DNA from: a virus
Taxonomy: Duplodnaviria; Caudoviricetes
Length of the DNA stretch: 26,157 bases
Virus record (IMG/VR): IMGVR_UViG_3300010398_000039
Coordinates: 1 to 26,157 of that record
Strand: one strand, 5' to 3'
The position numbers and the translations under genes were made by a program. This document shows, piece after piece, positions 1 through 26,157 of this stretch (positions within the stretch are counted from its first letter, which is position 1; each line of letters opens with the position of its first letter). The notes beneath the pieces are model-generated. The model did not search any database, was not told the origin of the DNA, and saw nothing but the letters and a program-made list of their open reading frames with translations.

Positions 1-2
1 CC

Positions 3-1904
3 CGCCATGACTTGCGGCGGCACCGGCCCGGCGTTGACCTGATTCGACTGGATCGTGCCCAGCTTTTGAAAGATCAGCTCCTTCAGCTTCGACTGCACCT
101 CGGGGCTGTTCTTGATCTGCTGGAGCAGCGCCGAGCGCTCCACCTCGTCCGGGTTCGAGCCCATCTCGCGGCAGGCGTCTTCCCAGGTCATCAGGTGCAG
201 CGCCAGCTTCTCCTGAATGGCGCGCGTGGCCACCACGTCGTCGCTCGGCGTCTGGATGTCGAGATGCGCCTCGTAGCGGTGCACCCCCTTGAGGTCTTCC
301 GGCCCCAGACCCAGCCAGCCGGCCTTGGTCATGCCGCCGTAGCGGCGTGACGAGGCAGCATTCCGCGGCAGCTCCTCGGCCCAGGCATAAACGTCCTCGC
401 CGACGCGGTGCTCAATCAGCCAGGACTCGAAACCGGTGCGCGCGCCGAGCGCGGTCTGGGCGTTCTTGACGATCGGGTCCCACGCCAGGCGCGCCAGATA
501 CGCTGCTTGATTCATAGCGTATCCTGATTGACTCGAAGCTGTTAGGCCCTGAACCACCGACGGCAAGGCAAGGTTGACCAGATTGGTCGCGTTCTCGAGC
601 AGATCCTTCAAGTCCTGGCCGGCTCGCGGCTGCTCGACGGGGGCGATGTCATACGGGTAGACGGTGCCCGGCTCGATCTCGTCGCCACCGAAGCGCTCGC
701 CCCCGCCCACCCCGTAGGGCGAGCCCTCGCTCGGCGGCAAGCCCGGGATGGTGCCCGGCTGCTGGGTGCGCTTGAAGGCGGCGAAGCCGGTCATGTAGGC
801 GCTGTTACCCTGGATCGTGAGTAAAGAATCCAGCAACGGGAAGAGCTCGAGGAACGGGTACAGCACACCCTGGCCGGCGCGGTGGGGCAGGCGCGAGTCG
901 GTGGTGATGCCGAGCGCGTGGAAGTAAGGGCCCTTGAGCGAGCGCGTGTTCGGGTCGCCGAAACCGTGCTTCCACGAGCGCACCAGGGTGCCGTTGCCGA
1001 TCCGACCTGAGCCGCTCGACGACTGACCGGGGCCGACCAGGACCACGTTGCAGACCTCGTAGTCCCAGGCCTCGACGACGGTCAGGAAGGGCGAGCCCTT
1101 CATCATGCGGCCGTAGTCGCTCTTGGCCAGCTGCATGGCGCGCGGGTCCAGGTCCTGCCAATCCTGCGGGTCAGCCACCACCCCGCTGCGATCGAGGCCG
1201 GTGCCGAACCTGGCCAGCGCCTCGAGGTAGGGAACCTGCTTGACCTCGACGCAGGCCGTGAAGCCGTTCTCGTTCATCGAGTAGTAGAAGGTCTCGGGCG
1301 GGATGTCGGACGACGCGATCGGGTAGGGCAGCTTGAGCTTCAGCTCTTCCGTCTCGCGGTCGTAGATGCGGTCGGCCGCGTCCTGGTCGTACTCGCGCTG
1401 CAACTTGAGCTCGTCCTGCAGCATCGCCGCCTGGGTGTCGTATTCGGCCCAGGCCGTCGAGCAACGCGGAATCGTCTTGATGATCGCCTCGCCTTTCGTG
1501 GCCAGCGCGTACATGAAGAGACGGAGCAATTGCCGGTTGGCCTCGTGCTCCTGGCGCTTCCAGCTCGCCTCGAAGAAGTGCTCGCGCAGCGTGGCGTTCG
1601 CCTGGGCAACGTCGCCGAACTGGATCGGGCGGAACTGGATCGTCAGCGGATTGGTCGTCAGCGCCGCGGCGACGGTGTTGGCGATGTGCGGCGCCATCGG
1701 GCTATGAATTTCAAGAGCCGTCTTCCTATATGCTTCTGGAATATCTACGATTGTTTCCTGGTAGAGAACCGTGTCGATGAAGGCATATAATTGATCACGT
1801 TTCTTGAATTCCGACCTGAGTGAGTTGGCCAGGTCGATCGTCTCCCCGACGGCATCGGCGTCGTTGCCCGTTTCACCGGCGTGCATGTAGTTCAGGGTCG
1901 CCAT
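3..1904 (-). CDS. Probable portal protein (3' end runs off the window)
   Basis: Manual translation from ATG at 1904 (MATLNYMHAGETGNDADAVGETIDLANSLRSEFKKRDQLY...), overlapping the terL stop. The frame appears open to the window edge (>630 aa). The call rests on size and position directly after terL. Confidence 0.75.
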   Translation of the reverse strand, partial: MATLNYMHAGETGNDADAVGETIDLANSLRSEFKKRDQLYAFIDTVLYQETIVDIPEAYRKTALEIHSPMAPHIANTVAAALTTNPLTIQFRPIQFGDVAQANATLREHFFEASWKRQEHEANRQLLRLFMYALATKGEAIIKTIPRCSTAWAEYDTQAAMLQDELKLQREYDQDAADRIYDRETEELKLKLPYPIASSDIPPETFYYSMNENGFTACVEVKQVPYLEALARFGTGLDRSGVVADPQDWQDLDPRAMQLAKSDYGRMMKGSPFLTVVEAWDYEVCNVVLVGPGQSSSGSGRIGNGTLVRSWKHGFGDPNTRSLKGPYFHALGITTDSRLPHRAGQGVLYPFLELFPLLDSLLTIQGNSAYMTGFAAFKRTQQPGTIPGLPPSEGSPYGVGGGERFGGDEIEPGTVYPYDIAPVEQPRAGQDLKDLLENATNLVNLALPSVVQGLTASSQSGYAMNQAAYLARLAWDPIVKNAQTALGARTGFESWLIEHRVGEDVYAWAEELPRNAASSRRYGGMTKAGWLGLGPEDLKGVHRYEAHLDIQTPSDDVVATRAIQEKLALHLMTWEDACREMGSNPDEVERSALLQQIKNSPEVQSKLKELIFQKLGTIQSNQVNAGPVPPQVMA

Positions 1905-3232
1905 CGCATCCGTCCGCTGGAGGATCTACCCGACCTGAGCCCGTGGCCGATGGTCAGGCGGGTGGGCCGGGGCGCGGCGTGGGTGAAGGCGTACCAGGCC
2001 ATGGCCAGCGCCATGACCGTGTCGTCGTGGCCACCCTCGGGCGCCTCGTACCTGACCAGGCCAGACGGCAGCGCCTCGGACTGGTAGGCGAGCAGCTCGC
2101 CCTTCTGGGTGGCGTCGTCGAGCAGGGCGAGCTTCGAACGCTCCAGGGCCAACGAGAGCTCCTCGATCGCGGCCCGCTTCGAGGCGTTGGTGGTCGTGAA
2201 GGGATAGACCGGCAGACCGCGCCTGGCCAGATCCTGCACCAGGGGCATGCCGATGGAGTTGCTCTCGGGGATGATCGCGACCGGTCGGTAGCGCTCGACG
2301 AGGCCGTACAACCGCTCGAGCTGGAAGGCGTAGTCGATCCTGTTGAAACGGTCGAGCGCTACCTGCTCGAAGCTGCGCCCGTCCGAGCCGATGACGCTGA
2401 GCACGGTGAAGTCGGTGCTCAAGGCCCAGTCCACGCCAACGACGTAGTGCCAGCCGTCCTGATGGCGGGGCGCCGGTTCAGGCTTCAGTCGGCAGGCCTG
2501 CTCGAGCTTGCGGAAGACGCCCCCGCCGCCCTCGACGAACTGCGCCAGGATCTCCTGGTTGAAGGTGCGCTGGGTCATGGTCGCCCAGGCGCTCTCGATC
2601 TCGCCAAACTGGATGGTCGGGTTCTCGAGCGGGTGCGGAGATCGAACGAGGCCCCTGTCCGTGACGGCGCAGCCGAGCGTGGGCGCCTGCCAGGCGTTAC
2701 TCGAGTCCGCGCCGTTACCCGCGGCCAGCCACTCGCGCCAGAACCAGTTGAGACCCCTGGGTGAGCCGACGCACCAGGCCCAGCCGCCGGTGTCGATCAG
2801 CATCGGCCGCAGCACCTCGGGCCAGGCGTCGGGATGCACATCCCCGCTCTCGTCGATGACGATGCCGTCGGCGGTGTGGCCGCGGGCCGAGTCCGGGTTG
2901 TCGAGCGAGCGGAAGGTGATCAGCCCGCCGCTCGGGAACGTCGCCGTCATGAAGGTCTGGTTGAACTCGGCGATGGTGGCCGCGCCGTGCCTCAGCTCGG
3001 ACCAGCCGACCCGCACCTGATCGAACGTGGGAGCTCCCCACAGGATCCGCGAGCCCCTGACCGCGGCCTCGGCGGCAATGGCCATGACGAGCGTGGTTTT
3101 CCGCCAGCGTCGTCCAGCGGCCAGCCAGTTGAACCGCCGGGCCTCGGCGCGCACCGTGATCTGCCCCCGATGGGGCATGGGCAGTAAGAGCTGGCCGGTC
3201 TTAGCTGCCGACCTGAGCTTCGTCGTCGGCAC
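1892..3232 (-). CDS. terL: Terminase large subunit
   Basis: Walker A-like GRRWRKTT, Walker B IVIDE, motif III GSP, RNase H-like nuclease motifs VGVDWA..D and HDDTVMALAMA. Confidence 0.95.
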   Translation of the reverse strand: MPTTKLRSAAKTGQLLLPMPHRGQITVRAEARRFNWLAAGRRWRKTTLVMAIAAEAAVRGSRILWGAPTFDQVRVGWSELRHGAATIAEFNQTFMTATFPSGGLITFRSLDNPDSARGHTADGIVIDESGDVHPDAWPEVLRPMLIDTGGWAWCVGSPRGLNWFWREWLAAGNGADSSNAWQAPTLGCAVTDRGLVRSPHPLENPTIQFGEIESAWATMTQRTFNQEILAQFVEGGGGVFRKLEQACRLKPEPAPRHQDGWHYVVGVDWALSTDFTVLSVIGSDGRSFEQVALDRFNRIDYAFQLERLYGLVERYRPVAIIPESNSIGMPLVQDLARRGLPVYPFTTTNASKRAAIEELSLALERSKLALLDDATQKGELLAYQSEALPSGLVRYEAPEGGHDDTVMALAMAWYAFTHAAPRPTRLTIGHGLRSGRSSSGRMRWRP

Positions 3233-3632
3233 CGGTCCCGAGGTGCGTGGAGGGATCGCGAGGTGCGGGCTCTGTGTCGACGACGGCCGGGCGCCAGTCG
3301 TTGGTGTAGGTCACGCTCAGGTTCTCACCAGCGTTCAGGGTGACGGCGTCCCGCCACCTGGCCGGGTCCCGAGCTCGCAGAAGGGCGATCAGCAAGCGAT
3401 CAGACGGGATCTTGCCGCCGCAGGCCCGCTTCAGGGCGACCATCTCGAGGTAGTCGACGGCGTCCTTCTCGGCCTCGTGGTATCTGACCGTGAACTCGAC
3501 GTCGTGCTCGAGCCACGAGCTGAGCGTCGCGCGCGTCACCCCGGCGTGCTCCAGGGCCGGCCTGATCACGCCGCACTCGCGGAACACCTCGAGGAACGCC
3601 TCTTTGGCGATGCGTCGTTCGACCAGGTGCAT
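3201..3632 (-). CDS. terS: Terminase small subunit
   Basis: 143 aa directly upstream of terL; N-terminal HTH-like FLEVFRECGVIRPALEHAGVTRATLSSW and SDRLLIALLRARDP segment typical of small terminases. Confidence 0.8.
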   Translation of the reverse strand: MHLVERRIAKEAFLEVFRECGVIRPALEHAGVTRATLSSWLEHDVEFTVRYHEAEKDAVDYLEMVALKRACGGKIPSDRLLIALLRARDPARWRDAVTLNAGENLSVTYTNDWRPAVVDTEPAPRDPSTHLGTGADDEAQVGS

Positions 3633-4169
3633 CCGCGGCCTACCTCAATCTCATTTCTTCGTTTTTTCCGTATTTAGCGCCAACAGAGTCTTATGTCCCA
3701 TTACTGAGTTTTCTTGCGCGCGCCGCAATGGGCCAAACGCGTGATTCGGCGGCGTCGGGCGCGGCGCCCAACGGTGGGCAGGGTGCGTCATCACCGGCCA
3801 GCGCTCGAGTCGCGCGCGCGATCCTTGGGGCGCGCGTCGCGCGACCACACGAGCTCGGCCGAGCACATCCGTACTGCGCCGCATCGAGAATAGCTTTCGA
3901 TAATGGCAGTTGTCGCAAGCTGGCCGCGCGATCGGCTCAGCCGGCAATAGGCCCGCACGGCGGCAGTCTCGCAGTGTGCTCGGGTTATGTCAACCTGGCG
4001 CAGTAGGTGCCCGGCCGAACTGAGCCGGATTCGGTCCCGAACAGCGGCAAAGTGACAAGCCAGGGGGGAGAGTCCGGGGATGGACCAGGTAATGGTTTCA
4101 GTTATGTCAAGTGAGAATACCGACCATTGACACCAACCTCGCGCGCGGACCTTCCCCTCTCAAACACAT

Positions 4170-4183
4170 AGAACATGTGTACT
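4170..4183. promoter_or_regulatory. Degenerate LexA(SOS)-box-like site AGAAC-ATGT-GTACT
   Basis: One mismatch to AGAAC-N4-GTTCT; related copies at 9995 and 10041. Confidence 0.35.
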
Positions 4184-4196
4184 AATTTGAGATTGA

Positions 4197-4255
4197 CCAT
4201 TAGCACCATTAGCACCATTAGCACCACCATTGGCACCACCATTGGCACCATGGCA
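4197..4255 (+). repeat. Tandem iteron-like repeats CCATT(A/G)GCA
   Basis: CCATTAGCA x3 (4197-4223), CCATTGGCA at 4227 and 4239, CCATGGCA at 4248; followed by inverted repeat TTGCTAA-N6-TTAGCAA (4260-4279). Confidence 0.9.
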
Positions 4256-4308
4256 GATATTGCTAAAGAACGTTAGCAAAACCTCAACCTCCCGTTAGCA
4301 CACTATGC

Positions 4309-4327
4309 TTGATTCATCCTGTAAGCT
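4309..4327 (+). promoter_or_regulatory. Putative early promoter motif TTGA-N3-ATCCTG-TAAGCT
   Basis: Same motif at 6769-6787; ends in a -10-like TAN3T hexamer. Confidence 0.4.
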
Positions 4328-4394
4328 GTGGCCACACAAGCGAAACGAGAGGAGAACCGAACCAGAACGACTCAGTTCGAACCCACCAGACAGA

Positions 4395-4679
4395 ACGGCG
4401 CGAGCCACCGGTGAGAGCCCGGGAACAGAGCCCAACACTTGCGACAGCGCGGTGAGGCTCCGAGCAAGCAGGCAGCGAATAAGGGGATCGCCTTAGCAGG
4501 ATGGCCTACCGGCTCTACGCTGCGCGTCCCACCGGCCCACCATGGTCTAAGTGTTTCGGTATCTCACCCGGCTGCACAAGCGGGGAGTCCGGCGCCATGG
4601 CGGGTGATAGTGAGTGGGCTCCGTCGATACTTAGCAGCGCGCTACCCGGCAAGCCTGCACAAGCGCCCCGGCTCCGAAT
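4395..4679 (+). ncRNA. Candidate structured non-coding RNA / leader
   Basis: No credible ORF. Several nested complementary segments, e.g. 4547-4555/4626-4634, 4564-4570/4601-4607, 4518-4522/4635-4639, 4534-4540/4614-4620, and hairpin CCGG-TGAGAGC-CCGG near 4408-4422. Confidence 0.45.
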
Positions 4680-4777
4680 GGGGTGATATGGCGCTCTCGT
4701 GAGCCCGGCGATGTACCTACGGGGTGCACGCTACACGCAGTGAGAGCGGGTCAGTTCGATTCTGGCTCACCCCACCA
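4680..4777 (+). ncRNA. tRNA-like element (acceptor stem, T-arm, encoded CCA; no canonical D-arm)
   Basis: GGGGTGA (4680-4686) pairs with TCACCCC (4767-4773), followed by A-CCA; T-arm GTCAG-TTCGATT-CTGGC; long helix CGCTCTCG/TGAGAGCG in the anticodon-arm position. Confidence 0.7.
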
Positions 4778-4816
4778 TGCGGGATTGGTCCGTCTCGCAG
4801 CAGTTCAGTTCGGACC
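4778..4816 (+). ncRNA. H-type pseudoknot between the CCA end and the first RBS
   Basis: S1 TGCGGGA (4778-4784)/TCTCGCA (4793-4799); S2 GGTCCG (4787-4792)/CGGACC (4811-4816); loops of 2, 0 and 11 nt. Confidence 0.55.
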
Positions 4817-4831
4817 TACGGAGCTACCAAC

Positions 4832-5674
4832 GTGAATACTGCACTACGTGCCGCGATCGCCGGCCTTGACAGGCCTCTGGGTTTCCGCGAGCTACTGACG
4901 CCCGACGGATACAATCCCAAGCTGAAAAAAGGCCGCGCACGCGGTTACGCGAGCGCCATTCTGCACTTCGCACCGGCTGACCTGTCAGGCTATGACGTCT
5001 GCCAGTACCGTTCGGCCGGTTGCACCGCAGCCTGCCTGAATACGGCCGGCCATGGTGGAATCATCCGCAAGGGTCAAACCACCAACCCCGTGCAATTGGC
5101 GCGTATCGCCCGGACGGTGCTGTTCTTCGAACACCGCGCGATCTTCAATGATCTCCTGGTGGACGCGATCGAGCAGCATGTCCGGCGATCGATCAAGCGT
5201 GGGCTCACGCCGGTTGTGCGTCTCAATGGGACGTCCGACTTGCCATGGCACATGCTCAAGCTCAACGATGGACGCACGGTCATGGACACGTTTCCGACCG
5301 TGACGTTCTACGACTACACCAAGCATCCGCAGCGCGCTGCGCTCCGGACCTTGCCGGCCAATTACTCGCTGACGTTCAGCCGGAGCGAGACGAACGACGA
5401 CGACGTGCGCCGGATCCTGGCGCGCGGCGGGAACGTCGCGGTTGTCTTCGCGACCGGTCGCACCCGGCCATTGCCGCTCGTGTGGCACGGTTACCGCGTC
5501 ATCGACGCGGACAGGGATGATCTCCGGTTCCTGGATCCCAGGAACGTGGTGGTCGGACTCCGGGCCAAGGGTAAGGCCCGGGGTGAAGCTTCCGGGTTCG
5601 TCGAGGATCCGGACGCGGACACTGCCTGCTGGCCAATTGATCCCGAGCGGGATTGCATGGCGCACGCGGCCTGA
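4832..5674 (+). CDS. GP88-like phage protein (Cys-cluster, radical-SAM-like)
   Basis: C-x6-C-x3-C (CQYRSAGCTAAC), RLNGTSD, FYDYTK, YSLTFS and DDLRFLD motifs recognised from the phage gp88-like family; GTG start after GGAGCTACC. Confidence 0.75.
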   Translation: MNTALRAAIAGLDRPLGFRELLTPDGYNPKLKKGRARGYASAILHFAPADLSGYDVCQYRSAGCTAACLNTAGHGGIIRKGQTTNPVQLARIARTVLFFEHRAIFNDLLVDAIEQHVRRSIKRGLTPVVRLNGTSDLPWHMLKLNDGRTVMDTFPTVTFYDYTKHPQRAALRTLPANYSLTFSRSETNDDDVRRILARGGNVAVVFATGRTRPLPLVWHGYRVIDADRDDLRFLDPRNVVVGLRAKGKARGEASGFVEDPDADTACWPIDPERDCMAHAA

Positions 5675-5675
5675 T

Positions 5676-5734
5676 CGCAGAGTGGACCCGGCTCCGGCTG
5701 GGTCTAATGCGGCAGTCCCGGTCACAAGCCCGGG
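5676..5734 (+). ncRNA. Twister ribozyme, permuted (P5-type order), copy 1
   Basis: GCAGAGTG - P1 hairpin GACCCGGC-TCCG-GCTGGGTC - TAATGCGGC - CCCGG-TCACAAGC-CCGGG; predicted cut between 5705 and 5706. Confidence 0.88.
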
Positions 5735-5761
5735 CAATCTTCGTCGCAGAGGAGCTACCCC

Positions 5762-6772
5762 ATGACTATCGCTACGCAAGCCGGGTCCGTGTTCGCGGAT
5801 CCGAAGCGCTGGGAGTCTGCTATCACGCAGACACTGGTGCTGCGCGAGTCGCTCGGCCGCAAATTCGACGCGGTTGACGTCGCCGAACACCCGTGGATGC
5901 GCCTGGTCGCGTATCGCTATAGCGCCACCTATCGTGGCGACTTCGAGTACATGCTCAGTCAGCGAGATGCGCTCACGCGCTATCCCACGCAGACTGATCG
6001 CCAGGTCGCCGGCGTGCTGAATTGCGCCGTCCCCGATTGGCGCCGCTCAGCCCGGCCGGTGGCTGGTAGTAATCACCTGTTGCCCAACGTGACGGACGTC
6101 CCGTCATCGCGCTACCGGGTCGTTCAGCCGGATGGCAAGAGCCTGAGCGTGCGCCTCGACAGCGCCGCGTGGGCGAAGGATCGCCCGGAAGGCACGCGTG
6201 CCCTCTACTACCTCGGCCAGGGCGCCGAGTGGCAGTTCGCCGGCTTCATCGATCCGACCGGTGACATTCGCGTGATCGCGCGCGAACGGCACATGGTCAA
6301 GAGTCTCCACGCCGCGCTCACCGTGCTAACCGAGAGCGTGCCGGAGGGTCGCTGGTTGGTCCACGCGCTCGCGTTCAGCCTGGAAGGCAGCGTGTGCTGC
6401 TTCTGCGGGCGCGAGCTCGATACGGCCGAGTCCATCAGCGTGGGCTATGGCCCGGTCTGTGCTGACAAGCACGGCCTGCCGTGGGGTGAGGTCGCGGAAC
6501 CGGCGAGCGTCGTGCTCGCCCGGGACGCGATCGCGCACGGTGGCATCGACGCCGAGCCAGAGCCGGAGGAGACTCCGGCCCGCGTGCCTCAGGCCGGTGA
6601 CGGCTTGCGCGCGCACGATGTCGGCGTGTTCGAGAGCGGCGCCGCCATCATCGCGAAGACCGGTGGCGTGTCCTCGAGATTCGCGGACGTCGTGCGCGAG
6701 GTAACCGGTCGCGAGCCGGCGCCCCGCTGGCGCCCCGGCCGCACCTACGAGGAGATTTTCGGAGACGATTGA
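5762..6772 (+). CDS. DUF6011-like zinc-binding domain protein
   Basis: CCFCGRELDTAESISVGYGPVCA motif; RBS GGAGCTACC. Confidence 0.75.
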   Translation: MTIATQAGSVFADPKRWESAITQTLVLRESLGRKFDAVDVAEHPWMRLVAYRYSATYRGDFEYMLSQRDALTRYPTQTDRQVAGVLNCAVPDWRRSARPVAGSNHLLPNVTDVPSSRYRVVQPDGKSLSVRLDSAAWAKDRPEGTRALYYLGQGAEWQFAGFIDPTGDIRVIARERHMVKSLHAALTVLTESVPEGRWLVHALAFSLEGSVCCFCGRELDTAESISVGYGPVCADKHGLPWGEVAEPASVVLARDAIAHGGIDAEPEPEETPARVPQAGDGLRAHDVGVFESGAAIIAKTGGVSSRFADVVREVTGREPAPRWRPGRTYEEIFGDD

Positions 6773-6787
6773 CGGATCCTGTATAGT
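6769..6787 (+). promoter_or_regulatory. Putative promoter motif TTGA-N3-ATCCTG-TATAGT
   Basis: Matches the 4309-4327 motif; intergenic, upstream of an RBS. Confidence 0.45.
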
Positions 6788-6807
6788 CCATCACGCAAGG
6801 AGCTACC

Positions 6808-7029
6808 ATGCCACGCATCTATGCGCGCAACAACGACCCGCTCGACTTCTGCCGAGCACACATGCCGACCCGCGACGTCGCCGAGGTTCTCTACGGCGGC
6901 GCGATCGTCGGTGACGGCCCGGACGGCCGTGGCGACTACTACGACTACGACGCAGAGCACCCCAATTACGATTGGGACACTGTCTATTGCGAGCGCTGCG
7001 ACGTCCTGTTGGGCGAGCGCGACAACTAG
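6808..7029 (+). CDS. Hypothetical protein (73 aa)
   Basis: ORF with AAGGAGCTACC RBS; CxxC near C-terminus. Confidence 0.75.
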   Translation: MPRIYARNNDPLDFCRAHMPTRDVAEVLYGGAIVGDGPDGRGDYYDYDAEHPNYDWDTVYCERCDVLLGERDN

Positions 7030-7093
7030 CGCAGAGCACCCCTCCGGCTCAGCCCGGAGGGCGTAATGCGGCAGGCCGGTTGCAAGCCCGGCC
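7030..7093 (+). ncRNA. Twister ribozyme, permuted, copy 2
   Basis: GCAGAGCA - P1 hairpin CCCTCCGG/CCGGAGGG - TAATGCGGC - GGCCGG-TTGCAAGC-CCGGCC; predicted cut between 7064 and 7065. Confidence 0.88.
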
Positions 7094-7120
7094 AATTCTT
7101 CAGCCGCAGAGGAGCTACCA

Positions 7121-7318
7121 ATGGCAGCAACACTTCTGGATGGCAAGTTCGTCTACGAGACGCGCGTCACGCCATCCAACGACAAGCCGTCGAGCCGGGT
7201 GGTGATCACTCTGGATCTCAATCACCCGGAGCTTCGTTTGCTGATCGACCGCGCGCGCCGTTCGAAGGGGCAGCGTGCCGTCGAGGCGGGCGGTGCGCTC
7301 GTGGTGCGGGTCTCGTGA
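7121..7318 (+). CDS. Hypothetical protein (65 aa)
   Basis: ATG after AGGAGCTACC; high GC3 codon usage. Confidence 0.75.
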   Translation: MAATLLDGKFVYETRVTPSNDKPSSRVVITLDLNHPELRLLIDRARRSKGQRAVEAGGALVVRVS

Positions 7319-7518
7319 TCCGCACCGACCTGGCCACGATCCGCAATCTCGGCCTAATGGCGTTCAACCTGTCCTACGCAGACTTCCGCTGGCATCTTGG
7401 CCTGGACGACGACGACTACGCGCGCGGCAAGTACGAGGCACTCAAAAACCTCGGCCGCGCCATGGCGCCGTTCAGCGACGCCACGCTGTACCGCCTGGTT
7501 GAGGCGTACCGATCATGA
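7315..7518 (+). CDS. Hypothetical protein
   Basis: GTGA start/stop overlap with the previous gene; 3' part of track ORF 7066..7518. Confidence 0.6.
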   Translation: MIRTDLATIRNLGLMAFNLSYADFRWHLGLDDDDYARGKYEALKNLGRAMAPFSDATLYRLVEAYRS

Positions 7519-7895
7519 AAACCGCCGAGCTTCGCTTCGTCTGGTTCGACGATCGCGACCTGAACACCGTCATGCGCGCCTGGGGGCGCGAGCATGGTTA
7601 CGCCGGCGCCAAGGGCGGCTGGATCTACCACGCGAGTGGCCAATCCGTCTGCCAGGGCTGGTGGAGCCTCTGGAATCAGAGCCGCCAGTCAGTCCTCGAC
7701 TGGCTCACGCGCCGTAACACCGGCTTCGACACGTTCGACGAGCTCGTCGACACGCACACCGACTACCGGCCGACGATCCAGCCGCGCAACGCGGAGACGC
7801 GCAGCCTGGCGGCAGCGTACGACCAGATTCAGAAGCAGCGTGGCGACGCGCGCCGCGCCTACACCTACTACCAGCCCGGCCGCGTCCAGGCGTAA
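7515..7895 (+). CDS. Hypothetical protein (126 aa)
   Basis: ATGA overlap, GAGG RBS, typical codon usage. Confidence 0.75.
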   Translation: MKTAELRFVWFDDRDLNTVMRAWGREHGYAGAKGGWIYHASGQSVCQGWWSLWNQSRQSVLDWLTRRNTGFDTFDELVDTHTDYRPTIQPRNAETRSLAAAYDQIQKQRGDARRAYTYYQPGRVQA

Positions 7896-7905
7896 GGAGC
7901 TACCC

Positions 7906-8244
7906 ATGCGAGACAAGTTGGAGATTGCCGCCGACATCCTCAACGAGATCGACGGCAACGATCAGGTTGACATTGCCCAGCAGTACGTCGCGGACGCGCT
8001 TGCCGAGCTACAACCCGCGAAGGTCTACGTGGTGCTGTTCCACGACGTGTGGGACAACGGCAACGACCCGGGCGTCGAGAACGAGAACGGCGAACCGGAG
8101 ACCACCAGCATCGAGCGTATCTTCGCCCATCGCGCGGCAGCCGAGGATCTGGTGGCGTCATTCAAGGCGCCCGACTTCAACCTCAAGGCGTCCCACTCCT
8201 TCTTCACGATCGAGGAGTGGGCCCTCGACGATAGCGCAGAGTGA
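7906..8244 (+). CDS. Hypothetical protein (small acidic phage protein)
   Basis: ATG after AAGGAGCTACC (MRDKLEIAAD...); 3' part of track ORF 7594..8244. Confidence 0.75.
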   Translation: MRDKLEIAADILNEIDGNDQVDIAQQYVADALAELQPAKVYVVLFHDVWDNGNDPGVENENGEPETTSIERIFAHRAAAEDLVASFKAPDFNLKASHSFFTIEEWALDDSAE

Positions 8245-8302
8245 CCGGATCGGGGGCCCTCCCCCTCCGGGCTAATGCGGCGGACCGGTCACAAGCCCGG
8301 TC
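8235..8302 (+). ncRNA. Twister ribozyme, permuted, copy 3 (overlaps upstream stop codon)
   Basis: GCAGAGTG - P1 hairpin CCGGA..GGGGG-CCCT-CCCCC..TCCGG - TAATGCGGC - GACCGG-TCACAAGC-CCGGTC; predicted cut between 8273 and 8274. Confidence 0.85.
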
Positions 8303-8327
8303 AATTCACACCGCAGAGGAGCTACCA

Positions 8328-8540
8328 GTGAGTAGTCAAGCACTTGAGCACTTCGTGCTCTACGACTCGGATGCCAATCCGATCAGTTCGCATCTCGCCG
8401 ACGAGGGCGAGTGCACCGTCACCTGGCTGGGCGAAGCCGTGCTCGATCACGCCAGGCTCAGTCCCGAGCCGCTGCGCCTGGTGCGCGAGATGATCAGCCC
8501 GGACAACGTCGAGTGGTATCGCGGACCGGAGGCCAGCTGA
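8328..8540 (+). CDS. Hypothetical protein
   Basis: GTG after AGGAGCTACC; 3' part of track ORF 8241..8540. Confidence 0.7.
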   Translation: MSSQALEHFVLYDSDANPISSHLADEGECTVTWLGEAVLDHARLSPEPLRLVREMISPDNVEWYRGPEAS

Positions 8541-8812
8541 TGGCCTCCTTCGCCTTCTTCCGCCAGGTCGGTAGTGCCGGCTCGGTAACCGACCTCGTGG
8601 TGAACGTCGATCACGTCATCACGGTCAACCCCAGCATGCTGCGCGAGCGCTCGGTGCTCGTCCTGGCCGGGTCCGAGATAGGCATCGAGGTTCGCGGCGA
8701 CCTGACTCAGGTCGTCGAGACGCTGCGCGCCGCCGTCGATAGTGGTGGCCTGCGCGTGCTGCGCTCGATGGACGCCAGCCTGGCCAAGATGGCCGAGGAA
8801 ACGAGCTACTGA
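8540..8812 (+). CDS. Hypothetical protein
   Basis: TGATG overlap, GGAGG RBS (MASFAFFRQ...). Confidence 0.7.
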   Translation: MASFAFFRQVGSAGSVTDLVVNVDHVITVNPSMLRERSVLVLAGSEIGIEVRGDLTQVVETLRAAVDSGGLRVLRSMDASLAKMAEETSY

Positions 8813-9165
8813 TGGGCCGCGCGATCAGCCGCAGCGGGAGTGAGCCCTTCGCGGCTCACGTCTCCTGCTCGCGCCCCAAGTGCGACCAGCAGCAGGTGCT
8901 CGACGTCGAGCTCGATCAGGCGCTCTTCGAGGAGGTGCATAGGCGCAACCTGTACCTGCTGTCGAAAGAGGAGCGCGACGCGATGGACACGCTGCGTGAC
9001 ATGCAGTTCACGCTGATGTACCAGGCGCCGACCCCGGGTGGCTGGATCAAGCTGACCGAGCCGAACCTCGATCACCCGAGTCAGGCACGCGCCGCGCGCG
9101 AGTTCTGCTCCTGGCGCTGCGTGCGCCTGTTCGCGACCGGTCGCGAGAACGGGAAGGACGTCTGA
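8812..9165 (+). CDS. Hypothetical Cys-containing protein
   Basis: TGATG overlap; CxxxxC and FCSWRC motifs. Confidence 0.7.
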   Translation: MGRAISRSGSEPFAAHVSCSRPKCDQQQVLDVELDQALFEEVHRRNLYLLSKEERDAMDTLRDMQFTLMYQAPTPGGWIKLTEPNLDHPSQARAAREFCSWRCVRLFATGRENGKDV

Positions 9166-9329
9166 TGCCGATCACGGCTGACACGATCTCCGGGCTCACG
9201 CCGCCCCGGTGTATTGCCTGTGGCCAGCCGCTGAGCCAGCTTGAGTGGGCGATGGCCAGCGCGTCGAGGCATGGCCAGCCGGCCCACGCCCGCTGCCTGC
9301 TGCGCCTGCGCGCGCGGAGGCTGCTATGA
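9165..9329 (+). CDS. Small putative zinc-finger protein (54 aa)
   Basis: Manual translation; CIAC...HARC; start and stop overlap both neighbours. Confidence 0.55.
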   Translation: MPITADTISGLTPPRCIACGQPLSQLEWAMASASRHGQPAHARCLLRLRARRLL

Positions 9330-9451
9330 GTGTCGGCGACGCATGGGGGCTGATCATCTGCTTCAGCGTCGCTTTCTGGATCATCGGCGCCTACATGGGA
9401 CTGCTGACCGAGAAAGGGAAACATCGTGACTGCAACTGCAACTGTGGCTAA
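9326..9451 (+). CDS. Small membrane protein
   Basis: GGAGG RBS, ATGA overlap, one hydrophobic helix (WGLIICFSVAFWIIGAYMGLL). Confidence 0.55.
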   Translation: MSVGDAWGLIICFSVAFWIIGAYMGLLTEKGKHRDCNCNCG

Positions 9452-9701
9452 GAACCCGGCCGGCGCGCGCTTCGTCGGCGCGCGCGAGCTCCTGGGCCTG
9501 ACCCAGACAGAGCTCGGTTTCCGGCTCGGTGTCCACTACACGACGGTCGCGCGTTGGGAGACGAGCGAAGCTGGCCCGCCGCTGATGGCTCAGTGGGCGA
9601 TGGTCGGGCTGCTGCTCGAATCCGACCTGAAGCCTGCCGCTGCCCACCGGTTCGCAGACCGGATCGGGCAGCGGCTCGAGGTGACTGATGACGATGCCTG
9701 A
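9426..9701 (+). CDS. XRE-family helix-turn-helix regulator
   Basis: ARELLGLTQTELGFRLGVHYTTVARWE. Confidence 0.88.
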   Translation: MTATATVAKNPAGARFVGARELLGLTQTELGFRLGVHYTTVARWETSEAGPPLMAQWAMVGLLLESDLKPAAAHRFADRIGQRLEVTDDDA

Positions 9702-9996
9702 TTTCGGCGAGCCTCAGATCTTCTTCCTATCGCTCACAACGCCCGAGGGCAAGCCCTACACCGGTCGCCTTACGGGCTGGCAAGTCTTCGACGGCAGACC
9801 TAGCCATCATGGCCATCACACGCTCTACAAGACCGTGGATGGCCGCTATCTCCTGTATGGCAAGTCGTCGGAAGCGCCGCGCGATATCACCGGCAACATC
9901 ACGTCCAGCCGGTATGGCCTTGATCAGTGGTTTGAACGCGACGAAGTGGTCGCGATCCGAGAAATTCTCGGGCTCGAATCGGTTATCGATCTTTAG
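9688..9996 (+). CDS. Hypothetical protein
   Basis: GAGGTG RBS; last gene of the plus-strand operon. Confidence 0.65.
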   Translation: MTMPDFGEPQIFFLSLTTPEGKPYTGRLTGWQVFDGRPSHHGHHTLYKTVDGRYLLYGKSSEAPRDITGNITSSRYGLDQWFERDEVVAIREILGLESVIDL

Positions 9997-10008
9997 AACA
10001 TATGTTCT
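9995..10008. promoter_or_regulatory. Perfect LexA(SOS)-box-like palindrome AGAAC-ATAT-GTTCT
   Basis: Exact match to the GAAC-N4-GTTC box of Gram-positive-type/Chloroflexota LexA. Confidence 0.5.
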
Positions 10009-10045
10009 GGTGCTAATGCTCGTTTTCGAGCATTAGCACCAGAAC
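10004..10045. repeat. 19-bp perfect inverted repeat containing CATTAGCACC (origin element and/or terminator between convergent operons)
   Basis: GTTCTGGTGCTAATGCTCG-TTTT-CGAGCATTAGCACCAGAAC; another GGTGCTAATG near 10100. Confidence 0.85.
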
Positions 10046-10116
10046 GTGTGTCCTAATTTTGATCTCAGACCCCCCTGTGGTGAGTAATTTGGTGCAAGTG
10101 GTGCTAATGCCTATTT

Positions 10117-12477
10117 TCAGCTACCTCTGGCGGGTGGGTAGACCCAGATCTTGGCCTGTCCACCGGTGCCCTCGCGCCTGACCACGCGCTCGCCGCCGTA
10201 GTTCGCGGCGTAGGCACTCATGACGGCGTTAAACAGCTTCGCATCGCGGCAGACGATGCGCCGCCGCCGGAGCTCGTGCTGCTGGATGCGGCCCTCGCCG
10301 TGGCGCAGCGCTTCGAGCGCCGGGATGAGCTTGGTCAGCACGAGCTTGTTGGCCTGGGTGTCCTGTTGCGTCACCCCGGCCACGTCTTCCTCGCCCAGCG
10401 CGTGCCAGCAACGGACGCTGAAGCGCACGATCGCGCCGGCGGCTTCGACGATCCAAGCAGGAATCTCGCCGCCTCGGCCCGGGCTCTCGAACTCGGCCAG
10501 GACAAGCGCGACGCGCGACAGATGAACCGAGCCGCGCAGGAAGATCGCGCGCACTGTATCGCTCTGGCCGGGCAAGTAAGCCTCGGCGCGCCAGAGCTTG
10601 AGGATCTTGTCGAACATCTTGCGTGTCTCGTTTTCTGGATCCTTGGGGATGAGCCAGACACGTCGCTGGGCGCGTAGATCGAGCAGCTGCTTGATGCGCT
10701 CGTTCCATTCGAACGGAACGCCGTCGTCGCGCTCGACTATGTCCGGGCCCGGGTCACGCGCCAGGAAGGGCAGCCAGCGCGAGCGCATGCCGTCGCCATG
10801 GGCTGGGCCGAGCAGGTGTTGGTTCGTTGGCACGAGCCCACCCAGGACTGGCACGGTCGGCTTCTCGATGTAGAGCGCGATCTTGTTCCGAGGACTACGA
10901 CCGTCACCGCGTCGCCGGTAGGTCATCGGCCGGTCAGCGCTGAACAGATCGAGGAACACGCTACGGTCGAACGATAAGCCACTGTGGCTGTACTGCCCAA
11001 AGCTTTCGAGCAGCTTGCTTAGCTCACCGGTAACGATCGCCAGGGCAGCCGAGCCAGTCTCGTCCTGCATCTGACCCAGGTCGGCCATGAGTGCCGGTAC
11101 GGTGCCCGGATCAGCAATGAGCGGCATCGGCAGCGTCGGCGATTGCAACCCCTGGTCACGCTGGTAATGCCGATCGAGCACCTCGGCCGCTCGTCTGATT
11201 GCGCCATTCTTGCCGCGCGCAGCTTCAACGATGAGTGGAATCCAGAGCACGGCGCGCTCGGCCCGGCCGGCGTCGAGTTCGACGCAACTTTCGCTGCCGA
11301 TGGCGGCGCAGGCGACGCCGAGCCCGGCGCCGATACTCAACGTTGGATCCAGACTCGTGGTCGACGCCAGCTTGCCCCAGAGCGGGCTGAGTACGTCGAT
11401 CGGAAACTCCGGGATCTCCGGCAGCGGCTCTGGCTCGACGTCCTCGATCTCGTCGGGGATCTCGCGCGTGACGCGGTGGTGACCATTGCGTCGCTGCCCA
11501 AGCCTCGGGCTGCTGTCTGGCCGGTAGTCTTTCGAGTCGCCGAAATCAGCTGGCCACCAGGGTGAGCCCTCGCCGTGATGTAATGCGTCCTCGAGCGCGC
11601 GCTCGGTGGCTTCCTCACCGTCGCCACCGTCGCGCGGCGACATGGTCAGCCCGTTGACGTCGCACGCCGCGAGCAGCGACTGACGCGCGTTCTGCGCGTC
11701 CAGTAGGCCATTGGCCACGAGTCCGCCAGCTGCCTCGGCGACCTGCATGAGCCGCGCCCGGCGCGAGCCCGGCACCTGCTCGCTCAGTTCGTTCACCCAC
11801 TTGGCCAGCATGCCGGCCGCGCGCCGATCCTCGAAACGACCGGGCGTCGTGCTGCCGGTCCGCTCTTTTTTCTTCTTTTCCCGCACCGGCGGAAGCTCGC
11901 GCCAGTCGAGCGCGTCGCCCTCCTGGGCGAAGAAGCGGCGCGAGCTCGCGCCGCACGTCAGCCACATCATGCGCGAGCTGTCTTTCGTCGCCGGATCGAG
12001 CCAGCCCTTCAGCAGCTGGTTCACGCGCGCCCAGGCCTCGTTGTAGTCGGCGCCCGGAATCGGCGACACCAGCCGGACCAACACGCGCCAGCGCAGCGCG
12101 TCGGGTTTCGAGTTGAACGTCTCGACGAGGAAGACGTCGTAACCACGCAGCCGATCGAGGACGTCCTCCGCGGTCACCCCGATGTCGACGTCGAGGATCA
12201 GCACGCTCACCTCGACGACGTTCTCCTGCTTGCGCTGGGGTGGGTCGAACATCGCCGGCGACATCAGCCCGACCTCCTGGTTACGCGCCTCTTTCGTCGC
12301 CGCGGGGCGCGTTTTCGCCCAGCCATCCTTCAGCTGCTGCCAGGTAAAAGTGCGAACGACGGGCTTCGTGTCGTGGACATTCCGGAACAAACTGACGTGC
12401 AGGGAATCTTGCGCTGGTGTAGGCTGCACCGCAGCAGACTCCTGTTCTGGTGTCTCGGGTCTGTCACAGGCAGCCAA
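10117..12477 (-). CDS. Primase-like replication protein with C-terminal DUF3987-like domain
   Basis: N-terminal LILDVD ... RWRVLVRL ... DPATKDSSRM primase-polymerase-like motifs; C-terminal segments (LWIPLI..RGKN, ELSKLL, LGGLVP, DGMRSRWL) resembling DUF3987/YfjI. Confidence 0.7.
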   Translation of the reverse strand: MAACDRPETPEQESAAVQPTPAQDSLHVSLFRNVHDTKPVVRTFTWQQLKDGWAKTRPAATKEARNQEVGLMSPAMFDPPQRKQENVVEVSVLILDVDIGVTAEDVLDRLRGYDVFLVETFNSKPDALRWRVLVRLVSPIPGADYNEAWARVNQLLKGWLDPATKDSSRMMWLTCGASSRRFFAQEGDALDWRELPPVREKKKKERTGSTTPGRFEDRRAAGMLAKWVNELSEQVPGSRRARLMQVAEAAGGLVANGLLDAQNARQSLLAACDVNGLTMSPRDGGDGEEATERALEDALHHGEGSPWWPADFGDSKDYRPDSSPRLGQRRNGHHRVTREIPDEIEDVEPEPLPEIPEFPIDVLSPLWGKLASTTSLDPTLSIGAGLGVACAAIGSESCVELDAGRAERAVLWIPLIVEAARGKNGAIRRAAEVLDRHYQRDQGLQSPTLPMPLIADPGTVPALMADLGQMQDETGSAALAIVTGELSKLLESFGQYSHSGLSFDRSVFLDLFSADRPMTYRRRGDGRSPRNKIALYIEKPTVPVLGGLVPTNQHLLGPAHGDGMRSRWLPFLARDPGPDIVERDDGVPFEWNERIKQLLDLRAQRRVWLIPKDPENETRKMFDKILKLWRAEAYLPGQSDTVRAIFLRGSVHLSRVALVLAEFESPGRGGEIPAWIVEAAGAIVRFSVRCWHALGEEDVAGVTQQDTQANKLVLTKLIPALEALRHGEGRIQQHELRRRRIVCRDAKLFNAVMSAYAANYGGERVVRREGTGGQAKIWVYPPARGS

Positions 12478-12553
12478 GAGCGCCGCCTGGCCCGGCTGAC
12501 GGTTCGGGGTAAGGCGGTGCTGGCTGACCTGTTTGATTCCCGGAGGAGCCAGG

Positions 12554-14299
12554 TTACTCCTGCGGCGCGACCTCCCGCACGGGCGGGCGCGTCACACGTC
12601 GCAGCGCCCGCCGCGCGAACTCGTTGTCGAGCGCGTCCGAGGCCTCGCGCTTGGTCGCCGCCGGCGGCAGCTTGAACTTGGTCAGCAGTTCGACCTGACG
12701 CTCGCTCGGCGCGTCGTCACGCTTCCGCCAGCGCGCCTTGGCGTCGAGCAGGTAGGGCGGCTTCAGGTCGCGCGCGATGTCGCCGGCGACGCCGAGCGCG
12801 TAGCCGTGGTCCAGGCCCTCGCCGAGGATCTCGACGCCGTAGCTGTCGACGAAGCCGGCGAAGTTGATGTGCGGGTGCAGGCGCAGCGCGCGGTAGGTTG
12901 CGCCGGTGCGCTCGACGAGCACCCAGCCCTGCGGCTGGAGCGTCGTCTCGTTCTTGCCCAGGTCGATCATGAACACGCCAGATTCCGGCTTCGCCCACTT
13001 GAGCGGCGCCCGTGCCAGCATGTCGACCTCGCGCGCCTCGGCCTCCTGGCCGACCAGGACGCGTGTTTTTCTCTTCTTCTCCTCCTTGAGCAGCATCTCC
13101 AGGTCGCCGAGCATGCCGAGCTCGCCGGTCAGATCCTCGTCGCTGATGTCGACGGCGTGACCGACCTCCTCCTCAAGCTCGCGGCCGATCAGCGACGCGG
13201 CCGTCTCGAGCCGCTTGTGGTCGCTGTTGCCGACCATGTCGAGGACCAGGCAGTGCTCCTTGTCGGGGTAGGGCCGGAGGCCTCGGCCGATGATCTGCTG
13301 GTAGAGCGCCCGACTCTGCGTCGGCCGAGCCATGACGATGCAGTCGACACTCGGCTCGTCCCAGCCCTCGGTCAGCACGCCGACCGAACTGATCGCGTCG
13401 AGCTTGCCGTCGGCCAGCGCCCGATAGATCCGGCGGCGCTCGTCGGGTGGCGTCTCGCCGATCACCAGTTCGCAGCTGAAGCCCTGCTCGCGCACGGCGC
13501 CCATGGTTGCCACCGCGACGTCGACAATCGGCGTGAAGATCGCCGAGCGTCGACCGCGGGCGTGCTCGGCCATGCCCTCGGCGATGTAGCGGTGGGCGTT
13601 GGCCTCGATCATGGCCTCGCCGAGCGACTTGTCGGTGAAGTCACCGTCGCTCTTGCGCACCTCGGCCAGGTTGATCGGCATGGTCACGCGCAGCGCCTTC
13701 AGGTCGGTCAGGTAGCCCTGCTTGATCAGGCTGAGCATCTTGATCTGGAAGGCGATCGACTGGAACGTGCCGGTGCCGTCGCTCTTGCCCAGGCCCTGGC
13801 CGTCCATCCGATCAGAAGTGGCGGTGCAGCCGAACAGCAGCGGGCCGTCTGGCTGGTCGGCGCGCAGCGCCTGGAGCACCAGCTGATAGGTCGCGGCCGG
13901 CGCGTGGTGCGCCTCGTCGATCCAGATCAGCCCGTAGTTGAAGCGCATCAGCTGCTCGAGCCGGTTCTCGCGCCAGATCGTCTGGATCGAGGCGATTGTG
14001 TGGCGCTTGCCGAGCTCGTTGCGCTCAGCTTTGACCACGCCGATGTCGTCACGCGCGACGCCGAGGAAGCCGAGCTTCTCGATCGTCTGCGTGACGAGCT
14101 CGTCGCGGTGGACGATCGTCAGCGTGCCCGTCTTGCGCTTGAAGTCGCGCAGCACAGTGCCGCAGACGATCGTCTTGCCGGCGCCGGTCGGGCTGACCAG
14201 GAGTGTGCGGTTGCCGGCGACGAGCTCGCGCTTGATCGCCTCGACGGACGCGACCTGATAGTCGCGCAGATGTACAGTTGGGGCCGGAGTTGTGGTCAC
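12554..14299 (-). CDS. Superfamily 2 DEAD/DEAH-box helicase
   Basis: LRDYQ, PTGAGKT, DEAHH, TAT, LTEGWD, QIIGRGLR. Confidence 0.96.
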   Translation of the reverse strand: MTTTPAPTVHLRDYQVASVEAIKRELVAGNRTLLVSPTGAGKTIVCGTVLRDFKRKTGTLTIVHRDELVTQTIEKLGFLGVARDDIGVVKAERNELGKRHTIASIQTIWRENRLEQLMRFNYGLIWIDEAHHAPAATYQLVLQALRADQPDGPLLFGCTATSDRMDGQGLGKSDGTGTFQSIAFQIKMLSLIKQGYLTDLKALRVTMPINLAEVRKSDGDFTDKSLGEAMIEANAHRYIAEGMAEHARGRRSAIFTPIVDVAVATMGAVREQGFSCELVIGETPPDERRRIYRALADGKLDAISSVGVLTEGWDEPSVDCIVMARPTQSRALYQQIIGRGLRPYPDKEHCLVLDMVGNSDHKRLETAASLIGRELEEEVGHAVDISDEDLTGELGMLGDLEMLLKEEKKRKTRVLVGQEAEAREVDMLARAPLKWAKPESGVFMIDLGKNETTLQPQGWVLVERTGATYRALRLHPHINFAGFVDSYGVEILGEGLDHGYALGVAGDIARDLKPPYLLDAKARWRKRDDAPSERQVELLTKFKLPPAATKREASDALDNEFARRALRRVTRPPVREVAPQE

Positions 14300-14766
14300 T
14301 TCACACTCCCTTGCGGTGACGTGGTCGCGGGCCGGGCAGTTGGTAGCTCCCCTGTCTCGCGACCCTCCCGCTCGAACGGCAGCTGGTACTGCTGCCAGGT
14401 CATCGAACCGTCGTAGATTTCGCCCGCTTGCAGGGGTGGCCGTACTTGGTCGGCCGATTTAGCTCGTCGAGCTCGCACCACTTGCCGGGCCGAGCCTCGC
14501 CGCGGTTCAGCGCCAGGTAGATCGGCCGCGCGCACATCGGACACGGCCTCACCCGCTGACGCCGGCCCGTGAACGGGCACGTCACCCGTGGTGGCCAGCT
14601 GGGCATGTTCTCTCTTCCTCCCGGTCAACGAGACGTTCAGCTCGGGGTGCGCGGCAGCGATGCGCCCGAGCTCGAACAGCATGTCCTCGATCGTGATCCG
14701 ATCGCGATCGTGCTGCGCCTGGAGCAGGGCGATCAGCTTCTTGTGTCCGGCGCACCCGCGCTGCAT
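14296..14766 (-). CDS. Hypothetical protein
   Basis: ATG at 14766 after AGGAGA; GTGA overlap with the helicase start. Confidence 0.5.
   Translation of the reverse strand: MQRGCAGHKKLIALLQAQHDRDRITIEDMLFELGRIAAAHPELNVSLTGRKREHAQLATTGDVPVHGPASAGEAVSDVRAADLPGAEPRRGSARQVVRARRAKSADQVRPPLQAGEIYDGSMTWQQYQLPFEREGRETGELPTARPATTSPQGSVK
14400..14606 (-). CDS. Small Cys-rich basic protein (nested alternative frame)
   Basis: GAGGAAG RBS; CPMC...HPC. Confidence 0.45.
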   Translation of the reverse strand: MPSWPPRVTCPFTGRRQRVRPCPMCARPIYLALNRGEARPGKWCELDELNRPTKYGHPCKRAKSTTVR

Positions 14767-14772
14767 TCTCCT

Positions 14773-14809
14773 ACTATGGCTTGCCGCGTTGCTTAAAAGC
14801 AACTAAGGT
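14773..14809. promoter_or_regulatory. Divergent overlapping promoters with central operator-like palindrome
   Basis: Plus strand TTGCCG-17-TAAGGT (14781-14809); minus strand TTGCTT-18-CATAGT; palindrome GTTGCTT-AA-AAGCAAC (14788-14803). Confidence 0.6.
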
Positions 14810-14815
14810 TGGCAG

Positions 14816-15061
14816 ATGGAACACCCCATCCGCACCGTTGCACGGGGTCAGGGCCGTTCCCTGACATGGTTAGCCCGCGAAGTCGGCCTGTCGTACGGCT
14901 ACTTCCAGCAGCTGCTCCTGCCACCCGGCCATGTGCGCTGGCGCCCAGCACCGTCTGGCTTCTACAAACGTGTTGCGCGGATTCTCGGTGTGCCCGAGAG
15001 GGAAGTCCACTGGCCCAGCGGCGGCACAGTCAGTCATGACGACAAGGTTGAGGCTGCATAG
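14816..15061 (+). CDS. Cro/XRE-like HTH protein
   Basis: GRSLTWLAREVGLSYGYFQQLL ... RVARILGVP. Confidence 0.75.
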   Translation: MEHPIRTVARGQGRSLTWLAREVGLSYGYFQQLLLPPGHVRWRPAPSGFYKRVARILGVPEREVHWPSGGTVSHDDKVEAA

Positions 15062-15378
15062 TGGCGACGCTCGTCGGCGCCGTCGCGCTCGCCGCGTCCA
15101 TGTTCGGTCAGGTCGAATCCTGGCCATGGGATCAGCTCGCCGAATGCGAGTCTCGTGGCCAGTGGCAGATCGATACCGGGAATGGGTACAGCGGCGGCTT
15201 GCAGATGGATCCGACGTTCTGGCGCGTACATGGCGGACTCGAATACGCCGCGCGCCCGTCCTGGGCCACACGATCCGAACAGATCCAGGTTGCCATCAAC
15301 GGGAGGGACGGCATCGTCGGCTACGCACAGGGTTACTACGCCTGGCCCACCTGTGCGCGAATCCTAGGATTGATCTGA
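15061..15378 (+). CDS. Resuscitation-promoting factor (Rpf)-like lytic transglycosylase
   Basis: WDQLAECES-G-W-IDTGNGYSGGLQ, ATRSEQIQVA and AWPTC match the Rpf domain, including the catalytic Glu and both Cys; hydrophobic N-terminus. Confidence 0.9.
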   Translation: MATLVGAVALAASMFGQVESWPWDQLAECESRGQWQIDTGNGYSGGLQMDPTFWRVHGGLEYAARPSWATRSEQIQVAINGRDGIVGYAQGYYAWPTCARILGLI

Positions 15379-15380
15379 CC

Positions 15381-15420
15381 TTGCAGTCAATTTGCCCAGC
15401 CTGTATGCTGGGCAAATTGA
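15381..15420 (+). promoter_or_regulatory. Sigma70-type promoter overlapped by a 14-bp perfect inverted repeat
   Basis: TTGCAG-17-TATGCT; TCAATTTGCCCAGC-ctgtat-GCTGGGCAAATTGA (15387-15420). Confidence 0.65.
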
Positions 15421-15433
15421 AAGGAGCTACCGA

Positions 15434-15748
15434 GTGGACGGACTGGCCACCGGGCCCGTGAAACCAGTTCACGGATTGGAGCTAACGAGCTTCGACCCAG
15501 CGCGGGGGCGCTTTCTGCTGGTCGATTCCTGGGTCGATGAAGAGGGCGAGCACCGCGTCTCGATGTATCGCTTTCGTGACATTGTCGACGCCGCGGTGTT
15601 CAAGACGCTGCTGCTCGACGACTACAAGCGCTGGGCGCCGGCAAGCACTGTCGAGGTGTACGACCTGATGACCAACGCTGGCTTCGCCGACATGGATGAC
15701 CTCCGGAGCGAGCTCGATCGGCTTGCCGGAGACGAGGAGACTAAATGA
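15434..15748 (+). CDS. Hypothetical protein
   Basis: GTG after AAGGAGCTACC; frame of track ORF 15392..15748. Confidence 0.7.
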   Translation: MDGLATGPVKPVHGLELTSFDPARGRFLLVDSWVDEEGEHRVSMYRFRDIVDAAVFKTLLLDDYKRWAPASTVEVYDLMTNAGFADMDDLRSELDRLAGDEETK

Positions 15749-16503
15749 CGAAGGACATCGTTTCGCTACTGCCGCCAGAAGTGGTGGAGCAGGACCGCGC
15801 ACTTGAGGAACAGGCCAGCACTGCTGGCCTGGCCCTCGTTCAGTTGCGCTACCGGTGGACGCGCGACGAGAGCAATCCCGATCGTGTTTCGTTTTCGCAG
15901 TACGCTCGCCAGACCGGGCGTTCGCTTACAGCAATCTCGCGTGACGCCAACGCCTACCTGATCCTCAACAGCGCTGTTGAGGGCACGATGACGGTCTACG
16001 AGGCGCGTGTCCGGGCCAGCATGAGTGCCGAACGGGAGCTCGCTGCCGAGGCCGTCGCCAAGAACCGCAAGATCTCGGTGACAACGGCTGCCCGCGACTA
16101 CCCGCAGGAGGTCAAGCGGGTGCGCAAGTCAGCCGCCGACGCCGTCCGTGAGATGCATGACCGCGGCATGGAGACGACGATCGAGGCCGAAATCCCGCAG
16201 GTTGCCGAGATCATGTACCACGGGCAGCAGATTTATCAGGAGAGGAAGGAGAGGCGTCAGCAGAACCATACATTCGGCTATCTGAAAGTCGAGTCACACG
16301 TTTTCAAAGCCCGCAATGAGCTGCGCGCTGCGCTCGCTGATTCCGAGGGTGTGCCCTTCGAGGGCTACGAGCGTCAGCTAATCCACGAGACGATCGAAAC
16401 CGTGCAGCGTCTGCTCCACATTCTCGATCGCGCCATCACTGACGAAAACGATAAGAGTTGGCGCGAGGAGCTGCGGGTGATCGAAGGAGGTCTTGCTTCG
16501 TGA
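15745..16503 (+). CDS. Hypothetical protein, possibly DNA-binding
   Basis: GAGGAG RBS; HTH-like VSFSQYARQTGRSLTAISR. Confidence 0.7.
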   Translation: MTKDIVSLLPPEVVEQDRALEEQASTAGLALVQLRYRWTRDESNPDRVSFSQYARQTGRSLTAISRDANAYLILNSAVEGTMTVYEARVRASMSAERELAAEAVAKNRKISVTTAARDYPQEVKRVRKSAADAVREMHDRGMETTIEAEIPQVAEIMYHGQQIYQERKERRQQNHTFGYLKVESHVFKARNELRAALADSEGVPFEGYERQLIHETIETVQRLLHILDRAITDENDKSWREELRVIEGGLAS

Positions 16504-16982
16504 GCCCAATTAGGGCCGTGCCGCCGGGCGGCAATCAGCCGCCCCCGATGCCGCAGTGGCTTACAGATGCGATCAAGATGCTGTTCGCCTACATCATGCG
16601 CAACCCCTACTGGCGACGCACCGAGGTCATGGCAGCACTCGGCTGGTCCGATGCCAAGTTCTGGCAGGTGCAGCACGGCGCTCAGCTCGAGCTCGAGCGT
16701 CGGACCGGGGGTGCGGTCAACATCAATGGCGTGCCCGATCCGGAAGACCCCGGTGGTTGCTGGATCTATTGCCTTACCGCCGATCGCGAGATCATCGTGC
16801 CCCACGCCAATAACAGCGTGGATCACATCGTCACCCGGCTCGAAAGTCTGCACGCCAGGGCTACAACCTGGGTGCGGGCGACGAGCGGACGCACGATGGA
16901 GGGACGAGCAGCGCGTACCGTTGAGCGCGAGACGCGCCAGACCATGGAAAACCTCGAAGCTATGCGCCAGGCCGCACTCTGA
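16500..16982 (+). CDS. Hypothetical protein
   Basis: GGAGG RBS and GTGA overlap; frame of track ORF 16458..16982. Confidence 0.65.
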   Translation: MSPIRAVPPGGNQPPPMPQWLTDAIKMLFAYIMRNPYWRRTEVMAALGWSDAKFWQVQHGAQLELERRTGGAVNINGVPDPEDPGGCWIYCLTADREIIVPHANNSVDHIVTRLESLHARATTWVRATSGRTMEGRAARTVERETRQTMENLEAMRQAAL

Positions 16983-17173
16983 TGAATGAGCCCTGGTCGC
17001 ACGCGAGACTCGAGCCGGCGTTGGCGCGCCGGCTCGGCGCCTTCGCCAAGCTCCGCGGCATGTCTCAGGTCGACTTGCTCAATGAGATTGTAGCCACGTA
17101 TCTCGACGAACACTTCCGGATTCGGGATCCCAACGACCCGGTCGATAATCTGTTGCGCGCTGCACTGAACTGA
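16982..17173 (+). CDS. Ribbon-helix-helix-like small DNA-binding protein
   Basis: HARLEPALARRLGAFAKLRGMSQVDLLNEIVATYL pattern. Confidence 0.55.
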   Translation: MNEPWSHARLEPALARRLGAFAKLRGMSQVDLLNEIVATYLDEHFRIRDPNDPVDNLLRAALN

Positions 17174-17185
17174 GGATCGTAGCCT

Positions 17186-17470
17186 ATGACTAGGAAACAT
17201 CGCGAGATCGGCTTCGCGCTCGCGCTCGACGCCCAGGATCCGGTGCTCGCCGAGAAGGAGCTCGTCGAGCAGATCGTCCACCACCTTCTCGAGCACATGC
17301 TCGACGACGTTGACGAGGACCATCTGATTGGTCCCGAACGGCTCGCCGAAATGGTCGGCAACCAGATCATCGAGGCGATCGAGATCGGCTTTCGTGTCGG
17401 CCGGTCCTGGCAGACCAAGTACGAATCGGCGCAGCGTACGCACGACATGCTGCACGGCGCGAGCAACTGA
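17186..17470 (+). CDS. Hypothetical protein
   Basis: GAGGA RBS, operon context. Confidence 0.65.
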   Translation: MTRKHREIGFALALDAQDPVLAEKELVEQIVHHLLEHMLDDVDEDHLIGPERLAEMVGNQIIEAIEIGFRVGRSWQTKYESAQRTHDMLHGASN

Positions 17471-17649
17471 TGGCCATTCCCGACCACGAGGAGGAACACC
17501 TGAACTGCGCGCTCTGCGGCGAGCGCGTCGTCGTCTGGTGGCGGCTCAACCCGCGCCGGCTTCAGCCCGTCTGCCGCGACTGCGCTATTCACCGTGGTGA
17601 ACAGCGAAAGACTACCGATGCCCAGGCCCAGCCACCAGCAACTGCTTGA
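17470..17649 (+). CDS. Small zinc-finger protein (59 aa)
   Basis: Manual translation; CALC...CRDC; TGATG overlap. Confidence 0.55.
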   Translation: MAIPDHEEEHLNCALCGERVVVWWRLNPRRLQPVCRDCAIHRGEQRKTTDAQAQPPATA

Positions 17650-17935
17650 GCACGCGCGCGAGCTCGTGGAGCAAGAGGGCCAGTGGCTGATCGTGACCCG
17701 CCGGCGCGACGGGGTAGTCGGTTACGCGCTACCCAGTCGCTCCGCGCCCGGCACCTACCACCTCGTCACCCTCGATCCGCCCCACTGTGACTGCGCCTTC
17801 GCCAGGATCCATGGCCTAACCCACCGTCGCCTGGGCCACGGCGGTCTGCACGAACCCTGCCCTCACCTCCTCGCACTCCAATACATCGCCGAAAGAGACG
17901 ACAACTCCAATGAGTCCACTGCGACGCCCGTCTGA
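17618..17935 (+). CDS. SWIM-type zinc-finger protein
   Basis: YHLVTL...CDC...PCPH (CxC-xn-CxH). Confidence 0.7.
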   Translation: MPRPSHQQLLEHARELVEQEGQWLIVTRRRDGVVGYALPSRSAPGTYHLVTLDPPHCDCAFARIHGLTHRRLGHGGLHEPCPHLLALQYIAERDDNSNESTATPV

Positions 17936-18698
17936 AGCTCTCACCCCACTGTTTGACGCTAACCGTGACTACATTTGCCAGCTCTTCGCTGTCGACGAGA
18001 TCGAGCCCGACCCCAACGCCGCGCCGCGCTACACGGCCGACGGCAAGGAGGTGAAGCCGGCCAACATCCGCTGGTCGTTTGCTATGTGGGATTTCGACTC
18101 GGTCCTCGAGGACAAGCAACCTGAGCAGATCCTCCGCAACGACGGCCTCGACGCCGTTATGCGCTCGATGACCAGCGAGTCGACCTTCTACGACCCGACC
18201 GGCCGGCTGCGGAACGGCCGCGCCCGCGAGATCATGCATGGCCTCGCCGGCCGCATCCTGACCGACGACGAAGTCGAGAAGTACCTCGACACCGAGTCCG
18301 GCCTGCCCGAGGACATGCTCGGCGACTATGCGATCGCCGAGATGACGAGTTACCGCGACCGCAACAATCAGGAGCGCGTCGGCCTGGGCCGGCTGCGCGC
18401 CCTCAAGCCGCGCGAGCTGAAGCTCGTGGAACAGGTGCTCGGCTCGGGCGTCATGGACGAGCCGCCCTCGGCCGAGCCGGCACGTCGGCCTGAGCCTGTC
18501 GACACGGGCCCTCTGCCGCCCCGCCAGCGCCAGCAGCCTCGATTGCCTGTCGATACTGCTCCAGCGTCAGAATCGCGTCCTGCGCAGCCACAGGGGCATC
18601 CGGTCGACCCGGGCGCTGACGATCCCGGGCCGGACATCGAGCGCCAGGCCGCTACGGCTGCGCAGGACGATGATGACGACTCCGATGTGCCATTTTGA
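17910..18698 (+). CDS. Putative single-stranded DNA-binding protein
   Basis: Pro-rich linker and acidic tail DDDDDSDVPF characteristic of SSBs. Confidence 0.55.
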   Translation: MSPLRRPSEALTPLFDANRDYICQLFAVDEIEPDPNAAPRYTADGKEVKPANIRWSFAMWDFDSVLEDKQPEQILRNDGLDAVMRSMTSESTFYDPTGRLRNGRAREIMHGLAGRILTDDEVEKYLDTESGLPEDMLGDYAIAEMTSYRDRNNQERVGLGRLRALKPRELKLVEQVLGSGVMDEPPSAEPARRPEPVDTGPLPPRQRQQPRLPVDTAPASESRPAQPQGHPVDPGADDPGPDIERQAATAAQDDDDDSDVPF

Positions 18699-19150
18699 TG
18701 ACCACTTCGTCTCAGACGGCCAGCGGCAACCAGCATCTCAGCGCGCTGCCTGGCGAGCCGCGCACGGTCGCCAGCCGCGTACTGACCGAGCCGTCGTCTC
18801 AGGAAGCAGCCCAGTACGAGCTGGCCCTGGTCAAAGCCGAAATCCTCGACATCCAGAGCCAGCTCGCGCGCCGCAAATCGCTCAGTAACGAATGGGATCC
18901 CGGCTATCGACACTGGAAAGGCGCGGCGATTGCCGCGCTCCGCGCCAAGGAAGCGCGGCACACGTTTCTGAAGAACTGGGTCAGGCAGCGCCTGGTCGTC
19001 GCCGATCGACGCGAACGCAACGACTTCGTCAAAGGCATGTTCTGCGAGATCATCGCCGTGCTCGAGCAAAGTGACGACGCCGAACTGGCGCTCGCGCGGT
19101 TGATCGCCTGGCGCGACGAGTGGCTGAACGGGAGCGGGGAAGATCAATGA
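18695..19150 (+). CDS. Hypothetical helical protein
   Basis: ORF track; overlaps both neighbours; start may be ATG 18698. Confidence 0.65.
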   Translation: MMTTSSQTASGNQHLSALPGEPRTVASRVLTEPSSQEAAQYELALVKAEILDIQSQLARRKSLSNEWDPGYRHWKGAAIAALRAKEARHTFLKNWVRQRLVVADRRERNDFVKGMFCEIIAVLEQSDDAELALARLIAWRDEWLNGSGEDQ

Positions 19151-19374
19151 CGATGTTCCTTTCCGAACTGAAGGTGGGCACCTTCCACCTCTTCCGCTAC
19201 ACGAACCAGGGTGCCCATGCCTGCCCGGGCCACGTCCGTGCCATGACGCGCATGTACTGCTACCACTGCAACGTGCCCGGCGAGTGCGCCCACCTCTACT
19301 CGGAGAAATGCGACTGCTACGACCGCATCGCCTGCGCCGACTGCCTGTTCGTCGCCGAAGGCGGCATGCTCTAG
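19147..19374 (+). CDS. Cys/His-rich small protein
   Basis: ATGA overlap; multiple Cys pairs. Confidence 0.6.
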   Translation: MTMFLSELKVGTFHLFRYTNQGAHACPGHVRAMTRMYCYHCNVPGECAHLYSEKCDCYDRIACADCLFVAEGGML

Positions 19375-19422
19375 CTCTCGATCAGGACGCTCATAGCCCA
19401 ATCCCCGGAGTAGCATCGACGT

Positions 19423-19731
19423 ATGAGTGAGTCTTCCTCCCCATCCGATCGGTCGACGTGGCCCGAGGACTGGCTTTCGCACGGCCCAGCGCATGCTGGC
19501 TGCACATGCGCTGGTTGCGCTGGGCTCAGGCGGGAGTTGGCGGGCGACGATGAATTGCTCGAGTTGTATAGCCGCAAGCTGCTACAGCAGGGCTGGGCAG
19601 GAGGCCAGCCAACCGAGGCCGAGCGTAAGTACCGGGGCGCCCACTACAAGGGGGCGGGGAATCCAACACCAGCGCAGTTAGCGGCCCGGGCAGCTTTCAG
19701 CGAACGCCGTCGCAAACAGGATTCGACCTGA
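19423..19731 (+). CDS. Hypothetical protein
   Basis: GGAG RBS; TGATG overlap with the next gene. Confidence 0.5.
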   Translation: MSESSSPSDRSTWPEDWLSHGPAHAGCTCAGCAGLRRELAGDDELLELYSRKLLQQGWAGGQPTEAERKYRGAHYKGAGNPTPAQLAARAAFSERRRKQDST

Positions 19732-20108
19732 TGCCCGGTCCGCTCGGGAACATGTGGCGCCGGCGCCGCGTCCTCGAGCGGACCATGCAGGCTCAGGTCG
19801 AAAAACTGGCCGGCGCCCTCGGCTGGCTGCCCTTCCACATCCCGTCCAACGTGCTCGTCTGCCCGACGTGCGGCAACAAGATCTACCGCGGCGTGCGCCG
19901 GGGGTTCCCCGACCTGATGCTGGTGCGGACCGAACGACTGCCGCCCGGCCGACTACGCTGGCTCGAGCTGAAGACGCCGACCGGCTCGCTGGACGACGAT
20001 CAGCGGCTCGTCCACGCGCTCCTTCGTCGGTCGGGGGAGTCCGTGGACGTGATCCGACCCAAAGACCTCGAACGACTGCTGGGGATCCTGCGTGACGGAC
20101 AAAGCTGA
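19731..20108 (+). CDS. VRR-NUC domain nuclease (resolvase-like)
   Basis: GFPDL ... WLELKTPTGSLDDDQ PD-(D/E)xK motif with a CxxC insert. Confidence 0.88.
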   Translation: MPGPLGNMWRRRRVLERTMQAQVEKLAGALGWLPFHIPSNVLVCPTCGNKIYRGVRRGFPDLMLVRTERLPPGRLRWLELKTPTGSLDDDQRLVHALLRRSGESVDVIRPKDLERLLGILRDGQS

Positions 20109-20313
20109 CCACGCGCGCGCCGAGCTGATGACGCAGTGGACCGTCGCCATGCGCCAGCAGAACCTGATGCCGGTGCTGCTGCTCAGCATCGACCTCGACG
20201 ATCCGACGAACACGGCGCTGATGGTCGCCGAGGGCCTCGACGACATGCTGCTTGCCTACACCCTGCACGAGCTGAGCGAGCGCATACAGCGCGAGGCACA
20301 GGGCCTCAGCTAG
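20092..20313 (+). CDS. Hypothetical protein
   Basis: ORF track; last plus-strand gene before convergence. Confidence 0.6.
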   Translation: MTDKADHARAELMTQWTVAMRQQNLMPVLLLSIDLDDPTNTALMVAEGLDDMLLAYTLHELSERIQREAQGLS

Positions 20314-20567
20314 TTCACGGGTGCCGCAGGCATTCCGGGTAGGAGGGGACCACTCTGACCCCGAGCCGCCCGGTTGCGTTTCGGTCGCGATGTTCCTGTT
20401 GCTCTGCGTCGTGATCGGGACGCTGGCGTGCTGGCTGTTCCTGAAGGCGCAGGGCTGGATCTAGCGGCGCGCATCTCCACGGTCGGGTTGTGCTCGTAGC
20501 AGCGCGGGCCGGTGCCCATGATCTGGTTGACGCAGACCGAACAGGCGATCGTCTTTGAGCTCGGCAC
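20310..20567 (-). CDS. Hypothetical basic protein with CxxC...CxxH
   Basis: ORF track; weak start context. Confidence 0.35.
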   Translation of the reverse strand: MPSSKTIACSVCVNQIMGTGPRCYEHNPTVEMRAARSSPAPSGTASTPASRSRRRATGTSRPKRNRAARGQSGPLLPGMPAAPVN

Positions 20568-20687
20568 GGGCTGAGGCTACACTGGGACCGGGCGCGATCG
20601 CTGCAAAGCCGGGCTGCGGGGCCCGCCTCCAGGTCGCGTGCCACCCGCGCCGGGCTTTCCAACTCCCCTTACCGGCGCGGCACGCCC

Positions 20688-20864
20688 TCAGTCCTCGCGG
20701 ACGTGACGGATCGCCATCTCGCGCCAGACGTCGCGGTCGCTGCTCAGTTCGCGGATCTGCTCGTTCTTGCTCTGCAGCAGGACTCGGAACAGCCAGCCGA
20801 CGGCGCCGATCAGGCCCCCGATGAACGAGCCGATGGCGACCAGTGTTTGCGGGTCGATCGTCAC
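20688..20864 (-). CDS. Small membrane protein, holin-like
   Basis: GTG start overlapping the upstream stop; one TM helix (LVAIGSFIGGLIGAVGWLF) plus charged coiled tail. Confidence 0.55.
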   Translation of the reverse strand: MTIDPQTLVAIGSFIGGLIGAVGWLFRVLLQSKNEQIRELSSDRDVWREMAIRHVRED

Positions 20865-21139
20865 GAGCGCTTCAGGGCGAACTCGGACGCCGCCGCTTTC
20901 GGCATCGGAGACGCCGGGATCGTCGGCCTGGACGTCGGAGTCAGCGTCGGCGTGGGCTGGATGGTCGCGGTCGGCGAGTACGTTGGCGTCGGCCTGGGCG
21001 GCGGCGTCGGGGTGAAGATCACCTCGGCCTCGGCCGGCCCACCCGCCACAACTACCACCAGCCGGCCGGTGAGCACGCCGCCGATGACGGCGCCGGTCGC
21101 CACCCAGGTCGCGAGCTCGATCAGCCAGCGCGCGCGCAC
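20861..21139 (-). CDS. Membrane-anchored Pro/Thr-rich protein
   Basis: Hydrophobic N-terminus followed by TPTPPPRPTPTYSPTATIQPTPTLTPT. Confidence 0.55.
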   Translation of the reverse strand: MRARWLIELATWVATGAVIGGVLTGRLVVVVAGGPAEAEVIFTPTPPPRPTPTYSPTATIQPTPTLTPTSRPTIPASPMPKAAASEFALKRS

Positions 21140-21304
21140 TCATGTCCCGGTGGTGACGATGTGACCGGCGAGCTGACCGAACCAGGCCGTGATCTCCTGG
21201 CCGAAGGCGCCAATGGCGAGCAGCGTGACGACGGCGATGGTGGCGATCAGTAAGCCGTATTCCACTACGTCCTGCCCCGACTCGCCAGATACCAGATCAG
21301 GCAC
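21140..21304 (-). CDS. flp: Flp/Fap family type IVb pilin (start uncertain)
   Basis: ESG|QDVVEYGLLIATIAVVTLLAIGAFG: prepilin Gly cleavage site, Glu+5/Tyr+6 Flp motif, hydrophobic helix, short length. Confidence 0.8.
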   Translation of the reverse strand: MPDLVSGESGQDVVEYGLLIATIAVVTLLAIGAFGQEITAWFGQLAGHIVTTGT

Positions 21305-21360
21305 ACAAAGACCCCAGTCATGGCCAAGACTGAGATCCCCCAAAGAACCCAATCCGACAT
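21265..21360 (-). CDS. 31-aa hydrophobic peptide overlapping the flp 5' end
   Basis: ATG at 21360 after AGGT (MSDWVLWGISVLAMTGVFVCLIWYLASRGRT). Confidence 0.4.
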   Translation of the reverse strand: MSDWVLWGISVLAMTGVFVCLIWYLASRGRT

Positions 21361-21368
21361 GCGACTAC

Positions 21369-21521
21369 CTAGGTCAGACGGGCTACCGCCAGGCCTCCGA
21401 TGAGCAAGCCGATCTTCAGGTCGATGTTGCCGATGACCAGCAGCACCACGTCGATAACCAGTACCAGGAGTGCGATTAGCCAGCCGACAGAGATCGCCGG
21501 CAGCGTCCAGCTCGTCTGCAT
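21369..21521 (-). CDS. Small two-TM membrane protein, holin candidate (50 aa)
   Basis: Manual translation MQTSWTLPAISVGWLIALLVLVIDVVLLVIGNIDLKIGLLIGGLAVARLT; GGAGG RBS; directly after the peptidase. Confidence 0.65.
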   Translation of the reverse strand: MQTSWTLPAISVGWLIALLVLVIDVVLLVIGNIDLKIGLLIGGLAVARLT

Positions 21522-22184
21522 TCAGGCCTCCGTAACTATCACGCACGAGAACGGGCCCAGCCGGTTGAAGTCCGTCCGGTTGAGGTTGTTCCACACCGAC
21601 ATGTAGCCGGGGGCGCTGTTTGCGATCCAGATCGTGTCGCCGTCGACCCCCCTGATCCCGCACCAGTGATACCAGGCGCCGCCGGACATGCAGCCGGCGC
21701 GGCCCTGCGCCGCGATCGCGTACACCTGATCGAAGGTCAGCCAGGCCTGCGCGGTCTGGATGCCGACGTCGCCGAGCACGCGCTGCAGCTGGCTGCCGGA
21801 CCCGTCCATCAGCCCGTAGCTGCTGTTGATGTTGTTCGGGTAGCCGATCGCATAGACGGTCTGCTCGCGGCTGTTGTAGATGTCGGCCGGGTTGAAGCCC
21901 TTGCCATACGCGCGCATCAGCCAGTCGCACGCGCAGGCTGAGCACGTCCACGAATAGAGCTGGCCGGGCATCGACTCGTTCGGGTCCGGGTAATTGATCT
22001 CGGGCGGCGTTTCCGACTCGAGGATCGGCTCCCGACAGTCGATGGTCAGGTTCGGATCGAGCGCGCCGACGAAGGCCTGGCCGGACGGCGGACCGCCGCA
22101 CCACTGCCCCTCGAGCAGGGCGCGCACCGCCGCGGTCAGGTACGCCTGTTGGTCCTGCAATTGCTGGATCTCAGGTCGGGTCAC
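21522..22184 (-). CDS. Papain-fold (C39-like) cysteine peptidase, probable endolysin
   Basis: Q...WTCSAC, YHWCGIRG and IWIANS give a Cys-His-Asn triad pattern; lies between tail genes and small membrane proteins. Confidence 0.7.
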   Translation of the reverse strand: MTRPEIQQLQDQQAYLTAAVRALLEGQWCGGPPSGQAFVGALDPNLTIDCREPILESETPPEINYPDPNESMPGQLYSWTCSACACDWLMRAYGKGFNPADIYNSREQTVYAIGYPNNINSSYGLMDGSGSQLQRVLGDVGIQTAQAWLTFDQVYAIAAQGRAGCMSGGAWYHWCGIRGVDGDTIWIANSAPGYMSVWNNLNRTDFNRLGPFSCVIVTEA

Positions 22185-22366
22185 GAGTAGCTGGGCGGGT
22201 CCGGTGACAGCTCGCCGGTCAGGCCCGGGTCGATCGCCAGCAGCCAGCCTTCGACCGTGTCGGCGCCGCCGACCCAGCGTCCCTCGAGCGCCGCCTTCAG
22301 GGCCTGGGTCAGCATCATCTGCTGCTGCTGGAGCTGGGTGATCTGCGCTTGCTCTTGCTCATCCAT
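22181..22366 (-). CDS. Small protein paralogous to the peptidase N-terminus
   Basis: GAGGTG RBS; aligns by eye with residues ~6-47 of the next gene. Confidence 0.75.
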   Translation of the reverse strand: MDEQEQAQITQLQQQQMMLTQALKAALEGRWVGGADTVEGWLLAIDPGLTGELSPDPPSYS

Positions 22367-22607
22367 GGCTCACCTCGGGAGGCATGCGCGCCGATGGCGT
22401 CATGTACTGGTTGCTTTTTGCGTCAAGACGGTCAGACCTCGGCGCGCCCGCCTGCTTCAATAGCCGTCCCTCCCTTCTGGCCGTTGGGGGCGGGTGGCGT
22501 CCTTCCCGTGGGCCCGCACCCTTCGAGGTTGGGCGCCACCCTTCAGGCACCCGTCGGTGCCACTGACGGTCTGGATAGGGGAGTTTGGAGGCACCCCAGA
22601 CCGCCAT
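22359..22607 (-). CDS. Hypothetical basic protein
   Basis: ATG at 22607 just after the upstream stop; fills the operon gap. Confidence 0.45.
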   Translation of the reverse strand: MAVWGASKLPYPDRQWHRRVPEGWRPTSKGAGPREGRHPPPTARREGRLLKQAGAPRSDRLDAKSNQYMTPSARMPPEVSHG

Positions 22608-22608
22608 G

Positions 22609-22914
22609 TCAGGTTGCGACACCGTCCGGCACCTCCTGGTGGAGGCCACCCATGAACGGCTCACGCGGCTGTTCGACGGTCTCCCAGCTGACAGCCCCGG
22701 TTTCCCAGTTGATGTTGACCTTGGCCTCGACACCCTCCGGCGGCAGATCGATGCCGGCGCCCTCGCAGGCCGCGCGGAGCGCCTCGACGTACTGCTCGTT
22801 GTAGGCACGCGCCGTCGAATCGGCGGCGTCACGCGCGGCGACCGCGCCCTCGACGCGGCCACGGTAACGCTGGAGGCGCTCGAGCGCGCGCTGGGACAGG
22901 ACATTTTTGCTCAC
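22609..22914 (-). CDS. Hypothetical protein (possible tail fibre chaperone)
   Basis: GTG after GGAGCTACC on the minus strand; follows the fibre gene. Confidence 0.7.
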   Translation of the reverse strand: MSKNVLSQRALERLQRYRGRVEGAVAARDAADSTARAYNEQYVEALRAACEGAGIDLPPEGVEAKVNINWETGAVSWETVEQPREPFMGGLHQEVPDGVAT

Positions 22915-22927
22915 GCGGTAGCTCCCT

Positions 22928-23959
22928 TCAATTCCCCATGGCGAACCAATAGACCTGGCAGTTACCGGTGCCGCCGCTGGTATTGTAGACGCGGGCATTG
23001 AAGCCAGTCGTGCTGATGTTCTGAGCAGCCGGGTGCCACTGCTGGACGTCGCCACCGGTCGGCTGCCCGATCGACACGATCACGATCGGGTTGCTGTTGA
23101 AGGGGCGCGCGAAGTTGGTCTGCTGGTTGGCGCCGCTGTTGTTGCCGACGTTGCTGATGGTGACCAGGCCGTGCTCGATGTGCTCGTAGGTGCCGCCGAC
23201 CGTGAACGGCACCACATTACTGGTGTTGTTCTGGACGGTCACGTTGCCGCCGGCGTTGACCGCGCCGGTGAGCGTGCTCGTGCCGTCGTGCGTGGTGTTG
23301 CCGGTGACGTGCAGCGTGGCAATCGTCGCCGTGCCGTTGATATTCTGTGCGTTCGTCGTGACCAGGCCGGTGACGTTGAGCGTGCCACTGGCGCTGATCG
23401 CGACCACCGACAGCGTGCCCGGGATGGTGACGTTGCCCGTGTCGTCGACCGAGAACGTGACCGCGGTGTACGCGTTGTTGACGAACTCGATGCCGGTGGT
23501 GCCGGATCGGGCCCGGATCCAACCGGCGGTGCTGCCGTCACTCCCGTGGCAGAACTGCATGCCATTCGCGGTTACCTGGGTGACCGTCTTGCCGGCAACC
23601 TGCTGGATGACGCTGCTGCCCGCCACCACGATCGGCCGATACGCGGTGCCAGCGCGGTCGTACCCGACCAGGCAGGCATTGCTGCCGTCGTAGTACATCT
23701 CGAGTCCGGCACCGGAAGTGGCGTACGCGCTGCGGTGGCCGGTGCTCCGAAACCAGTCGGGGATGTCGAGCGCGCCGCTGAAGGCGTTGCCGGTGATCGG
23801 CCCGCCCTGGTGGGCACCGGAGTGGGTGTGGCCCGTGGTCTGGTTGAACAGACCGTCGAGCGTGGTCAGGCTGCCCGCCAGGTAGATCGTTTCGTAATCC
23901 GCGGCGTCGTCGTTGTCGAGCGCGATCTTGAGGCCCAATTCGGCAGTGTTGTTCGGCAT
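22928..23959 (-). CDS. Tail fibre / receptor-binding protein
   Basis: GHTHSG motif, G/T/V-rich beta-repeats, C-terminal H-type-lectin/gp53-like FARPFNSNPIVIVS...ISTTGF. Confidence 0.75.
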   Translation of the reverse strand: MPNNTAELGLKIALDNDDAADYETIYLAGSLTTLDGLFNQTTGHTHSGAHQGGPITGNAFSGALDIPDWFRSTGHRSAYATSGAGLEMYYDGSNACLVGYDRAGTAYRPIVVAGSSVIQQVAGKTVTQVTANGMQFCHGSDGSTAGWIRARSGTTGIEFVNNAYTAVTFSVDDTGNVTIPGTLSVVAISASGTLNVTGLVTTNAQNINGTATIATLHVTGNTTHDGTSTLTGAVNAGGNVTVQNNTSNVVPFTVGGTYEHIEHGLVTISNVGNNSGANQQTNFARPFNSNPIVIVSIGQPTGGDVQQWHPAAQNISTTGFNARVYNTSGGTGNCQVYWFAMGN

Positions 23960-23967
23960 CCCCTACC

Positions 23968-26028
23968 TCACATGTACTTCATGGCCTGGATCTGGTAGCC
24001 CCGGAGATCGCCGATCTTCGTGCCGCGGATCCGCTTCCAGATGCCGGTGACCTCGGTGATGGTAAATTGCGCCGCGGCGAAATCGATGAACCAGTCATTG
24101 CTACCGCCGTGGTTGTTCTGGCCGGTACGGACTGCCTGCCGATCGGTGTAGTCGAAGAAGGCGAGCGTATCCACCGTCTCGTCGGGTAGCTCGAGCACGG
24201 CCAGGTTCGGACTGGCGGCGAGCTGCATCACCATCTGGTGGATGCGCGTGCCGTTCTGACGCATGGCCGCGCCGTCCCGCCGGGCTGCCCAGTCCGAGGC
24301 GTTGATGGTGCCGCTGAAGTCGCGGCGGAAGCGCGGGATCACCCGTTCGTGGATGCCGATGCCTTCGATGACGGGCGTGCGCGTGCTGTCGTCGTTGACC
24401 AGCGACACTTCGACCTGAATGGCGTAGCCGGAAATGTTCGGCGGCGCGTCGATCCGCAGCCCGTTGCCATAGATGCTGCCGATCGAGATCAGCTCGCCCA
24501 GCGGGTCGGTGTCCATCGTGCCCGGCAGGCCGGTGGAGCCGGCGACGCGCACCGCGATGTCGACGTGGTCGGCCTGGGTCAGATTCGGACCGAAAGCGGA
24601 GAAACCGGTCCAGCCCTTCGTATCTGCCTGAAACATGGCGTGATGAAGTGGCAGGACGATCGACGCCGGCCCCAGATTGAATTCGGCACCACTGTTCCGC
24701 CCGAGCGGATTGGCCACCAGCTTGATGTACGCGTAGGTGCCGTCGGCGAAACCGATCCAGAGCCGCGGATCGACGGCCGCGCCGCTGACGTACAGCGCCG
24801 TGCCCCGCAGCGACGTCCAGTGGGCGATACAGCCATCCCACTGCTGCTGGAACTGGAACGCCGGCGAGCTCGACTCCTGGGCATTCGGCTCCCAGTCTCC
24901 GTAGGTGATGAGATAGGTGTTGCCGAGACCCGGGTTGTAGATCAGCCCGAATGCCTGCTGCGCCGCCCAGCCGGCGAAGGCCTGGACCGGCCCACGCACC
25001 TCGCTGGCGTTGTTCAGGGCGCGCTCGGGGCCGATCGGCGTGATGCTCAGGTCGGGCATCGTCATCGAGTAGAAGGTCGGCCCGATGCGGAACCACAAGG
25101 AGTTCTGCCAGGCGACCGCGGTCTGCGCGTTGGTCGCGTCGATCGGTACCCGTAGCCCGGGGAACTGGTCGTTGACCGAACCGTCCGCGTTGATCGTCCA
25201 GATCGAGCCGTCCGATTTAAAGATCGCGGTCTTGTTAGCAGCCTGGCGAATAGCGGTGATCGGGATGTCCGCGTTACCCACCACGATCGGCCCACTCCAG
25301 CTGCCGGCCACGGTCGGGTCGTTCTGACAGGTTCGCACCACGCACGTCGAGGCCTGCGCGGCGATCATCGACGGCCCGACCGTCTCGAGGAAGTTGGGCG
25401 CGAAGGGTGAGGGCATGGTGCAGGTAACCCAGGTACCGGCCCCCGAGCGCTGCTCGAGCACGCCGTCGTCCCAGGCCACGTAGAGCGCGTCGACCGGTGT
25501 GGTGCCAGCCGCCATGAAGCGGACCGCGGACGTGGCGACGTGGCCGGCGCGCGTGTGGTCGACCACCTGGCCGGCGTTGGCGTCGGAGGTGCGGTGCAGG
25601 ATATTGGCGCCGGCCAGGACGAATAGTCCGACCTGACCACTGCCGACCGGGCCGTCGATGAACTGGCGAATGGAGCCGGTGGTGGGCGGCGACAGCGCGT
25701 GCAGCAGCGGTCCCTTGCCGACCTGACCGCCGATCACCCAGCAGTCCATTGCCCAGTGGTAGCGCTGGTCGCCCATCGAGCTCTGGATGCGCTCGCCATA
25801 GCCCATCAGCGGGCGAAAAACGAAGGTCCGCTCCTTGTACAGCGGGGCACTGTCGTACTGGAACGACTGGGGCGCCGTATTGACGGCGACGATCTGCTGC
25901 TGCTTGCCGATGAGCAGCCCGTTCTGCTGCGGGACCAGCATGGCACCGACCGCGGCCGAGGCCGGGTCGGCCGTGGTGTGCATGCGGATATCCCACGGGT
26001 AAGGATGACGGCGAGAGCTCGGCGGCAT
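23968..26028 (-). CDS. Virion structural protein (beta-rich tail/nozzle-like)
   Basis: 686 aa, beta-propeller-like composition, upstream of the fibre gene. Confidence 0.6.
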   Translation of the reverse strand: MPPSSRRHPYPWDIRMHTTADPASAAVGAMLVPQQNGLLIGKQQQIVAVNTAPQSFQYDSAPLYKERTFVFRPLMGYGERIQSSMGDQRYHWAMDCWVIGGQVGKGPLLHALSPPTTGSIRQFIDGPVGSGQVGLFVLAGANILHRTSDANAGQVVDHTRAGHVATSAVRFMAAGTTPVDALYVAWDDGVLEQRSGAGTWVTCTMPSPFAPNFLETVGPSMIAAQASTCVVRTCQNDPTVAGSWSGPIVVGNADIPITAIRQAANKTAIFKSDGSIWTINADGSVNDQFPGLRVPIDATNAQTAVAWQNSLWFRIGPTFYSMTMPDLSITPIGPERALNNASEVRGPVQAFAGWAAQQAFGLIYNPGLGNTYLITYGDWEPNAQESSSPAFQFQQQWDGCIAHWTSLRGTALYVSGAAVDPRLWIGFADGTYAYIKLVANPLGRNSGAEFNLGPASIVLPLHHAMFQADTKGWTGFSAFGPNLTQADHVDIAVRVAGSTGLPGTMDTDPLGELISIGSIYGNGLRIDAPPNISGYAIQVEVSLVNDDSTRTPVIEGIGIHERVIPRFRRDFSGTINASDWAARRDGAAMRQNGTRIHQMVMQLAASPNLAVLELPDETVDTLAFFDYTDRQAVRTGQNNHGGSNDWFIDFAAAQFTITEVTGIWKRIRGTKIGDLRGYQIQAMKYM

Positions 26029-26156
26029 CAGGTCGGAGGTGGCGGGCCAGCCATGGTGTCCCAGACCGCGGACACCATGTTGTTGATGTCGGCGTCGGTC
26101 GACTGACTGGTGATGCCCTCGGCGCAGAGCAGGTTCGTGAACGGCACCTTGAAGCC
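26028..26156 (-). CDS. 3' end of an upstream late gene (partial)
   Basis: Open frame ...STDADINNMVSAVWDTMAGPPPPT* with TGATG overlap. Confidence 0.6.
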   Translation of the reverse strand, partial: GFKVPFTNLLCAEGITSQSTDADINNMVSAVWDTMAGPPPPT

Positions 26157-26157
26157 A

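Follow-up and report, generated by a model that had tools for sequence, protein, structure and literature searches.

Why self-cleaving ribozymes occur in bacteria and phages is still an open question according to an excerpt of Weinberg 2019 (PMC6765202). The phage operon analyzed here raises it in a specific form: what would three ribozymes at its gene junctions do to the transcript, and what would become of the ends that they produce? On balance, these type-P5 twisters likely cut the operon transcript, and a spare CGCA strand downstream of each is predicted to re-pair with the product and shield the freed 5' end.

Three type-P5 twisters at gene junctions

A sequence-only reading had proposed three permuted twister ribozymes in this region, and had named the Rfam covariance models as a check. 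In a cmscan search, the window (the whole analyzed stretch of 26,157 nt) contains exactly three Rfam matches, all to Twister-P5 (RF02684), each spanning the full model (1-58) and scoring above the gathering threshold of 37.6 bits. P5 is also the best clan match for all three copies, and no further ribozymes were found at E<=10 in a covariance-model search of window positions 3000-12600. The ribozymes and their neighboring genes are:

4832..5674, + strand: GP88-family gene (Pfam PF17338, E 2.6e-40; phrog_1617), upstream of copy 1
5676..5734, + strand: twister type-P5, copy 1 (RF02684 match 5676-5733, 65.6 bits, E 8.6e-12); begins 1 nt past the GP88 stop; predicted cut 5705/5706
5749..5764, + strand: RBS motif GAGGAGCTACC, which recurs at 7109 and 8316, with the beginning of the DUF6011 gene
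5762..6772, + strand: DUF6011 gene (PF19474, E 7.8e-11), the first gene behind copy 1
6808..7029, + strand: 73-aa ORF ending at copy 2; homologue in the related phage locus L384, 69% identical
7030..7092, + strand: twister type-P5, copy 2 (match 7030-7091, 47.2 bits, E 4.3e-07); adjoins TAG 7027-7029 without a gap; T1 variant GCA/UGC; predicted cut 7064/7065
7121..8244, + strand: block of four small ORFs that separates copy 2 from copy 3 (7121-7318, 7315-7518, 7515-7895, 7906-8244), no Pfam family
8235..8301, + strand: twister type-P5, copy 3 (match 8235-8300, 45.4 bits, E 1.3e-06); covers the final codons of ORF 7906-8244 and its TGA (8242-8244); predicted cut 8273/8274
8328..9996, + strand: series of small ORFs that overlap one another, downstream of copy 3; one of them (9426-9701) is an HTH_3 regulator

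In each copy the elements follow the order P2'-L1-P1-U^A-P2-T2-P4, with the termini at the P5 position and, in line with the first reading, no P5 stem. Stems P1, P2 (4 bp), and P4 are present throughout, P1 of copy 3 being imperfect beside the cut, and the pseudoknots T1 (3 bp) and T2 (2 bp) are complementary in all three copies. The covariation claimed earlier is visible in the sequences of the copies: T1 joins GUG to CAC in copies 1 and 3 and GCA to UGC in copy 2, which amounts to two compensatory pairs; the first pair of the P4 extension is C-G in copy 1, G-C in copy 2, and A-U in copy 3; and P1 varies in sequence and length while its pairing is kept. The conserved nucleotides of L1 and L4, among them the A that follows the cut and the G behind P2 (5680, 7034, and 8239), match the Rfam consensus in all three, and they are invariant in the multi-copy alignment A2, partly by construction of the search pattern. 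Among 20 hand-picked copies, 98.9% of the core pairs are standard, and changes on both sides affect two of three T1 pairs, one of two T2 pairs, and three of five P4 pairs. Folding z-scores of the whole precursors are unremarkable (-1.8, -1.2, and -0.6 for copies 1-3), as is expected of pseudoknotted RNA. At the level of sequence, the window elements are confirmed as type-P5 twister ribozymes with intact cores and covarying pseudoknots; in themselves they are unremarkable for the family, and their kind of arrangement is known.

The predicted U^A cut sites coincide with those proposed earlier, and the distance from cut to start codon, previously put at about 55 nt, is 56, 56, and 54 nt for copies 1, 2, and 3. 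The ribozymes had also been placed in spacers. This holds for copies 1 and 2, which begin 1 and 0 nt after in-frame stops, but copy 3 lies partly within ORF 7906-8244, which has no Pfam or PHROG match and whose stop falls within the ribozyme. The TAG at 8232-8234 is not in the frame of this ORF. Ribozyme starts usually abut the upstream stop codon: of 56 non-redundant copies, those of the window included, 26 have the stop 0-1 nt ahead of the ribozyme, 7 have it within the ribozyme, and for 10 no ORF was found.

Probable processing of the operon transcript

Cutting of a polycistronic message, as we infer it, is the best reading of this arrangement. The predicted pieces are not all single genes, since the units would comprise two genes (5762 and 6808), four (7121-8244), and about seven (8328-9996). 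That an early operon processes itself, as first suggested, is partly supported: the processing stays inferred because no consensus promoter was found in 3500-10300 and because "early" follows from gene layout, and it gains support because the relative L384 carries hammerheads in the same operon. L384 is close to the window phage (terL about 70% identical, five operon homologues, the same RBS motif), and its three type II hammerheads sit at stop-to-RBS junctions that differ from those occupied by the twisters. As judged from the two operons, this swap of hammerhead for twister shows that what selection maintains is the cleavage as such. The idea of processing is not new. For clustered type II hammerheads flanking prophage genes, cleavage in polycistronic RNAs was demonstrated by Perreault et al. 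2011 (PMC3088659), and polycistron processing is among the roles listed for twister in the excerpt of Weinberg 2019 (PMC6765202).

The same ribozyme layout occurs in about 160 IMG/VR stretches, with arrays of 5-6 Rfam matches in L006, L018, L044, L055, and L058. The cultured phage Tunturi_4 (PP885687.1) has four unannotated twister copies. That the ribozyme-RBS module mainly serves recombination, as a cassette for reshuffling small accessory genes, with cleavage secondary, is very improbable. In its favor, 35-42 nt are common to the copies at 86%, the L384 ribozymes occupy different junctions, a homologue of ORF 7515 is present in the twister-bearing loci L003 and L020, and the 16 of 22 GP88-bearing loci that were scanned yielded no Rfam match (0/16), a result on which a tie of the ribozyme to GP88 was also rejected. 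Against it, compensatory changes preserve the catalytic residues and pseudoknots, something that homology at the DNA level would not require, and an unrelated ribozyme class, the L384 hammerheads, takes the same role.

A spare P2 strand downstream of the ribozymes

In all three window copies, the stretch from ribozyme to RBS contains the P2 strand (CGCA) once more, as part of a second CGCAGAG at 5745, 7105, and 8312 that is absent from the first reading:

5743..5748, + strand: spare P2 strand of copy 1 (GUCGCA); complements UGCGGC 5708-5713 with one G-U pair; in the centroid of the 3' product
7103..7108, + strand: spare P2 strand of copy 2 (GCCGCA); complements UGCGGC perfectly over 6 bp, pairing P=1.0
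8311..8315, + strand: spare P2 strand of copy 3 (CCGCA); 5-bp complement of UGCGG, pairing P=0.99

In the precursors, with pseudoknots unscored, native P2 is favored or equal by 3.4, 1.8, and 0 kcal/mol (copies 1-3), and in the products the spare helix is favored by 1.8, 4.4, and 4.4 kcal/mol. The pairing probability of the copy 1 spare helix is only 0.04 when 15 nt of the ORF are included. The downstream CGCAGAG was rejected as the P2 of an active P1-type twister because T1 pairing with loop L4 fails, the downstream GGA having two mismatches against CAC and one central mismatch against UGC. The motif GGAGCTAC also precedes the ribozyme-free starts at 4832, 6808, and 7906, and CGCA also occurs ahead of the start at 6808.

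Statistically, the spare strand is specific to twisters; about half of the viral P5 copies have it and about half lack it. CGCA, the most enriched 4-mer in viral twister spacers, is present in the spacer of 27 of 49 related viral twisters against 6.2±2.2 expected from dinucleotide shuffles (0 of 300 as high), the related phages being non-independent samples despite de-replication. It stands before 24 of 46 twister-linked starts, compared with 42 of the 430 remaining ones (p 4e-11), and among strict intergenic starts before 14 of 22 behind twisters vs 14 of 151 ordinary ones (p 4e-8). Behind hammerheads, 2 of 45 starts have it, and none of the RBSs at the hammerhead junctions of L384. On the evidence of the ordinary, hammerhead, and L384 starts, CGCA was rejected both as a component of the RBS in this phage and as a generic word ahead of RBSs. 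The enrichment replicates in an independent viral set (6 of 15 against 1.9±1.3; 9 of 2000 shuffles as high) and weakly in cellular genomes (8 of 28 against 4.1±1.8, p 0.04), where CGCA is outside the top ten 4-mers in 16 spacers. In Tunturi_4, CGCAUU directly follows three of the four copies and is complementary to the six bases with which the product begins; this phage is a cultured test system that permits a test during infection. The re-pairing helix is predicted at P>0.5 in only 25 of 41 carriers. The literature searched contains no description of the downstream strand in its main texts; Roth 2014 and Weinberg 2015, with their supplementary alignments, could contain one.

In the mechanism that we favor, Rfam-grade twisters at stop codons, 54-56 nt ahead of start codons, would cleave in cis during or soon after transcription and, judging by the chemistry of the family, leave a 2',3'-cyclic phosphate and a 5'-OH. 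Given the P5 order of elements, the P1 hairpin would stay at the 3' end of the upstream piece, which would also carry off the P2 partner strand, of which the downstream piece bears its own copy in about half of phage P5 twisters. Once the upstream piece has left, possibly stripped by a ribosome terminating at the adjacent stop codon, UGCG(GC) is predicted to pair with the spare strand. The 5' end would then be enclosed in a P2+P4 structure that leaves no more than two bases free, and rejoining would be hindered; the purpose may be to make the mRNA units separately stable and separately translated. Without such closure, a naked 5'-OH end might give RNase J-type decay a point of entry, as with the glmS product, in a host to which terminase searches gave no clear lead. 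An excerpt of PMC3997798 states that RNase J1 degrades the 5'-OH glmS product and that mRNA is stabilized by 5' hairpins; counter-evidence comes from an excerpt of PMC5052635, where cleavage by an engineered twister in a 5'-UTR left mRNA stability in E. coli unchanged. If the spare strand is functional, what happens to the product after the cut is under selection, and the strand separates "process and protect" from "cut and destroy".

Since stop codons tightly adjoin the ribozymes, the spare strand might instead compete before cleavage: a terminating ribosome would melt native P2, the spare strand would capture UGCG(GC), and cleavage would become conditional on translation, or cleavage might free the Shine-Dalgarno (SD) sequence. 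We consider this unlikely. The window spare helix of 5-6 bp covers T2 bases, that of copy 3 ties with or beats native P2 in uncut RNA, and the SD of copy 2 is predicted to open upon cleavage (unpaired 0.05 to 0.71). However, copy 1 changes in the opposite direction, and SD accessibility is unchanged among the 41 carriers (p 0.89), which excludes a general release of the SD through cleavage. Spare strand and stop adjacency are not associated either (15/33 vs 20/41, p 0.82), native P2 is transcribed earlier and is joined by two pseudoknots, and hammerheads without a spare strand also begin at stop codons. It is equally doubtful that phage type-P5 twisters are two-state, ribosome-gated switches in which upstream translation sets cutting or the presentation of the 5' end or RBS.

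Cleavage might also trigger or time decay as in glmS, the precedent in the excerpt of PMC3997798, and shorten the life of early messages or uncouple downstream genes. The lack of a spare strand in about half of phage P5 twisters would fit, but a strong RBS and a P4 hairpin stand behind every window copy, the selected sequence would close the 5' end, and no ligand-binding add-on is evident, which makes this role rather improbable. Comparably slim is the chance that the ribozymes cut while the downstream CGCA is a relic at the P2-strand position of type P1, left by the duplication from which the P5 permutation arose. Circular permutation has been proposed to come about by tandem duplication (excerpt of PMC10085705), the window copies repeat the seven bases CGCAGAG, and ambiguous P1/P5 forms occur among the matches (L026, L089, L159, L161, and L168). 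Also in favor of a relic, and against the protective mechanism above, a test for covariation of the spare strand with P2 was null: searches for UGCA-type variants obtained 2 viral and 40 metagenome stretches, and a matching TGC[AT] was found in 1 of 5 de-replicated UGCA-type copies vs 12 of 90 of the usual type (p 0.53). By eye, two UGCA-type lineages (L028/L144/L160 and L174) have a matching spare strand, and L146 and L221 retain CGCA despite a UGCA core. Against a relic, only four pairing bases are kept while the next positions are mixed, spacing ranges from 2 to 31 nt with unalignable flanks, and the GAG in the window doubles as the SD start and would mismatch T1.

Comparison with known systems

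In T7, early mRNA is cut between early genes by RNase III, a host protein, which leaves structured ends with a 5'-phosphate. The position of the predicted cuts is similar here, whereas T7 processing needs the host protein and yields 5'-phosphate ends. RiboJ, a synthetic insulator, likewise places a ribozyme plus hairpin ahead of the RBS but is an engineered hammerhead; the module of ribozyme and spare strand could serve as a natural insulator part. The twister class itself was reportedly described by Roth et al. in 2014.

Like the window twisters, glmS cleaves itself upstream of an RBS and gives a 5'-OH mRNA (PMC3997798, in an excerpt citing Collins 2007). According to that excerpt it is ligand-dependent and triggers decay, whereas no ligand site is evident in the window twisters and the end of their product is predicted to be closed. 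Closer in layout are the hammerheads of Perreault 2011 (PMC3088659), several of which flank small phage-operon genes on the coding strand, with operon- or gene-length mRNAs as proposed products; L384 is exactly such an array. The type II hammerhead is a different class, however: its 3' product starts inside stem I and its tail pseudoknot belongs to the active fold, whereas in twister P5 the partner strand does not remain with the product, and the active fold does not include the spare strand. The nearest relative is the type-P5 twister itself (RF02684; reviewed in PMC5408937), which the window copies, whose activity is predicted, resemble in full-length match, P1, P2, P4, T1, T2, U^A, and termini at the P5 position. 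Its 58-column model ends at P4 and excludes the downstream strand. Class and arrangement are already known; what is added here is the second P2 strand downstream.

Three twister ribozymes in a phage gene run

An Rfam covariance-model scan of the whole 26-kb window, a tailed-phage fragment with 65% G+C, returned exactly three family-grade matches, all Twister-P5, and so bore out the twister identity proposed by an earlier sequence-only reading. The surrounding genes would, from their layout, form an early operon.

Features of the window
1892-3232, minus strand: terminase large subunit
3201-3632, minus strand: terminase small subunit
4160-4252 and 9993-10110: CATTAGCACC-type direct repeats and a 30-bp hairpin (9993-10056), in inverted arrangement around the operon
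4560-4680, plus strand: two CTGCACAAGCG copies, long non-coding leader ahead of the tRNA look-alike
4680-4777, plus strand: tRNA look-alike akin to tmRNA's tRNA-like domain (fold z -2.9)
4832-9996, plus strand: genes for GP88, DUF6011, small unknown ORFs and an HTH gene, between terminase and primase/helicase
5676-5733, plus strand: Twister-P5 copy 1 (Rfam)
7030-7091, plus strand: Twister-P5 copy 2 (Rfam)
8235-8300, plus strand: Twister-P5 copy 3 (Rfam)
10117-14299, minus strand: primase and helicase

The cut positions predicted by that reading (5705/6, 7064/5 and 8273/4) agree with the sequence, as do its distance of about 55 nt from cut to start codon (56, 56 and 54 nt in copies 1, 2 and 3), the T1 pseudoknot partners (GUG/CAC, GCA/UGC and GUG/CAC), the compensatory variation of the P4 extension (first pair C-G, G-C and A-U), the variable P1 and the absent P5 stem. 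Its placement of every copy in a spacer fails for copy 3, which overlaps the end of the ORF at 7906-8244 and contains the stop codon. When the three copies were aligned with 17 hand-picked relatives, standard pairs filled 98.9% of core pair cells and both-side changes were seen in T1, T2 and P4; P2 was invariant, partly because the search pattern had fixed it. By every testable feature these elements are members of RF02684, real and correctly identified, with cleavage predicted from sequence.

Cutting at all three sites would leave two genes in the first unit, four in the second and about seven in the third. Scanning 3500-10300 of the window for a promoter consensus gave no hit; L384, the closest phage with full flank, has a 10-of-12 promoter site upstream of its DUF6011 gene. 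A possible internal -10 box, TATAGT, missed by that scan, lies 3' of the window's DUF6011 gene (6760-6800, plus strand), and a promoter-like stretch is visible by eye at the matching L384 junction.

The tRNA look-alike has a 7-bp acceptor stem, an encoded ACCA end and a T arm with a UUCGAUU loop; it lacks a D stem and G3-U70, and a long closed stem replaces the anticodon arm. ARAGORN reported no tRNA, Rfam gave only a 23-bit tRNA-Sec match, and neither one viral pattern scan nor the fetched loci contained a relative. Ending 54 nt upstream of the GP88 start, it could be a further cutting mark. The leader folds no better than shuffles (z 0.9) and has no Rfam match. The upstream CATTAGCACC block has counterparts in two comparison loci (L382, L383); the repeats and hairpin are possible origin, packaging or terminator elements.

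The core pattern matches about 160 IMG/VR stretches (120 fetched) and 76 GTDB stretches (Bacillota, Acidobacteriota, Dehalococcoidia and others), and Rfam scans of 20 chosen loci revealed arrays of five or six ribozymes. In 26 of the 56 non-redundant viral copies, those of the window among them, the stop codon of the upstream ORF lies 0-1 nt ahead of the ribozyme; in seven it is a TGA inside the ribozyme, and for ten no upstream ORF was found. Stops at 0-1 nt occur in only 3/24 of the GTDB set, whose flanks are shorter than the viral ones, and by our own filter a large twister-P5 subfamily in L188, L194, L197, L198 and related Acidobacteriota loci has no abutting upstream ORF. In five loci (L026, L089, L159, L161, L168) GCAGAG stands on both sides of the twister core, which can then be read as type P1; these may be permutation intermediates. 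HDV-like and type II hammerhead ribozymes also occur near P5 twisters (L033 5599-5667; L204 1029-1090).

A second P2 strand ahead of the ribosome-binding site

In all window copies the P2 strand CGCA recurs 10-13 nt past P4, directly ahead of the SD. Whether this spare strand is chance or part of the ribosome-binding site was asked of 134 viral matches, reduced to 58 non-redundant copies, 53 of CGCA/UGCG type and 49 in which a start could be recognised. Of these 49 spacers, 27 contain CGCA, versus 6.2±2.2 in shuffles, counts being inflated by relatedness among copies; it is their most enriched 4-mer, followed by GGAG. At ribozyme-free starts of the same loci it occurs in 42/430; under a strict intergenic filter the figures are 14/22 behind twisters versus 14/151. 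Behind hammerheads, in loci of lower G+C, it precedes 2/45 starts (123 matches before de-replication and start filter). A second viral set, obtained by changing the P4 pattern (43 matches; 19 non-redundant after removal of four loci from contigs already seen; 15 of the usual type), gave 6/15 versus 1.9 expected, and cellular genomes only 8/28 versus 4.1 (p 0.04). The conserved part comprises only the four bases, 2-31 nt from P4; it is missing in about half of all copies and sits in hairpin loops in one locus (L006). The second P2 strand is statistically solid and class-specific; it does not covary significantly with P2 variants (1/5 versus 12/90), and two variants retain a mismatching CGCA. 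The window start at 6808 has CGCA ahead of its SD without a ribozyme.

Predicted cleavage and refolding

Twister cleavage produces cyclic-phosphate and 5'-OH ends (PMC5408937, PMC6765202). In the P5 order, P1 and the native P2 strand would stay with the upstream piece, so that the downstream piece would start with eight unpaired bases. In folding predictions of the 3' product the spare strand takes up these bases, in a helix of 5-6 bp in the window; the helix reaches P>0.5 in 25/41 carriers, but 0.04 in window copy 1 once ORF sequence is included. Before the cut, native P2 is predicted to be favoured or equal in the window copies, pseudoknots being unscored. The 5'-OH glmS product is degraded by RNase J1, and 5' structure shields mRNA (PMC3997798). 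Such attack and protection would give a reason for the spare strand. Type II hammerhead products begin within a stem by design, which fits the absence of a spare strand behind hammerheads. Predicted product folding, the RNase J1 precedent and the hammerhead contrast together incline us somewhat towards a model in which the ribozyme cuts, the product refolds with the spare strand and its end is protected. The geometry suggests that a terminating ribosome may help to strip the upstream piece.

A ribosome-gated switch could also explain the spare strand but appears unlikely, as the strand is not associated with stop adjacency and SD access shows no general change. Slightly more doubtful still, and equally so, are the ideas that cleavage triggers decay or that the spare strand is a relic of permutation; that the module serves as a recombination cassette is improbable.

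Relatives and known systems

L384 and the window have in common the terminase (about 70%), portal, five operon genes and the GGAGCTACC motif; the Rfam scan covered 7/44 terminase loci. The L384 hammerheads sit in the homologous operon but at other junctions than the window twisters, each likewise beginning at a stop codon and finishing at an RBS. Tunturi_4 is a cultured Acidobacteriota phage whose twisters lie 0, 0, 4 and 25 nt past stop codons; one carries a compensatory T2 change (A-U), and three of the four have CGCAUU immediately 3' of P4.

Ribozymes in relatives
L384 5845-7330, minus strand: three type II hammerheads with loop I/3' tail pseudoknots (UGGUC with GACCA)
L381 (PP885687.1, Tunturi_4) 2843, 3766, 6001 and 7583: four unannotated twister-P5 ribozymes

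Literature searches, made in a collection that does not include the founding papers, listed no account of a downstream spare strand. Ribozyme class and arrangement were already known: clustered hammerheads have been reported around prophage genes, with cleavage in transcripts of about 2 kb as well as in E. coli (Perreault, 2011; PMC3088659), and polycistron processing and phage association have been named for hammerhead and twister, their purpose being termed unresolved (Weinberg, 2019; PMC6765202). Near phage genes, one ribozyme class can stand in for another (Eckert, 2023; PMC10085705). In E. coli, 5'-UTR cleavage left stability unaffected (Felletti, 2016; PMC5052635). To these systems we add the second P2 strand, a close relative in which the ribozyme class is swapped, and a cultured test phage.

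Follow-up and report, generated by a model that had tools for sequence, protein, structure and literature searches.

Type-P5 twister ribozymes, reportedly described by Roth et al. in 2014, are represented in Rfam by the Twister-P5 model (RF02684), which stops at P4. In the type-P1 permutation, the 3′ strand of P2 lies right after P4, so that the 3′ product of a type-P1 ribozyme keeps P2 after cleavage. The glmS ribozyme likewise self-cleaves in bacteria to leave an mRNA with a 5′-OH, but its cleavage is ligand-driven and leads to decay, whereas the strand described below is predicted to hide the new 5′ end (PMC6765202, in part). Engineered twister and hammerhead aptazymes that sequester the Shine–Dalgarno (SD) sequence likewise combine a 5′ UTR ribozyme near the SD with refolding after cleavage; in these constructs the SD lies inside a ribozyme stem, whereas here it lies outside both folds, with no conserved anti-SD found in the homologues (PMC5052635, in part). 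CPEB3/HDV-like ribozymes have inhibitory flanks, that is, native sequence that can pair into the core and compete with the active fold, as the present strand also could; their flank, however, belongs to another ribozyme class, lies upstream and is eukaryotic, whereas the present strand follows its ribozyme, remains part of the 3′ product and shows covariation in a wide range of phages (PMC11662667, in part). The available part of that article also deals with the type-P1 twister. In the portions available, the literature searched, mainly open-access main texts and including PMC10085705 and PMC13725137, did not describe an anti-P2 strand behind P5 twisters, and the word ‘ribozyme’ was not found in the accessible part of PMC11924767. 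The purpose of self-cleaving ribozymes in bacteria and phages is an acknowledged open question (PMC6765202, in part).

The DNA analysed here (the window) is a virus record of 26,157 bases from a soil phage whose genes include terminase subunits, a helicase, a primase-like gene, VRR-NUC and a transglycosylase. Three motifs in a rightward run of small genes, mostly unknown, at 4724–9996 are, by alignment and pairing, type-P5 twister ribozymes with predicted self-cleavage (Table 1). All three matched the same full 58-position model (positions 1–58) with scores above its gathering score of 37.6. In every copy the alignments reproduced the P5 order, that is, the P2 3′ and GA-T2 strands, P1, the UAA cut site, the P2 5′ strand and P4. 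The T2 pseudoknot forms three of three pairs in each copy with changing bases (CAC/GUG, UGC/GCA and CAC/GUG) and thus covaries; the GC/GC bases of the T1 pseudoknot are present, and the P1 stem beside the cut site is clear in copies 1 and 2 and irregular in copy 3. Twisters cut at the U^A step of UAA, and the cut sites were placed by this rule. The intergenic setting in a phage is the same as that given for bacterial ribozymes (PMC6765202, in part).

Table 1. Positions in the window of the three ribozymes, their downstream strands and the flanking gene signals.
Feature	Position	Strand	Content or basis
Type-P5 twister, copy 1	5676–5733	+	Rfam RF02684, 65.6 bits
Copy 1 upstream strand CGCA-GA-GUG	5676–5684	+	followed by P1 hairpin; pairings
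Copy 1 predicted cut	U5705^A5706	+	U^A rule
Copy 1 P2 5′ strand UGCG	5708–5711	+	pairings
Copy 1 T1 GC	5712–5713	+	pairings
Copy 1 P4	5718–5733	+	with L4 CAC; pairings
GP88-family ORF stop TGA	5672–5674	+	ends 1 nt ahead of copy 1 upstream strand
Anti-P2 strand, copy 1, GUCGCA	5743–5748	+	6 bp to UGCGGC (one G-U)
Copy 1 RBS AGGAGCTACC and ATG 5762	5750–5764	+	336-aa DUF6011-domain ORF, 5762–6772
Type-P5 twister, copy 2	7030–7091	+	RF02684, 47.2 bits; T2 UGC/GCA
Copy 2 predicted cut	7064^7065	+	U^A rule
Copy 2 P2	7067–7070	+	pairings
Copy 2 upstream ORF stop TAG	7027–7029	+	abuts ribozyme
Anti-P2 strand, copy 2, GCCGCA	7103–7108	+	6 Watson–Crick pairs to UGCGGC
Copy 2 RBS AGGAGCTACC and ATG 7121	7110–7123	+	65-aa ORF
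Type-P5 twister, copy 3	8235–8300	+	RF02684, 45.4 bits; T2 CAC/GUG, irregular P1
Copy 3 predicted cut	8273^8274	+	U^A rule
Copy 3 P2	8276–8279	+	pairings
Copy 3 upstream ORF stop TGA	8242–8244	+	inside ribozyme upstream strand
Anti-P2 strand, copy 3, CCGCA	8311–8315	+	5 Watson–Crick pairs to UGCGG
Copy 3 RBS AGGAGCTACC and GTG 8328	8317–8330	+	70-aa ORF, orthologue of ORF behind L190 ribozyme

Contigs of run X1, from which this DNA may derive, span the stretch in two pieces that overlap at 7063–7092. About 400 bases at 4300–4720, ahead of the GP88-family ORF, held no convincing gene and gave no Rfam match, and no sigma-70-type promoter was found in 3900–10200. The early operon is flanked by three AGAAC-N4-GTTCT-like palindromes (4170–4183, 9995–10008 and 10041–10054; 0.43 expected), accompanied by inverted repeats at 4207–4239/10077–10109 and a 30-bp hairpin at 9993–10056. 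The palindromes resemble a Chloroflexota-type LexA box; the literature on this box gave no useful confirmation for them.

Downstream of P4, each ribozyme of the window is followed by a short strand complementary to its P2 segment (the anti-P2 strand). A sequence-only reading of this DNA had pointed in all three copies to a second CGCAGAG that runs into the RBS, had placed copies 2 and 3 correctly, and had proposed 5–6 bp with UGCGG(C) and a lack of the matched pseudoknot bases, all of which held when checked base by base. The word GCAGAGGAG has exactly three exact copies in the window (5746, 7106 and 8313), each 11–13 nt past P4. The strand makes 6, 6 and 5 bp in copies 1–3, and the upstream strand pairs with the P2 segment by 5 (one G-U), 4 and 4 bp. 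Only 1, 2 and 1 of the three T2 pairs are available to the downstream strand, compared with three of three in each case for the upstream strand, and P1 built from the bases past the downstream T2 strand reaches 3, 2 and 3 of 6 positions, contiguous in copy 3 only. Formation of an active type-P1 ribozyme by the downstream strand was ruled out by this incomplete T2 and the lack of a full P1. When free, the anti-P2 strand of copy 1 is predicted to lie in the loop of a local hairpin whose stem is UCUUC/GAGGA.

With one mismatch allowed, the GCAGAGGAG 9-mer was not over-represented in the window (7 found, 10.8 expected), so that the signal is its position and not its count. Because AGGAGCTACC is the general RBS word of this phage (6 exact copies, 3 without a ribozyme), AGGAG and likely also the preceding G are part of the RBS. 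CGCA stands before the RBS copy at 6798 as well, and three copies in one genome therefore cannot separate pairing from an RBS habit. That ribozyme-free RBS (6790–6807) reads CACGCA-AGGAGCTACC, as in the ribozyme leaders, with no Rfam RNA upstream, and is possibly a cassette that lost its ribozyme.

Homologues were collected by pattern scans that left the downstream strand unspecified, with the window excluded. At least 200 unique ribozymes with full upstream P2 and T2 pairing formed at least 177 clusters by their downstream 60 nt, and two scans contributed 120 of about 160 and 121 of about 320 matching stretches. We dropped 23 type-P1 ribozymes, matches without full upstream pairing and matches with less than 30 nt downstream; L026, L041 and L091, which are true type-P1 twisters, were removed from the set. 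Sampling is biased, since the listed matches are a part of the whole and much of P4 is prescribed by the patterns used; the set is affected throughout, and its clusters are phylogenetically non-independent. An exact complement of the ribozyme’s own P2 lay within 30 nt past P4 in 67 of 177 listed clusters, against 18.6±3.8 in mononucleotide and 21.9±4.2 in dinucleotide shuffles, so that the check for conservation in homologues proposed in the earlier reading came out in favour of the strand. A replicate set gave 19 of 43 listed clusters versus 4.1 expected. Across 164 listed leaders with an SD, 63 matches preceded it versus 9 in an equal length after it, and among the matches listed for the first homologue set CGCA was the second most enriched 4-mer, behind GGAG. 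The exact 4-nt match was absent in 110 of 177 listed clusters; scans for P2 variants changed at position 2 and for viral relatives with the AGGAGCTAC RBS were without matches.

Ribozymes occur in arrays, with three in the window, six, eight and six in genomes G001–G003 and four in Tunturi_4 (L362, PP885687.1), a cultured Acidobacteriota phage whose host is Tunturiibacter empetritectus. The Tunturi_4 ribozymes, at 2843, 3766, 6001 and 7583, are unannotated P5 twisters, and CGCAUU stands behind three of the four. One of them has T1 changed to AC/GU, and two have a common downstream CTGCACACTGTGCAG hairpin. At three of six ribozymes in G003 (L006), the CGCAUU strand has a small CCGG hairpin to itself and lies in its loop, another way of holding the strand before use.

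Across the homologues, the downstream strand changed together with P2. At the first position of P2, leaders behind UGCG ribozymes carried CGCA only or CGCG only in 49 and 7 of 121 listed clusters, and those behind CGCG ribozymes in 3 and 11 of 40 listed clusters (p=3.8e-6 across classes; p=4e-4 in the subset with GC>=0.5). Matches of at least five Watson–Crick pairs also tracked their own P2, with counts of 32/4/1 in the UGCG class and 0/6/0 in the CGCG class of listed clusters. Position 4 covaried as well (55/11 vs 1/7, p=1e-4); the wobble pattern behind this table was picked with the data already in view, and 1 of its 7 matches lies beyond the SD. A far-window control of the position-1 table was also significant at offset 90 (p=0.04 and 0.007), and because CGCG is frequent in other leaders of GC-rich genomes (26/85 and 30/87), a gain of CGCG alone is weak evidence. 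In L156 and L190, the upstream strand, P2 and the downstream strand are all changed in the same register (CGCG, CGCG and ACCGCG-GAGGAG). Both carry the RBS of the window phage, and the genes behind their ribozymes are orthologous to window ORFs 8540 and 8328; in L190, with P2 CGCG, the downstream CCGCG lies at the site matching window copy 3. A further ribozyme, G001:13521, has P2 CCAC and downstream GCGUGGU.

Within single genomes (the window, G001, G002 and Tunturi_4, with G001 and G002 related), where the other leaders of the same genome served as the control, folding predicted that the freed 5′ segment pairs better with its own leader for 18 of 21 ribozymes (0.65 vs 0.35, p=4e-5). Twelve of the 21 fell in the top 5%, and the window copies ranked 0.13, 0.09 and 0.00. 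An exact-word test in four genomes gave 7/16 (one match missed) versus 73/332 (p=0.06). The three exceptions to the folding result, G001:9951, G002:44625 and G002:41045, have P2 CUAC and T1 CC/GG or CG/CG and are without the downstream strand; this CUAC-type subgroup is a natural negative control. Together, the covariation and the within-genome folding control support selection of the downstream strand for pairing with the P2/T1 segment, and with it the strand exchange that had been suggested from the window. Judged by sequence comparison, the anti-P2 strand, which lies 0–25 nt downstream of P4 and outside the Rfam model, is a genuine accessory to a ribozyme class already known, and it is widespread and covaries.

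The flanking bases gave a different picture from the one first drawn, in which a decoy of GCAGAG, joined to the SD, stood behind each ribozyme. GAG followed the own-P2 complement in 5 of 177 listed clusters, and the GCAGAG mimic appeared in 1 of 78 in the first homologue set (among the matches listed), which rules out GCAGAG mimicry as a conserved feature. The base after the match was U in 23 of 67 listed cases (p=7e-4), with UU in 12 of 177 versus 0.6 expected, and the gap to the SD varied, being <=2 nt in 20 and >10 nt in 16 of 60 listed leaders. C preceded the match in 30 of 67 listed cases, versus 2 of 177 at the genuine upstream strand. T1 supplies the partner of this extra C, and U or UU pairs with the cut-site adenosines, which the active ribozyme has to keep unpaired; a sixth pair (G at −2) was not enriched (1 of 177 listed vs 1.1 expected). 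In a run X2 contig that is a close relative of copy 1, T5744C and G5749T produce GCCGCAU, by which GCAGAG is lost and seven Watson–Crick pairs to AUGCGGC are made, in one contig that stands outside the independent counts. The decoy description was therefore given up: the GAG behind the window strands is best read as overlap with the SD, as is likely also for the GAG in the five homologue clusters. Compared with a type-P1 twister, the downstream strand is extra, stands beside a complete upstream strand, comes without T2 or P1 and often has U or UU in place of the catalytic GA. The run X2 relative also has about 240 extra bases between two ribozyme cores at 5705–5735, and L156 has its orthologue of ORF 8540 directly behind the ribozyme; from these two arrangements, ribozyme cores look like the edges of shuffled gene cassettes.

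We propose, with about even confidence, that the anti-P2 strand comes into play once the RNA has cut itself, when it would fold the freed 5′ end (AAUGCGG...) into a protective terminal stem and keep the ribozyme halves apart. The P5 order of the strands puts the P2 partner and the T2 strand on the 5′ product; because the partner leaves with that product, U^A cleavage would set UGCGGC on the downstream mRNA without one. The upstream strand, made first and held by P1 and two pseudoknots, would let the ribozyme fold and cut, after which the 5′ product would depart, possibly stripped by a ribosome terminating at the stop that abuts the upstream strand. The downstream strand would then pair with UGCGG(C), and often also with the cut-site A’s (CGCAU, CGCAUU), as covariation and folding suggest, in a predicted stem that closes around P4 and leaves 0–2 free 5′ bases. 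The P5 product would in this way regain a P2-like helix at the place where type-P1 twisters have theirs. A stem-capped 5′-OH end may resist 5′-end-dependent decay, and the long early transcript would thus become separately stabilised gene units.

Predicted pairing of the 3′ product to its leader exceeded 0.5 in 126 of 177 listed clusters, versus 64 with shuffled leaders, and the predicted number of unpaired bases among the first six was 4.15 without and 2.48 with the strand (n=60, listed). In the window, copies 2 and 3 have a predicted 3′-product stem with two free 5′ bases, with pairing of 0.8–1.0 in copy 2; in copy 1 a competing fold limits product pairing to about 0.6 when the RNA ends at the start codon and to 0.17 when 30 nt of coding sequence are included. 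The 5′ stem on the new mRNA that had been put forward earlier is thus borne out by the folding models. Stem-loops in the 5′ UTR stabilise bacterial mRNAs (PMC7509114, in part), and processing of polycistronic transcripts is a suggested role of bacterial ribozymes (PMC6765202, in part). Two results from E. coli count against a cap, in that cleavage of an engineered twister in the 5′ UTR left mRNA and protein levels unchanged and lower expression was associated with structure remaining ahead of the SD (PMC5052635, in part). The strand is also dispensable, because many listed clusters are without the exact match and the three CUAC-type ribozymes are without the strand. From covariation it follows that the two segments pair, but neither the timing nor the purpose of the pairing, and the same helix would also block the uncleaved ribozyme.

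It is possible, although we hold it doubtful, that the strand acts before cleavage, competing for P2 during transcription. The footprint of a terminating ribosome would cover the upstream strand of the ribozyme. A ribosome terminating on the upstream ORF could in this way leave UGCGG(C) to be captured downstream and trap the inactive fold, so that cutting would depend on translation of the upstream gene. The predicted energy of the downstream minus the upstream fold is +0.8, −0.5 and +0.5 kcal/mol in the window and has a median of +1.4 kcal/mol in 67 listed homologues, 16 of which favour the downstream fold, with pseudoknot energy omitted throughout; the pair of the extra C with T1 would also serve such competition. 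The upstream frame ends −8 to +9 of the ribozyme start in 122 of 172 listed clusters, versus 8–9 of 172 at shifted anchors, with stop positions that peak at −4, −3 and +7, and all three window copies are likewise stop-adjacent. The CPEB3 ribozyme gives a precedent for inhibitory flanks (PMC11662667, in part). However, stop adjacency is independent of the strand (72/105 without vs 50/67 with, listed; p=0.49) and could come from compaction of the genome, transcription makes the upstream strand before the downstream one, and the two pseudoknots, absent from the energy model, favour the active fold. We regard as unlikely that phage P5 twisters are two-state, ligand-free, translation-gated switches in which, with a terminating ribosome on the 5′ strand, the anti-P2 strand locks the RNA; if this were true, the translation of one gene would decide the cutting of the transcript and the capping of the next message, in phages of many hosts.

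We judge improbable that cleavage activates translation, with the strand as the loop of an anti-SD hairpin and the freed 5′ end pairing with that loop to expose the SD. The predicted unpaired fraction of the SD would change from 0.03 to 0.36 in copy 1 and from 0.12 to 0.94 in copy 2, and from 0.49 to 0.58 in 33 long-linker homologues, of which 10 open by >0.2 and none close (p=6e-4, a contrast without a null); such release is the basis of engineered twisters (PMC5052635, in part). Copy 3, however, is without the hairpin and goes from 0.90 to 0.73, SD accessibility is 0.66 with the strand versus 0.61 without (n=60, p=0.08), and the gap to the SD is not fixed. In the 33 homologues the linkers did not exceed shuffled (p=0.72) or swapped (p=0.95) ones in anti-SD character, and a conserved anti-SD linker was ruled out by these controls. 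The coupling to ribosome loading offered in the sequence-only reading would, as an anti-SD hairpin, apply to window copies 1 and 2 only, and it fails the same controls.

Ligation of ends such as twisters leave is reported from RtcB work. A guard against circles or hybrid ribozymes, in which the strand occupies P2 and prevents re-pairing and ligation, or the re-cutting of a ligated circle, seems to us quite improbable. It would suit the arrays of ribozymes, since a segment cut out between neighbouring twisters would start with the 3′ half of the first and end with the 5′ half of the second; T2 alternates in the window, so that hybrids of neighbouring copies would be mismatched or wobbly, but it is mostly identical among the copies in G001–G003. 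A neutral relic, whether the leftover P2 strand of a type-P1 ancestor or the stub of a deleted cassette and functionless now, is very improbable: the strand does sit where type-P1 twisters have the P2 3′ strand (4–17 nt past P4 in 23 P1 clusters listed), GAG is kept behind it within 30 nt in five listed clusters and CGCA recurs at the ribozyme-free RBS 6798, but the strand tracks P2 changes and its flanks (C before, U after) are avoided by the real strand; an origin as a relic is possible, neutrality is not.

A covarying strand outside the catalytic core means that selection acts on a second, non-catalytic fold, most simply that of the downstream product, and an anti-P2 strand is the expected kind of intermediate between the P1 and P5 permutations. 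It would escape in vitro assays in which the P5 twister is cut at P4. The strand can be altered with catalysis left intact, and a compensatory change can restore it, which makes it a clean experimental handle, and Tunturi_4 provides a cultured phage carrying four P5 twisters together with a cultured host. Refolding after cleavage, as we prefer to read the anti-P2 strand, would help explain the use of these ribozymes to phages.
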